Source: Candidatus Humimicrobiaceae bacterium (GTDB taxonomy: Bacteria > Actinomycetota > Humimicrobiia > Humimicrobiales > Humimicrobiaceae). Taken from it: DNA of 63,902 bases. A program made the position numbers and the translations under genes. The notes under the pieces were generated by a model. That model saw nothing but the letters and a program-made list of their open reading frames with translations. It had not been told where the DNA came from and did not search any database. Shown here piece by piece: positions 1-63,902 of this stretch; position 1 is the stretch's first letter, and each line of letters starts with the position of its first letter. The stretch covers positions 1 to 63,902 of the forward strand of contig DATBWH010000075.1 in the NCBI GenBank assembly GCA_036514895.1. Direction: 5' to 3'.

Positions 1-165
1 ACAAAAGATGATGCAGCGCTCGAACTTGAGAGTCTCGGATTTATAGTTGAAATACTTCCTGATCCTGCATCCACCGGAAATGTTGTGAATCAGACTCCTG
101 CCGCTGATGAATATTTGAATTATGGTTCCACAGTTACCATAGAAATAGAAGATGAGATTACATAG
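1..165 (+). CDS. 3' end of a gene entering from the left; the last 54 codons resemble a PASTA repeat (PknB/PrkC-type Ser/Thr kinase or PBP C-terminus)
   Basis: Frame 1 is open from base 1 to TAG at 163-165: TKDDAALELESLGFIVEILPDPASTGNVVNQTPAADEYLNYGSTVTIEIEDEIT*. The spacing of A..L...G, G.V..Q.P and G..V.I matches the PASTA fold pattern. It is absent from the ORF track because there is no start in the window. Confidence 0.45.
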   Translation, partial: TKDDAALELESLGFIVEILPDPASTGNVVNQTPAADEYLNYGSTVTIEIEDEIT

Positions 166-218
166 TCTTATACTTTATCTAAACTGATAATTTGCGTATT
201 TAGCAAAATTACTTTTTC

Positions 219-2534
219 TTATTCCACTCCTCGGAGCAAATGCCCTTTAGAGTAGTTTTTGAAAAGATCATCATTTTCAAGTTTTGAAGTAAATAATCTA
301 TATTTGTCGATGCCGTCTTCCTGTAATATTTCTACTGCTTCTTTATAGTTTTTGATTATCCTGCCGAAGTCTCTTTTATCATAAAATCTGCTATCCAGAA
401 TAATATTATTGATACCGCTTGCTTTTATTTTATCAAGATCGAACAGTGTGCATATATTTCTTGAGTTAAATGTCATCATATTATTATTATAATCAGCTCC
501 GATTCTAAACCTGTAACCCTTGATATCCTCGATATAGTATTGGTTTACATTCGAGTTGCCGGTCAGAAATTCAATTTTATATCTGGAACTCATAATACGG
601 AAATAACCATGCCCGAAAATAGAAAACTCCATATTATCTTTACCTTTATAGAAATTCATTTTAGTCGATTTTATTTCAAAGATTTCCTCAAGGTTTAATT
701 CTGGAGAAAACTCTATCCCTTTTAAAAGATTATTCGCATTTATAAGATCATTGAAAAAAATAAGAGATAGAGTGTTAAACAGATTGAAATTATAACCCAG
801 ATAAATTCCGATACCACTACTATCCTGACTGCCTATTTCGTTGAATAATTCCAATAATGCCGGATTTGATATTTTATAATTATTTATTTTATGTTCCAGC
901 AGCTTTAAAATATTTTTTTCTATCGATTTAAAATCGCTGTCATATAAGATATATGGAGTTTCTATGGATATTTTGACGGACTTTAAATCGTTATATTTTT
1001 TAAGTGATTCTATTATGCTTTTTTCAACTCCTCTACCTTTTACCAGCTCTTTAGAGTCATTATAAATCACATGGTCCGCACCGTTATCAATAGCTGATTC
1101 GATATAATTATAATCATATATGCAGGCTGATAATGTTAATCTATCCTGAGTTTTTTCTAAGTCCAACCTGCCATAATCGGGTAAAAATTTATTTAAGTAG
1201 TCTTCTGTTCTGCTATTATTTTTGATGTTTCTGCCGCTTGCTGCGGATGATTTTTTTTTGCGTCCTTTATCGAAATCATATTTTAACAAAGACCGGGCTT
1301 CATTGCTTATTTCTATATCGAAATATTTAAAAACTCTGTCTTTCTCACCAATTTTGCTTGTATTATCAACTTTTATCCTGTATTTATGATAGTTATCCTC
1401 ATCATCCAATAATTCAAAATCTCTCACATTTATCCTGGTGTTTCCAAATCTGGTCCAGATTTCTAAAATATCTCCTTTATTTATTTCCCATCTGCTTTTT
1501 ATATAAATAAGTTTTATCTTTTTACTACCGCTACTGTTATAATCGATTCTATAGACTCTGCCTAAAAAATTTCCAATACTTCCTGATTTTTTTGGTGATA
1601 TTATGTCCCGGGGATACATCTCTTTCAAATAACCCGGACCCAATTCTCTTGAAAATATCTGGGTTAGTTTGTAAAGGTCCGATTCATCAACTTTATAATT
1701 TAAAGGATCTGAGGAATAAAGATCTATATACTTTCTATATATCTTAGTTACAATTCCCACATATTCGGGGGATTTCATTCTACCTTCGATTTTTAATGCA
1801 TCTACACCTGTCTTTATTATCTCCGGAAGCATATCAAGAAGGCAAAGATCGCTTTTACTTAATAGGTAACTTCCGTCTGCTATAATATAAATATACCTGT
1901 CTTCGTCTTTTCCCATAAGTTTATATTTCATCCTGCATGGCTGCGTGCACCTCCCCCTGTTACCGCTTCTTCCTCCGACAAACGAGCTGAAATAACAGCT
2001 TCCCGAGTATGAATAACACTGAGAACCATGCCCGAATACCTCTATTTTCATCAATTTTTTTTCCGTAAGCTTCTTTATTTCGTCTATGGTCATTTCTCTG
2101 GCAAGTACGGTTCTTTTAAATCCAAGGCGATTCAATAATTTCAATGAATAAAAATTGTGTACATTAAGCTGGGTGCTGGCATGAATAGGTATAGTCTTAA
2201 AAAGGCCCTTAAGTAACTTATATATACCATAATCCTGAATTATTATCCCATCGGAGCATATGTCGGTATATATTTCTAAAAAATCTATTACTTCTTTTAT
2301 TTCACTATTTTTTACCAGCGTATTCAATGTAAGATATACTTTTATATTATTATCATGGGCAATATTTATCGCTTTTTTCAAATGACCCATATCAAAATTA
2401 TCGGCATAAGCCCTGGCGCCAAATTTTTTATATCCCAGATAAACGGAATCGGCACCTGCGTTGATTGCTGCAACTAATTGATCCCAGCCTCCTGCCGGTG
2501 CAGTCAGTTCGATTTTTCCTGTAGTTTTATTCAT
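219..2534 (-). CDS. Peptidase U32 family protein (long, two-module form)
   Basis: 771-aa ORF. It has the N-terminal ELTAPAGGWDQLVAAINAGADSVYLGYKKFGARAYADNF, the Cys-rich EVFGHGSQCYSYSGSCYFSS and ALKIEGRMKSPEYV, all typical of U32 collagenase-like proteins. Confidence 0.85.
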   Translation of the reverse strand: MNKTTGKIELTAPAGGWDQLVAAINAGADSVYLGYKKFGARAYADNFDMGHLKKAINIAHDNNIKVYLTLNTLVKNSEIKEVIDFLEIYTDICSDGIIIQDYGIYKLLKGLFKTIPIHASTQLNVHNFYSLKLLNRLGFKRTVLAREMTIDEIKKLTEKKLMKIEVFGHGSQCYSYSGSCYFSSFVGGRSGNRGRCTQPCRMKYKLMGKDEDRYIYIIADGSYLLSKSDLCLLDMLPEIIKTGVDALKIEGRMKSPEYVGIVTKIYRKYIDLYSSDPLNYKVDESDLYKLTQIFSRELGPGYLKEMYPRDIISPKKSGSIGNFLGRVYRIDYNSSGSKKIKLIYIKSRWEINKGDILEIWTRFGNTRINVRDFELLDDEDNYHKYRIKVDNTSKIGEKDRVFKYFDIEISNEARSLLKYDFDKGRKKKSSAASGRNIKNNSRTEDYLNKFLPDYGRLDLEKTQDRLTLSACIYDYNYIESAIDNGADHVIYNDSKELVKGRGVEKSIIESLKKYNDLKSVKISIETPYILYDSDFKSIEKNILKLLEHKINNYKISNPALLELFNEIGSQDSSGIGIYLGYNFNLFNTLSLIFFNDLINANNLLKGIEFSPELNLEEIFEIKSTKMNFYKGKDNMEFSIFGHGYFRIMSSRYKIEFLTGNSNVNQYYIEDIKGYRFRIGADYNNNMMTFNSRNICTLFDLDKIKASGINNIILDSRFYDKRDFGRIIKNYKEAVEILQEDGIDKYRLFTSKLENDDLFKNYSKGHLLRGVE

Positions 2535-2562
2535 TCAAGAAATAAGAAATGGAATTAAATAT

Positions 2563-4008
2563 TTATTTAATATGCTCTATGATTTTACTAAAATCAGCGA
2601 TTCTTCCTGAAAGTTTTTTTAATTCCTGCTCGGAGCTTTTTATTTTTTTTACTGCCGATTCAATATTTAAAATGACCTGTTTTTTAGCGGTACCGCAGTC
2701 AACTTTTTTGTTGGATATACATGATTCGATGTTTGCATACTTATATATATCGTTTTCAAAAAAGCTTGAATAATCTTTAAGTTTTTCAAGCTTTAAGCCG
2801 GTTAACTTTATTTTTTTATCCAGGCAGTATTTTACTATTTTTCCTACTATATTATGTGCCTTCCTGAAACTTTCGCCTTTTTTGACGAGATAATCTGCAA
2901 TATCGGTAGCTTCTATGAAACTATCTTTAAGAGAATCTTCTATTTTTACAGTATTGAATTTTATTTTTTCAAGTAATTTAGAAAACATCTCGATGCTTGA
3001 AGCAGTTTCCCGGTAAGCGTCAAATAATATTTTTTTATCTTCCTGAAGGTCACGGTTATATGTAGAGGGCAGACCTTTTAGCAGGATGATAGATTGAAGT
3101 AAATTACCTGCAACCAATGAACTTTTACCCCTTATTAGTTCCAGAATATCAGGGTTCTTTTTTTGCGGCATTATACTGCTTCCCGTACAGAAAGATTCGT
3201 CTATTTCGATAAACGCGAATTCACCTGTGTTGTATATAATGAGATCCTCGCAAAACCTGCTTAAATGCATCATTGTCTTGCAGCAGGAATATATGAAATC
3301 TATTATAAAATCCCTGTTTCCGACAGTATCCATGCTGTTGGAATCAAGATTCTTGAAATTAAGAATTATTTTCAAGAATTTCCTATCAAGATTATATCCG
3401 CTGCCGGTGCAGGCCGCGGCTCCCAGCGGAAGAAAATCGCTGCCTTCGAAATCATAGAAAAAACTTGCTTTATCCCTGTCAAAATTTTGAAAATAAGCCA
3501 GAAGATAATGTGAAAGCAGGACAGGCTGGGCCTTTTGCATATGAGTATAGGCAGGCATTATTATATCAGTCGATTTCACAGCAATTTTTATAATATTTTT
3601 CTGCAGCGTTATTATTTTATTTAATAAATCGATTATTATATCTTTTATAAAAAGTTTTTCATCCAGCACTACCTGATCGTTCCTGCTCCTTCCGGTATGG
3701 ATTTTCATAGCTGTATCTCCTATGATCTTCCCAAGTTCATTTTCAATAAGACTATGAATATCTTCGTACACGGCTGTATCTACCTGGCCTATCTCTATAT
3801 TCTTTTTTACTTTTTTAAGTCCACCAATTATTTTTTTAAGCTCAAGTTCAGTAATGATTCCGATTTTATTGAGTCCCATTACATGAGCAGCGGTTCCTGT
3901 TATATCATACAGATAAAGTTCCTTATCTATATTTATGGATGAAGTGAATTTATCGACTGCTTCATCAGTATTTTTAGCTATCCTTCCCTTCCATATTTTA
4001 TTTTCCAT
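2563..4008 (-). CDS. argH: Argininosuccinate lyase
   Basis: 481 aa. It has the fumarate-lyase signatures TGRSRNDQV and GSSIMPQKKNPD. Its 5' end overlaps the argG 3' end by 11 nt. Confidence 0.95.
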   Translation of the reverse strand: MENKIWKGRIAKNTDEAVDKFTSSINIDKELYLYDITGTAAHVMGLNKIGIITELELKKIIGGLKKVKKNIEIGQVDTAVYEDIHSLIENELGKIIGDTAMKIHTGRSRNDQVVLDEKLFIKDIIIDLLNKIITLQKNIIKIAVKSTDIIMPAYTHMQKAQPVLLSHYLLAYFQNFDRDKASFFYDFEGSDFLPLGAAACTGSGYNLDRKFLKIILNFKNLDSNSMDTVGNRDFIIDFIYSCCKTMMHLSRFCEDLIIYNTGEFAFIEIDESFCTGSSIMPQKKNPDILELIRGKSSLVAGNLLQSIILLKGLPSTYNRDLQEDKKILFDAYRETASSIEMFSKLLEKIKFNTVKIEDSLKDSFIEATDIADYLVKKGESFRKAHNIVGKIVKYCLDKKIKLTGLKLEKLKDYSSFFENDIYKYANIESCISNKKVDCGTAKKQVILNIESAVKKIKSSEQELKKLSGRIADFSKIIEHIK

Positions 4009-5197
4009 TGATTCTTCCTTTTTTCGCTAATGTTTCATAAGTATAACCCCATAATTTTATAAAACTTTCAGAATGAGACGGATCGAATTTATCGCACTTA
4101 TCATAAGTGGCTAGATCCTTATCGTACAATGAATAATCGGATTTTCTTCCCACTATTTCGAAATGCTTGTTTTCAAATTTGACTCTTATGGTACCTGTTA
4201 CATAATCCTGGCTCCTGTCCATAAATTCACAAAGACAGCTTCTAAGTGGAGTAAACCATAATCCATAATAAACAAGCTCTGCAAATTTTCCTTCCAGACC
4301 ATACTTATAATGAACCAGTTCCCGGTCAAGTATCAGGGATTCCAGCTGCATATGAGATTCTATAAGTACTTCTGCTGCCGGTGATTCGTAGATCTCCCTG
4401 GATTTTATTCCAATCAGCCTGTTTTCTATCATATCAATTCTGCCGATTCCATAGGAACCTGCTGTTTCATTTAATGATTTTATGATTTCTGCAGGAGAAA
4501 TATTTTTATTGTTCAGTGAAACCGGTATACCGTTTTCGAATCCGATTTCGATATACTCGTTTTCACTTTCTTTTTTAGTTATTTTTGTCCATTTATAAAT
4601 ATCTTCAGGCGGTTCATTCCACGGATCTTCAAGGATACCGCACTCAATGCTCCTCCCCCATAGATTTTCATCTATGCTGTAAGGATTAGCTTTTGTGACA
4701 TTGACCTTAATGTTAAATTTTTTTGCATATTCCAGCGCTTCTTCCCTTGATATTATCCATTCTCTCTGCGGTGCGATAATCTTAAGTTCGGGCGCAAGAC
4801 TTCTGATACCTACATCAAAACGTACCTGATCATTACCTTTGGCAGTACAACCATGGGCAACTGCATGTGCTCCTTCTTTTCTGGCTATGTCCACAAGTTT
4901 TTTAACTATCAACGGCCTGGCAAGTGCCGTAGCAAGAGGATACTTTTTTTCATACTTTAGATTGGCTTTTATGGACGGAAAAATAAAATCTTTTATAAAC
5001 TCATCCTTTGCATCGACTATAACTGATTTTATTGCACCTATATTAAGTGCCTTACTGTAAATTTCTTTTAAATCCTCCGGCTGACCGCAATCTACAAGTA
5101 CGGCAATTACATCCATATCATATTTCTCTTTTATCCATTTTATTGAAATAGAGGTATCAAGCCCTCCTGAATAGGCCAGTACAACTTTACCGCTCAT
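3998..5197 (-). CDS. argG: Argininosuccinate synthase
   Basis: 399 aa. It has the N-terminal VLAYSGGLDTS ATP-pyrophosphatase motif and reads as ArgG over its full length. Confidence 0.95.
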   Translation of the reverse strand: MSGKVVLAYSGGLDTSISIKWIKEKYDMDVIAVLVDCGQPEDLKEIYSKALNIGAIKSVIVDAKDEFIKDFIFPSIKANLKYEKKYPLATALARPLIVKKLVDIARKEGAHAVAHGCTAKGNDQVRFDVGIRSLAPELKIIAPQREWIISREEALEYAKKFNIKVNVTKANPYSIDENLWGRSIECGILEDPWNEPPEDIYKWTKITKKESENEYIEIGFENGIPVSLNNKNISPAEIIKSLNETAGSYGIGRIDMIENRLIGIKSREIYESPAAEVLIESHMQLESLILDRELVHYKYGLEGKFAELVYYGLWFTPLRSCLCEFMDRSQDYVTGTIRVKFENKHFEIVGRKSDYSLYDKDLATYDKCDKFDPSHSESFIKLWGYTYETLAKKGRINGK

Positions 5198-5262
5198 TTA
5201 TTTGTTCCTTTCATATATTTACATAAAATAATCAAATTCATATTAATGTTAAACAGTATGGC

Positions 5263-5721
5263 TTAAAACTGTTTCTGCATCATTTCAAATATCTTTTTAG
5301 CATTTTGCTGGTTGTCTGCAACGCATATTATGGTATCATCTCCTGCAACCGTTCCAAGAATCTCTACAAAGTTCATGCCATCTATTATTGCTGCTGTTCC
5401 CTGTGCTTCTCCGGGGAATGTCCGCAGTACGATTATATTTTCCGCTCTTTTAACAGATAAAACACTCTCTTTGAATTTTGTTTTAAATTTAACCGGATCG
5501 ATAACCTTTCCCTCATGTGTCGTACTTTCAATGGAATAATATTCCTCCCCAAGATAATTTCTTATCCTTACAAGTCTCAAATCACTTAAATCCCTTGAAA
5601 TTGTAGATTGTGTCACATCATAACCTTTTTTTTTAAGCTCACTTAACAATTCTTCCTGTGAAGAGATTTTTTGGCTGCTTATTATTTCTTTTATTGCTCT
5701 TAGCCTTTCTGTTCTTTTCAT
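5263..5721 (-). CDS. argR: Arginine repressor ArgR/AhrC
   Basis: 152 aa. It has a winged-helix N-terminus (ISSQEELLSELKKKGYDVTQSTISRDLSDL) and a C-terminal oligomerisation/arginine-binding region (GTVAGDDTIICV). It sits inside the arg cluster. Confidence 0.9.
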   Translation of the reverse strand: MKRTERLRAIKEIISSQKISSQEELLSELKKKGYDVTQSTISRDLSDLRLVRIRNYLGEEYYSIESTTHEGKVIDPVKFKTKFKESVLSVKRAENIIVLRTFPGEAQGTAAIIDGMNFVEILGTVAGDDTIICVADNQQNAKKIFEMMQKQF

Positions 5722-5767
5722 TTTAATTTCTTACCTTTGAATTTTTTAATAAAAATCATACTTTCAT

Positions 5768-6676
5768 TTAATTCTTATATAAATAAACAAGTAATCCTTT
5801 TTGGGCGTGTATGCGATTTTCAGCCTGAAGTAAAATAACCGAATTTTTCCCATCCAGGACCTCTGAAGATATTTCCTGATCCCTGTGTGCGGGCAGGCAG
5901 TGCATTACCTTTACTTCTTTTTTTGCATGCACTAGAAGGTTGTGATTGACCTGATAATTTTTAAGTTCCTTTAGCTTATTGCTGTCTATTTCATCGCCCA
6001 TGCTTAACCACACATCCGTATAAACAACATCTGCATCCTTTACCGCTTCAATAGGATCATGTGTAATTTTTATTTTGATTCCATCCTTCTGGTTCCTTGC
6101 ATATTCTAATATTTCATTGGAAGGCGAATATTTTTCAGGACTTCCGATTGTTATGCCGATACCCAGTTTTGAAAATCCGATAATCAGACTGTTTGTGACA
6201 TTATTACTGTCCCCTATATATGTAAATTTTAAATCTTTACTCAGTAACCCGAGTTCCCTTAAAGTCAACATATCAGCCAGTGCCTGGCATGGATGATATT
6301 TATCCGTAAGTGCGTTTATTACAGGAATGTTCCCATACTTTGCAAATATTTCTACAGTTTCCTGCTTAAAGGTCCTTATAATAACTCCATCGACGTAAAG
6401 AGAGAATATTTCTGCGGTATCCTTATAGGTCTCTCCACGATCTAGCTGCAGACTTTTGGAATCCAGTATCAATACTTTTCCACCAAGCTGATTTATACCG
6501 GCTTCAAAAGAGATCCTGGTCCTGGTTGAATGCTTATCAAAAAGCATTGCTATGTTCTTACCCACAAGTACATTAGAATATTTACTTTTATCCTTTTTAA
6601 TTGATTGCGAAAGTTCAAGTATATATTCGATTTCATCCCCTGAATAATCTTTTAATGTCAAAAAATCCCTTTTCAT
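5768..6676 (-). CDS. argF: Ornithine carbamoyltransferase
   Basis: 302 aa. It has the STRTR carbamoyl-phosphate motif, HPCQ, DVWLSMG and HCLPA, which fit OTC rather than ATC. Confidence 0.9.
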   Translation of the reverse strand: MKRDFLTLKDYSGDEIEYILELSQSIKKDKSKYSNVLVGKNIAMLFDKHSTRTRISFEAGINQLGGKVLILDSKSLQLDRGETYKDTAEIFSLYVDGVIIRTFKQETVEIFAKYGNIPVINALTDKYHPCQALADMLTLRELGLLSKDLKFTYIGDSNNVTNSLIIGFSKLGIGITIGSPEKYSPSNEILEYARNQKDGIKIKITHDPIEAVKDADVVYTDVWLSMGDEIDSNKLKELKNYQVNHNLLVHAKKEVKVMHCLPAHRDQEISSEVLDGKNSVILLQAENRIHAQKGLLVYLYKN

Positions 6677-6677
6677 C

Positions 6678-7883
6678 TCATATCTCCTTTATTTTTGTAT
6701 CCAGCCACTTTATAAGTGTGTCTATATTCTTTTTTGTTATCACCAGTGCAGGCAGAAACCTTAAGGTACTGTTTGATATTTTATTGATGACCAGTTTATC
6801 TTTAAGGGCATCCAGTACCATTTTTTCCGCAACGGGTTCATTGAATTCCATACCAATCATAAGACCTATTCCCCTTATATCTTTTACTATCGGGTATTTC
6901 TTTTTGATCTGCACAAGTTTTTTCATGAAATACTGTCCCAGCTTTTTTGATCTTTCGGCCAGTTTATTATCGACTAAATAGTCAAGTACGGCCAGTCCCG
7001 CTGCACATGAAGCCATATTACCTCCGAAAGTAGAACCATGAGTACCAGGAACGAAGCTGGTGCTTATCTTATCTGTGGAAATAATTGCCCCTATGGGCAT
7101 TCCCCCGCCGAGACTCTTGGCAACTGTAAGTATATCAGGATATATTCCATAATTCTGATATGCAAACATATAACCTATCCTTCCAAAACCTGTCTGTATT
7201 TCATCCAGTATTAGAAGTATATTCTTTTCATTGCATATGTTCCTTAGTTCCTTCATGAATTCTTTATCTGCGGGATAGACTCCGCCTTCTCCCTGGATGG
7301 GTTCGATTATAACGGCACATGTATTTTCGCTGATCAGTTCCCTCACAGAATTTATATCGTTAAATACTGCATATTTGAATCCCGCAAGAAGCGGCTCGAA
7401 TAACTTTTGTTTTTCGATTTGTGCAGTGGCAGCCAGCGCACCAAGGGTCCTTCCATGAAAGGCCCTCTTGAATGTTATTACCTCATATCGTGAAGAATTG
7501 TAATTATCCGTAGAATATTTTCTCGCAAGTTTTATTGCTCCTTCTATGGATTCTGTACCGCTATTGGCAAAGAATACCTTTTCTCCGAATCCGGTGATCT
7601 CACATAATTTTTTTGCCAGCATTGCCTGGGGTTCACTATAATAGACATTTGAAGGTTGAATGATCTTTTCAACCTGCTTCTTTAGAGCGTTTACCACAGA
7701 TTTATTGCTGTGACCAACATTCAGACATCCGTAACCTGCTATGAAATCAAGATATTTATTGCCTTCTATATCCCAGAGATACTGCATTTTTGATTTTACA
7801 AATACAACAGGCAATCTGCTGTAAGTCGACATCAAATACTTGCTGCCCATGTTAAATATTTCCATATTTTTACCCGTGCTCAT
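6678..7883 (-). CDS. argD: Acetylornithine aminotransferase (class III PLP aminotransferase)
   Basis: 401 aa. It has DEIQTGFGRIG and the PLP lysine context TVAKSLGGGMP. It overlaps argB by 4 nt. Confidence 0.9.
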   Translation of the reverse strand: MSTGKNMEIFNMGSKYLMSTYSRLPVVFVKSKMQYLWDIEGNKYLDFIAGYGCLNVGHSNKSVVNALKKQVEKIIQPSNVYYSEPQAMLAKKLCEITGFGEKVFFANSGTESIEGAIKLARKYSTDNYNSSRYEVITFKRAFHGRTLGALAATAQIEKQKLFEPLLAGFKYAVFNDINSVRELISENTCAVIIEPIQGEGGVYPADKEFMKELRNICNEKNILLILDEIQTGFGRIGYMFAYQNYGIYPDILTVAKSLGGGMPIGAIISTDKISTSFVPGTHGSTFGGNMASCAAGLAVLDYLVDNKLAERSKKLGQYFMKKLVQIKKKYPIVKDIRGIGLMIGMEFNEPVAEKMVLDALKDKLVINKISNSTLRFLPALVITKKNIDTLIKWLDTKIKEI

Positions 7884-8800
7884 CCGACCTCCTTATTGGT
7901 TATCATTGTACCTATACCAGCATCAGTAAATATTTCTACAAGTATTGAATGTTTCTTAATGCCATTAAGTATATGGGTTCTTTCTGCTCCTGATTTTAAG
8001 GCAGCTATGCACGCAATAACTTTGGGAATCATTCCTGAACTTATTTTTTCTGATTCCAGTAAGTCAACACACTGATCCGAAGTCAATTTTGATATCAATT
8101 TATTTCCTTTACCGCTTTTTTCCATAATGCCATCTACATCCGTCAGCAGGATCATTTTCCTGGCATTAAGTGAAATCGTGACTTCTGCAGCGCAGGTATC
8201 GGCGTTGATATTATATATATTACCTTTATCATCCACTCCCAGTGTAGCAATGACCGGTATATAACCGCTGTCCAGCATATTATTCAAAAAACCGGAATTA
8301 ATACTGTCTATTTCTCCTACAAATCCCAGATCTATAATTTTCCCATTCTTTTTATATTCTTTTTTATGGCATTTTATAAAGCTGGCGTCATTTCCTGATA
8401 TTCCTAGAGCAATACTTCCATGTTTATTTAGAAAAGACACTATCTTCGTATTTATATTACCGATAAGGACCATTTTTACAATTTCCATAGAATCTTTGCC
8501 GGTGACTCTCAATCCGTCTACAAATTCAGGTTTTATCCCTTTTTCTGCTGACATCTCGCTGATCTGTTTGCCGCCTCCATGAATAAGGACCACTTTTATT
8601 CCAACATATTTCATTAAAATCAAATCATTCAGTACGCTCTGGATAACACTATCATTTTCCATCATGCTGCCGCCTATCTTTACTACGACTATTCTGTCGG
8701 AATATTCTTTTATGTAAGGCAATGATTCAAGCAATACCTCTACTTTATTTGTGTATAATTCGGTTTCTTCTTTTCCTTTGCCTGCCTTTGAATGAGCCAT
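7880..8800 (-). CDS. argB: Acetylglutamate kinase
   Basis: 306 aa. It has the amino-acid-kinase motifs VVVKIGGS and LIHGGG. Confidence 0.93.
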   Translation of the reverse strand: MAHSKAGKGKEETELYTNKVEVLLESLPYIKEYSDRIVVVKIGGSMMENDSVIQSVLNDLILMKYVGIKVVLIHGGGKQISEMSAEKGIKPEFVDGLRVTGKDSMEIVKMVLIGNINTKIVSFLNKHGSIALGISGNDASFIKCHKKEYKKNGKIIDLGFVGEIDSINSGFLNNMLDSGYIPVIATLGVDDKGNIYNINADTCAAEVTISLNARKMILLTDVDGIMEKSGKGNKLISKLTSDQCVDLLESEKISSGMIPKVIACIAALKSGAERTHILNGIKKHSILVEIFTDAGIGTMITNKEVG

Positions 8801-8851
8801 TTTATTTATTTCTCCTCAAATTATCTTTTTGATGATAACCGTATATTATTA

Positions 8852-10096
8852 TTATGTCCGATATAAAGCATTTATCTTTACATAATCAATTGATAGATCT
8901 GTAGTCAAAACATCAAATTCCTCTTTACCGGAATTAAAGTCAACGGTAAATTTTATTTCTTTTTCTTTCATCAGTTTATCTATATGTTTCCTGTCAAAAT
9001 CTACGCCTACACCGTTTTTTACAATCAGGGCATCTTCAATATAAATATTGACTTTATCCGGATCAAAATCACACCCCGCCGAACCAAGTGCCGAGTTTAT
9101 CCTGCCCCAATTAAGATCCTGCCCGAACATTGCCGCTTTAAACAAATTAGAGTTTGCAACTTTAAATGCAAGCATTTTCGCATCAGCTTTTTTCTTTGCA
9201 TTTACAATCTTTATCTCTATAAGTTTGGTTGCCCCTTCCCCGTCCATCACTATTTTCCTGGATAGATCCTTCATTACATAAGAAAAAGCATTTTTAAATT
9301 CTTTGTAATATTTACTTGTCTTATCATTTAAGATAACATAGCTTTTTAAATTTGCCGTGACTATTGCCATATCGTTCGTGCTCTGGCATCCATCGATTGT
9401 TATACGGTTAAAGCTTTTGTCGGCTTCTTCAAGAAGGATGGTATCCAGTAATTCTTTAGAAATTTTTGCATTGGTGGTTATAAATACCAGCAGAGTAGCC
9501 ATATTCGGTTCTATCATACCTGAACCTTTTGCCATACCGCCTATTACTAAATCTTCACCGGTTGCGGTTTTGATTTTTACTGCTATTTCTTTTGTGACGA
9601 GGTCTGTTGTAAGTATTGCCTTTGCTGCATCATGTCCGCCATCGATGCTTAATGTATCGGCACATTCAATGATACCTTTTTCCATTTTATCCATTGCGAG
9701 CTGCTTCCCTATTACTCCCGTAGAAGAAATGATTATATTTTTTTTATCGACACCAAGCTGATGTCCTGCAATATCTATGGTTTTTACAGCATTCTCATAT
9801 CCTTCTTTACCTGTGCAGGCATTGGCAACTCCGCTGTTTATAATAATTGCTTTTATATTTCTTGTCTTTTTAAGCTGTTCCTTTGTTACTAAAACAGGTG
9901 CCGCCTGGAACTTATTTGTAGTAAATATTCCGCTGCATACACTATCTTCGGGTGTGTAAATCATACATATATCCGATTTTCCCGAATTTTTAAGACCACA
10001 GTGACATGCAGAGGCGTAAAAGCCTGGAACGCTGGTTATGCTGCCATCTTTTATAATATCGAATCCCATCATTTTTTTATTTAAATTTTTTTTCAT
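8852..10096 (-). CDS. argJ: Bifunctional ornithine acetyltransferase / N-acetylglutamate synthase
   Basis: 414 aa. It has the ArgJ autoprocessing site context NMATLLVFITTNA. Confidence 0.93.
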   Translation of the reverse strand: MKKNLNKKMMGFDIIKDGSITSVPGFYASACHCGLKNSGKSDICMIYTPEDSVCSGIFTTNKFQAAPVLVTKEQLKKTRNIKAIIINSGVANACTGKEGYENAVKTIDIAGHQLGVDKKNIIISSTGVIGKQLAMDKMEKGIIECADTLSIDGGHDAAKAILTTDLVTKEIAVKIKTATGEDLVIGGMAKGSGMIEPNMATLLVFITTNAKISKELLDTILLEEADKSFNRITIDGCQSTNDMAIVTANLKSYVILNDKTSKYYKEFKNAFSYVMKDLSRKIVMDGEGATKLIEIKIVNAKKKADAKMLAFKVANSNLFKAAMFGQDLNWGRINSALGSAGCDFDPDKVNIYIEDALIVKNGVGVDFDRKHIDKLMKEKEIKFTVDFNSGKEEFDVLTTDLSIDYVKINALYRT

Positions 10097-10125
10097 CTTT
10101 AATCTTTTTTATAAGTAATTTATCT

Positions 10126-11184
10126 TTAAAATATTCCGTTAAAATCCAATCCTTCTTTTTCGTCAAAATCCATCATTATATTCATATTCTGTACAGCCTG
10201 ACCGGCGGCACCTTTTAAAAGATTATCCAATACGCTGAATATTTTTAGCGTTCCCGTCCTTACATCAAAATTAAATCCAATAAAACACATATTTGTTCCA
10301 ACGGCATCTTTTAGCTGCGGCATCTCGTTACCAATAAATTTTACAAATGGCAGATCTTTGCAAAAATTTTCAAATAGATAGTATATTTTCTCTTCCATGT
10401 TGCTCTCTACGGAATCACCGATCCTGCAGTATATGGATGTAAAAATACCCCTGTCAACAGGAAGAAGATGCGGTGTAAAACTTACTTTAAACTTCTTTCC
10501 CGAGATATTTTCAATTTCCTGTTCTATTTCTCCAATATGCCTGTGCCCGACGGTAGAATAAGCATAAAAATTATTATCCATACTGGTAAAAAGATACTCA
10601 TCCTTTAGTTTTCTTCCGGCACCGCTGATCCCAGATTTTGAGTCTATACAAATATCGATAATATCTATATCATTTTTAATAATTGGTGCAAGTCCCAGCA
10701 GAATAGAAGTAGGATAGCATCCCGGGTTGGCAACATATTTACTTAACTTTATCTTCTCTTTATTTATTTCCGGAAGACCATATGTAAAATCAGAAAGTAT
10801 GTCTTTCATTATATGTTCTGTTCCGTACCAATATTTATAATCGTCAGGATTTTTTAACCTGAAATCCGATCCCAGATCTATTACTTTAAAATCATAATCG
10901 CCGGGTATCCCTTTTAAATATTCCATCGATCCAAAGGGGGGAAGACAAAGAAATATGATATCGATATCCTTTAGATCACCTTCTTTAACATCACCGATAA
11001 AAGTAAGCCTTGTATCTTTTTTATCATTAAACGCCGGGAAAACTTCACAGACATCCAGATTCTTATACGTCCTTGATGTTACAAAACCAATATCGACATA
11101 TTTATGCCTGCTTAATATCTTGACAAGTTCAAGTCCCGTAAAACCTGAACCACCAATAATTCCTGCTTTAATTATATTTTTCAT
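10126..11184 (-). CDS. argC: N-acetyl-gamma-glutamyl-phosphate reductase
   Basis: 352 aa. It has a GIIGGSGFTG Rossmann start and the active-site Cys in NPGCYPTS. Confidence 0.95.
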   Translation of the reverse strand: MKNIIKAGIIGGSGFTGLELVKILSRHKYVDIGFVTSRTYKNLDVCEVFPAFNDKKDTRLTFIGDVKEGDLKDIDIIFLCLPPFGSMEYLKGIPGDYDFKVIDLGSDFRLKNPDDYKYWYGTEHIMKDILSDFTYGLPEINKEKIKLSKYVANPGCYPTSILLGLAPIIKNDIDIIDICIDSKSGISGAGRKLKDEYLFTSMDNNFYAYSTVGHRHIGEIEQEIENISGKKFKVSFTPHLLPVDRGIFTSIYCRIGDSVESNMEEKIYYLFENFCKDLPFVKFIGNEMPQLKDAVGTNMCFIGFNFDVRTGTLKIFSVLDNLLKGAAGQAVQNMNIMMDFDEKEGLDFNGIF

Positions 11185-11207
11185 ATGAATACCTTCCGAT
11201 TATTAAT

Positions 11208-11242
11208 TTGCATATTATACATAATAATTAAATAATATGCAA
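11208..11242 (-). promoter_or_regulatory. Candidate argC promoter overlapped by an 11-bp perfect inverted repeat (probable ArgR operator)
   Basis: The plus strand reads TTGCATATTAT (11208-11218), a 13-nt spacer, then ATAATATGCAA (11232-11242). Read on the minus strand, TTGCAT (11242-11237) is followed by a 17-nt spacer and TATAAT (11219-11214), about 30 nt upstream of the argC ATG. Each arm with its flanks resembles the AT-rich ARG-box type, for example ATGTATAATATGCAAAT. Confidence 0.5.
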
Positions 11243-11274
11243 TATAAAATTATTAATATTTTAACTTATGAAGA

Positions 11275-12783
11275 TTAACTGATTTTTTTGAGTTTTTTTA
11301 GTATCAGATAGATAATTGCAGCTATGGAGGTCACCCCTAAATAAATAATTGTAAGAATATCACCGTATTTCGTATAAAAAGTCTGTTCCTCTATAAGAAA
11401 AACGCTTCCATAAAGCACCGTTTTACTTAAAAGATCCGATCTGACCAGAAATTCTCCATCGGGAGAAATTATTGCCGATATACCGGTGTTGGCACAATGA
11501 ACCACATAACATCCATTTTCAATAGCTCTTACTTTTGAAAATATCAAATGATGCCATGGAGCTATACTATTATCAAGGCTCGCGTTATCGGAAAGTATAA
11601 ATATGGCTTCTGCACCATTTTTTCTTATAGTTCTTGCAATTGAGGGAATGGTCGATTCATAACAGATATTCACTCCAATTTTACCTTTACCCGGATAGTC
11701 AATTGGTAAATAATCTTTTGAGGGTATTAGATTGACAGTTGAAAAATCCAGAAACTTTAAGTAACCTAGAACTTTCGGATATGGCATATACTGGCTGAAA
11801 GGTACCGGATGGGTCTCATCATATCTCCCTATGGTGTTCATATCCGGATCATAGAGCAATGCTGAATCATAATATCTGCTAAAATCATCGTCATGTGTAT
11901 ACTGGCCGATAAGCATATAAAGGTTTTCTGCTTTTGCAACTATTTCAGCCCAGTTTTTAAATCTTCCATTTTCTTCTATAAATCCCCACAGCATACTTTC
12001 AGGAAAGATTACCAGATTGGTATTTTCCCTGAAATAAATCTTGTTCCAGTAAGGTTCAGGAATTATTTCCAAACCTTTCCCTGAGTATTTATCTCCCAGT
12101 AATATATTTGGTTGCACTGCCGCCAGTTTGATCTCAATATAGTCTTTCTTACTTATGACCCTGTTTAGATTATTGTTTACACTCACAATACCATAGGTAA
12201 CAAAAATCACTAAAATAGATATACTAATGATCAAAAATTTTAATATTAATTTTCTGTTCTTCATCGAAAATAATATGGTTTCAAAAACAGCTGCATTGAA
12301 AAGGATTAAAATAAAGGACACCCCATAAATACCTGTAAATCTTGTTATCTGCATAAGCGGCAGGAAATTATGCTGACTGTATCCAAGGATACCTATAGTG
12401 AACGCAAGAAGTGTTTGCGACCTGATTAATTCTATAAGTATCCAAACGGCGGGTATCAGAAAGATTCTGAGATAAGGTTGATGAATTTTTTTAAAAATGA
12501 AATATATGGATATCCCATAAATCAAAAAGATTATACTTAATAAAGGTGTCAGAAGCAGCCATACAAATTTTACCGGAAGGGCATTCATCCAGTAAGTCAC
12601 ACTTATAGAAAATCCTATACCGCATATGAAGCTGAATAAAAGAGTTTGTCTGAGGTTTGAGTTATAAATGACAAATAAAAATGGTATGAGTGAAAACCAG
12701 GCAAAAAATCCCAGTTCTCTGAAACTCAAAAATAGAAACAACACAGATAGTATCGAGAGTATTGTTCGCTGGTAATTTTTCAT
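11275..12783 (-). CDS. lnt: Apolipoprotein N-acyltransferase
   Basis: 502 aa. It has a multi-TM N-terminal half followed by a CN-hydrolase domain with the catalytic Cys context GVNICYES. Confidence 0.85.
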   Translation of the reverse strand: MKNYQRTILSILSVLFLFLSFRELGFFAWFSLIPFLFVIYNSNLRQTLLFSFICGIGFSISVTYWMNALPVKFVWLLLTPLLSIIFLIYGISIYFIFKKIHQPYLRIFLIPAVWILIELIRSQTLLAFTIGILGYSQHNFLPLMQITRFTGIYGVSFILILFNAAVFETILFSMKNRKLILKFLIISISILVIFVTYGIVSVNNNLNRVISKKDYIEIKLAAVQPNILLGDKYSGKGLEIIPEPYWNKIYFRENTNLVIFPESMLWGFIEENGRFKNWAEIVAKAENLYMLIGQYTHDDDFSRYYDSALLYDPDMNTIGRYDETHPVPFSQYMPYPKVLGYLKFLDFSTVNLIPSKDYLPIDYPGKGKIGVNICYESTIPSIARTIRKNGAEAIFILSDNASLDNSIAPWHHLIFSKVRAIENGCYVVHCANTGISAIISPDGEFLVRSDLLSKTVLYGSVFLIEEQTFYTKYGDILTIIYLGVTSIAAIIYLILKKLKKIS

Positions 12784-12868
12784 AGATATCCCAATATCCT
12801 AAATATCGGAAATTGCAGAATTACATAGACTTAAGATAAATGATTTATAAAAGATCAAAACAGATCAA

Positions 12869-13549
12869 TTAGTCATAACCAGGAAAATAATCCTTTACTA
12901 TATTGCTTGTTCCGATATTTAATTTTAATAGAATCTCTTCAACTATTTTTACCATAACCATAGGACCTGAAATATAAAAAATCCGATTCTTAAGATCCGG
13001 GACTTTTTCTTTTATTATTTCTCCATTAATAAGCTGCGGTTCTATTATAAAATGGACCAGCAGCCGTTCATATTTATTTTTTATTTCATTAAGGATGTCC
13101 GTAAAAATGAACTCCTCAGCCTTACCGCAATAAAAAAGTATTACATCCGGTAATCTGCTTTCGTTTGTCAGATCCATTAAAATTGACCTATATGGTGTGA
13201 TCCCGATTCCTCCGGCAATAAATACATATTTTGGTTTTAAACCTTTTATTATAAAATTTCCACCCAGATTGAATCCTTCTATCGGGACTTCCTGATTTAA
13301 TTTGAGTAGAGCTTTCTTGAAGGAACTTCCCTTTTCGAAGTCAAATTTAGTCGTTATAAAAAGATTCTTTTCAAAAGGTGCCGAGGAAATGGTAAAATGC
13401 CTGATCTCCCCTCTCTCATCCTGGTCTTCATGGGGTATTTTTAAAAAAATATGCTGTCCGGCTTTCCAGGTTACAGGATTTTCAGGTTCAAATATAAAAG
13501 TATAAATATCTTTAGATTCCTGAATTTTATTAATTAGAGTAAGTTTCAT
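12869..13549 (-). CDS. FNR-like FAD/NAD(P)-binding oxidoreductase
   Basis: 226 aa. It has the RHFTISS flavin-binding motif and the GGIGITP nucleotide-binding motif of the ferredoxin-reductase fold. Confidence 0.7.
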   Translation of the reverse strand: MKLTLINKIQESKDIYTFIFEPENPVTWKAGQHIFLKIPHEDQDERGEIRHFTISSAPFEKNLFITTKFDFEKGSSFKKALLKLNQEVPIEGFNLGGNFIIKGLKPKYVFIAGGIGITPYRSILMDLTNESRLPDVILFYCGKAEEFIFTDILNEIKNKYERLLVHFIIEPQLINGEIIKEKVPDLKNRIFYISGPMVMVKIVEEILLKLNIGTSNIVKDYFPGYD

Positions 13550-13628
13550 GTTTTTTTTATTTTATAAAATCACTTTAATTATTTTATATTAAAGCTGAAA
13601 ACTTTTTTACATATAAGAGAAAATTACA

Positions 13629-13692
13629 TCAAAAAAATAGAGTTAATAATTCTAAAATATTATATCACGATTAAATGACTATTAACTCTATT
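13629..13692 (-). terminator. Possible terminator after the MBL hydrolase gene (AT-rich 13-bp stem, large loop, U-tract)
   Basis: AATAGAGTTAATA (13636-13648) and TATTAACTCTATT (13680-13692) are perfect reverse complements. On the minus strand the stem is followed by TTTTTTT (13635-13629). The 31-nt loop makes it atypical. Confidence 0.3.
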
Positions 13693-13710
13693 AAAACTAT
13701 ACTGGAAATT

Positions 13711-14439
13711 TTATATTTCTGTTCTATACCCGTCATAAGCTATGGTTACATCGACTTTACCTTCCGAATATTCCTGCAGTTTTTTTGCCAGCTCTTCTCT
13801 ATCCATTTCTACTACCTGTTTTCCGCAGTGTGTTATGATCAAATTATCGATACCGTATTTCTTGCACCAACCTATTACAGTCTTGATCCTGGTATGACCG
13901 AATAGCTTTTCTTCCCTTCGCCGTGCCATATTGATATTAAGGCTGGACCCATCCGCTATCAGCGCTGATATACCTTCAAAAACAATTCCCTTATCCATTT
14001 CAAAATCCAATATGTCGGGAGCATAGACTATTGTCTTATCTCCTCTTATCTTATACCCTACTGCAGGGCACCTGAGGGAATGGATCACATCATATGACGT
14101 AATATCCAGATCCTTGAGATTGTATTTTTTATTACTCTCGATAATCTTGTGCTTCAAAGGTTTATATTTACTATAATCAAGCGTAACCTTAGTAAGATAG
14201 ACCGGAATTTTTATCCTGTTCTCTTCTTGTTTGGTCCATATGTAATGATCCGGATGGGCATGTGTTATCAATATGAAATCAAAGTCATTTATTCTGTCTA
14301 TTAAGAGCGGATTATATTTTGTTCCAAAATCAATCAGTATTTGAGTGTCTTTATATTTGATTATTATAGAGGAATGATATTGGTGCAGACGACTGCTTTC
14401 TTCGATCTCACCTTTTGTACCCGGAAAGTCGATTATCAT
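13711..14439 (-). CDS. MBL-fold metallo-hydrolase
   Basis: 242 aa with the HxHxDH motif (ITHAHPDHY). It starts 8 nt after the pheT stop, so it is probably co-transcribed. Confidence 0.75.
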   Translation of the reverse strand: MIIDFPGTKGEIEESSRLHQYHSSIIIKYKDTQILIDFGTKYNPLLIDRINDFDFILITHAHPDHYIWTKQEENRIKIPVYLTKVTLDYSKYKPLKHKIIESNKKYNLKDLDITSYDVIHSLRCPAVGYKIRGDKTIVYAPDILDFEMDKGIVFEGISALIADGSSLNINMARRREEKLFGHTRIKTVIGWCKKYGIDNLIITHCGKQVVEMDREELAKKLQEYSEGKVDVTIAYDGYRTEI

Positions 14440-14446
14440 TTCTTAT

Positions 14447-16852
14447 CTATTCTCTTATTTTTGCGTTAAATCTCTTACCCAGGTTTTCCAGTATCCTGTT
14501 TACTATTATTTCTATCTCCGTATCTTTTAAAGTCCTGCTGTCATCTCTGAAATTTAAAGAATATGCAATACTTTTTTTATTCTTTTCTATCTGTTCTCCC
14601 CTGTATATATCAAAAAGCCTTACTTTTTTCAGCAGTTCAGTTCCGCTTTTTTTTATTTCATCCGTTATATCTTCACTTTTAATCTTATCATCGACTACAA
14701 TTGCGAGATCTATATCTATCGAAGGAAATGCCGGTATAGGTTTATAGTCTCTGGTCTCTTTTATATTGTTTATAAAATTATCCATGTTAATTTCCATATA
14801 ATAGACATTCTGGCCTGTTTCGGTTTCCTCTATTATTAACGGATGGATCATACCGATTATCCCCATATTTATACCATTGATTTTTATATTTCCACTGATT
14901 CCGGGGTGAAAAAACTTGTAACCTTTTTCTTCTATCCCCGGGCCGTTACCGGGATAATATTTTATGCATAAATTCTCCAGAATGCCTTTCAAATCATAAA
15001 AATCAAAAGGTCTTTCTTTTTCATCCCATCCTTTCTGGACCGCATTACCTGTCAATATGATACCAAGCATATTTATTTCAAGAGGCAGATTATTGGTATT
15101 TTTTTTCTTGAAGACCTTTGATATCTCAAATATTCTTATATCTTTTATAGTGTGGTTAATATTATCTTTTATATTTTTCATTAGTGACGGTAGAAGCATC
15201 GGTCTTAAAAATTTGAAATCTTCGTTAATCGGATTTAATATGGCCACACTGTCTTTATATTCTTCTTCCAGATTCAATTTAAATGTCTCAATTTCTACGG
15301 CACTTAAAAATGAATAATTTATGACCTCATCCAGACCGATATCACAGAGAATCTGTCTGATATTCCTTACCGTTTTTTGGTAAAAACTATATTTCCCCCG
15401 TCTTTCTTTTACTCCTGTGGGAATAGAATCCAGCTTATCATACCCATATATCCTGGCTATTTCTTCTATCAGGTCTATTTCTCTCTCAAGATCTTCATAT
15501 CTAAAAGAAGGAACGGTTACCTGGACGATATTATCTTTTACTATATTATTGATTTTTAATTTTGTAAGGATCTTAGAAATCAATTCTTTATTGATTTGCT
15601 TGCCCAGTATCTTACTTACTTTTTCTACCCTTAAATCTATCTTTCTTTTCCGATCCTTTTCCATATAATTATCATGTATGAATTCTTCTGTCTCAATACC
15701 GGTCACTTTCTTCAACATATCTTCAAATCTTTCAATCGCAAACACTGTTAACATAGGATCGATTTTTTTCTCGAACCTGTTAGAAGCTTCCGTACGCAGA
15801 CCGATATTTTTGGAAGTTTTCATTATAGAAGGCCCATAAAAATTTGCAGATTCCAGCAGTACATTCTTCGTATCCGGGTTTATTTCAGTATCTTTACCAC
15901 CCATTATACCAGCAATTGCGACTACTTTTTTTTCATCTGCTATCACAAGTGCATCTTCATCAAGTATTTTTATAGAGTCATCGATCATCTTTATCTTCTC
16001 TTTTTTAGCTGCATTTCTTACTATGATTTTACCCGAATATAAAAGGTCCTTGTCAAAAGCATGCATAGGCTGACCGGTTTCCAGCATAATATAATTTGTT
16101 AGGTCCACTATAAGATTTACCGGTCTTACATCACAAAGCATGAGTCTGTTTTTGATCCACCGGGGTGATTCGATGTCCGGCGTGTTCCTGAAGATTTTTG
16201 CAGAATAACGGGGGCATAGAGTATAATCATTTATTTCAATAACAAATTTTGAATCCAGATTAAGCTTTTTATTAATATCATAATTAGGAATTATAAGTTT
16301 TTTATCGGTCAGAGTACTGATTTCTCTGGCAATTCCTATCACGCTAAGACAATCCGGTCTGTTAGGGGTTATTTCCAGTTCCAGAACGGTATCATCCAGA
16401 CCGACCGATTTCGAGAAGTCCTCGCCTATTTTACAGCTTTCATCCAGAATCATTATGCCCTGAGACTCGGAAGATAAGCCCAATTCCATTTCTGAACACA
16501 TCATTCCTTCCGATATCTGTCCTCTTATTTTACTCTTTTTTATGGTAACATCTTTTATCCTGGCTCCCGGAAGTGCTACAGCAACTTTATCTTCTTTTTT
16601 GAAATTTCTGGCCCCGCATACTATATCCAGTTTTTTTGATCCTATATCTACTTTGCATAAAGATAATTTACCGGCATCAGGATGATCAGAGTAATCGATG
16701 ATCTTTCCTACGATTATATTTTTATATCTGCCGCCCACATACTCTATCTTTTTTACCTCGGTTCCACTCATGGTCAGAGCATTTACAATACTTTCGGGTT
16801 CAAGTGTATCCGTATCTAAAAATTCACATATCCAGTTTAATGTTACTTTCAC
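14447..16852 (-). CDS. pheT: Phenylalanine--tRNA ligase beta subunit
   Basis: 801 aa. The N-terminal tRNA-binding domain, B3/4, B5 and C-terminal anticodon-binding-like domains are in the usual order. Confidence 0.95.
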   Translation of the reverse strand: MKVTLNWICEFLDTDTLEPESIVNALTMSGTEVKKIEYVGGRYKNIIVGKIIDYSDHPDAGKLSLCKVDIGSKKLDIVCGARNFKKEDKVAVALPGARIKDVTIKKSKIRGQISEGMMCSEMELGLSSESQGIMILDESCKIGEDFSKSVGLDDTVLELEITPNRPDCLSVIGIAREISTLTDKKLIIPNYDINKKLNLDSKFVIEINDYTLCPRYSAKIFRNTPDIESPRWIKNRLMLCDVRPVNLIVDLTNYIMLETGQPMHAFDKDLLYSGKIIVRNAAKKEKIKMIDDSIKILDEDALVIADEKKVVAIAGIMGGKDTEINPDTKNVLLESANFYGPSIMKTSKNIGLRTEASNRFEKKIDPMLTVFAIERFEDMLKKVTGIETEEFIHDNYMEKDRKRKIDLRVEKVSKILGKQINKELISKILTKLKINNIVKDNIVQVTVPSFRYEDLEREIDLIEEIARIYGYDKLDSIPTGVKERRGKYSFYQKTVRNIRQILCDIGLDEVINYSFLSAVEIETFKLNLEEEYKDSVAILNPINEDFKFLRPMLLPSLMKNIKDNINHTIKDIRIFEISKVFKKKNTNNLPLEINMLGIILTGNAVQKGWDEKERPFDFYDLKGILENLCIKYYPGNGPGIEEKGYKFFHPGISGNIKINGINMGIIGMIHPLIIEETETGQNVYYMEINMDNFINNIKETRDYKPIPAFPSIDIDLAIVVDDKIKSEDITDEIKKSGTELLKKVRLFDIYRGEQIEKNKKSIAYSLNFRDDSRTLKDTEIEIIVNRILENLGKRFNAKIRE

Positions 16853-16955
16853 TCTTTTTAAGTTTCCTTCTTCTAAATGTCCTTTTTAAGATATGTTATT
16901 TTATAAAATAATTAAAAAATAGCAGCTCCAAATTGAATTACGATATATCAGGAAA

Positions 16956-18002
16956 TTAAAATTGTTCGATAAATCTCAAATCGCTTTCAAAGAAAAGTCT
17001 TAAATCATCGATACCGTATTTTAACATGCAGATTCTTTCTATTCCCATCCCGAAAGCAAAGCCGCTTACTTCTTCAGGATCGTATCCAACATATTGATAC
17101 AGGTTGGGATCCACCATTCCGGAACCCAGTATTTCCAGCCATCCGGATCCCGAACATACTCTACACCCTTTACCGCTGCATATATTACAGGAAACATCGA
17201 CTTCTGCACTGGGTTCTGTGAAAGGAAAGTAATGAGGTCTGAATCTTACTTCCCTGTTTTTTCCAAAAACCTCATGCGCAAAGGTTTCAAGTGTCCATTT
17301 AAGATTACCAAAATTTATTCCCCTGTCTATTACCAGGCCCTCTATCTGTGTGAACATGGGAGTATGCGATATATCATAATCCCTTCTGTAAGCTTTTCCT
17401 GATGATATTATCATCAGGGGTGGTTTATGGCTCTCCATGTATCTTATTTGAACCGGTGAAGTATGGGTCCTGAGAAGCATGTTTTCGGAAATAAAGAATG
17501 TATCATGTAGAGATCTTGCCGGATGGTCTGCGGGAGTGTTCAATGCCTCAAAATTATAGTAATCTGTCTCAACTTCCGGTCCCTCTGCAATTTCGAATCC
17601 CATGCCAATAAAAATTTCTTCGATTTCTTCTATGACCTGTGAAATGATGTTCTTTTTTCCCTGTCTGACACTTTTTCCCGGTAATGATAAATCGATATGC
17701 ACTTTCTTTAATTTATTCTCATATTCGATACCTTTGAAAAATTTTTCTTTCTGCAGGAGATCGGACTCTATTTTATTTCTGGAAGTATTGGATTTTTTAC
17801 CGGCAACTGGTCTTATATTATCAGGCAAGGATCCAATATTTTTTAAAGTATTAATCAGGAAACTTTTTTTCCCGATATACTTTGTCCTTATTTTCTCCAG
17901 TTCGTTTAGATCCTTTACTGTTCCCAGATCTCTTTCAAAATTGCTTAGTTCTGTTTCTATCTTTTTTTCCAACTGGTTCAGTGTATTTTCTTTTTCGCTC
18001 AT
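16956..18002 (-). CDS. pheS: Phenylalanine--tRNA ligase alpha subunit
   Basis: 348 aa. It has the class II motifs FRPHYFPFTEPSAE and GFAFGMGIERI. Confidence 0.95.
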   Translation of the reverse strand: MSEKENTLNQLEKKIETELSNFERDLGTVKDLNELEKIRTKYIGKKSFLINTLKNIGSLPDNIRPVAGKKSNTSRNKIESDLLQKEKFFKGIEYENKLKKVHIDLSLPGKSVRQGKKNIISQVIEEIEEIFIGMGFEIAEGPEVETDYYNFEALNTPADHPARSLHDTFFISENMLLRTHTSPVQIRYMESHKPPLMIISSGKAYRRDYDISHTPMFTQIEGLVIDRGINFGNLKWTLETFAHEVFGKNREVRFRPHYFPFTEPSAEVDVSCNICSGKGCRVCSGSGWLEILGSGMVDPNLYQYVGYDPEEVSGFAFGMGIERICMLKYGIDDLRLFFESDLRFIEQF

Positions 18003-18006
18003 AATC

Positions 18007-18363
18007 TTACGCTATTTGCTCTTTTGCAATCTCGGTCAATTTTAGAAAAGCATTGGGGTCATTTACAGCCATCTCAGACAACATTTTTCTGTTGATATCG
18101 ATACTTGCTTTCTTTAATCCATTTATGAACTCATTATATGAAATCCCATTGATTCTCGCTGCAGCATTGATCCTTGTGATCCACAATCTCCTGAAATTCC
18201 TTTTGTTATTTTTTCTGTCCCTGTATGCATAGCTCATCGATTTGAGCAACTGTTCTTTGGCAATTTTATAGCTTCTGCTCTTGGAGCCGTAATATCCTCT
18301 TGCTTCTTTTAATACTTTTTTATGTTTTATTCTCTTGACCTGTCCTCTTTTTACTCTGGTCAT
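18007..18363 (-). CDS. rplT: 50S ribosomal protein L20
   Basis: 118 aa, starting [26 protein letters not shown]. Confidence 0.97.
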
Positions 18364-18379
18364 TTAAATCACACCTTTC

Positions 18380-18574
18380 TTATCTGGCTAATAGTCTTCT
18401 TACCTTTTTACTGTCGGAAGCGGATACCTCCTGCATTTTACTAAGCCGTCTTTTTCTTTCAGCATTCTTTTTGGTCAGAATATGACCTTTACATGCTTTT
18501 ACCCTTAGAATCTTTCCGCTGCCGGTTATTTTAAATCTCTTGGCTGCTCCTTTATGAGTTTTAATTTTTGGCAT
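18380..18574 (-). CDS. rpmI: 50S ribosomal protein L35
   Basis: 64 aa, starting [21 protein letters not shown]. Confidence 0.97.
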
Positions 18575-18616
18575 AATAATCCTTCCGATTTAACTATTGA
18601 ATATTAAAATTTATTT

Positions 18617-19111
18617 TCAAACTGGTGCTAAAATCGTTATTATGTTATATCCGTCCAATTTTGGTTCCAGTTCCATTACGCCTTTGTCTTTTAATTCCTC
18701 AATCAACTTATTTAACATATTTATACCCAGTTCTTTATGTACAATTTCCCTTCCCCTGAACATGACCGTGATTTTTACCTTGTAACCACTTGTTAAAAAT
18801 TTTTCTATTTGTCTTTTTTTAGTATTCAGGTCATTTGTATCTATTTTGGGTCTTAATTTTATCTCTTTTATGATGATCTGGGATTGCTTTTTTTTCTTTA
18901 ACTTTTCCGATATCTCAAGCTGATATTTATATTTTCCGTAATCCATTATTTTACAGACCGGTGGACTGCTCTTAGGTGAAACTTCGACTAAGTCCAATCC
19001 AATTTCTTCAGCAGTTTTTAGTGCTTCTTTTATTGGAACGACCCCAATCTGACTGCCATCCTCAGCGATCAACCTTACTTCCGGTACCCTGATCTGTTCG
19101 TTTATATGAAT
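18617..19111 (-). CDS. infC: Translation initiation factor IF-3, with a probable non-AUG (AUU) start
   Basis: The ORF-track version starts at an internal TTG (MIAEDGS). The frame stays open upstream to a TAA at 19151-19153 and encodes (I)HINEQIRVPEVRLIAEDG, the conserved IF-3 N-terminus. That stretch contains no ATG, GTG or TTG. There is an in-frame ATT at 19111-19109 and an ATA at 19105-19103. An AUU start is well known for infC. The exact start is uncertain. Confidence 0.85.
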   Translation of the reverse strand: MHINEQIRVPEVRLIAEDGSQIGVVPIKEALKTAEEIGLDLVEVSPKSSPPVCKIMDYGKYKYQLEISEKLKKKKQSQIIIKEIKLRPKIDTNDLNTKKRQIEKFLTSGYKVKITVMFRGREIVHKELGINMLNKLIEELKDKGVMELEPKLDGYNIITILAPV

Positions 19112-19152
19112 CCTTCTGTTATCTTCGAAGTTACACCTCCTTGAATTTTTTT

Positions 19153-19183
19153 AAAAAAAATAGGCAGATAAATCATCTACCTA
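19153..19183 (-). terminator. Intrinsic terminator/attenuator hairpin immediately upstream of the infC ribosome-binding site
   Basis: The minus-strand RNA reads UAGGUAGAU-GAUUU-AUCUGCCUA, a 9-bp stem that includes one G.U. That pair exists only in the minus-strand reading; it is a C/A mismatch on the plus strand. The stem is followed directly by UUUUUUUU (19160-19153), then AAAAAAAUUCAAGGAGG. Confidence 0.6.
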
Positions 19184-19322
19184 TTTATTTAAATTTTAAT
19201 TTAAAAATAATTAACCGGATCAACTGATTTATAAAACCGCCATCTGGTGAGAAATAGATGATTTCTACTTATTTTTTTTATTCTTTCTATTATTTTTACA
19301 ATTTTATATTATTAATTTCGGA

Positions 19323-19351
19323 ATTATACTAATTATTGATTACTTTGTCTA
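19323..19351 (-). promoter_or_regulatory. Candidate promoter of the infC leader
   Basis: The minus strand reads TAGACA (19351-19346, overlapping the stop of the radical-SAM gene), a 17-nt spacer, then TATAAT (19328-19323). This would give a leader of about 200 nt ahead of infC. Confidence 0.4.
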
Positions 19352-20701
19352 TACTGCTTCTTCTCTCTCTTCCCCCTCTTCTGCCGGAATATATTCCTCG
19401 TCCCATGCTTTATCGGCAATTTCCTTATAATCGCTGGCATATTTATCAAGAGGTTTTGCCAGGCAGCCGACAACTGTTTCTGCACCTTCATGTGTTGGGT
19501 AAGCACCGCTTTCGGCAACTATGTCTCTTAAAACACCGGGGTTATCTATTATGCAGCATGGTCTAAGATGGTTTTTTGTATAAGGCTGTCTTTTCCTGAA
19601 TCCTTTGAAGAAATTTGAATTCAATACCTCGATAAGACTTTTTTCCTTTATGTTATCGGTCGCAAAGTGTACGAAAACACATGGTTCGACATCTCCGTTT
19701 ACATTTATATGCAGATAATTCTTACCGCCGGCCATACAGCCATTTACCAGAGGCCCGTCGTTCCAGAAATCAGCTATCACTATTTTATTACCCTTCCTTA
19801 TCTCCCGGATCCTCTCCCTTCTGTAATCCCTTTGTTCCGGAGTGGGCATAAGATCCATATCGGGTTCCTTCCCTATCGGAATATAATTAAAATACCATCC
19901 TATAAATGCTCCTTTTTCTACAAATAAATCAACAAATTCGTCACTTACAACCAGATCGTTATTATACCTGGTGGCGGTCACAGAAAAACCAAAAAGCACC
20001 CCATTGTCATTCAGGGCATCCATTGCTCTCATAATCCTTTTCCATGCACCCCTGCCCCTCCTGATATCGGTTTCCTTTTCAAAACCTTCCACACTTATAC
20101 AGGGAACCGCATTTCCAAGTTCGGCAAGTTTTTTTGCGACTTTGTTATCTATCAGCTGGCCATTTGTATATATCTGAAAAAATGAGTTATTATGCCTTTC
20201 AAGAAAATCATATAATTTATTCCAGCAGAACGGTTCTCCTCCGGTAATAACGAAGAAGTATAACCCTATGTTGTTTGATTCCTCTATTATTCTGTTACAG
20301 ACATCATACGGAAGATCGTTCTTTTTAGAATATTGCCATGCATAGCATCCAAAACACTTCAGGTTGCACCTCATAGTGGGACTCATTACTAAAAGATTTG
20401 GCGGATTAAAACCGTATTTTTTGGTAAAAGCAAACCTTCTGGGCTGGCCCTGGACCATCGCATTATTTATAAGGTTCATAACTACTTTTTCTCTTACCTG
20501 AGGCGATATTCTTGAAGCCTGCATTTTGAGATTTATAAGTAAATTTTCCAGAAAATCTCTTTCTTCTTTTTTATTCAGTCTGTATACCCGACCCTTGATC
20601 AATGAAAGCCATCTTTCATCGGAAATTTTAGGGAGTACCTTTAATACGCCCCTTATGGCTGTCTTTGTAGTGTATAGCTTTACTCTTTCCTTTATTGTCA
20701 T
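19349..20701 (-). CDS. Radical SAM enzyme with an N-terminal helical extension and C-terminal auxiliary-cluster cysteines (SPASM/twitch-like); function unknown
   Basis: 450 aa. It has the CxxxCxxC motif in MRCNLKCFGCYAW and the GGE motif in ITGGEPF. The C-terminal region has GCMAGGKNYLHINVNGDVEPCVF, RPCCIIDNP and VGCLAK. A GGAGGG Shine-Dalgarno lies 8 nt upstream of the ATG. Confidence 0.8.
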   Translation of the reverse strand: MTIKERVKLYTTKTAIRGVLKVLPKISDERWLSLIKGRVYRLNKKEERDFLENLLINLKMQASRISPQVREKVVMNLINNAMVQGQPRRFAFTKKYGFNPPNLLVMSPTMRCNLKCFGCYAWQYSKKNDLPYDVCNRIIEESNNIGLYFFVITGGEPFCWNKLYDFLERHNNSFFQIYTNGQLIDNKVAKKLAELGNAVPCISVEGFEKETDIRRGRGAWKRIMRAMDALNDNGVLFGFSVTATRYNNDLVVSDEFVDLFVEKGAFIGWYFNYIPIGKEPDMDLMPTPEQRDYRRERIREIRKGNKIVIADFWNDGPLVNGCMAGGKNYLHINVNGDVEPCVFVHFATDNIKEKSLIEVLNSNFFKGFRKRQPYTKNHLRPCCIIDNPGVLRDIVAESGAYPTHEGAETVVGCLAKPLDKYASDYKEIADKAWDEEYIPAEEGEEREEAV

Positions 20702-20841
20702 TTTTTATGCCCTCCGATAGGTCGATAAGTAATTTTATGAGCTATTTAAAGCTATTATATATTTGAGTCAGTATCTAAAGAGTGTTTAAGTTAAATTATA
20801 AAAATATTTTTTTAAAAAATAAAGATAAATATAATTTCAGT

Positions 20842-22776
20842 CTAATAGATATTCTTTTTATTTTCTATGACTTCTTTTAATTCACCGGTAAAATCCGAAA
20901 GTTTTATTTCTTTCATATCACCGCCGCTTTTTTTCCTTACAGTAATTGTCCCTGTATCTTGCTCATTTTTCCCGACTATGATCATATAAGGTATTTTTTT
21001 TACTTCTGCCTGTCTTATCTTTTTATTTAACGACTCTACTCTGTTATCAATCTCGACTCTAAAACCTTTTTTTTCAAGATTAGCATAGACTTCTGTGCCA
21101 TAATCATAAAATTTTTCTGAAATCGGAAGTACTATTATCTGCTGCGGTGCAAGCCATGGCGGCATGTTCCCGCTGTAATGCTCGATTAGTATCCCTAAAA
21201 ACCTTTCTATGCTGCCCAGAACCGTCCTATGGATCATGACCGGCCTGTGCCTTACATTGTTTTCTCCCATATATTCTATGTCGAATTTTTCAGGCATTGC
21301 AAAATCAAGCTGTATGGTACCGCACTGCCATGTCCTTCCCAGACAGTCCAATATATGAAAATCTATCTTTGGGCCATAGAAGGCGCCTTCTCCCTCATTA
21401 ATCACATATTCAAGCCCTCTTCTTTCAATTGCTTTTTTGAGTATATTTTCTGCCTTCTCCCACATCATATCAGTACCAATTCTTTTTTCGGGCTTTGTCG
21501 AAAGTTCAAGGTGGTATTTATCAAAACCAAAAACTTTATAAACCCGGTCTATCAAACCTATTATCTTCGATACTTCTTCTTCTGCCTGTTCTTCCGTGCA
21601 AAATATATGAGCATCGTCCTGTGTGAAGCTTCTTACCCTGAACAGTCCATGTAAAACTCCCGATTTCTCGTGACGGTGAACAAGTCCTAACTCTGCGATT
21701 CTGACAGGCAATTCTTTATATGAATGCTGATTTGTTTTATACACTATAATCGTTCCGGGACAGTTCATTGGTTTTACCGCATACTCATCTTCATCGATTT
21801 TAATGAAATACATATTTTCCCTGTAATTATCCCAGTGTCCTGAAGTTTTCCATAACTGATTGCTTAGTATGATCGGGGTGTTTATTTCCTGGTACCCTTC
21901 TTTTTTGTGCTCCTCTCTCCAGTAATCCAGTAGGATAATTATCATAATCATTCCCTTTGGATGGAAAAATGGAAATCCCGGGGCTTCATCATGAAAACTG
22001 AAAAGGTCCAGATCTTTTCCTATTTTACGATGGTCACTTCTCTTTGCCTTTTCCAATCTATCCAGATATTCTTTTAACTCTTCCTTTTTAAAAAATGAAG
22101 TTCCGTATATCCTTACAAGCATCTTATTTTTTTCATTTCCCCGCCAATAAGCACCGGCAACACTCAGTAGTTTGAATGATCCGACTTTTCCTGTAGAAGG
22201 TATATGAGGTCCCGAACATAAGTCGATAAAATCTCCCGAAGAATAAATACTGACGCTGTCACCCTCGATGTCTTCTATAAGCTCGATCTTGTAAGGATTG
22301 CTTTTGAATAGCTTCTTTGCCTCTTTTTTACTGATTTCTTTTTTCTCAAATTTATAATCCGCCTTTATTATTTTTTTCATTTCTTCCTCTATCGAAGGGA
22401 GATCTTCCGCAGATACATTTCTATCCGTCTCAAAATCATAATAAAAGCCTTCCTTTATAGAGGGGCCTATTGCAAATTTTGCATCGGGGAATATTTCTTT
22501 TATAGCTTCAGCCATTATATGAGAGGAGCTGTGGTTTAATATATCATATGCTTTTTCACTAGTTTCGGCAGTTATAATATCAAAAACAGAATCCTTTATT
22601 ACCTTGAAATCAAGATCCACGAGACCCCTTTTTATTTTTTCATCTCCTGCACCAATTAATTCAGCTGCTATTGCCTGGTCCGCAATTTTTTTATCGATCT
22701 TTCCCAGCGCCTCAAGAATAGTCGATCCATCTTCTACCTTTATTTTTCCTATTTTTTTGAATTCCATTTCTATCAT
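20842..22776 (-). CDS. thrS: Threonine--tRNA ligase
   Basis: 644 aa. It has the N-terminal TGS domain, the editing-domain region (HSSSHIMAEA), the class II core and the anticodon-binding domain. Confidence 0.95.
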   Translation of the reverse strand: MIEMEFKKIGKIKVEDGSTILEALGKIDKKIADQAIAAELIGAGDEKIKRGLVDLDFKVIKDSVFDIITAETSEKAYDILNHSSSHIMAEAIKEIFPDAKFAIGPSIKEGFYYDFETDRNVSAEDLPSIEEEMKKIIKADYKFEKKEISKKEAKKLFKSNPYKIELIEDIEGDSVSIYSSGDFIDLCSGPHIPSTGKVGSFKLLSVAGAYWRGNEKNKMLVRIYGTSFFKKEELKEYLDRLEKAKRSDHRKIGKDLDLFSFHDEAPGFPFFHPKGMIMIIILLDYWREEHKKEGYQEINTPIILSNQLWKTSGHWDNYRENMYFIKIDEDEYAVKPMNCPGTIIVYKTNQHSYKELPVRIAELGLVHRHEKSGVLHGLFRVRSFTQDDAHIFCTEEQAEEEVSKIIGLIDRVYKVFGFDKYHLELSTKPEKRIGTDMMWEKAENILKKAIERRGLEYVINEGEGAFYGPKIDFHILDCLGRTWQCGTIQLDFAMPEKFDIEYMGENNVRHRPVMIHRTVLGSIERFLGILIEHYSGNMPPWLAPQQIIVLPISEKFYDYGTEVYANLEKKGFRVEIDNRVESLNKKIRQAEVKKIPYMIIVGKNEQDTGTITVRKKSGGDMKEIKLSDFTGELKEVIENKKNIY

Positions 22777-22803
22777 TTATAACAAAAGTCCACTATAAAG
22801 TTT

Positions 22804-22824
22804 TTATTATTATTATTATTATTA
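22804..22824. repeat. (TTA)7 microsatellite in the thrS upstream spacer
   Basis: The sequence ttattattattattattatta was read directly at these coordinates. Confidence 0.9.
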
Positions 22825-22867
22825 TATATCTTTATATGATTAGGACAATTAATCATCTATAAAAAAA

Positions 22868-22943
22868 TGGAGCGGAAGACGGGACTCGGACCCGCGACCC
22901 TCACCTTGGCAAGGTGATGCTCTACCAACTGAGCTACTTCCGC
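22868..22943 (-). tRNA. tRNA-Gly (anticodon GCC), CCA encoded
   Basis: The reverse complement is GCGGAAGUAGCUCAGUUGGUAGAGCAUCACCUUGCCAAGGUGAGGGUCGCGGGUCCGAGUCCCGUCUUCCGCUCCA. It folds as a cloverleaf with a 7-bp acceptor stem and the anticodon loop UUGCCAA. The T-loop reads UCCGAGU rather than the usual UUCGAGU. Confidence 0.9.
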
Positions 22944-22965
22944 ACGGTAAAATTTCGGTTCAATT

Positions 22966-22995
22966 ATTATATTACTATTATCAATTATTTTGCAA
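22966..22995 (-). promoter_or_regulatory. Candidate promoter for tRNA-Gly
   Basis: The minus strand reads TTGCAA (22995-22990), an 18-nt spacer, then TATAAT (22971-22966). This lies about 20 nt upstream of the tRNA 5' end. Confidence 0.35.
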
Positions 22996-23173
22996 AACAA
23001 ATATTAGCCACTCGAAAAATAAAAGTCAACAAAACGATCTTACTGGCTTTCTTAATTGTGTTAAAAAAATATATTATATATTATTAAGAAAGAATTCTTT
23101 TTTTATTAAATATTATTTTATATAATTACATTTACTTTTCCTTTAAAAACTAAATTATATATCCAGATGCAAG

Positions 23174-23533
23174 ATGAATGAAAAATTCCCATATGACGAT
23201 AAGGCTCAGACTATTGGATACTTTCCTTTTATGGAACCTGATGAAAAAACTGTATTTTCCGTACCCGGAACTCTTGAAAATCTAATAGGCGGTTTTCTGG
23301 TTTTAACCAATAAAAAATTATTTTTTTATTTTTATTCCAATATAACAAGAGACAAGAAATTCATAGCAACTTATCCCTATATTATTTCTGCAAACCTCAA
23401 AGAAGGTATGATTTATTCGACATTAATTGTGAGCAATAAAAAAGAAGGTTTCAATATAAATAAAATAAAGAAAAACGACGCTTTAAAATCCTACAAGATT
23501 TTAAACGAAATAATCAAAAGCAATAAAAAATAA
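23174..23533 (+). CDS. Small hypothetical protein, possibly a bacterial PH-like (GRAM/YokE-like) domain
   Basis: 119 aa with no signal peptide. The segment GGFLVLTNKKLFFYF ... YPYIISANLKEG ... STLIVSNKKEGFNI resembles the beta-sandwich pattern of bacterial PH domains. The assignment is weak. Confidence 0.35.
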   Translation: MNEKFPYDDKAQTIGYFPFMEPDEKTVFSVPGTLENLIGGFLVLTNKKLFFYFYSNITRDKKFIATYPYIISANLKEGMIYSTLIVSNKKEGFNINKIKKNDALKSYKILNEIIKSNKK

Positions 23534-23561
23534 AATTGTGAATCACGGGATACGATATATC

Positions 23562-24059
23562 TTACAGATCAGCTAAATCAAACTTATAACTGTTATCGAT
23601 TATTTTGACCCAGACACCCTTCTTGCCAAATTCCTGTGCCTCTTTCTTCGAATCGAAACATATATCTATTCTGTTACCCTTGATTTTCCCTCCGGTATCT
23701 TCCGCTGTAAAATATCCCATATCTTTTATCTCGACTTTAGTTCCCAGAGGTATGACATCAGGATCAACTGCAATTATTCCCACTCCTGCTTCTTTTCCGG
23801 TTGCAGTCATATTATCCGTTCCCTGCACAGGATCATTTGCACTATATCCGGAAGCGACAAAATAATACCAGTTGACCTTCTTCTCTACTTCTTTGATTTC
23901 CGTGACTATCACTTTTTCGGAAAGCTTGGCACTTTTTAGGAAAGGCAGAAAAGATTCAATTTTATAATTATCGGAAAATATAGAAAACGTTATTATTGAA
24001 AGTAAAAAAACTACCATTATCCAGAATGAAATATGTATAGCCATATTGTATTTTTTCAT
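23562..24059 (-). CDS. 3D-domain protein (MltA-like / YabE-like cell-wall-binding domain) with an N-terminal membrane anchor
   Basis: 165 aa. It has an N-terminal TM helix. The C-terminal region ASGYSANDPVQGTDNMTATGK...IAVDPDVIPLGTKVEI...FTAEDTGGKIKGNRIDICFDS matches the three-Asp 3D-domain pattern. Confidence 0.75.
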   Translation of the reverse strand: MKKYNMAIHISFWIMVVFLLSIITFSIFSDNYKIESFLPFLKSAKLSEKVIVTEIKEVEKKVNWYYFVASGYSANDPVQGTDNMTATGKEAGVGIIAVDPDVIPLGTKVEIKDMGYFTAEDTGGKIKGNRIDICFDSKKEAQEFGKKGVWVKIIDNSYKFDLADL

Positions 24060-24204
24060 ATTTTTCTTCCTTTACACGGTATTTTACAAAAAATATTAAT
24101 AATTTAATTTAAACATCTATTAATAATCCCATACAAAGTCCCTTATTATATATAAAAAACCCGAAAAATCAACCCCGGAATAATTAGAGTGCTGTAAATT
24201 CCTG

Positions 24205-24233
24205 TTGACCGAACATATGTTTGGTAGTAATAT
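24205..24233 (+). promoter_or_regulatory. Promoter of dnaE-dinB with an embedded LexA (Cheo-type) SOS box
   Basis: TTGACC (24205-24210), a 17-nt spacer, then TAATAT (24228-24233). The spacer begins with CGAACATATGTTTG (24210-24223), which matches the Gram-positive LexA consensus CGAACRNRYGTTYC at 13 of 14 positions. Confidence 0.6.
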
Positions 24234-24308
24234 AAAAGAGCTGATGCAAGCAGCCAATTCTGCATACATATATCTAAATAAAATTCAGGGGGGCAAGGCT
24301 TTAATAAA

Positions 24309-27300
24309 ATGGCTTTTTTTTCACATCTGCACGTACACAGCGAATACAGTCTCATGGAATCGACCATTAAGATAAAGAATCTGGTCAGTGCTGCTGCAAG
24401 AAACAATATGGAGGCAGTTGCCCTCACCGACAGATATGTAATGAGCGGGGCAATCGAATTTTACAAAGAAGCAATGAGCAAAAATATAAAACCCATAATC
24501 GGATGTGAGATATGTGTCGAAAACAACGCGATGCTGTCAAGTCTCGTCATACTGATAAAAAATGCAAGAGGATACGAAAATCTGTGCCAGGCAGTAAGTA
24601 AATCACACATAGAAAGAAAAGGTCCGGTACCGGTGGTCAGGATGTCTGATCTTAAAAAAATGAGCGAGGGACTTATAGGATTGAGCTGCTGCGGAACCGG
24701 CGAAATTTCCTTACTTATAAAAGAGGGAAAAACAAAGGAAGCGCTGCGGTCGGTAGTGGACTATCGGGAATTATTCGGCGGAGACTTCTTTCTGGAGATC
24801 CAGAGATATCCGAAGTCCAGAGTAAGTCTGTGCGTATCAGCGTTTTCCGAGATACTGATTAATTTTACATATAGGAATAACCTCCCCATAGTGGCGACAA
24901 ACAATGTCCATTACTTGAATAAGAAAGATTATGGGACATATAAGTATCTTTCTAAAATAAAGGCCATGGGAACAAAAAATGATAACCGCATAAAGCAAAT
25001 AGATAACGATGAACATTATTTCAAGTCCGCTTACGAGATGGCCGGGATGTTTCATGATATACCCGGGGCAATTTCCAATACCCGGGCCGTAGCAGAGAGA
25101 TGCGATCTTAGACTATCTCTGGGCAATGTAGATTTTCCGCACTTTAATACCCCCGCAAATGAAACGGAAGAAGGATATCTAAAGAAACTGTGCTATGGGA
25201 AAGGCCTGGAATGGAGATATGGAAGTAGTCCCCCTGCAGATGTCCTCAGCAGACTGGACAGAGAACTCGGGATAATAGCAGAAACAGGTTTCTGCGGGTA
25301 TTTTCTTATAGTAGCCGATATAGCAAGATATGCGCATAAAAATAACATCTCAATTTGCGGCAAGGGTTCCTCGGCAGGCAGTATAGTGTCTTACGTACTG
25401 GGCATATCCAATGTCGACCCCGTAAAAAACAACCTTTATTTCGAGAGGTTTCTAAACAGGGAAAGGAAAGAACCCCCGGATATAGATATCGACATTTCCA
25501 GCAAAAGAAGAGCTGAAATAACAAGATACCTGGCAGCTAGATACGGTAAAAACAATATTTCCAGAGTATGTATCTTTTCCACTCTCAAACCAAGAGCTGC
25601 GATAAGAGAGGCAGGAAGGATCATGGGATGGAGCAAAGAAGATATAGATCCTGTAATAAAAACAGATCACGGCCTCTTCTCGTATCCAAACAGGCATAAT
25701 ATTGATACCGGAAAACTTAACGGAGATCCCTGGCATACGGATACAAAAAACATGCAGTACAAAAAAATAGCCTGCATTTCCGGAAAGATTGAAAGTTACT
25801 CGAGACACATTTCCATGCATCCTTCCGCATTTATCGTGTCCGGTTCCAGCCTGGCAAAAAAGATCCCCCTTACTCTATCCGAGACCGGAGAAATAATCAG
25901 CCAGTATGATAAGAGCAGCATAGAAGATCTTGGGCTGCTTAAAATAGACCTCATAAATTCCCTCAGTCTCAGCTTAATAGACGATACGGCAGAGATGCTG
26001 AAAAGCAAAAGAAATATAGACCCCAATATCGCGAAGATACATTATGATGACAAAAAAACATTTGATTTGATAAAAAAAGGAAAGACCCTGGGTGTCTTCC
26101 AGCTGGAAAGTTTTGGCATAAGGAAACTTGCAAAAAAAATAAAACCCTCTAATTTAAACGATATCACACTGCTTATTTCTCTTTACAGACCCGGTCCCCA
26201 GCAGTCAGGAATGGTTAAAAATTTCATTGAGAGAAAATTCGGAAGAGAGAAAACTACCTATATTCACAGCGATTTGAAGACGATCCTGGAAGAAACATAT
26301 GGGATAATACTATATCAGGAGCAGGTCATGAGAATAGCAGCCTTAATAGCAGGCTATTCGCTGGGCGAAGCAGACAATCTAAGAAAAGCTATGACCGGCC
26401 TTTCAAAGGAAGAGATGAAAAAACAGACAGCAAGGTTTATGGAGGGAGCAGCGCGTAAAGGTTACAGTGCGTATAAAGCGGAGGAAATTTTCAAGCTGAT
26501 TTCCAAATTTGCCAGTTATGGTTTCGTAAAGGCCCATGCCGCCGCTTACGCAGAATTGTCCTACAGAACCTGCTATATAAAAGCGCACTGGCCGGCAGAA
26601 CTCCTGTCGATAATACTGACCGATAATTCGGGATATTACAGCAGAAGTCAATATATCGAAGAGGCAAGAAGGTTTGATATAAAAATAAAACTTCCTCACA
26701 TCAATAGGAACGGGTTCGAATTTTCCGTCGAGGATGATGGAAAATCCATAAGGATTCCCCTGCTTACCGTAAAGGGACTGGGGCACGTAAGCGTGAGTTC
26801 CATAATAAATGAAAGGACCAAAAACGGAGATTTCAAAGATTTTACCGACTTTTATAACAGAATTTCAGAGAACTGCAGATTACCGGAAAAGGTAATTGAA
26901 AACCTTATAAAAGTGGGGTCGTTTGATTTTACCGGCCTGCAAAGGAAATATCTGCTGCTTGTCTGTCATGATCTAAAGAACCTAGAAAATAACAGGACCA
27001 TCCCCCGCCGCAGCGAATGTCTCCTGTCCCGGGATAAAGATCATTCCGGAGATTTCGATCTTGAAGAAAGGCTGGAACTGGAAGAAAAAATTCTGGGGTT
27101 TTATGCAAGCTGTTCTCCTCTGATGTATTTTAAAAGCGAACTGGAACAGTATCATACCGTAGAGAGTAGGGATTTTCCCATCTTCATATCCAGTAAAAAA
27201 AATATATTTACTGCAGGAATTGTCATTTCCAGGAAAATCAATAAAAGCAGGGACGGCAGAAATATGCTGATGTGCACCATGGAAGACAGAGATGGAATGT

Positions 27301-27527
27301 ACGAAACAGTATTTTTCCCCGATGCCTTCAAAGACAGCTCAAAAATAATAATGAATCATTCCGCTCTGGTAATCGAAGGAAGACTCTGTTTCAAGGACGG
27401 AGAAATATCGGTAATCGGTAAAAATGCTGAGAGTCTTACGGATTTGAAAAAAACTAAAAGCGGAATAAGAAGAGACATCATTAAGAATATCTTACTTAAG
27501 GAAGCAAAACCTGTATGGAAAATCTAA
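24309..27527 (+). CDS. dnaE: DNA polymerase III alpha subunit, short DnaE form (1072 aa; DnaE2/DnaE3-like length)
   Basis: It has the PHP domain start FSHLHVHSEYSLMES, the palm region GKGSSAGSIVSYVLGISNVDP and catalytic PPDIDIDI, the fingers region LYRPGPQQSGM, and a C-terminal OB fold (IFTAGIVISRK...ALVIEGRL). Confidence 0.9.
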   Translation: MAFFSHLHVHSEYSLMESTIKIKNLVSAAARNNMEAVALTDRYVMSGAIEFYKEAMSKNIKPIIGCEICVENNAMLSSLVILIKNARGYENLCQAVSKSHIERKGPVPVVRMSDLKKMSEGLIGLSCCGTGEISLLIKEGKTKEALRSVVDYRELFGGDFFLEIQRYPKSRVSLCVSAFSEILINFTYRNNLPIVATNNVHYLNKKDYGTYKYLSKIKAMGTKNDNRIKQIDNDEHYFKSAYEMAGMFHDIPGAISNTRAVAERCDLRLSLGNVDFPHFNTPANETEEGYLKKLCYGKGLEWRYGSSPPADVLSRLDRELGIIAETGFCGYFLIVADIARYAHKNNISICGKGSSAGSIVSYVLGISNVDPVKNNLYFERFLNRERKEPPDIDIDISSKRRAEITRYLAARYGKNNISRVCIFSTLKPRAAIREAGRIMGWSKEDIDPVIKTDHGLFSYPNRHNIDTGKLNGDPWHTDTKNMQYKKIACISGKIESYSRHISMHPSAFIVSGSSLAKKIPLTLSETGEIISQYDKSSIEDLGLLKIDLINSLSLSLIDDTAEMLKSKRNIDPNIAKIHYDDKKTFDLIKKGKTLGVFQLESFGIRKLAKKIKPSNLNDITLLISLYRPGPQQSGMVKNFIERKFGREKTTYIHSDLKTILEETYGIILYQEQVMRIAALIAGYSLGEADNLRKAMTGLSKEEMKKQTARFMEGAARKGYSAYKAEEIFKLISKFASYGFVKAHAAAYAELSYRTCYIKAHWPAELLSIILTDNSGYYSRSQYIEEARRFDIKIKLPHINRNGFEFSVEDDGKSIRIPLLTVKGLGHVSVSSIINERTKNGDFKDFTDFYNRISENCRLPEKVIENLIKVGSFDFTGLQRKYLLLVCHDLKNLENNRTIPRRSECLLSRDKDHSGDFDLEERLELEEKILGFYASCSPLMYFKSELEQYHTVESRDFPIFISSKKNIFTAGIVISRKINKSRDGRNMLMCTMEDRDGMYETVFFPDAFKDSSKIIMNHSALVIEGRLCFKDGEISVIGKNAESLTDLKKTKSGIRRDIIKNILLKEAKPVWKI

Positions 27528-28693
27528 GGAGAATAATACATATAGATATGGATGCTTTCTTTGCCCAGGTAGAGCAAAGGGATACCCCTGAATATAAGAA
27601 TAAACCCCTGATAGTAGGCGGTCCGCTAAACAGAGGAGTGATCTCATCCGCTTCTTACGAAGCAAGAAAATATGGTTTACATTCAGGGATGCCTCTGATC
27701 CGCGCAAAGAGATTGTGCCCCGACGGAATTTTTGTTCCGGTCAACATGGAAAAGTATCTCAGGGAATCTATGCTGATAAGAAAGATATTCTTTCAATTTA
27801 CTCCCCTGGTAGAATCCATAGGCTGCGACGAAGCCTTTCTGGATATAACCGGATGCCAGAAACTTTTTGGCAATGAACTGGAAATCGCCAAAAAAATAAA
27901 GGGCAGGATCTATGAACAGACCAATTTGACTTCCTCTGCCGGTATAGGCCCCAATAAGTTTTTGGCCAAGCTTGCTTCAAGTATAGGAAAACCAAACGGT
28001 CTTACTGTTCTTGAGAATACCAGAGAAGTCATTGAAAAAGTCAAGCTCCTGCCGGTATCTTATATGTGGGGCGTTGGGAGAGTCACAGACGAGGAGTTAA
28101 AATCAATGGGAATCAGGACCATTGGCGATCTTGCCAATGCCCCGCTGTCAATAATCGAAAATAAATTCGGGGAACCCGGAAGGATTGTCCATGAGATGGC
28201 AAGCGGGATCGATAACAGAAAAGTAGTGACAAACCAGGAACCAAAATCGATAGGAAGAGAGGTGACTTATAGAAAAGATGTAGATGATCTTGAGATATTG
28301 AGATCGACCCTGCTTTTTCTCTCTCAAAAAATATCCAGAAATCTTCGCTTACAAAAATATAAAGGTAAAGTAGTCGCTCTCAAGGTAAGATTTTCCGATT
28401 TTAAGACAGTCACCAGGAGAGTAACTTTAAAAAAATATACCTCCGGCATGTTCGACATACAAAAATCCTCCGTTCTCCTGCTTAAAAATTTTGATTTGAA
28501 CAGAAAAAAAATCAGACTGATCGGAGTTTCAGTAAGCAATTTGAAACCAGCCTTTATGCTGGAAAATTTATTTCCTAACGACAAATCGGCGGATGAAAAT
28601 CTGAGCGAAGCTATTGACAGAATATCTGATAGATTTGGTGGGAATAAGCTTACTATAGCAAGGTTGGCCGATAAAGATGAAATAATGGATTAA
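27515..28693 (+). CDS. dinB: DNA polymerase IV (Y-family), catalytic residues intact
   Basis: 392 aa. It has IIHIDMDAFFAQVEQRD, GCDEAFLDIT and SAGIGPNKFLAKLAS. It overlaps the dnaE 3' end by 13 nt. Confidence 0.92.
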   Translation: MENLRRIIHIDMDAFFAQVEQRDTPEYKNKPLIVGGPLNRGVISSASYEARKYGLHSGMPLIRAKRLCPDGIFVPVNMEKYLRESMLIRKIFFQFTPLVESIGCDEAFLDITGCQKLFGNELEIAKKIKGRIYEQTNLTSSAGIGPNKFLAKLASSIGKPNGLTVLENTREVIEKVKLLPVSYMWGVGRVTDEELKSMGIRTIGDLANAPLSIIENKFGEPGRIVHEMASGIDNRKVVTNQEPKSIGREVTYRKDVDDLEILRSTLLFLSQKISRNLRLQKYKGKVVALKVRFSDFKTVTRRVTLKKYTSGMFDIQKSSVLLLKNFDLNRKKIRLIGVSVSNLKPAFMLENLFPNDKSADENLSEAIDRISDRFGGNKLTIARLADKDEIMD

Positions 28694-28703
28694 GCTATTT
28701 TAT

Positions 28704-29222
28704 CTATTTTTCAATAAATATTTCGAATCTTTCTCTTCCAGCCTTACATACAGGACATATTTCCGGTGGTTTTTCTCTTGCACATAGATAACCGCATACC
28801 TTGCATCTCCACACGGGATATTCAATATTTAAAACTTTGTCCATATATGTTTTTATTTCTTTTTGCTGAAGCTTTTTTTGCCCCATAAATCTTCTTTCCG
28901 GAACGGGACCTAATTTCTTTTTGCCTGACAGTATTTCTTTATCTACATAAAGCCCGCAATAACATGCTCCATAATCATCTAAATCGGGGTCACGGTAATC
29001 ACAGGGGCATATTATGTCCAGATCTTTTTCTTTATTACCCGATGCCAGCCTGCAGGGACAGGCCTGATATCCGTACCTCCCTTGATTTACCAGTAAACCT
29101 CGTACCAGTTTTTTCGTAAAATTGACATCCGGGTTAAGGTGGTATCCTCCGGATTCTGCTTCATCATTCAATTTTATATATAACTTTTCAATTTCTTCGT
29201 TTGTTATTTCTGCTTTATTCAT
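28704..29222 (-). CDS. Ferredoxin:thioredoxin-reductase catalytic-subunit-like protein fused to a C-terminal rubredoxin-type domain
   Basis: 172 aa. It has CPC-x14-CPC-x12-CYC (ACPCRLASGNKEKDLDIICPCDYRDPDLDDYGACYCGLY), the FTR-type 4Fe-4S/disulfide motif arrangement. The C-terminus has WRCKVCGY...ICPVCKA, two CxxC pairs as in rubredoxin. Confidence 0.8.
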   Translation of the reverse strand: MNKAEITNEEIEKLYIKLNDEAESGGYHLNPDVNFTKKLVRGLLVNQGRYGYQACPCRLASGNKEKDLDIICPCDYRDPDLDDYGACYCGLYVDKEILSGKKKLGPVPERRFMGQKKLQQKEIKTYMDKVLNIEYPVWRCKVCGYLCAREKPPEICPVCKAGRERFEIFIEK

Positions 29223-29506
29223 TATTTAAATCTTTCTCTTATTTTTTCTTCATCGAATCCTATAATAGAGTAATTATCATCCACCACCAGTGTAGGAAAG
29301 CTGCATGCAGGATTATATTTTTTTATCTCCTCTATTATTTCATCCTGGTCTTTTTCATCTGCAAGGTCCACATCTATGTAAGAATATTCAATGTTCAATT
29401 CCTTTAAAAGTTCTTTTACTTTCATGCACCACTGACAGGTACTCAATGCATATATGATAACTTTGCCCTTATTGGTCCCATCCATATGGTTCATTTTAAT
29501 GTTCAT
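29222..29506 (-). CDS. Glutaredoxin-like / thioredoxin-fold protein (CxxC = CQWC)
   Basis: 94 aa. It has VIIYALSTCQWCMKVKELL followed by FPTLVVDD, which fits the Grx/NrdH fold. Its stop overlaps the start of the FTR-like gene (UAAUG). Confidence 0.75.
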   Translation of the reverse strand: MNIKMNHMDGTNKGKVIIYALSTCQWCMKVKELLKELNIEYSYIDVDLADEKDQDEIIEEIKKYNPACSFPTLVVDDNYSIIGFDEEKIRERFK

Positions 29507-29606
29507 AATAATATCCTTCCTGCCAATAAATAAAATTTATAACTAAAGAATAATTTATATTTTTCTATAAATCAATTATATTACCCTGAATTAAAGGTCT
29601 ACAAAA

Positions 29607-31331
29607 TTAATATTTCCATTCTAAGGCATTCAATCTGTAAGTACTTAAATTTATAAGTATATTATACAAGATCAGATTAAGTATCACTTCCAGAGCAATT
29701 ATTATAGGAAATGAAATAAGGTTGGACCAGTTTAAATAATCTGCCAGAAATAAAATCCCAATAACAATACCTGCAAAAAATAATATGTATATGAAAAACA
29801 ATATGAGATTCAGTATACCGCCAACGAATGATATGTTATTTCTATTTGACGATTGATTTGTCTTGAAAACAGGGAAAAAGGTGCTTATAGAAGTACCAAT
29901 AACCGAATCACCCCAGCTGAATAAGATTAGTAGAATCAATCCAAATATGAGGTATGCCAGTCCAGGCTTATACACGAAATAAAATATGACCATTACTATG
30001 CCCCCGCATAATATGGTCAGAATAGTGCTGAGAATTATTTTTGTCCTTAAAAGTTTTTTTGTATGTACGGGTGATATCTTAAGTATCCAGAATTGTAATC
30101 CTTCACCGCCAATACTATTTCCTGATATATTCTGGTTTACCATTCCTGCGACCAGTAATGGAAAAAATAAAAATATAAGTATCTTTAAAGGCAGTAAAAA
30201 AACAATATCCCCTCTATCATTGATATTTCCTGAAATAGTCCAGAAAAATATAAAAATAAACATAAAAACCGGTAAAAAAATATTCAAAAGTCTTCTGGCA
30301 TCTCTTAGGATGATTTTAAGATCCTTGACTATAATATAATTCACTCCGGAAAAAAAGCTGCGGCCATATCTTCCATCTTCATCTGTTTTCCGCCCTTTTT
30401 CTGCTTTAGCCCTTTTAAATCCTGTTCTTGCTGCAACTTGAGAGGAGTTCGACCAGCCTAGATAATATATTCGCTGAGATATGACTATGCATAAAAAAAT
30501 CAACAAAATAGAAGTCGCGGTAATCAAAGTAAAATTCAGGCCAAACTGTTTATAATTGCCATCGTGCAGATAAAATAATGTATTGGATCCCCATGTCGAA
30601 GGAAAGAATTTTAAAAAGGGTTTACTGAAAACAGCAGTTATATACTGCCTTATATCTTCAACACTCATAGATTTCAATTGTGGAGCCAGATTCTCACCGA
30701 ATCTCGCCATAAGTTGCGAGGACAACCATATCAGCAGACCGAATAATCCTCCTATGAAGGCAAGAATTTCCTTTGCTCTATTGGGATTGATCAATCTTAC
30801 AGCTACCATACCTATCAGGACTCCAAGGCTGGTTGGAATGGAAACTACGGATATAAAAACAATTATCATAGAAGGATAATAAGCCAGCGGTAATCTTGCT
30901 GTAATTCCATAAGATATCAAAAACGGCATAATCACTATAAAAAACAAATAAGAATTTGCAATCAATGCTTCTATATATTTATATATAAAAACGGTGCGAT
31001 ACTTTATCGGAAGAGTCAACAGCAGTTCCAGATCCTTGGATAAATAGAGAATATAAAGACTTGTGGCGATACCGGTAAATATGATAAAAATAAAGATAAT
31101 CATAAAAATATAATCCAGCGCAATATCGAATATCGTATTTGCCAGTCCTGTATCCAACCTGCTGTAAATAAAACTAATAAATCTGGAGGAGTAATAAAGG
31201 ATCAGTGCGAAAATCAATATACTTATCAAAGTACCGATTATTCTTCCGGCCTTTTTTTTAGGCTCATCCCTTGTATATCCAAGAAATATTGTATTTAATC
31301 TGTTTTTTAGTAATAAACCAAGCATAACCAA
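29607..31331 (-). CDS. ABC-2/ABC-exporter type integral membrane permease
   Basis: 574 aa, highly hydrophobic, with at least 10 predicted TM segments. It starts directly after the stop of the upstream ATPase gene. Confidence 0.7.
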   Translation of the reverse strand: MVMLGLLLKNRLNTIFLGYTRDEPKKKAGRIIGTLISILIFALILYYSSRFISFIYSRLDTGLANTIFDIALDYIFMIIFIFIIFTGIATSLYILYLSKDLELLLTLPIKYRTVFIYKYIEALIANSYLFFIVIMPFLISYGITARLPLAYYPSMIIVFISVVSIPTSLGVLIGMVAVRLINPNRAKEILAFIGGLFGLLIWLSSQLMARFGENLAPQLKSMSVEDIRQYITAVFSKPFLKFFPSTWGSNTLFYLHDGNYKQFGLNFTLITATSILLIFLCIVISQRIYYLGWSNSSQVAARTGFKRAKAEKGRKTDEDGRYGRSFFSGVNYIIVKDLKIILRDARRLLNIFLPVFMFIFIFFWTISGNINDRGDIVFLLPLKILIFLFFPLLVAGMVNQNISGNSIGGEGLQFWILKISPVHTKKLLRTKIILSTILTILCGGIVMVIFYFVYKPGLAYLIFGLILLILFSWGDSVIGTSISTFFPVFKTNQSSNRNNISFVGGILNLILFFIYILFFAGIVIGILFLADYLNWSNLISFPIIIALEVILNLILYNILINLSTYRLNALEWKY

Positions 31332-32111
31332 TCAGGTCAAAGATTTTATAATATCTATATCTTCTTCTTCTCCGGTCAACTGTAAGAATATTTCTTCCAG
31401 ATTACCTTCCTTTTCCTTTGAAACCTTTCTTAATTCATCCATATCCCCAACAGCTATAAGTTCTCCATTATTGATAATACCAACTCTGTCACACATTCTC
31501 TCGGCAATTTCCAGGATATGAGTGGACATAAAAATACAGACCCCCGATTTCGCCCTGAATTTCATTATATCTTTTATTACTTTTGCGCTTTTAGGATCGA
31601 GTCCTACTGTTGGCTCATCAAAGAACAATACTTTGGGAGAATGGATCAATGCCCCTGCTATAGCCATTTTTTGTTTCATACCATGAGAGTAACTCTGGAT
31701 CAGTTGCTCTCCTCTTCCGGTAAGATCAAAAACTTTTAAAAGTTCCTTTATCTTTTCCTCTATTTCTTTTCTATCCATAGCAAATATATTTCCCATAAAC
31801 CTCAAGAACTCTATTCCTGTCAACTTTTCATAGATCTGGGGTTCGTCAGGTATAAGCCCGAAATTTTTCTTTGCTCCCAATGGATCTTCCTGTATGTCTT
31901 TGCCCATGATTTTAACAGTGCCTTTTGTTGGTTTAAGCAGTCCGGTCATCAATTTTATCGTTGTAGTCTTACCTGCTCCATTTGGGCCTAAAAAGCCAAA
32001 AATCTCACCACTTTTGATTTTTAAATTTAAATCATTTACAGCAGCCAGACTTCCATATTTTTTTGTCAGATTAAAAGTCTCTATTGCAATTGAATTATCA
32101 GCCATAGCCAA
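31332..32111 (-). CDS. ABC transporter ATP-binding protein
   Basis: 259 aa. It has Walker A GPNGAGKTT, the signature YSHGMKQK, and Walker B VLFFDEPT. Confidence 0.92.
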   Translation of the reverse strand: MAMADNSIAIETFNLTKKYGSLAAVNDLNLKIKSGEIFGFLGPNGAGKTTTIKLMTGLLKPTKGTVKIMGKDIQEDPLGAKKNFGLIPDEPQIYEKLTGIEFLRFMGNIFAMDRKEIEEKIKELLKVFDLTGRGEQLIQSYSHGMKQKMAIAGALIHSPKVLFFDEPTVGLDPKSAKVIKDIMKFRAKSGVCIFMSTHILEIAERMCDRVGIINNGELIAVGDMDELRKVSKEKEGNLEEIFLQLTGEEEDIDIIKSLT

Positions 32112-32153
32112 AACACCTTATTCCTCATCGTTCATATTTCCGTTATTATTTTT

Positions 32154-32415
<262 letters not shown>

Positions 32416-32452
32416 GTTTTTCTCTTTCTTATTTTAAAATAAATTTATGATC

Positions 32453-32526
<74 letters not shown>

Positions 32527-32631
32527 TTTTAAAACAATAGAAAGATATTATAGGATAATTTTATTTAAAAGTTAAGCAGTCTATGTATCTTGATAATTGA
32601 TCTTGAAGATTAAATATAAGAATTAACCTTT

Positions 32632-33636
32632 TTAAAAAATTCCTTCTATTTTCTGACCGCAGCTAAAGCAGGAACTTTTTTTTATTTTATTGCCTGAGAC
32701 GGAAAATCCTGTTCTTTCAATAAGCATATTTTTGCAGTTGGGACAATTGGTGTTTTCATATCCACTTCCCGGAATATTTCCTCCGTAGACATATTTCAAT
32801 CCTGCATTTTTACCTATATCAATTGCAGCTTTTATTTTTTCTGTGCTGGTAGGAGGAATATCTGACTTATATTGAGGATAATAAGCACTCAGATGCCAGG
32901 GTATATTTTTATCAATTCCGGCTAGAAATCCTGCTATGTTTTTTAATTCGTCTTCGGAGTCATTGATCCCCGGAATTATAAGTGTAGTTACCTCTACCCA
33001 GATATCCAGCTTCTTCATAAGGGCAATATTATTGAGAACAGGCTTCAGCTTTCCCCCGATTTTCTCTTTATATGTATTTTCCGAAAAGCTCTTCAAATCT
33101 ACGTTTGCTGCATCAAGGTAAGGTTCGATCATCATTATACATTCTTCAGTCATGAAACCATTGGTCACAAAGACATTTTTTAATCCTTTTTCACTTGCCA
33201 GTTTAGCGGTGTCATAAGCATACTCGAAAAAAATGGTGGGTTCGGTATAAGTATATGATATGCTTTTATCTCCATTAGCAAGAGCGTGATTTACCAGCTC
33301 TTCAGGCGAAACATCTCTTCCCTCTATTATGTCTAACTCCGATGGTATCTGTGAAATGTTGAAATTCTGACAGAAAAAACATTTAAAATTGCATCCAACC
33401 GTTGCTATAGATAAAGAATAAGTGCCCGGTAAAAAATGAAACAGTGGTTTTTTTTCAATCGGATCGGAGTTTTCAGCAATCAGTTTTCGATATACCAGAG
33501 AGTATAGCACTCCATCGATATTCTTTCTGACACAGCATTTTCCCTTATCCTGATCCTTTATCAAACACCTGTGATTACAGAGGTTACATCTTACTTTTTT
33601 GTCATCGAGCTTTTTATATAAATATGCTTCTTTCAT
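32632..33636 (-). CDS. amrS: AmmeMemoRadiSam system radical SAM enzyme (PFL-activase-like)
   Basis: 334 aa. It has the N-terminal Cys cluster VRCNLCNHRCLI..GKCCVRKN, the radical SAM motif GCNFKCFFCQN, and the C-terminal zinc-ribbon-like NCPNC...CFSC. This is the typical AmrS layout. Confidence 0.8.
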   Translation of the reverse strand: MKEAYLYKKLDDKKVRCNLCNHRCLIKDQDKGKCCVRKNIDGVLYSLVYRKLIAENSDPIEKKPLFHFLPGTYSLSIATVGCNFKCFFCQNFNISQIPSELDIIEGRDVSPEELVNHALANGDKSISYTYTEPTIFFEYAYDTAKLASEKGLKNVFVTNGFMTEECIMMIEPYLDAANVDLKSFSENTYKEKIGGKLKPVLNNIALMKKLDIWVEVTTLIIPGINDSEDELKNIAGFLAGIDKNIPWHLSAYYPQYKSDIPPTSTEKIKAAIDIGKNAGLKYVYGGNIPGSGYENTNCPNCKNMLIERTGFSVSGNKIKKSSCFSCGQKIEGIF

Positions 33637-33744
33637 GTTCTTTATCCATGATATTTATAAAACTATTATAATTATATTTCATTTATTTTTAATGTATACT
33701 TTTATTATTTATAAATATCAGAACATAAAAGGAGATTTAGTAAT

Positions 33745-33966
33745 ATGCCCCACATAATAGTTAAATTATGGCCCGGAAGATCAGAGGACCAGAAAAAACA
33801 AATGACTGATAAAATTGTTAAAGTAATTAAAAATACAACGGGTGCCCCTGAAAGTTCTATTTCCATAGCGATTGAAGAGGTACCAGAAGAAAAATGGGCT
33901 GAAGAAGTTTATAAACCTGATATAATCGGAAAAGAACATCTACTATATAAAAAGCCTGGCTATTGA
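33745..33966 (+). CDS. 4-oxalocrotonate tautomerase family protein
   Basis: 73 aa. It starts MPHIIVKLWPGRSEDQKKQMTDKIVKVI, with the catalytic Pro at position 2 and a beta-alpha-beta unit. Confidence 0.8.
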   Translation: MPHIIVKLWPGRSEDQKKQMTDKIVKVIKNTTGAPESSISIAIEEVPEEKWAEEVYKPDIIGKEHLLYKKPGY

Positions 33967-33973
33967 TGTATTT

Positions 33974-33996
33974 AACATGCACTGTGGCATGTTTTC
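33974..33996 (+). terminator. Probable intrinsic terminator of the tautomerase gene
   Basis: AACATGC-actgtg-GCATGTT forms a 7-bp stem running into a TTTT tract, 8 nt after the stop codon. Confidence 0.45.
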
Positions 33997-34038
33997 ACCA
34001 GTTTAACTTTACTGTTTAACCATACTTAATAAATCTAC

Positions 34039-34127
34039 TGGTGTCGGAAGGGGGACTTGAACCCCCATGAACTAAATCGTTCACAAGGCCCTCAACCTTG
34101 CGCGTCTACCAGTTCCGCCATTCCGAC
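34039..34127 (-). tRNA. tRNA-Leu (anticodon GAG), long variable arm, CCA encoded
   Basis: The reverse complement is GUCGGAAUGGCGGAACUGGUAGACGCGCAAGGUUGAGGGCCUUGUGAACGAUUUAGUUCAUGGGGGUUCAAGUCCCCCUUCCGACACCA. Confidence 0.92.
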
Positions 34128-34169
34128 ATAAGAGTTTAATTAATTGAACTTATGATTTTTAGCTAATTA

Positions 34170-34198
34170 ATTCTAAGAACAATATTTATTATTGTCAA
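34170..34198 (-). promoter_or_regulatory. Candidate promoter for tRNA-Leu(GAG)
   Basis: The minus strand reads TTGACA (34198-34193), a 17-nt spacer, then TAGAAT (34175-34170). This lies about 43 nt upstream of the tRNA 5' end. Confidence 0.45.
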
Positions 34199-34261
34199 TA
34201 AACTAATTATAAAACTAAAGAGGTCGCCTAACGAAGATACCAATTTTCTTTATAACGCCTA

Positions 34262-35989
34262 TTAATCTTTTGGTTTTAGGCAAATAGCGAGATGCTCCAG
34301 CAAATTTCCCGGTTTAACAAGTAAATCAAAATTTTCATCTTCTTCCAGATTTTTCATTAAATCAAGATCTACAGGAATATTCAATAAATCTATCTCTTCA
34401 TCTCTGAGCATACTGACAAGATTGTTTATATCAACATCTAATATGACCCTGATAGAATCTATTTCGGATACTGATCCTGAATATGAATAAAATTCATTCT
34501 TCACCAGTGTAAGATATTCTCTTTCTTTATACTCTCCTATTTTGTAAGGACCATTGGAAACAATATCACCTGGAGAAAAATCACTTATATCTTTTTCATC
34601 CAGTGATCCTTCTTTTAATACAAGCGGGAAAAGTTTCTTCCAGTTATTGACATTTTCTTTAAAAACGATTTTGAACTCTTTTTCGTTTATTACTTCAATT
34701 CCCTTTACTTTTGAGTAGTCTTCATCAATATTTAAACTTTCATTTCCCAGTATGGAATCATAAGTATATTTGACATCTTCCGAAGTGATGGGGTCCCCAT
34801 TCTCCCATAATATATCATCTTTTAATGTGACATTGATCTCAAGATCCGGTATTCCATCCGTGTTTTTCTCTGAATAATCATCTTCTTCCACAAAAACCGC
34901 TTCATAATCCCCTTTTTCATCTATTCGCCATAAACCTCTTACTATAAGATCATTAATATAATCAAAATCAAACGGACCCGAAAGCTCGTAATCCTCACCT
35001 TCGTACCCGATGATGATCTCATTTTCACTATTTTCATCTGTATTTTCTTCACCTGATAAAATCCAGTTTTCTATGTTATAAAAGATTTTATTATTCTTTA
35101 TACTGATATCGATTTTTTCTAATTTCTTGTTGTTATAAGCTATTGAAAATAACCTGCTGTAAAGGGGCAGCACAACAGCATCCTGTGCCAGCAAATCCTG
35201 TAAATCCTGTAGTAGATCCTTTTTTACTTCAGGATCTCTCTCTTCGGCAACCTCTCTTAGGATTTCATCTACACTTGAATTTTCGTACCAATAAAAATTC
35301 TCGCAGTTCTTATTCTCTTCTGTCTTTAATGGAGGTATTTTTCCGGAATCAAAGTTATATATCAGGCTGCTTCCATCGAAATTATAGATCGACCATATGC
35401 CAAGTTCATAATCCCCTTTTTCGACGTAATCCTGATACCATTCTTTTGAAGGCTTATTGAATATCCATAATTTTATTCCTATTTTATCCAGATCTTCTAT
35501 GAGCATTTCTTCTATTCTTTGTCTGGTTCTATTATCACTTATGGAACCGATAGTAATATACAGGGGATTTTCCACGCCGTATCCTGCTCTGCTCAAAGAT
35601 TCTTTTGCTTTATTTATATTATAATCATATTCTGACCAGGCAGGATAATAATAATAGGAATCTTTTGCAAATAAGCTGGCCAGTACCTCGCCATATTCAC
35701 CAAGTAACTCATTTACGATTCTTTGCCTGTCTATTGCATAAAATATTGCTTTTCTTATATTGATGTCATCCAGAGGATTCTTATTCTTCTGTTTCTCTTT
35801 TGATTCCAGGAAAAATTCTCTGTCACTGACACCCAAATTATCGACATTTTCTTCTCCGTTGATGCTTCCGGCTTCATCATCTATGGTAAGTAATCCCGTA
35901 TCATGATATTCACATGAATATAGGAAAATACTTGTAAACATCAATATCAACATAAAAATAAATATTATTATTTTTTTTGATTTATTCAT
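34262..35989 (-). CDS. Family-5 (OppA/DppA-type) solute-binding lipoprotein with its two halves in swapped order (apparent circular permutant)
   Basis: I place the start at the ATG at 35989, with an AGGTG Shine-Dalgarno 6 nt upstream, rather than at the TTG at 36043 inside the upstream gene. The signal peptide plus lipobox is MNKSKKIIIFIFMLILMFTSIFLYSC. Residues about 75-310 match the C-terminal half of the canonical paralog at 40054-41643. Residues about 325-575 match its N-terminal half. Confidence 0.8.
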   Translation of the reverse strand: MNKSKKIIIFIFMLILMFTSIFLYSCEYHDTGLLTIDDEAGSINGEENVDNLGVSDREFFLESKEKQKNKNPLDDINIRKAIFYAIDRQRIVNELLGEYGEVLASLFAKDSYYYYPAWSEYDYNINKAKESLSRAGYGVENPLYITIGSISDNRTRQRIEEMLIEDLDKIGIKLWIFNKPSKEWYQDYVEKGDYELGIWSIYNFDGSSLIYNFDSGKIPPLKTEENKNCENFYWYENSSVDEILREVAEERDPEVKKDLLQDLQDLLAQDAVVLPLYSRLFSIAYNNKKLEKIDISIKNNKIFYNIENWILSGEENTDENSENEIIIGYEGEDYELSGPFDFDYINDLIVRGLWRIDEKGDYEAVFVEEDDYSEKNTDGIPDLEINVTLKDDILWENGDPITSEDVKYTYDSILGNESLNIDEDYSKVKGIEVINEKEFKIVFKENVNNWKKLFPLVLKEGSLDEKDISDFSPGDIVSNGPYKIGEYKEREYLTLVKNEFYSYSGSVSEIDSIRVILDVDINNLVSMLRDEEIDLLNIPVDLDLMKNLEEDENFDLLVKPGNLLEHLAICLKPKD

Positions 35990-36012
35990 ATATACACCTG
36001 TAAATTTATTAT

Positions 36013-37014
36013 TTAGGCTATAGGTTTTCCTGCAAAAAAGCAAGCAGCAAGATGTTCGTTCCCATTCTTTGAATAATCTTTTAATTCAGGTTCTTCTATG
36101 CTGCAGATATCCTGTGCATTCGGACATCTTGTATGAAAACTGCAGCCGGAAGGAGGATTAATAGGACTTGGCACATCTCCCTCAAGGACGATTCTCTTCC
36201 TTTTTCTTTCAAGTTCAGGATCAGGAATGGGGATTGCAGATAACAGACCCATTGTATAGGGATGAAGTGGTGTTTTATATAAATCTTCACTTTCTGCAAC
36301 TTCAACCAGTTTCCCTAGATACATTACACCTATCCTGTCGCTTACATGTTTTACAACAGAAAGATCATGAGCAATAAAAAGATAAGTAAGGTTAAATTCT
36401 TTTTGCAGTTCTGTCAGTAAATTTAAAATCTGCGCCTGGACTGATACGTCCAGAGCTGACACAGGTTCATCACACAAAAGTAACTTTGGAGTCAGAGCCA
36501 GAGCTCTTGCTACTCCGACTCTCTGCCTCTGTCCACCGCTGAATTCATGCGGGTATCTATGTATATGCTCGGGATTAAGGCCAACCACCCTTAATAATTC
36601 CTTTACTTTTTTTATCCTTTTTCTTTTATCACCAATTTTATGAATTTCAAACGGTTCATTTATAATATCGCCAACCGTCATCCTCGGAGAAAGAGATGCA
36701 TAAGGATCTTGAAAAATCACCTGGATTTCTCTTCTTATTTTAAACATCTCTCTGCTATTTAATTTGAATAAATTCACACCGTTATATATCGCTTCCCCGC
36801 TTGTCTGTTGTACAAGCCTTAATATTACCCTCGCAACGGTAGTCTTACCGCAGCCTGTTTCACCTACAAGTCCAAAAGTCTCGCCTCTTTTTATATAAAA
36901 ACTTATATCATCCACAGCTTTTACGGAACCAGTAAATTTTTGAAATAAAAACCCGCTTCTTAAGCTGAAGTATTTTTTTAAATTTTTGACTTCCAGTAAT
37001 TTATTATTTTCCAT
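36013..37014 (-). CDS. Opp/Dpp-type peptide ABC transporter ATP-binding protein (OppF-like)
   Basis: 333 aa. It has Walker A GETGCGKTT, the signature FSGGQRQR, and Walker B LLLCDEPVSALD. The C-terminal oligopeptide-type extension carries Cys residues. Confidence 0.9.
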   Translation of the reverse strand: MENNKLLEVKNLKKYFSLRSGFLFQKFTGSVKAVDDISFYIKRGETFGLVGETGCGKTTVARVILRLVQQTSGEAIYNGVNLFKLNSREMFKIRREIQVIFQDPYASLSPRMTVGDIINEPFEIHKIGDKRKRIKKVKELLRVVGLNPEHIHRYPHEFSGGQRQRVGVARALALTPKLLLCDEPVSALDVSVQAQILNLLTELQKEFNLTYLFIAHDLSVVKHVSDRIGVMYLGKLVEVAESEDLYKTPLHPYTMGLLSAIPIPDPELERKRKRIVLEGDVPSPINPPSGCSFHTRCPNAQDICSIEEPELKDYSKNGNEHLAACFFAGKPIA

Positions 37015-37016
37015 AT

Positions 37017-38036
37017 TTAATTACCAAATCTTTCAATTATTCCTTCCATGAATTCTTTCCCTCTGTAACATGATACAAAATGATCTTTTTCTATTTCTAC
37101 CAGAGGTGGATATTCTTTTTTACACTCATCGCATATATATTTGCATCTTGCTCTGAAAATGCAGCACTCCGGTAAATCTATCAAACTTGGAGGTAATCCC
37201 TCGATTGGCTTCAATTTTTCTCTTTTTTTCTCATCAAGTCTTGTCACTGATTTCATCAACCCGATTGTATATGGGTGCATCGGTTTATAAAAAATATTAT
37301 CGACATTCGAAAATTCTACTGGTCTACCTGCATACATTACCATTACTCTATCTGCATATTTTGCAACCACACCAAGATCATGCGTGATTATTATTATCGA
37401 TGAATTTGTCTTATGCTTAAGTTCATGCATTAATTCCAGTATTTGAGCCTGAACAGTTACATCAAGTGCAGTTGTCGGTTCATCAGCTATGAGGATACTG
37501 GGGCTATTTGCTATTGCCATAGCAATCATGACCCTCTGCCTCATCCCCCCGCTGAATTCATGAGGGTAGCTATTGAATCTTCTTTTGAATTCAGGTATTC
37601 CTACCATTTCAAGAAGTTTTAAGCTTTCTATTCTGGCCTCTTCTTTTTTTAATTTTCTATGAACAATCAGGGATTCCATAACCTGGTTACCAACCGTATA
37701 AACAGGATTTAATGAAGTCATCGGATCCTGAAAAATCATTGAAATCTTGTTACCTCTTAGATTCTGGAGATCTTTTTGTCCGAGTTTTAACAAATCCCTG
37801 CCTTCAAAGATTATTTCACCCCCGACTATCCTTCCAATAGGCTGTGGAATCAACCTCAGGATCGAAAGAGCAGTTACACTCTTACCGCATCCGGTTTCTC
37901 CTACAATGCCAAGAGTTTCACCTTTTTTAAGGTCGAAACTCACACCATCAACTGCTTTAACTATGCCGTCATCAGTATAAAAATAAGTCTTTAAATCCTT
38001 AACTTCTAAAATTTTATTGTTTTCTGTTTCTACCAT
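37017..38036 (-). CDS. Opp/Dpp-type peptide ABC transporter ATP-binding protein (OppD-like)
   Basis: 339 aa. It has Walker A GETGCGKSV, the signature FSGGMRQR, and Walker B ILIADEPTTALD. Confidence 0.9.
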   Translation of the reverse strand: MVETENNKILEVKDLKTYFYTDDGIVKAVDGVSFDLKKGETLGIVGETGCGKSVTALSILRLIPQPIGRIVGGEIIFEGRDLLKLGQKDLQNLRGNKISMIFQDPMTSLNPVYTVGNQVMESLIVHRKLKKEEARIESLKLLEMVGIPEFKRRFNSYPHEFSGGMRQRVMIAMAIANSPSILIADEPTTALDVTVQAQILELMHELKHKTNSSIIIITHDLGVVAKYADRVMVMYAGRPVEFSNVDNIFYKPMHPYTIGLMKSVTRLDEKKREKLKPIEGLPPSLIDLPECCIFRARCKYICDECKKEYPPLVEIEKDHFVSCYRGKEFMEGIIERFGN

Positions 38037-38087
38037 TTTTAAAAAATCAATTAATAAAAATCTGTTTTTTGTTAATCATTTTCTAAA

Positions 38088-38987
38088 TTATTTCAATTTC
38101 GGATCAAACGCATCTCTTAATCCATCACCAAGCAGCACAAACCCTAAAACTGTTATCAATATGGCCAATCCAGGGAAAAACATCATCCACGGGGCAGTAT
38201 CGATATAAGCCATTGAATCTGCAAGCATTTTGCCCCATGCAGGCGTAGGAGGCTGAACACCTATTCCAAGAAAGCTTAATGCAGCTTCTACTATTATTGC
38301 GGTTCCCACATTCATTGTTGCATAAACGATTATCGGAGCAAATGAGTTCGGAAAAATATGTTTCGTTATGATCCTGTAATTGCTTGCACCCATTGCCCTT
38401 GCTGCCTCAATATATTCCTTATGCTTAATTGTCAGGATTGAACTCCTGAAAATTCTCGCAAATGAGGCCCATCCCAGAATACCTATTGCTATAAATATAT
38501 TTACTATCCCCGGACCTAAAATTGTCATTATCGCTATTGCGCCTAAAATATACGGAAAGGCAAAGAAAATATCTGCTACCCGCATTATTACGGTATCGGA
38601 AAAACCCCCGAAATACCCGGACAGAGCCCCAAAAAAAAGGCCTATGATAACCGATATGCCAACTGCTATGACTCCCACTTCTATTGAGATCCTGCTTCCG
38701 TAAATAACTCTGCTGAAAATATCCCTTCCCAGCAGATCTGTTCCAAAAAAATGTCTTACACTGGGTCCAAGGGAAGAATCTGTCTTTATTCTTATAATTG
38801 GATCGTAGGGAGTGATCAAAGGAGCAAATATTGCAATCAATATCAGCAAAATGACTACTGCGAGGCCCAGCATGGAAAGTTTGTTTTTTCGCAACCGTTT
38901 CCATGCATCTTTATAAAGAGATGTCCTTGAATATCTTTTTCCTGTTTCAATCTCCTCTAATGTTTCTAATTCTTTTAAGGCTGCCAT
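38088..38987 (-). CDS. Opp/Dpp-type ABC transporter permease (OppC/DppC-like)
   Basis: 299 aa with six TM segments. It has the BPD-transporter EAA-type loop EAARAMGASNYRIITKHIFPN. Confidence 0.9.
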   Translation of the reverse strand: MAALKELETLEEIETGKRYSRTSLYKDAWKRLRKNKLSMLGLAVVILLILIAIFAPLITPYDPIIRIKTDSSLGPSVRHFFGTDLLGRDIFSRVIYGSRISIEVGVIAVGISVIIGLFFGALSGYFGGFSDTVIMRVADIFFAFPYILGAIAIMTILGPGIVNIFIAIGILGWASFARIFRSSILTIKHKEYIEAARAMGASNYRIITKHIFPNSFAPIIVYATMNVGTAIIVEAALSFLGIGVQPPTPAWGKMLADSMAYIDTAPWMMFFPGLAILITVLGFVLLGDGLRDAFDPKLK

Positions 38988-39932
38988 TTAAATTTGTATT
39001 TCCTTTTTTTCATATCTGATTCTTGGATCCAGCAGTGCATAAACAATATCCACGATCAAATTCATTATCACAAAGATCATAACCAGGATTATTGTTCCGC
39101 CGATTACCACCGGCGCATCCCTCTGAAGGATTGCCAGATAAATAGTTCTTCCGACGCCTGGCCAGTTAAAGACTGTCTCGGTAAGAATTGCACCCCCCAT
39201 TAAGGTACCCAGATCCATTCCTATTAAAGTCACCACCGGTATTAAAGCATTTTTTAGCGCATGTTTACCGATAACCATACTGCGTGAAAGCCCTTTTGCA
39301 TAAGCAGTCGTAATATAATCATTGGATAATACTTCAAGCATTGTGCTCCTGGTCATTCTTGCCACAAATGCAGTAGAAACAGAAGCCAGGGTTATTGCAG
39401 GCAATATATAATACTGGATGCTCCCATTACCCATTCCGGACATAGGTAGCCACCCCAGTTTCAGGCCAAACGAAACCTGCAGCATCATACCGAGCCAGTA
39501 CACAGGCACACAGACAGCAATAGTTGTCGAAACAGTGACAACTATGTCCCAGAAGCTATATTTTCTGACCGCCGATATGATTCCTGCAAAAATACCGATG
39601 ATAATCTCTATTACAATAGCAGCCAGGGCCAGTTTTATTGAATTGGGATAATGATCGGCAAGAATACTATTGACAGAGCGCCTGTATCTGTATGAAGTTC
39701 CCAGATCCCCTTTTGCCAGCTGCTTGATATATCTCCAGTATTGAACATAAACAGGTTTGTCGATACCCATTTTTGCCCTTAGATTTTGAAGCGCTTCAGG
39801 AGTTGCACCTTTTTCAAGAATAAGTTTTGCGGGATCTTCCGGGATAATATACATCAAAGTAAAGAGGATCAGCGTGACACCTATAATAACAGGGATAATC
39901 TGTAAAATTCTTCTTAATATAAAATAAAACAT
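38988..39932 (-). CDS. Opp/Dpp-type ABC transporter permease (OppB/DppB-like)
   Basis: 314 aa. It has the typical start MFYFILRRILQIIPVIIGVTLILF and the EAA-type loop AYAKGLSRSMVIGKHALKNA. Confidence 0.9.
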   Translation of the reverse strand: MFYFILRRILQIIPVIIGVTLILFTLMYIIPEDPAKLILEKGATPEALQNLRAKMGIDKPVYVQYWRYIKQLAKGDLGTSYRYRRSVNSILADHYPNSIKLALAAIVIEIIIGIFAGIISAVRKYSFWDIVVTVSTTIAVCVPVYWLGMMLQVSFGLKLGWLPMSGMGNGSIQYYILPAITLASVSTAFVARMTRSTMLEVLSNDYITTAYAKGLSRSMVIGKHALKNALIPVVTLIGMDLGTLMGGAILTETVFNWPGVGRTIYLAILQRDAPVVIGGTIILVMIFVIMNLIVDIVYALLDPRIRYEKKEIQI

Positions 39933-39976
39933 TTAAATATTTTTTATCTAAAATAACAAATTATTTTCTTGATATT

Positions 39977-40010
39977 ATACAGCCTACACCTTTTCAGGTG
40001 TAGGCTGTAT
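39977..40010 (-). other. Perfect 14-bp stem-loop between the first SBP gene and the permease genes
   Basis: ATACAGCCTACACC-ttttca-GGTGTAGGCTGTAT. It lies 44 nt after the SBP stop and 45 nt before the permease start. There is no clear U-tract on the minus strand, so it looks like an intercistronic stabiliser or partial terminator rather than a full stop. Confidence 0.6.
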
Positions 40011-40053
40011 TTTATTTAATCTCTAAACCGTTACTTAAATCTGATTTTCTCTT

Positions 40054-41643
40054 TTATTTCTCCAGCCATACTTTGCTTAAATCATAGTTTTCCATGTTAT
40101 TCAGCTCGAATCCCTTGACATACGGCTGTACTATTCTTCTTGTTCCATACCAATATATATTTGCAAATGCTGATTCCGCAAGAATCATCTGTTCGACTTC
40201 TCTGTACTTTGCGATTCTTTCATCTTCATCAAGGATAGTTCTTGCTTCCAGAAGCATGGCATCAACATCGGGATTATTATACTCGCCATAATTATCACTG
40301 GATCCTGAATAGAATAACGGGAACAGGAAATTATCCATTGTAGGATAATCTGCTACCCAGCCCAATCGGTAAAATACTATATCTCCTGCCTTTGCCATCT
40401 CGAGCATTGTTCCCCATTCATAACCTGTTATGTTTACAGTTATTCCAATTTCGCTGAGATCAGCCTGTATCGCTTCTGCTAACTGTTCATGACCCGCACC
40501 TGTATTAAATCCAAATTCCAGCGTAGGCAAGCCCTCTCCATTCGGATAACCGGCATCGGCCAATTTTTGTTCAGCTAACTCTACGTTATAAACAAAATCG
40601 GAAGCATTTTCCTGAAATCCCGGAATTCCCGGGGGAACGAATCCTGTAGCTGGTGTGGATATTCCCTCATTTATCACATCGCAGATATTCTGCCTGTCTA
40701 TGGCATAACTTATAGCCTCACGCAATTCCTTATTACCCGCAAATGGTTCGGCATTTAAATTAAATCCATAATAATATAAAGCCCAGAATGGTTTAATTAT
40801 TGCGCCGCCACCAATTTCCTCATTATCCAGTGTAGTCTGGATTTTTCCAACAGGTATCGCGGTATATTCAAGATTACCGGCCTGAAATTCCAGAAATGCT
40901 GTATCTTCGTCAGCTATTATGACATATCTGACAGATTCAAGTTTGGCTTTTTCGCCCCAGTAATCATCGTTTCTTACAAGATCTATATACTGGTCGTGTT
41001 CCCATTTAACGAATTCAAATGGACCTACACCATTTATATGCTCGGTATATTCATCTCCCCACTCTTCTATATCTTCCTTGGCCACAGGGTAGAATACATC
41101 ATGACCCAGAGTAGTTAAAAAGTCAGCATAAGGCTCTTTCAAGGTCACTTCCAGCGTGTAGTCGTCAAGAGCTTTTACTCCTTCAAGAACAGTGGCTGTT
41201 CCTGCCTGGCACTCTTCATAACCCAGGATTGGAAGTAAATGATAGGCAAGATAAGAAGCTGTCTCTGCATTGGCTACTCTTGACCATGAATAAACAAAGT
41301 CTTCGGCTACCAGTTCTCTGCCGCTGTGAAAATTAACCCCTTCTCTTAAATGGAAAGTATAAACAAGGCCATCATCGCTTATGTCCCAGCTTTCAGCCAG
41401 TTCTGGTATTGGTTCATAAGTTTCAGGATCCCAATCTATCAGACCATCCCAGCATTGTCTTATCACCTGGATTCCTTCACTTTCATAAGCATTTGGAGGA
41501 TCCAGAGATACCGGTTCAACAATATGTAATCTCATAATCTGCTCGCCGGCTGCTTCCTCTTTACATCCTGCAAACATTGCTCCTATAAATACGATAACGG
41601 TAAGTACTGCAATTATTCCCATCCACTTTTTGTAATTCCTCAC
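40054..41643 (-). CDS. Family-5 (OppA/DppA-type) solute-binding lipoprotein, canonical domain order
   Basis: 529 aa with a GTG start 5 nt after AAGGAGG. The lipobox is MFAGC. The conserved blocks AESWDISDDGLVYTFHLREGVNFHSG, GVGPFEF, YYYGFNLN, LREAISYAIDRQ and LADAGYPNG are in the usual order. Confidence 0.9.
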   Translation of the reverse strand: MRNYKKWMGIIAVLTVIVFIGAMFAGCKEEAAGEQIMRLHIVEPVSLDPPNAYESEGIQVIRQCWDGLIDWDPETYEPIPELAESWDISDDGLVYTFHLREGVNFHSGRELVAEDFVYSWSRVANAETASYLAYHLLPILGYEECQAGTATVLEGVKALDDYTLEVTLKEPYADFLTTLGHDVFYPVAKEDIEEWGDEYTEHINGVGPFEFVKWEHDQYIDLVRNDDYWGEKAKLESVRYVIIADEDTAFLEFQAGNLEYTAIPVGKIQTTLDNEEIGGGAIIKPFWALYYYGFNLNAEPFAGNKELREAISYAIDRQNICDVINEGISTPATGFVPPGIPGFQENASDFVYNVELAEQKLADAGYPNGEGLPTLEFGFNTGAGHEQLAEAIQADLSEIGITVNITGYEWGTMLEMAKAGDIVFYRLGWVADYPTMDNFLFPLFYSGSSDNYGEYNNPDVDAMLLEARTILDEDERIAKYREVEQMILAESAFANIYWYGTRRIVQPYVKGFELNNMENYDLSKVWLEK

Positions 41644-41739
41644 TAAAGCCTCCTTTTCAAATTCTATGATTTACTTGCAAGATTTTTTATTTTAAAACCT
41701 CCTTTCGTTCTAAATAATAATCCTGCAGCTTCTAACGAT

Positions 41740-41973
41740 TTATAATAAAATAAAAAGAGTTATTGTAGTAACTGTAAAAACCACTCCAAGTATAATTGTG
41801 ATCCTATCAAGATTTTTTTCCACAATTCCTGCACCATCAAAAGTTTCTACCATACCGGAGAATAAACCGGAAATTCCTCCTCCTCTTCCAGCGTGCAATA
41901 GGATTAAAAGAACCAATCCGATACTGGCAATTATATGAAATGAAAATAATATATTTAACAAAACAGAACCCAT
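41740..41973 (-). CDS. secG: Preprotein translocase subunit SecG
   Basis: 77 aa with two TM helices and the Gly-rich loop LLHAGRGGGISGLFSG. Confidence 0.85.
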   Translation of the reverse strand: MGSVLLNILFSFHIIASIGLVLLILLHAGRGGGISGLFSGMVETFDGAGIVEKNLDRITIILGVVFTVTTITLFILL

Positions 41974-42101
41974 ATCTATATTCCCTCCCTAATCTTTATA
42001 AAATCTAAAATTGGCTTCTGGCCTATATTTTATCAAAAAAATGATATATTAAAAACAAATATTTATATGTAGAATACATAGTCTTTCCTTTAAAATCAAG
42101 T

Positions 42102-43658
42102 TCAATATGATAAAAGCGATACCCCTGTCATTTCTACAGGTTTTTGGATTTTTAAGAGATCCAATAACGTAGGTGCAATGTCACTTAATTTAAAATCTTC
42201 ATCATAATCTTTCAATCTCATTTTTGAATCGCAAACCACAAGAGGCACCATTGATAAGGAATGTGCAGTTACGACTCTTTTGTCGACAGGATTTATCATT
42301 ATTTCAGCATTACCATGATCTGCCGTAATGAGTGCCAGTCCATTATTCATAATTAATTCTTCGACCACTTTTCCAACACATTCATCAACTGCTTCTACAG
42401 CTTTTATCGCTGCATCCAAATGCCCCGTATGACCTACCATATCAGGATTTGCAAAATTTAATATTATTACATCATAAATCTTTGATTTAATTTTGCTTAT
42501 GACAGTATCCGTTACTTCAAATGCACTCATTTCAGGTTTCAGGTCATATGTCGCAATCTTTGGGGAAGGGATCAATATCCTATCTTCTCCTTTAAATGGT
42601 TTTTCTATACCGCCATTAAAAAAGAAAGTGACATGGGCATATTTCTCAGTTTCAGCAATTCTTAATTGTTTTAAATTATTTTTTGATATGACCTCTCCCA
42701 GGGTATTTTTAATATCCTGAGGAGGAAAGGCTGTAAGAGCATTAAATGACTTGTCATATTGGGTCATACATACAAAATATACTTTAGGCGGATTCGGACC
42801 CTTATCGAATTCCTTAAAATCATCACAAATAAATGCCCTTGTTAGCTGTCTTGCCCTATCGGGTCTGAAATTAAAGAATATCACTGAGTCCGTCGACTTG
42901 ATACTGGCTTTCTCATTATCTCTACAGTCCACTATAGAAGGAACAACAAATTCATCATCTACATTATTACTATAGGATGCTTCAACAACTCCGGCACCTG
43001 TTTCGAATTTTTTTCCTTTTCTATATATCAGTGTGTTGTAGCTTTTTTCAACTCTATCCCATCTATTATCCCTGTCCATACTGTAATATCTTCCGCTAAC
43101 TGTGGCAATTTGTCCGATTCCCTTCTTTTTTAGATATTCGTCCACTTCATTTAAAAACGGTATTGCACTTCTCGGGGGTACATCCCTGCCATCAAGAAAA
43201 GCATGTATGAATAAATCTTTTATTTCATATTCAACTGCCAGGCTGATTAAAGCTTCTAAGTGTCTTATGTGACTGTGTACCCCGCCATCCGATACAAGAC
43301 CCATAAGATGAAGACAGCTATTATTTTTTTTCACGTTATCGATTGCATTTATTAATACTGTGTTTTTGAAAAAATCTCCATTTTCAATTTCTTTATTTAT
43401 TCTGGTAAATTCCTGATATACGATTCTACCCGCTCCGATATTCAGATGGCCTACCTCCGAATTGCCCATCTGACCTTCGGGCAGTCCCACTGCTTCACCT
43501 GAAGCATTCAATCTGGTATTTGGATAAATCCTGAAGTAATTATTCATATGTGGAGTTTTTGCTTGCTTGATTGCATTGCCTTCAGTCTGACTGGATAAGC
43601 CCCAGCCATCAAGTATCATCAAACAGATTGGTTTTTTTCTTCCGGTTTTATAAGTCAC
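42102..43658 (-). CDS. gpmI: 2,3-bisphosphoglycerate-independent phosphoglycerate mutase
   Basis: 518 aa. It has LMILDGWG, GNSEVGHLNIGAGR and ITADHGNAE. Confidence 0.95.
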   Translation of the reverse strand: MTYKTGRKKPICLMILDGWGLSSQTEGNAIKQAKTPHMNNYFRIYPNTRLNASGEAVGLPEGQMGNSEVGHLNIGAGRIVYQEFTRINKEIENGDFFKNTVLINAIDNVKKNNSCLHLMGLVSDGGVHSHIRHLEALISLAVEYEIKDLFIHAFLDGRDVPPRSAIPFLNEVDEYLKKKGIGQIATVSGRYYSMDRDNRWDRVEKSYNTLIYRKGKKFETGAGVVEASYSNNVDDEFVVPSIVDCRDNEKASIKSTDSVIFFNFRPDRARQLTRAFICDDFKEFDKGPNPPKVYFVCMTQYDKSFNALTAFPPQDIKNTLGEVISKNNLKQLRIAETEKYAHVTFFFNGGIEKPFKGEDRILIPSPKIATYDLKPEMSAFEVTDTVISKIKSKIYDVIILNFANPDMVGHTGHLDAAIKAVEAVDECVGKVVEELIMNNGLALITADHGNAEIMINPVDKRVVTAHSLSMVPLVVCDSKMRLKDYDEDFKLSDIAPTLLDLLKIQKPVEMTGVSLLSY

Positions 43659-43665
43659 TGCTATC

Positions 43666-44427
43666 CTAATAATTAATTATATCCATAAAAGTATCTACTT
43701 CCAGGCTTGCGCCTCCTACAAGGGCACCGTCTATATCTGACATCTTCATCAGCTCGGAAATATTTGAGGGTTTTACACTTCCGCCATATTGGATTATAGC
43801 AGCTTCGGAAATTTTTTTGCCATATAATTCATCAATTTTTTTTCTTATTGCAATGCACATATCATTAGCGTCCATGGATGTTGCAGTTTTACCTGTGCCA
43901 ATAGCCCAAATCGGCTCGTATGCTACAGTTAAATCGACCATGCTTTCTTCATCAATACCTTCCAGGCATTCCTTTATTTGATCCAGAACAAACTGCTCGG
44001 CCCTGCCGTTTTCTCTTATTTCCAGTGACTCGCCAACACACATAATTGGCTTTAAACCTGCATTAAAAGCAGCCTTTGCTTTCTTGTTGACGTCGGAATT
44101 AGTCTCTCCAAAATATTGCCTTCTTTCACTATGACCGATTATCACATATTCGACACCTAGTGATTTAAGCATTACTGGTGAGATTTCTCCTGTAAATGCA
44201 CCGCTTGTCTCATGATACATATTTTGTGCGCCAAGTTTGATATAAAGATTGTCACTATCGATTATGGTTCTTACACTCCTTAAAGCTGTAGCAGGCGGAC
44301 ACACTGCCACTTCACAATTATTTTTGTTATTATATTTATATCCAAGATCCTGTATAAAATTGGCAGCCTGTAAATGAGTCATGTTCATTTTCCAGTTTCC
44401 TGCTATAAAAGGCCTTCTTATTTCCAT
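43666..44427 (-). CDS. tpiA: Triosephosphate isomerase
   Basis: 253 aa. It has FIAGNWKMN, IIGHSERR and AYEPIWAIGTG. Confidence 0.95.
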   Translation of the reverse strand: MEIRRPFIAGNWKMNMTHLQAANFIQDLGYKYNNKNNCEVAVCPPATALRSVRTIIDSDNLYIKLGAQNMYHETSGAFTGEISPVMLKSLGVEYVIIGHSERRQYFGETNSDVNKKAKAAFNAGLKPIMCVGESLEIRENGRAEQFVLDQIKECLEGIDEESMVDLTVAYEPIWAIGTGKTATSMDANDMCIAIRKKIDELYGKKISEAAIIQYGGSVKPSNISELMKMSDIDGALVGGASLEVDTFMDIINY

Positions 44428-44459
44428 AGTTCCTTTCGAGATTTTTATATTATTTATGA

Positions 44460-45650
44460 TTACTTATCTAAAAGAGATGATACGCCCGGTAATTCTTTCC
44501 CTTCCAGTAGTTCCATTGCGGCCCCGCCGCCGCTGGAAACATGTGTAAATTTTGAGGATAGATCATATTTTTTCAATGCTGCCAGCGTATCTCCTCCCCC
44601 TGCGACCGTTACTGCCTGACTTCCGGCAATAGCATTTGCTATATTTCTGGTTCCATTTTCAAAATTGGACCATTCAAATACACCCACAGGGCCATTCCAG
44701 AAGATAGTTTTTGCAGTGGCAATTTCTGTTTTAAACAATTCTATGCTCTTGTCTCCGATATCCATCCCCATCCAGTCTGCCGGTATCGATTGTATCGATA
44801 CAAGTCTCCTCTCTGAATTACTATCAAATTCTTTTGCCGCAACGATATCTACTGGCAGTATTAATTTGACATTATCTTTCTTGGCCAGAGCAAGCATTTC
44901 TCTGGCAAAATCAATCTGGTCATCTTCGCAAATCGATTTACCTATTTCATAACCCTGTGCTTTCAGAAATGTATAGGTCATCCCACCGCCCAGTATCAAG
45001 CTGTCTACCTTACCGAGAAGGTTTCTTATAACCTGTATCTTATCAGAGACTTTACTTCCTCCCAGAATGGTCAGAAAGGGCCTTTGCGGTGATTCCAGAA
45101 GAGATGTTAAAACCTCGATTTCTTTCTTCATCAAAAATCCCGCTACAGCAGGAAGATATTTCGTCACTCCGGCAACAGATGCATGCGCTCTGTGCGCGGC
45201 GCCGAAAGCATCATCGACATATACATCAGCAAGTGATGCGAGTGATTTCGAAAATTCGTCATCATTTGCTTTCTCTCCGGGATCAAATCTCAGGTTTTCA
45301 AGCATTACGATTTCACCAAAATCCATTTCATTATCTATATATTCTTTGATTTCTTGTGAATAAATGCTGTCAAATTTCATGACTTTTTTACTCACCAGCT
45401 GACCAAGTCTTTTGGCTGCAGGATCCAGTTTGAATTTAGTCTCGACTGCTCCTTTTGGCCGACCAAGATGTGACATCAATATGATCTTGGCATTCTTTTC
45501 GATCAGATAATTTATAGTCGGCAGCGATAACCTTATTCTGGTGTCATCTACTACATTGAGGTTATCATCCAGGGGGACATTATAATCTACTCTTACCAGG
45601 ACTCTCTTGTTTGTGACATCCATATCTTCGATTGTTTTTTTATTAAACAT
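44460..45650 (-). CDS. pgk: Phosphoglycerate kinase
   Basis: I prefer the ATG at 45650 (MFNKKTIEDMDV..RVDYNVP), which has GGTGG 5 nt upstream, over the TTG at 45662 used in the track. Confidence 0.93.
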   Translation of the reverse strand: MFNKKTIEDMDVTNKRVLVRVDYNVPLDDNLNVVDDTRIRLSLPTINYLIEKNAKIILMSHLGRPKGAVETKFKLDPAAKRLGQLVSKKVMKFDSIYSQEIKEYIDNEMDFGEIVMLENLRFDPGEKANDDEFSKSLASLADVYVDDAFGAAHRAHASVAGVTKYLPAVAGFLMKKEIEVLTSLLESPQRPFLTILGGSKVSDKIQVIRNLLGKVDSLILGGGMTYTFLKAQGYEIGKSICEDDQIDFAREMLALAKKDNVKLILPVDIVAAKEFDSNSERRLVSIQSIPADWMGMDIGDKSIELFKTEIATAKTIFWNGPVGVFEWSNFENGTRNIANAIAGSQAVTVAGGGDTLAALKKYDLSSKFTHVSSGGGAAMELLEGKELPGVSSLLDK

Positions 45651-45675
45651 TTTTACCACCAAAACTTTACTTTAT

Positions 45676-45708
45676 AAATAACCGAGGTTTAGTTGACCCC
45701 GGTTATTT
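45676..45708 (-). other. Stem-loop between gap and pgk
   Basis: AAATAACCG(A)GG...CCCCGGTTATTT gives a stem of about 11 bp. There is no U-tract on the minus strand, so it is probably an intercistronic processing or stability element. Confidence 0.4.
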
Positions 45709-45732
45709 ATTTTTTATATTTATTTTTTTTAT

Positions 45733-46785
<1,053 letters not shown>

Positions 46786-46928
46786 TCATACAAATTTATA
46801 AAAATATAAAAATATTTTTATTTCGATATGAACCGTGTAATTTTAACAAATTTGATAAAATCATTAAAGTGTAATTTTATAAAAAATACCTTTTACTGGA
46901 ATAAAATTATGCTTTTAGGCAATGAAAA

Positions 46929-47822
46929 TCAGATTTTGGAGATATCTCTATGAAATAATTTTATAGAGTAACCTTTTAACTTTAAATATTCAAATATTTT
47001 CTCGGAAATCACAACAGAACGATGCTCGCCTCCGGTGCAGCCTATACCTATCCCTAAATAACTCTTACCCTCTGCAATATAATTGGGTATCAAAAAATCA
47101 AGCATTTTTTCAAAAATGTTCAGGAATTCTTTTGTTTCTTCCCGGCATAAAACATAATCAATCACTTTTTTATTTTTTCCATCAAGATCCTTTAACTCTT
47201 CGTTATAAAATGGGTTGGGCAAAAATCTGACGTCCATAACAATATCCACACTTTCAGGTAAACCATATCTATATCCGAATGAAGTAATGGATATTTGTAA
47301 AAGTTTACTTTTTTCTATATCGCTCATCATTCGTTCCGTTATGGCCATACGCAGTTCTTTTGAATTCAAAAGTGTAGTATCTATCACTACATCCGTTATT
47401 TCTCTGAGTCTTCTCATCTTTTCAATCTCTTCTTCTATTCCCTTCCCAAGATTACCGTCCTCGACGAGCGGGTGCTTTCTTCTGGTCAAAGAATATCTTT
47501 TTATAATGGCACTCTTTGAGGCTTCCAGAAACAAGATTTTATAATCTATCTTCATTTCTTTAAGTTTATCGAGAGTTCTGTATATCTCATCAAAAAAATA
47601 TCCGCTTCTTAAATCTATGGCAAAAGCCATATTACTTATATTCCTATCCTCCATTGAAAAGTAGTCGATAATATTGGGTAAAAGATATGCAGGTAAATTA
47701 TCTATACAATAATAACCTGCATCCTCAAAATACTTGAGGGCTTCGGTTTTTCCGGCACCGGATATTCCGGTGATTATTACAATCTTTATCCTGTTATTAT
47801 TTTTATCTTTTGCAGCAATCAT
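46929..47822 (-). CDS. rapZ: RNase adapter protein RapZ (YvcJ family P-loop NTPase)
   Basis: 297 aa. It has ITGISGAGKTEALKYFEDAGYYCIDNLP and the C-terminal GIGCTGGEHRSV. Confidence 0.9.
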   Translation of the reverse strand: MIAAKDKNNNRIKIVIITGISGAGKTEALKYFEDAGYYCIDNLPAYLLPNIIDYFSMEDRNISNMAFAIDLRSGYFFDEIYRTLDKLKEMKIDYKILFLEASKSAIIKRYSLTRRKHPLVEDGNLGKGIEEEIEKMRRLREITDVVIDTTLLNSKELRMAITERMMSDIEKSKLLQISITSFGYRYGLPESVDIVMDVRFLPNPFYNEELKDLDGKNKKVIDYVLCREETKEFLNIFEKMLDFLIPNYIAEGKSYLGIGIGCTGGEHRSVVISEKIFEYLKLKGYSIKLFHRDISKI

Positions 47823-47869
47823 ATTTCTTCTTTTAAAAATAATAATATTTAATACGTATATATGTTATT

Positions 47870-48262
47870 TTAATCTTTTTTATCGCTTTTTCCCCTAAAA
47901 AAAATAATTTTGGATATTACTATGCTTAGGATACTTATTACCAGTGAACTCCAGACGTAACCCCAGAATCCTTTTATTTCCAATTCCTTTATGATCATAT
48001 CCACTATCCATAACATACCAGCATTTATAATTATATTAAAAAGGCCCAGAGTTAAAATATTAATAGGCAGAGATAAAATTTTAACGATAGGTTTTACAAG
48101 AAGATTGAAGAGTCCAAGAAGCAACCCGGCTAAAAAGGCGATTTTTAACCTGTCCCAGGTAGTATTCCCGGTCAAATATATGAATGGCAAGAAATATGAA
48201 GCAACGGCAATAGAAAAAGTAAGTATCACCCAGTCAAGGATCCATTTAAACAAATAAACCAC
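47870..48262 (-). CDS. Small membrane protein of the holin-4 / YvlD (PF04020-like) family
   Basis: 130 aa with four TM segments. It has LLGLFNLLVKPIVKILSLPINILTLGLFNIIINA. The start codon is uncertain: GTG at 48262 or a downstream TTG. Confidence 0.6.
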   Translation of the reverse strand: MVYLFKWILDWVILTFSIAVASYFLPFIYLTGNTTWDRLKIAFLAGLLLGLFNLLVKPIVKILSLPINILTLGLFNIIINAGMLWIVDMIIKELEIKGFWGYVWSSLVISILSIVISKIIFFRGKSDKKD

Positions 48263-48269
48263 TTATCCT

Positions 48270-50141
48270 TTACCGGTGAATACTTTTGTATATTTTGTCT
48301 GCATCTTTATAATTTAATCCTTTTATTTTCGTCAGGTCTTCTATTGTTTTTTTTCTCAGATCCTCTATCGAGCTTATATTTTCATAGATATATTTCTTTT
48401 TTTTCTCTCCTATCCCTTTTATCCCATCCAGTATGGAACCGGTCATATTCTTATCCCTTAGTCTCCTGTGGAAGTTCACGGCAAACCGGTGTGCTTCATC
48501 TCTTGCTTTAATGAGGATCCTTGCATATCTATCGTGCAAATCAAGTTTCAATCCATCGGGATACTTATCACAGAATACTGCTTCTTCCTTTTTTGCAATA
48601 CTAATAATATCGATACCATCTATATTTTTTTCGGATAATAATCTCTTTATTGTATTATACTGTGCTTTTCCGCCATCTATTATTATTAAATCAGGTTTTA
48701 TATAGAAACTGTTTCCTTTTTTTATTTTCCCGTTCTCAAAATATTTAAGTCTTCTTGTAACTACTTCGTTTATCATCCTGCAATCATCCTGACCCTTTAT
48801 GCTTTTTATCTTAAAATGTCTGTAATCATTGGTCAACATCATACCATCCAGAGAAACAGACATGGATCCGACTGGAAATGATTTTTTTAGATTTGAAATA
48901 TCAAAACATTCTATTCTCCTTGGAAGATTGGTTAATCTAAAAATCTCTTTTAATTTTAGTAAATCTCTATAAATACTGCCCAGCCCGGTGTCCTTTTCAA
49001 ACTTTTTTTTCTCAAGATATAATTTTGAATTTCTGATAACCAACTCCATTATTTTTTTCTTTTCGCCTATTTTAGGAACTATAATATCGATTTTTTTATT
49101 TTTCTTTTTACTCAACCAATCTGATATGAATACAGCATTTGCTGTATTCATAGGACAAAAAATCTTCGATGGAATATCATCAATGTCTGCATAATATTTT
49201 TCTATGAATCCCGATAGAATTTCTTCATCTTCCAGATGCCCGGTATTATTTACGATAAAATTATTGATTATCGCAAGCATCCCGGATCTATATGTAAATA
49301 AACTTATTGCCGAATCATCGGCATTCCTGGCTGTAGATATAAAATCCCATTTACTGCCGCCTGGAAAGAATATTTTTTGTTCCCTGTAAAGTTTATTTAT
49401 ATCTTCGATCTTATTCTTATATTCGGCCGCTTTTTCAAATTCCTTTTTCTTTGAATACTGATCCATTTTTACTTTCAATTTTTCTATTATGGTCCTGTCC
49501 TTACCCTTCAGGAATAAAATTACAAAATCGATATTTTTCCGGTACAGCTCGGGGGAGATATTTTCGACACATGGTGCCGGACAGAGTTTGATATGGTAAT
49601 TAAGACATGGTATATTCATACCTTTTCCCGGACTTGTTTTCTTGCAGTCCCTTACCTGAAATATTTTTCTTAAATATTCAAGAGTTTTCCTTACGGCTCT
49701 GGCATCGGTATAGGGGCCGAAATACCTTGCATCTCTCATGTTCCTGTCTCGTGTTAAAAAAACACGTGGAAATTTTTCTCCGATTGTCACGGCAACAAAT
49801 GGATAAGACTTATCATCCTTTAGATCTATATTGTATTTTGGTTTATTTTTTTTAATTAGATTGCCTTCCAGGATGAGTGCTTCCGTTTCATTATCGGTGA
49901 CAATATAATCGATAGATTTGATTTTTTTGACAAAATCCAGTGGTTTGGCATAAGGAAAGTAACTGCTGTTATCCTGAAAATAACTCTTTACCCTGTTTAA
50001 AAGATTTTTTGCTTTACCGATATAAATAATTTCATCAAGATGATCTTTAAAAATATAAACACCGGATTTTTTTGGTAGGATCTTCAGGATTTCTTTTGTT
50101 TTATTCTCCTGTTTACTATCGTCGATTATTTTTTTATTCAC
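48270..50141 (-). CDS. uvrC: Excinuclease ABC subunit C
   Basis: 623 aa. It has the GIY-YIG N-terminus (GVYIFKD...IIYIGKAKNL), the UvrBC domain, the RNase-H-like endonuclease domain and C-terminal HhH. Confidence 0.95.
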   Translation of the reverse strand: MNKKIIDDSKQENKTKEILKILPKKSGVYIFKDHLDEIIYIGKAKNLLNRVKSYFQDNSSYFPYAKPLDFVKKIKSIDYIVTDNETEALILEGNLIKKNKPKYNIDLKDDKSYPFVAVTIGEKFPRVFLTRDRNMRDARYFGPYTDARAVRKTLEYLRKIFQVRDCKKTSPGKGMNIPCLNYHIKLCPAPCVENISPELYRKNIDFVILFLKGKDRTIIEKLKVKMDQYSKKKEFEKAAEYKNKIEDINKLYREQKIFFPGGSKWDFISTARNADDSAISLFTYRSGMLAIINNFIVNNTGHLEDEEILSGFIEKYYADIDDIPSKIFCPMNTANAVFISDWLSKKKNKKIDIIVPKIGEKKKIMELVIRNSKLYLEKKKFEKDTGLGSIYRDLLKLKEIFRLTNLPRRIECFDISNLKKSFPVGSMSVSLDGMMLTNDYRHFKIKSIKGQDDCRMINEVVTRRLKYFENGKIKKGNSFYIKPDLIIIDGGKAQYNTIKRLLSEKNIDGIDIISIAKKEEAVFCDKYPDGLKLDLHDRYARILIKARDEAHRFAVNFHRRLRDKNMTGSILDGIKGIGEKKKKYIYENISSIEDLRKKTIEDLTKIKGLNYKDADKIYKSIHR

Positions 50142-50148
50142 TGCAGCT

Positions 50149-53004
50149 TCACCTGTAAAGTTGTTCCTTTACGAGATTTATTTTCATATATCTCTTTAAA
50201 AACTTCCCTGTGTAAGAACCTGTATTTTCCGATATTTCCTCAGGAGTCCCCCGGGCAATTATTTCTCCGCCTTTATCTCCGCCTTCAGGACCAAGATCTA
50301 TGATGTAATCGGCGGTTTTTATGACTTCCAGATTATGTTCTATCACGAGTACGGTATTCCCTGCATCCACCAGTTTCTTCAATATCACGAGCAACTTATT
50401 TATATCGTCGAAGTGAAGTCCTGTTGTTGGTTCATCAAGCAGATATAACGTGCTGCCGGTACTTTTTTTCGAAAGTTCCGTAGACAGTTTGACCCGCTGT
50501 GCTTCTCCGCCTGATAATGTGGTTGAAGACTGACCTAATTTGATATAACCAAGACCCACATCATTTATAAGTTTCAGTTTTTTATTGATTTTCGGAATAT
50601 TTTCAAAAAAGATCATTGCTTCTTCAACGGTCATATTCAAAACATCATCTATATTTTTCCCTTTATATATTACTTCCAGAGTCTCGCGGTTAAATCTTTT
50701 CCCTTTACAAACCTCACAGGGAACATAAATATCCGGAAGAAAATGCATTTCTATTTTTATGAGTCCGTCTCCGTTGCAGAATTCACATCTTCCACCTTTT
50801 ACATTAAAACTAAATCTTCCCGGTTTATATCCTTTGACCCTGGATTCATGTGTTTTTGAGAACAATTCCCTTATATAAGTGAAAACACCCGTATAAGTAG
50901 CCGGATTCGATCGTGGTGTCCTTCCTATAGGAGACTGATCTATTACTATAACCTTATCCAGATTATTATAGTTTAATATCCCATCATGTTTTCCCGAATT
51001 ATACTTTGTCCTCATAAGCAGATTGGAAAGTGATGGATATAATATTTCATTTACAAGTGTACTTTTTCCTGACCCCGAAACCCCGGTTACCGCTACAAGT
51101 TTACCGAGATCTATCTGAACGTCTATATTCTTAAGATTATGTTCCCTGGCACCTTTAATGATAATATTGAGCCCGTTTCCTTTTCTCCGTTCCTCAGGGA
51201 CAGGTATCGATTTTTCCCCTGATAGATATTTTCCGGTTATGGATCCCTCGCATGTGTATATATCTTCAAGATTTCCGCTGAATACGATTTCCCCTCCATG
51301 TATTCCCGCACCTGGCCCGATATCTACTATAAAATCCGAACTCCTCATAGTTTCTTCATCGTGTTCTATTACTATTATGGTGTTGCCAAGGTCCCTCAAT
51401 CGTTTCAATGCGTTTATCAATTTCTTATTATCTCTTTGATGAAGACCGATACTGGGTTCATCAAGTATATAAAGGACCCCTACAAGCCCGGAACCTATCT
51501 GCGTTGCCAATCTTATCCTCTGAGATTCGCCGCCGGATAAACTACTGGACTTCCTGTCAAGGGTCAGATATCCAAGTCCGACGTCTTTTAAAAAATTCAG
51601 TCTCTCTATTATCTCTTTTATCAGTCTCTCGCCGATCATTTTTTCTCTATCGGTCAGTTTAAGCGACCTTAACCATTCTATACCTTCCTCGATAGTCTTT
51701 TCGCAGAAATCCGAAATGGAAAGCATGCCGATTTTCACTGCAAGGCTTTCCGGCCTGAGCCTTTTGCCATTGCATCCCCTGCATGGTTTGCTGCTAATCA
51801 TTTTTTCTATTCTTATCCTCTGGCTTTCGGATTCCGTTTCCAGATACCTTCTGCTTAAATTATTTGCAAGACCCTCAAATTTTATATAATAATGTCTTAA
51901 TCTGCCCTTATGGTTTATATAACTGACTTTTATCCTTCTTCCATCGGTGCCGTATAATATTGTTCTTCTTGCAAACTCGTCAAGATTTTTGAAAGGAGTA
52001 TTCAAGTCAAATCCATATTCTTCAGCCAGACTTTTCATCAGCTGTGAATAGTAATTTGAATATCCCATATTAAAGAAAGGAATGGCACCATCCATTATGC
52101 TTAGGTTCGGGTGTTCCACAATCAAATCGGGATCTACTTCTTTACTTATACCCAGCCCGCTGCATTCTTTGCATGCCCCATAGGGACTATTGAAAGAAAA
52201 CATCCGGGGAGTAAGCTCCTCAAAATCCAGACAGCAGTCCACACAGGAAAAATTTTCTGAGAAGCTATATATCTCTCCCGAATCCAGCAATTGAATATAG
52301 ACAATACCGCCGCTTTCCTTGAGCGATATTTCTATATCCTCCGAAAGTCTTTTTCTTATATCGGATTTTATTTTTAATCTATCTATAATTATTTCAATGT
52401 TATGTTTTATGTTTTTATCCAGCTTAAGCTCAAAATCATCTCCAAGTTCGTAAATATTGCCGTCTACCCTGACTCTTGCATAACCGTTATTTTTTATGTC
52501 TTCGAATGCTTTGATATATTCACCTTTTCTTCCTCTTACGATAGGTGCAAGGATTTGAAATTTAGTACCTTCCGGTAATTCCAGAACCCTGTCGACTATC
52601 TGATCCACTGTCTGCCTGGTTATGCGTTTCCCACATCTGTAGCAGTAAGGTATCCCAATTTGAGCATAGAGTACACGAAGATAATCGTATATTTCGGTTA
52701 TTGTTCCCACCGTGGATCTGGGATTCTTGGAAACACCCTTTTGATTTATGGAAACCGCAGGAGACAGGCCTTCTATCAAATCGACATCAGGTTTTTCCAT
52801 CTGCCCCAGGAACTGCCTTGCGTAAGAAGAAAGTGATTCCACATACCTTCTCTGCCCTTCGGCATATATAGTATCAAATGCCAGTGATGATTTTCCTGAC
52901 CCGCTTACACCTGTAAAAACTACGAATTTGTTTCTGGGAATCCTCAAATTTATATTTTTAAGGTTATGTTCCCTGGCACCTTTTATTACAATCTCTTCTT
53001 TCAT
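50149..53004 (-). CDS. uvrA: Excinuclease ABC subunit A
   Basis: 951 aa. It has two ABC modules (GVSGSGKSS and GVSGSGKST) with zinc-finger insertions. Confidence 0.97.
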
Positions 53005-53009
53005 AAATA

Positions 53010-55040
53010 TTATCTTTTGACCTCTATATTTGTTATCTTTTTTATCCTTTTTATTTCATCTCTGATCATGGCAGCTTTCTCAAAGTTTAATTCCCTTGCC
53101 TCAAGATTCATCTCTTCCTCGAGACCACTTATAATCGTGGCAACTTTGGATGGTTCCATATCCAGTAATTTGTCTTCACCAAATAACTTTTTCTTTTCGC
53201 TGACTTTATGATCGGATATTGTTTCTTTTTTAGTTTTTATACCTCTGCTATATAATATGTCAGATATAGTTTTATTTATAGTTTTTGGCGTTATATTATG
53301 TTTTTTATTATATTCTATCTGCAGATCCCTTCTCCTGTTTGTCTCATATAAAGCATTTTTTATTGAATCAGTTATATCATCTGCATACATTATGACTTTT
53401 CCATTCACATTTCTTGCGGCTCTTCCTATTGTCTGAATAAGCGATATTTCCGATCTAAGAAATCCTTCTTTATCTGCATCCAGAATGGCCACCAGCGATA
53501 CCTCGGGGAGGTCTAGTCCCTCGCGGAGTAGATTTATACCGACCAGCACGTCGCATTCCCCCGTCCTTAAATATCTTAGTATTTCTATCCTCTCCAGGGT
53601 ATCTATAGTAGAATGCAAATATCTTACCTTTATCTTTTTACCTGCCAGATAGTCGGCCAGATCTTCGGCCATTCTTTTTGTAAGAGTAGTCACCAGAGCC
53701 CTTTCACCCCTGCTTACAACTTTCTTTATCTCATCCATCAGGTCATCTATTTGCCCTTTGGTTTTTCTTACATAGACCTGAGGATCGACAAGACCTGTGG
53801 GCCTGATTATCTGCTCGACAATCTGATTGCTCACTCTTCTCTCATATGGTCCGGGAGTAGCTGAAGTAAATATCATTCTTCTGACTTTAGCCTCGAATTC
53901 CTCAAATCTTAATGGCCTGTTATCCATCGCTGAGGGGAGTCTGAATCCATAATCAACAAGTGTTTGTTTCCTTGAATGATCGCCTTCATACATCCCTCTG
54001 ATCTGGGGAATGGCAATGTGCGATTCATCTATGATGACCAGAAAATCTTCAGGGAAAAAATCGAGCAGGGTATTTGGCGCCTCTCCCGGCTTTTTCCCGA
54101 GTATGTGCCTCGAATAATTCTCGATTCCACCGCAAAATCCCAATTCTGCTATCATTTCAATGTCATATCTGGTCCTTGATTCCAATCTCTGGGCCTCCAG
54201 CAGCTTATCCCTATCTTTGAAATATTTTATTCTTTCACTTAATTCTTCCTCTATTGTCCCAAGTGCTCTGTCTACCCATTCTGCTGTTGCCAGAAAATGT
54301 GTCGCAGGTGATATTATATAGACTTCCTGATCATTAAAGATTTCTCCGGATACAGGATCAAACTCAACTATTCTTTCCAATTCGTCTTCTAAAAGCTGGA
54401 CTCTTACGGCCCTATCCTGATATGCCGGAAATATTTCGATCGTATCCCCTTTCACCCTGAATTTACCATTTGTAAAATCATATTCATTTCTTTCATATCT
54501 TATATTGACCAGTTTATTTATTATTTCTTCCCTTGGAAATACTTCCCCGGACCTCAAAATAATTCTCTGTTTTCCATATTCGGAAGGTGAACCCAGACCA
54601 TATATACAGGAGACACTTGCAACCACTATGACATCGTTTCTAGTGTAAAGGGAGTTAGTGGTGGACAATCTTAACTTTTCTATTTCTTCATTTATCGAGG
54701 TATCCTTTTCTATATACATATCTTTACCAGGCAAATAAGCTTCCGGCTGGTAATAATCATAATAACTTACAAAAAATTCTACGGCATTATCAGGAAAAAA
54801 TTCTTTGAATTCATTACATAACTGAGCCGCGAGTGTTTTATTTGGAGCCAGGACCAGTGCCGGGATCTGAATATTTTCTATAACATTTGCTATAGAATAA
54901 GTCTTTCCGGAACCGGTGACTCCCAGCAGACTCTGAAATTTAAGATTATTTTTTAATCCTTCCGTTAACTGTCTTATCGCTTTACCCTGGTCGCCCTGGG
55001 GAGAATAATTTGATACTATTTTAAATTTCGAATCTGTCAT
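53010..55040 (-). CDS. uvrB: Excinuclease ABC subunit B
   Basis: 676 aa. It has the helicase motif [13 protein letters not shown], and the C-terminal UVR domain ([25 protein letters not shown]). Confidence 0.97.
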
Positions 55041-55066
55041 ATTGATTTGTTTTTTTATTAATATAT

Positions 55067-55648
55067 TTAAATTTTTTTTATAATCTTTTCGACTTTCTCA
55101 AGCAAGTCTCTTTTGGAACCATCATTATCAATTACAAATACCACTTTTCCCTTTTGTATTTTTATATGCTGGCCTTTCATCCTTAATTTTATCCTGTCAT
55201 TCGAAAAACCTTTGTTCTTCAGGAAAGTCTCTCTCTTTTTAACGGAAGCTTCGACAAGAATTATATAATCGCAAAACAAGTTTAATTTACAATCAAAAAG
55301 CACCGCTGCGTCTATTATTATATAATCCTTGTCCTGGTTCTTATTTAAAATATTCTCAACTTTATTTCTGATCAACGGAAACATCAGACAATTTAATTTT
55401 TCTAAATCCTTTTTGCTCGAGAATACTCTCTCTGCCAGAGAATCAAAAATCAGTTTTCCATCCGCACAGAATATCTTTTTCCCAAAAATGACTTTAAGTT
55501 TATCCAGGACTTCAGGATTTTTTGAATAGATACTTTTTGCTAACTTATCGATATCCAGTATCAGGACATTTTTCTTTATTTTTTTTATAAAACCGGATAC
55601 TGTGCTTTTACCCGAACCAATCCTGCCCGTGATCCCTAGTACTATTAT
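55067..55648 (-). CDS. coaE: Dephospho-CoA kinase, with no canonical start codon (probable AUA or AUC start)
   Basis: The track ORF (105 aa) is only the C-terminal part. The same frame is open upstream to a TAA at 55663-55661. That stretch encodes (K E D) IIIVLGITGRIGSGKSTVSGF, which is the P-loop, without any in-frame ATG, GTG or TTG. AAGGAGG (GGAGG at 55658-55654) precedes ATC (55651), ATA (55648) and ATA (55645). Confidence 0.75.
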   Translation of the reverse strand: MIVLGITGRIGSGKSTVSGFIKKIKKNVLILDIDKLAKSIYSKNPEVLDKLKVIFGKKIFCADGKLIFDSLAERVFSSKKDLEKLNCLMFPLIRNKVENILNKNQDKDYIIIDAAVLFDCKLNLFCDYIILVEASVKKRETFLKNKGFSNDRIKLRMKGQHIKIQKGKVVFVIDNDGSKRDLLEKVEKIIKKI

Positions 55649-55797
55649 GATATCCTCCTTTTATTTTAATAAGTCAATTATATCTTACTTATTAAAGAGT
55701 GAAATCAAATATGAAAAGATAATTACAATCTATGGTTAAAACACTATGCAGTTCTGGCAGTTTTAAGTTATAAACTGGAATGTCAGGAAATAGAACT

Positions 55798-57138
55798 TCA
55801 GTCTATATTTGCTTCGTCTTTCAGTTCCTTGAGTATTTCTTTTATCTGTCTTTTTTTACTGGATTCCTTATCTTCTGGTTCTTTATCCTGGCTTTCTTCC
55901 ACTTCTTTGCCGGAGACTTCTTCTTTTCCTTCAGTTTTTTTTGGTTCTTTTTTTGAAGTTTCCTTTTTTACACTTTTTTTATCCGATTTTGAATCCTTGG
56001 CTTCCTTTTCTTCTTCTTTTTCTTCTACCGGATTCTCAACCTGTCTGACGCTAAAAGCCATCCTTCTTTTATCAAAATCTATATCAATGATCCTTATCAT
56101 TAACTCATCCCCGATTTTTGCAACATCACTGGGTCTTTTTACAGTTTCCGTGCTTAACTCAGATATATGTACAAGACCTTCCAGATCCCCTTCTACCTGT
56201 ACAAATAAACCGAATTTTACAATACGGGTTACTTTACCTTTTACGATATCTTTAATCGAATAATTTTTTATTTTCTCAAGCCATGGATCTTTCTGAGTTT
56301 GTTTCAGACCCAGGGACAGCCTTTGCTTTTCGTAGTCGATATCCAGTATCTCCACATCCACTTCCTGGTTGACGCTGACCACCTCGGAAGGGTGCTTTAC
56401 ATGGTTCCAGGAAAGTTCAGATATATGTACCAGACCGTCAACACCTTCGACATCCACAAATGCTCCGAATTCTGCAATACTTGTGATTATACCTTTCTTT
56501 ACCTGTCCTGCTTCCATTTTGTTAAGTATTTCTTTTCGCTGTTCTTTTCTTTCGCCCTCTATGATTGCTTTCCTGGACAGGACCACATTATTCCTGTTCC
56601 TGTCCACTTCTATGATCTTGCATGCGCACTTCTCACCAATATAAGATTCCAGATCTTTGGTTTTTCTTACATCTATCAAGGATGCAGGTAAAAATCCTCT
56701 CAATCCTATATCTACTATCAGGCCTCCTTTTACGCATTCGATGATCTCTCCTTCAACTGTATCACCGCTCTGGTATATCTTTTCTATCCTGTCAAAATTC
56801 TGCTCCACTTCGGCTCTTTTTTTGGACAATATCAACCTGCCATCCTGATCTTCCTTCTGAAGTACCATTATTTCTATCTCATCATCTACCTTTAGAATAT
56901 CTTCGGGCTTGATATCGCCCCTTATAGAAAGTTCGTTTATTGGTATGACTCCTTCGGATTTGAAACCTACGTCGACAAGAATCTCATCTTTGTCGATTTT
57001 TACCACTTTGCCTCTAATCACATCGCCATCGTTCAAATCGATCATGGTAAGGTCATAATTAGGAACCATCTTACCATCCTTATTCTCTATCATACAATTA
57101 TCATTCGTTAATTTTCCGTAAAAATTATTATCGGTCAT
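55798..57138 (-). CDS. rpsA: 30S ribosomal protein S1 (four S1 domains plus a Lys/Glu-rich C-terminal tail)
   Basis: 446 aa. There are four repeats of the G..v.G.V......G..V.vg pattern, followed by a low-complexity tail of about 85 aa. Confidence 0.9.
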   Translation of the reverse strand: MTDNNFYGKLTNDNCMIENKDGKMVPNYDLTMIDLNDGDVIRGKVVKIDKDEILVDVGFKSEGVIPINELSIRGDIKPEDILKVDDEIEIMVLQKEDQDGRLILSKKRAEVEQNFDRIEKIYQSGDTVEGEIIECVKGGLIVDIGLRGFLPASLIDVRKTKDLESYIGEKCACKIIEVDRNRNNVVLSRKAIIEGERKEQRKEILNKMEAGQVKKGIITSIAEFGAFVDVEGVDGLVHISELSWNHVKHPSEVVSVNQEVDVEILDIDYEKQRLSLGLKQTQKDPWLEKIKNYSIKDIVKGKVTRIVKFGLFVQVEGDLEGLVHISELSTETVKRPSDVAKIGDELMIRIIDIDFDKRRMAFSVRQVENPVEEKEEEKEAKDSKSDKKSVKKETSKKEPKKTEGKEEVSGKEVEESQDKEPEDKESSKKRQIKEILKELKDEANID

Positions 57139-57221
57139 AGTTTAATAAATCATTCTCCTTTTTTAATATTCGAAAAGGATAACATGCAAGAAAATAATAA
57201 TCAATATTATAAAATATTTTT

Positions 57222-59960
57222 TTAAATATACCAATTTTTGCCCGTTTTTATGTCTACTTTGAGTTTTACATTCAAATTCATGCAATTTTCCATCGATTCG
57301 ATCACCATCTGTCTGACTTTATCGAGATCTTTTTCTTTTAATTCCAGTACCAGTTCATCATGTACATGAAGTATGATATTACTGTCTATTCCGGCAGCCT
57401 TTATTCCATTAAAAAGTATTACCGTGGATAATTTCATTATATCGGCCGCGCTTCCCTGTATAGGAGTATTTATTGCAAATCTTTCCCCAAGACCCCTTAT
57501 CCGGACATTACTGCTTCCAAGTTCCTTGAGATATCTCTTTCTTCCAAAAATAGTGGTTGTATATCCCTTTTTATAAGCATCGTCTATCAAAAATTTCAAA
57601 TATTTTTTCACTCCCGAATAACGGGCAAAATATTTTTGGATATATTCTCTTGCTTCTTCCTCCGATATCGAAAGCCTGTTCATGAGTCCATATTCTGTCA
57701 TTCCGTATATTATTCCGAAATTTATGGTCTTGGCTTTTCTTCTCAGGTTTTCATCGACTTTATCATAACTTACTCCGAATATTTCCGATGCTGTGTGCGT
57801 ATGTATATCTTCTTCATGGTTAAATGAATCTACAAGGTTCTTATCGTTTGAAAGATGAGCAAGCACCCTTAACTCTATCTGGGAATAATCCGATGCCAGT
57901 ATCAGACCATAACCTTCTCCCGGTATGAAAGCTTTTCTTATCTGCCTCCCGTAATCGGTTCTTACCGGAATATTCTGCAGATTGGGATCACTGCTGCTTA
58001 TCCTTCCGGTAGATGTCCCCAGCTGATGATAAGTGGTATGGACTCTGGAGTCCCCTGGGTCGATCAAACAAGGTAAAACATCTATGTAAGTATTCTTTAA
58101 TTTGGTTTTTTCTCTAAAGTCCAGTATTTTCTCTATCACCGGAGAACTGTCATAAATAGCCTTAAGTGTCCCTGCATCAGTGGATAATCCCGTTTTGGTT
58201 TTTTTCGTAGCAGGGAGTTTCATCTTTTTATAAAGAACCTCGGATAATTGCTGGGAAGAATTTATATTAAACTCGCCGCCGCAAATATTGTGAATTTCTT
58301 TCCGGAGTCTTTCTATGTCCTTTTCATATTCCTTTATTAAACTACTTAAGTATTTTTTATCTATGTTGACACCCTTATATTCCATTTCGGCAAGTACCTT
58401 TATGAGAGGTTCCTCTATCTGCCAGTATAGTCTTTCCATATCTTCTTTTTTTAATTCTTCCAGAATCCTGACCTCTAAATTTTCATAAAGGCCCAGCTTT
58501 TTTAAAAGCGTTTCCAGTTTCTCCTTATCCATTCTTGTTTTCTGCTTTTCATCCATACACAGATCGAGTTTTAATTGTTTTTTCCTTTCTTTGCTTTTTA
58601 ATCCGCCTTCATCATCTTCCTTAAACTCACTATCTTTTATTTCTATATTCAAGAGATCTTTTAATATCTCATCCAGGGTAACGGTGGATCTGACAGGATT
58701 TAATATCAGGTATAGTATTTTGTAATCTACAAACTTTCCATCCAGAATAATCCCAAAACCTTTTAGGATCTTATATATTCTTTTAAAATCGAAACCGGAT
58801 TTTTTTATTTCTTTATTTTCCAGTACTTTTCTTAGATCCCCTTTTATTTCTTCCTTGACGAGCTCACCGCTCTTGATCAAAAATGTATCGCCTTCTCCGC
58901 AATGTAAGATAATTCCTTCGAATATATCTTCGGGACACCATTCGGCAATATATATACTTTCGCCGGCATTTTTACTCAGACATTCAAGATTTAAATTCAG
59001 AGTCAAGTGTTTAAAATCAGTCTCATCCAATGTCTTGCCGGTCACAGGGGTTTCTTCTTTGAAATCAATCTTATCTTTAAGACTTGTAAGTCTCTTTTCC
59101 ATGGATTTAAACTCAAGACTTTCAAATAACTGTTTGACTCTATCAAAACTGACATCCCTGAAACTGCTCTCAATGATATTTTCGATATCCATGTCACCTG
59201 GCATTTTTAATTGGGTAAGTTCCTTGCTTAGTAAGGCAATATCTTTATTTTCTACGAGCATTTCTTTTAGCCTTGGATTTGTTATTTTATCAATACTTGA
59301 ATAAATCTCTTCGATAGAACCATATTCTTTTATCAGTGACCTGGCTGTTTTTGGTCCGATTCCCGGAATACCCGGTATGTTATCGGAACTATCACCCATC
59401 AATGCCAGCAAATCTTTTACATTTTCCGGTTTGACTCCAAGTTTTTCCTCTACTTTAAATCTATCGATCAAAACGGTATCCGTAATACCTTTTTTGATGG
59501 CCATCACTCTTATATTGCCGGAAACCAGCTGCAGTATATCTTTATCGCCTGTGACTATTACAACTTCATCATATTGACTTTTGACCTTATCTGCTATATC
59601 GGCAAGTATGTCATCTGCTTCAAATCCTTCTTTTTCAAGACAGACAATATTGAAAGCATTTAGGACCTCTTTTATTAAAGGAAACTGTTCCGATAACCCC
59701 TCGGGCATTTTTTTTCTTTTTATTTTATACTGATCGAACATCTTGTGCCTGAATGTAGGGGACTTACTGTCGAAAGCGCATATAATGGTATCCGGAGACC
59801 CGTCCTCTATAAGCCTTAACAGCATATTTGTAAAACCAAGAACAGCATTGGTCATGGTACCCGATGAAGTGGCGATATTCTCGGGTATGGCAAAGAATGC
59901 CCTGTATGCAATATTATTTCCATCTATTAGAATGACTTTTCTCTTCTCTTTGCCTTTCAA
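57222..59960 (-). CDS. polA: DNA polymerase I
   Basis: 912 aa. It has the 5'-nuclease N-terminus (ILIDGNNIAYRAFFA), a central 3'-5' exo-like region, and pol motifs A (LILASDYSQIELRVLAH) and C (LHVHDELV). Confidence 0.97.
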   Translation of the reverse strand: MKGKEKRKVILIDGNNIAYRAFFAIPENIATSSGTMTNAVLGFTNMLLRLIEDGSPDTIICAFDSKSPTFRHKMFDQYKIKRKKMPEGLSEQFPLIKEVLNAFNIVCLEKEGFEADDILADIADKVKSQYDEVVIVTGDKDILQLVSGNIRVMAIKKGITDTVLIDRFKVEEKLGVKPENVKDLLALMGDSSDNIPGIPGIGPKTARSLIKEYGSIEEIYSSIDKITNPRLKEMLVENKDIALLSKELTQLKMPGDMDIENIIESSFRDVSFDRVKQLFESLEFKSMEKRLTSLKDKIDFKEETPVTGKTLDETDFKHLTLNLNLECLSKNAGESIYIAEWCPEDIFEGIILHCGEGDTFLIKSGELVKEEIKGDLRKVLENKEIKKSGFDFKRIYKILKGFGIILDGKFVDYKILYLILNPVRSTVTLDEILKDLLNIEIKDSEFKEDDEGGLKSKERKKQLKLDLCMDEKQKTRMDKEKLETLLKKLGLYENLEVRILEELKKEDMERLYWQIEEPLIKVLAEMEYKGVNIDKKYLSSLIKEYEKDIERLRKEIHNICGGEFNINSSQQLSEVLYKKMKLPATKKTKTGLSTDAGTLKAIYDSSPVIEKILDFREKTKLKNTYIDVLPCLIDPGDSRVHTTYHQLGTSTGRISSSDPNLQNIPVRTDYGRQIRKAFIPGEGYGLILASDYSQIELRVLAHLSNDKNLVDSFNHEEDIHTHTASEIFGVSYDKVDENLRRKAKTINFGIIYGMTEYGLMNRLSISEEEAREYIQKYFARYSGVKKYLKFLIDDAYKKGYTTTIFGRKRYLKELGSSNVRIRGLGERFAINTPIQGSAADIMKLSTVILFNGIKAAGIDSNIILHVHDELVLELKEKDLDKVRQMVIESMENCMNLNVKLKVDIKTGKNWYI

Positions 59961-60173
59961 TTGATTCCTTTGACTATTAAAAAATATTTATTAATTAAAA
60001 CTTTTTAACTTTTTTATTTCAAAAATTCGATATTTTTAAAAAATTAGTTCCAAAATATAATTTCGACTGATATCAATGTGTGTTTTTATATTATAACATT
60101 TAAGAAAAATAATTTTATAAGGGATAATACACCTGGAAGACCTATCAAACTGTAACATGAAACGCCTTAAGTG

Positions 60174-60224
60174 AAAAATAAAAAAGCGTCATCAAATTTC
60201 ATAGAAATTTAATAACGCTTCGTG
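60174..60224 (-). ncRNA. Candidate very short transcript: a hairpin plus U-tract directly behind a consensus promoter
   Basis: The minus strand reads AAGCGUUAUUAAAUUUCUAUGAAAUUUGAUGACGCUU (60220-60184). AAGCGU/ACGCUU form the outer stem and AAAUUUC/GAAAUUU the inner stem. It is followed by UUUUUAUUUUU. Confidence 0.25.
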
Positions 60225-60230
60225 ACTAAA

Positions 60231-60259
60231 ACTATAATAAATTATTATAGAATTGTCAA
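60231..60259 (-). promoter_or_regulatory. Near-consensus sigma-70-type promoter in the polA upstream spacer
   Basis: The minus strand reads TTGACA (60259-60254), a 17-nt spacer, then TATAGT (60236-60231). Confidence 0.4.
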
Positions 60260-60370
60260 TCTTAAAAGAACACATTCCTGCTGTTTTTTAGCAAAAAGAG
60301 TGTAAGTACCTTGTCTATTTTTAATGCACTTCTTGATAATAATCCACTAAAATTGTATTATTCTTAAAGC

Positions 60371-60459
60371 GCCGAAGTGGCGGAACTGGCAGACGCGCTG
60401 GACTCAAAATCCAGTGAACCGCGAGGTTCGTGTCGGTTCGACCCCGACCTTCGGCACCA
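60371..60459 (+). tRNA. tRNA-Leu (anticodon CAA), long variable arm, CCA encoded
   Basis: GCCGAAGUGGCGGAACUGGCAGACGCGCUGGACUCAAAAUCCAGUGAACCGCGAGGUUCGUGUCGGUUCGACCCCGACCUUCGGCACCA. Confidence 0.92.
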
Positions 60460-60471
60460 AAAAAATCTTTA

Positions 60472-61446
60472 TCATAGTGCCAGTATATGAGCAAGCTTAT
60501 ATAACTCCTCGTCTATACCCTTTTTTATTTCAAAGATCTCTTCGAATTTAGATGTTTCTATTTTCATGCTTTTTATACCTACCATACAGTCGCTTTTACC
60601 TTCGATCAATAGATCTACAGCTTTTTTCCCAAATTCTGCAGCTAATATTCTATCCATTGCAGAAGGAGAACCTCCCCTCTGGATATGTCCAAGCACCGAT
60701 ACTCTGACTTCATGGCCCACAAGTAATTTTATCGAGGAAGCAACATCGCCTGCACTGCATACCCCCTCAGACACTATTATCAGGGTATGTCTCTTGCCAG
60801 CTCTATGGTTTTTTATATCGTTTGCAATCTTTACCAGATCGACTTCTATTTCAGGAATCAATATATAATCGGCTCCACAGGCAATCCCTGTGTTGACTGC
60901 TATCATTCCCGATTCCCTTCCCATGACCTCTACTACGAAAATTCTTTCATGTGAAGATGCCGTGTCCCTTATTTTAGAGATTATGTCTATTATTACATTA
61001 AGTGCCGTATCAAACCCTATGCTGTAGTCAGTTCCTGCAATGTCGTTATCTATAGTAGCGGGAATTCCAATAACCTGGACCCCCTGTCCGTGAAGTTCAT
61101 GGGCTCCTTTAAAAGATCCATCTCCGCCAACAACAATCAGTCCTTCTATTTTGTTTTTTTTCAGATTGGCTATAGCCTTTTCCTGTCCTTCCCTGCATTT
61201 AAATTCTTCTGATCTTGCAGAATAAAGAAAAGTGCCCCCTCTATCAATAATTCCACCTACCGAGTTGAGATCCATTACCGTAAAATCGTTAGAAATAAGT
61301 CCTTTATATCCTTCATAAAACCCATAGACATCCAGATTGCGATATATTGCATATCTGGTAACAGTTCTTATAACAGCATTCATTCCGCTGGCATCTCCGC
61401 CACTCGTCAAAAGTGCAATTCTTCTTTTTTCATCCACAGTACTCAC
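60472..61446 (-). CDS. pfkA: ATP-dependent 6-phosphofructokinase
   Basis: 324 aa. It has RIALLTSGGDASGMNAVIR, IGIPATIDND and VLGHIQRGG. Confidence 0.95.
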   Translation of the reverse strand: MSTVDEKRRIALLTSGGDASGMNAVIRTVTRYAIYRNLDVYGFYEGYKGLISNDFTVMDLNSVGGIIDRGGTFLYSARSEEFKCREGQEKAIANLKKNKIEGLIVVGGDGSFKGAHELHGQGVQVIGIPATIDNDIAGTDYSIGFDTALNVIIDIISKIRDTASSHERIFVVEVMGRESGMIAVNTGIACGADYILIPEIEVDLVKIANDIKNHRAGKRHTLIIVSEGVCSAGDVASSIKLLVGHEVRVSVLGHIQRGGSPSAMDRILAAEFGKKAVDLLIEGKSDCMVGIKSMKIETSKFEEIFEIKKGIDEELYKLAHILAL

Positions 61447-61450
61447 TCCT

Positions 61451-62107
61451 TTACTTTCTTCTGCTTTTTAATTCATTAAACACTTCTTCGAGAGTAATCT
61501 TTTTTTCAACCATAAGTACCAATAAATGATAAATCATGTCCGATATCTCATTTATCATATCTTTTTTACCCTGGTGTTTCGAAGACAGAACAACCTCCAT
61601 GCTCTCTTCTCCGAATTTCTTTATTATTTCATCCAGTCCCTTTTTATGAAGCGAATATGTATATGAATCTGAAATTTTATTTTTTATTCTTCCTTCTATA
61701 ACATTATACAACTCGACCAGTATGTTCTCTTTTGAGCTTTCCTTGAAATATTTGCTAAAATCCAGATCCTTATCGGTATCTTTAAGCTTTCTGTAAAAAC
61801 AGCTCTTATTTCCTGTATGACAGGCATTTCCTACCTGTTCCACATTGATAAGCAGTGAATTCCCATAACAATCATATTTTATACTTTTTATTTTCTGTAT
61901 GTTCCCGGACGATTCGCCTTTTTTCCATAAACTTTTTCTGGTCCTGCTCCAGAACCATGTATTTCCGGTATCAAGACTTTTTTTCAGAGACTGCTTACTC
62001 ATATATGCAAGCATAAGGATCTCGCCTGTCTTGTAATCCTGGATAATGGCCGGAACCAGACCAATCTTATCGTTATCTTCTTTACCAGTTTTATTATTTT
62101 TTTTCAT
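61451..62107 (-). CDS. hisI: Bifunctional phosphoribosyl-AMP cyclohydrolase / phosphoribosyl-ATP pyrophosphatase
   Basis: 218 aa. The HisI part has [20 protein letters not shown]...[19 protein letters not shown]...ACHTG. The HisE-like helical C-terminus follows. Confidence 0.9.
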
Positions 62108-62144
62108 AATATTAAGTGATCCTTTTATTTTGATAATTTTTTAC

Positions 62145-62903
62145 TCAAACCCTTACATTTATCCCTTCGGATCTTAAATATTCCTTTGCCTCCCTTATCG
62201 TATTCTGGCGGTAATGGAAAATAGACGCAACAAGAACTGCATCGGCACCTGCATATTTGATTACGTTCTTTAAGTGTTCCAGTTTTCCTGCGCCTCCCGA
62301 AGCTATTACCGGAATATTCACTATGGAAGTGACCCCTCCTGTAAGCTCAATATCATAACCATCCTTTGTCCCATCCCTGTCCATGCTTGTAAGAAGTATC
62401 TCACCGGCACCCAGTTCTTCTACTTTTTTTGCCCATTCGAATACATCTATACCTGCAGGGGTCCGTCCTCCATTTATATATACTTCCCAGATATTTTTAT
62501 CCCTCTTCTTTGCATCTATGGCAATCACTATGCACTGACTTCCAAAGATCTTTGATGCCCTGCTTATCAGGGAAGGGTCTTTTACTGCGGCGGTATTTAT
62601 AGAGATCTTATCCGCACCTTTTTTTAATATTTCCCGTATATGCTCTATTTCGCTTATACCCCCCCCTATGGTATATGGTATAAAGACTTTTTTGGCAGTC
62701 TTGCTGGCAAGATCGACAACTGTACGCCTTTTTTCATGAGAAGCTGTTATATCCAGAAATACTATTTCATCGGCACCTTCTCTATCATAAAAAGCTGCAA
62801 GTTCCACAGGATCTCCCGCATCTTTTATATCTACAAAATGGATTCCTTTAACAACCCTGCCTTTGTCTACGTCAAGACATGGGATTATTCTTTTAGTTAT
62901 CAT
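62145..62903 (-). CDS. hisF: Imidazole glycerol phosphate synthase cyclase subunit
   Basis: I prefer the ATG at 62903 ([12 protein letters not shown]) over the TTG at 62918. It overlaps the hisA 3' end by 11 nt. Confidence 0.95.
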
Positions 62904-63639
62904 CTTTTTGAGCTCCAATCCTTATTGCCTCTCTTAAATTAATTCTATTTTTACCTTCATATAATGCTTTCCCTATTATTACACCTGAAATACCCATATT
63001 CTCGATTTTCTTTAAATTGGCTATATCCTCTATCCTGCCTACGCCTCCGGCAATTATAAATTTTATAACGGAACTTTCCAAAATTTTTTTAATAAATTCT
63101 ATATTTACTCCCTTCAGTGTCCCATCTCTCGATATATCGGTTACAATTGCCTCATCTGCGCTCAACTGTTCGACTTTTTTTATTGATTCAAAAATGCTGA
63201 TTTCCGATTCTTTCTGCCAGCCATTTTTGAATACCATCCCACTGGTACCATAATCAAGACTGATTAGAACTCTATTTTCATAACCGGAGATACTCTCTTT
63301 AAGGAAATCAGCGTCCTCTATGGCTCTGGTTCCCAGTATGACCTTGTCTATGCCTTCATCAAGAATATTCCGTATTGTCTCATGATTCCTTATTCCACCG
63401 CCATACTGTATTTTTATATCCACTTTTTGTTTTATTTCAAGTACCCACTTAAGATTTTGCTGTTTTCCTGTGCGTGCGCCATCCAGATCGATTATATGTA
63501 TCCATTCTGCACCCTCTTCCTTCCACTTCAGGGCTGCTTTTACCGGATCATCAAAATACTTTCTCAGGGTTCCGAAACTGCCCCTTGTCAGCCTTACACA
63601 CGCACCGCCTATCAGGTCGATAGCAGGTATTATTTTCAC
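62893..63639 (-). CDS. hisA: 1-(5-phosphoribosyl)-5-[(5-phosphoribosylamino)methylideneamino]imidazole-4-carboxamide isomerase
   Basis: 248 aa with a GTG start. It begins [17 protein letters not shown]. The GTGA start/stop overlaps hisH. Confidence 0.93.
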
Positions 63640-63902
63640 GATCTTCCTTCCTTAACTATTTTCCAAAAGTTTTCCAGGATCTTTAAACCACTTATACTGC
63701 TTTTTTCAGGATGGAATTGAACTCCGTAAATATTTTCATATTCGATACTGGCCGCTATATCCATTCCGTAATCAACTGTACTGCTAATGATATTTTTATT
63801 TTGTGGAATCACATGATAGGAATGAATAAAATAAAAATTTTTTTCCGCTTCTATTCCGTAAAATATTTTACTTTCTTTTTTTAATATATTTAATTGGTTC
63901 CA
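63636..63902 (-). CDS. hisH: Imidazole glycerol phosphate synthase glutaminase subunit, 3' part only (5' end outside the window)
   Basis: The minus-strand frame is open from the window edge to a TGA at 63638-63636. It reads ...FYFIHSYHV...[33 protein letters not shown]. Confidence 0.85.
   Translation of the reverse strand, partial: WNQLNILKKESKIFYGIEAEKNFYFIHSYHVIPQNKNIISSTVDYGMDIAASIEYENIYGVQFHPEKSSISGLKILENFWKIVKEGRS

Follow-up and report, generated by a model that had tools for sequence, protein, structure and literature searches.

The operon described here lies in a stretch of 63,902 nucleotides (hereafter the window) that belongs to an uncultured deep-branching Actinomycetota MAG, Candidatus Hydromicrobium / Humimicrobiia-like, with a genome of 1.3 Mb and 37% GC. 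It comprises a gene encoding a second DnaE (hereafter DnaE') and a dinB gene, both preceded by a promoter that overlaps a putative LexA operator. The features are as follows:

24145..24172, minus strand: divergent promoter TTGATT-16-TATAAT of a 3D-domain gene (10/12), given as context and outside the operon
24205..24210, plus strand: -35 hexamer TTGACC, invariant in 20 orthologous loci with a LexA1 box
24210..24223, no strand assigned: predicted LexA (LexA1) operator CGAACATATGTTTG, which fills the promoter spacer and whose first C is also the last base of the -35 hexamer
24228..24233, plus strand: -10 hexamer TAATAT, kept as GTAGTAATAT in orthologs
24234..24308, plus strand: 5' untranslated leader, read from the sequence, with a purine-rich Shine-Dalgarno region at about 24287-24298
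24309..27527, plus strand: dnaE (DnaE') ORF, 1072 aa, with the Pfam domains PHP, Pol3-alpha, finger, HhH and OB
27515..28693, plus strand: dinB ORF, 392 aa, with the Pfam domains IMS and IMS_C
28556..28573, plus strand: candidate beta-clamp-binding motif MLENLF (DinB aa 348-353), located by alignment, with a putative function
28595..28666, plus strand: RecA-N-terminus-like (RecA-NT) motif ENLSEAIDRISDRFGGNKLTIARL (DinB aa 361-384), which matches the N-terminus of the host's own RecA

The -35 and -10 hexamers are separated by 17 nt. The earlier note on this DNA had described TTGACC-17-TAATAT as a near-consensus promoter; the elements are present, but the adjective was generous for a score of 9/12. 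In this region, such a score is frequently reached by chance (24 matches observed vs 17 expected), and we consider the promoter as real because it is conserved in orthologs, not because of its score. The leader, which includes a small hairpin found as a stem at 24239-24255, diverges among orthologs whereas the promoter does not. As was already apparent from the sequence and the list of ORFs, the first 13 nt of dinB are also the last 13 nt of dnaE'. An AAGGA Shine-Dalgarno sequence is located 12 nt upstream of dinB, and the overlap probably results in translational coupling of the two genes.

The operon is carried by a strand that is otherwise nearly empty, as had been remarked before: a greedy gene model gives 47 genes on the minus strand vs four ORFs and one tRNA on the plus strand. 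A conserved sequence, AAAATCAACCC, was considered as a possible known RNA element; this was rejected since it turned out to be the -35 region of the promoter of the divergent 3D-domain gene, conserved in relatives. No riboswitch or other known RNA was detected in the intergenic region at Rfam gathering thresholds. The Cheo-type box also prompted us to consider a Firmicute host with PolC and DnaE3. This was rejected since the relatives are Actinomycetota MAGs and the genome encodes no PolC, the search with PF07733 giving two matches only.

Several data indicate that CGAACATATGTTTG, a palindrome of the CGAAC-N4-GTTCG type that overlaps the core promoter, is very probably a genuine LexA operator. 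Four sequences with at most one mismatch to CGAACATATGTTCG are found in the genome vs about 0.2 in Markov-simulated genomes, a count that is independent of the position weight matrix (PWM). The PWM, which ranks sites of the very family from which it was derived, yields five intergenic sites with scores of 21.6 bits or more in the genome; the site that ranks after them reaches 14.9 bits and is intragenic. One of these five strong sites precedes lexA, two precede a gene encoding a small membrane protein, one precedes dnaE'-dinB and one is located near the promoter of a tRNA-Asp gene. The boxes of the small membrane-protein gene have the same layout as at the operon, TTGACA-CGAACATATGTTTGG. Since this gene has no significant Pfam family, its designation as a YneA-like division inhibitor remains a guess. 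Furthermore, the genome scan revealed no recognisable LexA box for recA, uvrA or uvrB, so that the regulon appears minimal. Within the window, CGAACATATGTTTG is the only site of this kind, with nothing similar close to uvrA or uvrB, in agreement with the earlier observation that uvrB has no similar box nearby.

The box is also conserved in orthologous promoters, a point that had been raised beforehand, down to about 56% protein identity. The box and both hexamers are retained in 21 orthologous loci (56-93% DnaE' identity). L046 has a deviating -35 element, with TTGCAA at the equivalent position, and two f3 loci also retain a LexA box. One half-site of the orthologous boxes is always perfect, as in CGAACAAATGTTCG and CAAACATATGTTCG.

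The LexA homolog that this regulation presupposes does exist. The genome carries one lexA gene (G000, C23:10492-11121) encoding a protein that matches both PF01726 (HTH) and PF00717 (S24 peptidase) and that harbors Ala-Gly (ITAGKP), GDSM and VKRF. The lexA promoter itself carries a box of the same type as the operon, CGAACCTATGTTTG, and these autoregulatory boxes of LexA1 are conserved in five further genomes (six in all). The region of the recognition helix of LexA1, SSSATVHSHLKKLEEKG, presumably resembles that of Bacillus-type LexA. In some relatives, the cassette is headed by a lexA paralogue (lexA2-dnaE'-dinB), and their genomes each contain a single copy of the palindrome CTATACA-NN-TGTATAG, which precedes lexA2. 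The control of the operon appears to have switched between LexA2, acting on a private operator, and the global LexA.

DinB carries the motifs DMDAFFAQ and CDEAFLD and, as stated in the earlier note, is catalytically intact according to these motifs; the catalytic residues are intact in 23/23 sequences. It reaches 373.7 bits on NF002677 (cut-off 256) and is the only Y-family polymerase of the genome. Neither ImuB nor ImuB-C was found in the genome, whose sole Y-family gene encodes this active DinB, and DUF6504 (ImuB-C) was found neither in this genome nor in nine family members. The search for ImuA with PF00154 retrieved only recA from the genome, and the operon has no third gene. The MLENLF sequence of DinB is located at the same position as QTSLF, LSLFE and MNLFED in the PolYs of DnaE2B cassettes; as a clamp-like motif (ENLF), it is weak and devoid of the canonical Q. 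Moreover, ENLSEAIDRISDRFGGNKLTIARL resembles both the N-terminus of the host's own RecA, TVSQIERQFGGGAIMKLGD, and the PolY tails listed in supplement 5 of PMC12926913, the RecA-NT motif having been defined in PMC6511836.

DnaE' harbors the polymerase motifs PDIDID and KIDLI, and its catalytic aspartate motif is thus intact, as previously noticed. The PHP domain had also been described as intact. This holds for its structure but not for its metal site, which is degenerate: the nine-residue signature is HHERESCNH, where the housekeeping DnaE1 has the canonical HHDHEHCDH. The signature deviates in the 23 DnaE' examined (23/23); every housekeeping copy has the canonical form. The internal clamp motif GQFSLF is absent from DnaE', and likewise from DnaE2. 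DnaE' also lacks about 90 C-terminal residues and has no C-terminal tau-binding domain. It passes none of the NCBIfam equivalog cut-offs, with 633.5 bits on the DnaE2 model NF004225 (cut-off 939). The housekeeping DnaE1 is a canonical protein of 1161 aa that is encoded on a separate contig (C20) and passes the equivalog cut-offs of NF005298 and NF004226. Therefore, the dnaE of the operon does not encode the sole replicative alpha subunit, an eventuality that the earlier note had raised. DnaE' is found in about 40 of the 61 genomes of the class; its gene is deleted in one genome (G014), reduced to a remnant in another (G033) and split in three cases (G010, G012 and L014). DnaE' thus appears to be an accessory second paralogue that is dispensable in relatives.

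In phylogenetic trees, DnaE' forms a clade of its own (support 100) that is sister to all DnaE2 in the largest tree (support 88); in smaller samples, it is sister to DnaE1. AU tests rejected neither a clade grouping DnaE' and DnaE1 (p=0.54) nor a clade grouping DnaE' and Bacteroidetes DnaE2B (p=0.37), the latter with full-length DnaE2B from metagenomes. The placement based on the first 400 residues only, with DnaE2B from the supplement of PMC12926913, gave p=0.17. A recent duplication of the housekeeping DnaE1 was marginally rejected (AU p=0.043), and membership in the actinobacterial DnaE2B group was rejected (AU p=0.0006). Membership in ImuC (DnaE2A) was rejected by both the NCBIfam score and the trees, in which DnaE' lies outside the DnaE2A clade. 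A Firmicute DnaE3 identity was rejected since no PolC co-occurs and DnaE' is dispensable in relatives. Hence, DnaE' probably constitutes a separate clade beside DnaE2, being neither ImuC (DnaE2A) nor Firmicute DnaE3.

These data make it probable that the locus is a LexA-repressed, damage-inducible bicistronic operon that associates an accessory proofreading-deficient C-family polymerase, DnaE', with the only Y-family polymerase of the cell, DinB; its induction by damage is what we infer from homology alone. In undamaged cells, a LexA dimer bound to CGAACATATGTTTG would block RNA polymerase. Damaged DNA would lead to the formation of RecA filaments and then to the self-cleavage of LexA. Derepression would give a single mRNA, on which the overlap of 13 nt would couple the translation of dinB to that of dnaE'. 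More speculatively, both polymerases and RecA could form a mutasome-like translesion unit, in which the clamp-like motif and the RecA-NT tail of DinB might supply the docking functions that are absent from DnaE'. One polymerase might then insert a nucleotide at the lesion and the other might carry out the extension. The same arrangement has been put forward for PolY-DnaE2B-RecA modules (PMC6511836, PMC12926913), and it has been demonstrated for ImuA'-ImuB-DnaE2.

LexA might also co-regulate both genes without any complex being formed: DinB would be an ordinary Pol IV acting on its own, and DnaE' would separately fill gaps or take part in repair. For instance, dinB is alone behind the same LexA box in a genome from the sister family (G003), genomes that have lost dnaE' (G014, G033) retain dinB, and PolYs with RecA-NT are very common without any DnaE2 partner (PMC12926913); co-transcription by itself would account for the linkage. 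However, the two genes overlap or nearly abut in all of the 30 intact cassettes examined, DnaE' is itself devoid of a clamp-binding motif and, in the best-studied parallel, the docking of DnaE2 requires ImuB (PMC6511836). We therefore regard independent action of the two polymerases as unlikely.

It is even less plausible that DnaE' is a second replicative polymerase like the DnaE3 of Bacillus, in which case LexA would only add to the supply of a housekeeping enzyme, with dinB as its neighbour by coincidence. The intact catalytic aspartates, the score of DnaE' on DnaE1-type models (974 bits vs 633 on the DnaE2 model) and the AU test of the clade grouping it with DnaE1 are consistent with such a function. 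However, there is no PolC that could be its partner, and 61/61 genomes of the class encode a canonical DnaE1 whose PHP site is of the active type and which has a clamp motif and a CTD. DnaE' lacks both the clamp motif and the CTD, and in many relatives its gene is missing, deleted or disrupted. Lastly, it is highly improbable that the palindrome serves some other regulator or arose as an inverted repeat by chance, the promoter DNA being AT-rich, even if promoter-like matches of such quality are frequent by chance in the region, since the motif equals the Gram-positive/actinobacterial LexA consensus, is found in the lexA promoter of six genomes, occurs as a strong site only five times in the genome and always between genes, and precedes an operon that is headed by a lexA paralogue in relatives, LexA1 itself having a region that we take to be Bacillus-like.

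Within the preferred reading of a LexA-controlled accessory cassette, DnaE' could belong to a new deep-branching accessory lineage, sister to all DnaE2, that would have kept the ancestral layout of the mutasome and undergone at least three swaps between LexA2 and LexA1 control; we propose this only tentatively. The ancestral layout would presumably consist of an active PolY with RecA-NT and a second DnaE, with neither ImuB-C nor ImuA, and the private LexA2, with its own operator of the TATAC type, would be the counterpart of the global LexA1.

Cassettes of error-prone polymerases drive the mutagenesis that follows DNA damage, and in pathogens they drive the appearance of drug resistance. The origin of these cassettes has been inferred mainly from computational surveys that cover cultured species with complete genomes, and DnaE2 is said to favour large genomes. 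The lineage described here adds a cassette with two apparently active polymerases in a genome of 1.3 Mb, in contrast with this preference, a DnaE clade whose position may be basal, or nearly so, with respect to DnaE2, a very small predicted LexA regulon that does not include recA and putative swaps between dedicated and global LexA documented at one promoter. These data do not overturn current views but extend a recently described class to a new lineage, and they provide a compact system for asking whether a live DinB can fill the role of ImuB. If the deep-branching position is true, this clade of small genomes would be a natural series on the origin and rewiring of an SOS mutagenesis cassette.

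Among known systems, dnaE of Bacillus subtilis (DnaE3) is reported to be a member of the LexA regulon with a Cheo-type LexA box upstream, and DnaE3 is essential and works with PolC. The common point is a LexA box before dnaE in a Gram-positive organism, whereas here there is no PolC, the housekeeping DnaE1 is separate and DnaE' is dispensable in relatives.

The earlier note had likened the pair to imuB-dnaE2 cassettes but with a live DinB. This comparison is apt, and cassettes of that kind have already been reported (PMC6511836, PMC12926913). As in imuA-imuB-dnaE2, an apparently SOS-controlled Y-family protein is associated with a second DnaE that has neither clamp binding nor proofreading. 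Moreover, the lexA2-dnaE'-dinB relatives recall lexA2-imuA-imuB-imuC of Pseudomonas putida, where a dedicated second LexA is also encoded in front. However, the Y-family partner is here catalytically intact by its motifs and devoid of ImuB-C, PF00154 detects no ImuA, and DnaE' is outside the DnaE2A clade.

The actinobacterial imuB-C(DUF6504)-dnaE2B-polY cassettes (for instance of the Tessaracoccus type, PMC12926913) come from the same phylum and have the same order, dnaE then polY; their PolY is active, shares 41% identity with the DinB described here and also ends in a RecA-NT tail. They differ by the presence of DUF6504/ImuB-C, absent here and from nine family members, by the C-terminal motif KLWHASGGSAG, also absent here, and by their DnaE2B, for which a clade shared with DnaE' was rejected (AU p=0.0006).

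The closest known system is the PolY-DnaE2B-RecA putative mutasome of the Bacteroidetes type, for instance that of Cellulophaga algicola (ADV50500/ADV50501). These and related modules were described computationally (Timinskas & Venclovas 2019, PMC6511836; Timinskas et al. 2026, PMC12926913). Both systems have two apparently active polymerases encoded by one operon, a PolY in which a clamp motif is combined with a RecA-NT tail, an accessory DnaE that does not proofread, no ImuB or ImuB-C in the genome (as for ImuA, PF00154 retrieved only recA here) and, often, a lexA-like gene in first position. They differ in gene order, dnaE'-polY here vs polY-dnaE2B there. Furthermore, DnaE' constitutes a separate clade that none of the sampled DnaE2 groups includes and is below the NCBIfam DnaE2 cut-off, DinB, a canonical DinB equivalog, is only 33% identical to the Bacteroidetes PolY2, and the host is an actinobacterial MAG of 1.3 Mb with a low GC content. 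The operon can thus be viewed as a version, specific to this lineage, of the 'mutasome' cassettes already known in bacteria.

The operon formed by dnaE' (accessory DnaE-type polymerase) and dinB (Pol IV) has a promoter region that reads ctgTTGACCGAACATATGTTTGGTAGTAATATaaaag, and is laid out as follows:

24205-24210 (+): -35 element TTGACC, followed after a 17-nt spacer by the -10 element
24210-24223: LexA box, 14-mer CGAACATATGTTTG, filling the promoter spacer
24228-24233 (+): -10 element TAATAT
24309-27527 (+): dnaE' ORF, 1072 aa
27515-28693 (+): dinB ORF, 392 aa, overlapping dnaE' by 13 nt

The earlier note had described the TTGACC-17-TAATAT promoter with a box in its spacer, a 13/14 fit of this box to the Gram-positive (Cheo) consensus and the 13-nt gene overlap. 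We read the same promoter at 24205-24233, obtain the same count for 24210-24223 and see the overlap in the ORF coordinates. Thirteen of 14 positions are also common to the operon box and a perfect palindrome, CGAACATATGTTCG, of the same genome. Taken alone, the promoter is unremarkable (a 9/12 match; 24 such matches in the stretch versus 17 expected). The window scan gave no second LexA box, in agreement with the reported lack of a similar box before uvrB or coaE. Pfam and NCBIfam models identify the first ORF as a Pol III alpha-type protein and the second as a DinB equivalog. The plus strand is nearly empty, as had been noted: 47 of the 51 genes of the window, modelled by longest-ORF heuristics, lie on the minus strand, and transcription of the operon is therefore probably head-on to replication. 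The plus-strand GC skew is about -0.17 across the window versus +0.08 over the cassette (24309-28693).

The source assembly (1.30 Mb, 37% GC, rated 98% complete), in which the window is contig C75, contains the lexA and recA genes that remained to be looked for, one of each, LexA having HTH and S24 domains. Matches to CGAACATATGTTCG with at most one mismatch number four in the genome versus about 0.2 in simulated genomes. In a PWM scan, five sites reach 21.6 bits or more, each of them intergenic, and the next site (14.9 bits) lies within a gene. These five sites define a predicted LexA regulon of four loci only:

Before lexA: CGAACCTATGTTTG
Before the gene of a 101-aa membrane protein: two sites, promoter TTGACA-CGAACATATGTTTGG, with the same layout as at dnaE'-dinB
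24210-24223: before the dnaE'-dinB operon
C55:5465-5478: just upstream of the -35 element of a tRNA-Asp promoter

Among the genes where the motif was sought, lexA carries it, and no recognisable box precedes recA (upstream region C7:16490-16660) or the uvrA and uvrB of the window in the genome PWM scan and the window scan. Another five genomes from the family share the autoregulatory lexA box. The only LexA of this genome is the global one (LexA1, CGAAC-type box), which places the cassette in the global regulon.

Two of the other loci deserve description. The C55 site is the only perfect palindrome CGAACATATGTTCG of the genome. It precedes by 8 nt the -35 element of a promoter (TTGACA-17-TAATAT) whose apparent target is tRNA-Asp(GUC) (c[5322-5396]), an odd place for a LexA box. 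Nearby (C55:5260-5390), the anticodon arm of this tRNA, the 17-mer CCACTTGATTGTCACTC, recurs downstream of the tRNA at a distance of about 100 nt. The two tandem boxes (L001:159-201, i.e. C23:9159-9201) are in the promoter of ORF C23:8796-9101 (-), one gene away from lexA and on the opposite strand. Its product, a 101-aa single-pass membrane protein that matches no Pfam family, is a candidate SOS cell-division inhibitor with a YneA/ChiZ-type role.

The close relatives of DnaE' carry the labels uncultured Actinomycetota, Candidatus Hydromicrobium or Humimicrobiaceae. Conservation of the box in orthologous promoters, proposed as a check, is borne out at 21 loci (56-93% DnaE identity): the -35, box and -10 are all retained while the leader drifts, and the box variants retain one perfect half-site (CGAACAAATGTTCG, CAAACATATGTTCG, CGAACATTTGTTCG). 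Each of the 30 intact cassettes has dinB either overlapping the end of dnaE' or starting no more than 29 nt behind it, and the divergent upstream neighbour is in most of them a 3D-domain gene. An inserted 466-aa ORF (L028:2545-3945) separates the 3D-domain gene from dnaE' in Candidatus Hydromicrobium americanum, where the 140 nt before dnaE' contain no LexA box.

The housekeeping DnaE is encoded by 61/61 genomes of the class and DnaE' by only about 40. Within the same genus, one genome (G014) shows a clean deletion of dnaE' that leaves the box directly before dinB, and another (G033) retains a 54-codon remnant; at locus L014, dnaE' is frameshifted. In two sister-family genomes, HNH/IscB-like ORFs split dnaE' at two different sites. 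Judging from these genomes, DnaE' is dispensable. The HNH/IscB-like ORFs (L111:2644-3966, L112:2075-3337, L119:68-1249; about 80-440 aa) share the N-terminal motif '...PLMPC..RKARILLKE..KAKV', and one also adjoins the decayed cassette of G033. Their different sites in dnaE' and their presence beside this cassette suggest that a mobile element has struck the operon repeatedly. In the genome G012, the split dnaE' is directly followed by two genes, a small one that is antitoxin-like and another that is PIN-like (L122:183-880); dinB appears, from just an antisense ORF shared with L120, to lie further downstream.

Among more distant genomes, nine have a lexA-like gene as the immediate upstream neighbour of dnaE'. 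The five of them that were checked each have two lexA genes: an orthologue of the gene studied here, with a CGAAC box, and lexA2, whose product has a different recognition helix and which is preceded by ACTATACA-WW-TGTATAGT. Each genome has a single copy of the core CTATACA-NN-TGTATAG, located before lexA2, and LexA2 therefore looks like a private regulator. In the DnaE' tree, the LexA1-box loci without lexA2 comprise a single clade of 13 members and L046, and they branch from within the lexA2 loci; copies from the sister family are likewise under a LexA1 box. Whichever of LexA1 and LexA2 control is taken as the starting state, the tree calls for three changes.

Concerning the polymerase itself, a polC or a second dnaE had been suggested as worth seeking. 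A second dnaE is present (contig C20, 1161 aa; above two curated DnaE1 equivalog cut-offs), and there is no PolC since PF07733 matches only these two DnaE genes in the genome. DnaE' passes none of the curated cut-offs (best model 974 versus 1002) and is 36% identical to the housekeeping DnaE1. The catalytic motif reported earlier is present, the polymerase aspartates being retained (PDIDID, KIDLI), but the active site of the PHP domain is not intact: its metal site is degenerate (HHERESCNH), hence 'inactive' by the criterion of PMC12926913. The PHP signature deviates in all 23 members of the DnaE' clade; HHDHEHCDH is found in every housekeeping DnaE1 examined, that of E. coli excepted. In the alignment, DnaE', like DnaE2, lacks the internal clamp motif GQFSLF of the housekeeping copy and is about 90 C-terminal residues shorter than it.

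DnaE' is monophyletic in every tree (support 100) and constitutes a solid separate clade whose placement varies with sampling. With a PolC outgroup and DnaE2A-type (ImuC) references only, it branches as the sister of the DnaE1-type enzymes (94), and adding published DnaE2B fragments to an N-terminal tree leaves this picture unchanged. Support falls to 31 with full-length actinobacterial DnaE2B, and with eight full-length Bacteroidetes-type DnaE2B DnaE' becomes sister to all DnaE2 (88). AU tests do not reject grouping with the DnaE1-type clade (p=0.54), with full-length Bacteroidetes DnaE2B (p=0.37) or with all published DnaE2B (N-terminal 400 aa; p=0.17). Grouping with the housekeeping DnaE1 of the same class is weakly rejected (p=0.043), and a clade with actinobacterial DnaE2B is rejected (p=0.0006); DnaE' is neither ImuC nor actinobacterial DnaE2B. 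Since the trees are quick LG+G4 searches on proteins of skewed composition, any deep placement of DnaE' is tentative.

DinB, the only Y-family gene product of the genome, is predicted to be catalytically intact, as had been proposed, its motifs being conserved in all 23 aligned cassette DinBs. After the little finger, ML-ENLF occupies the clamp-motif position and is followed by a tail, ENLSEAIDRISDRFGGNKLTIARL, resembling the RecA N-terminus of the same genome (TVSQIERQFGGGAIMKLGD) and the RecA-N-terminus-like tails of PolYs in DnaE2B modules. Compared with this DinB, the sister family's stand-alone DinB shows 54% identity, PolYs from actinobacterial DnaE2B cassettes show 41%, and the PolY2 of Bacteroidetes shows 33%. 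ImuB-C (DUF6504) is absent from this genome and nine family members; it occurs in 53/151 genomes sampled across the phylum.

The promoter architecture supports a model in which LexA would repress the operon by occlusion and, by homology, RecA-stimulated cleavage of LexA would release it. Translation of dinB may be coupled to that of dnaE', as supported by their overlap and by an AAGGA located 12 nt ahead of the ATG of dinB. From complementary motifs and published models of related modules, we infer that DnaE', DinB and RecA could act as one mutasome.

At two Bacteroidetes-type metagenome loci, a 210-aa LexA-like gene (L127:2164-2796, L131:2127-2762) directly precedes polY-dnaE2B, and a conserved 230-270-aa gene, only by guess SRAP-like, follows dnaE2B. 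Among described systems, the PolY-DnaE2B-RecA module is the closest, followed by the actinobacterial imuB-C-dnaE2B-polY cassette and then by the classical imuA-imuB-dnaE2. The likeness to imuB-dnaE2, with a genuine DinB in place of ImuB, that the earlier note put forward is apt. Unlike all three systems, the cassette has a DnaE' of its own clade, and its genes stand in the opposite order to those of the Bacteroidetes-type module. Moreover, it differs from described cassettes by lacking ImuB-C, by the canonical DinB that partners its polymerase, by its tiny genome and by a control swapped between LexA paralogues.
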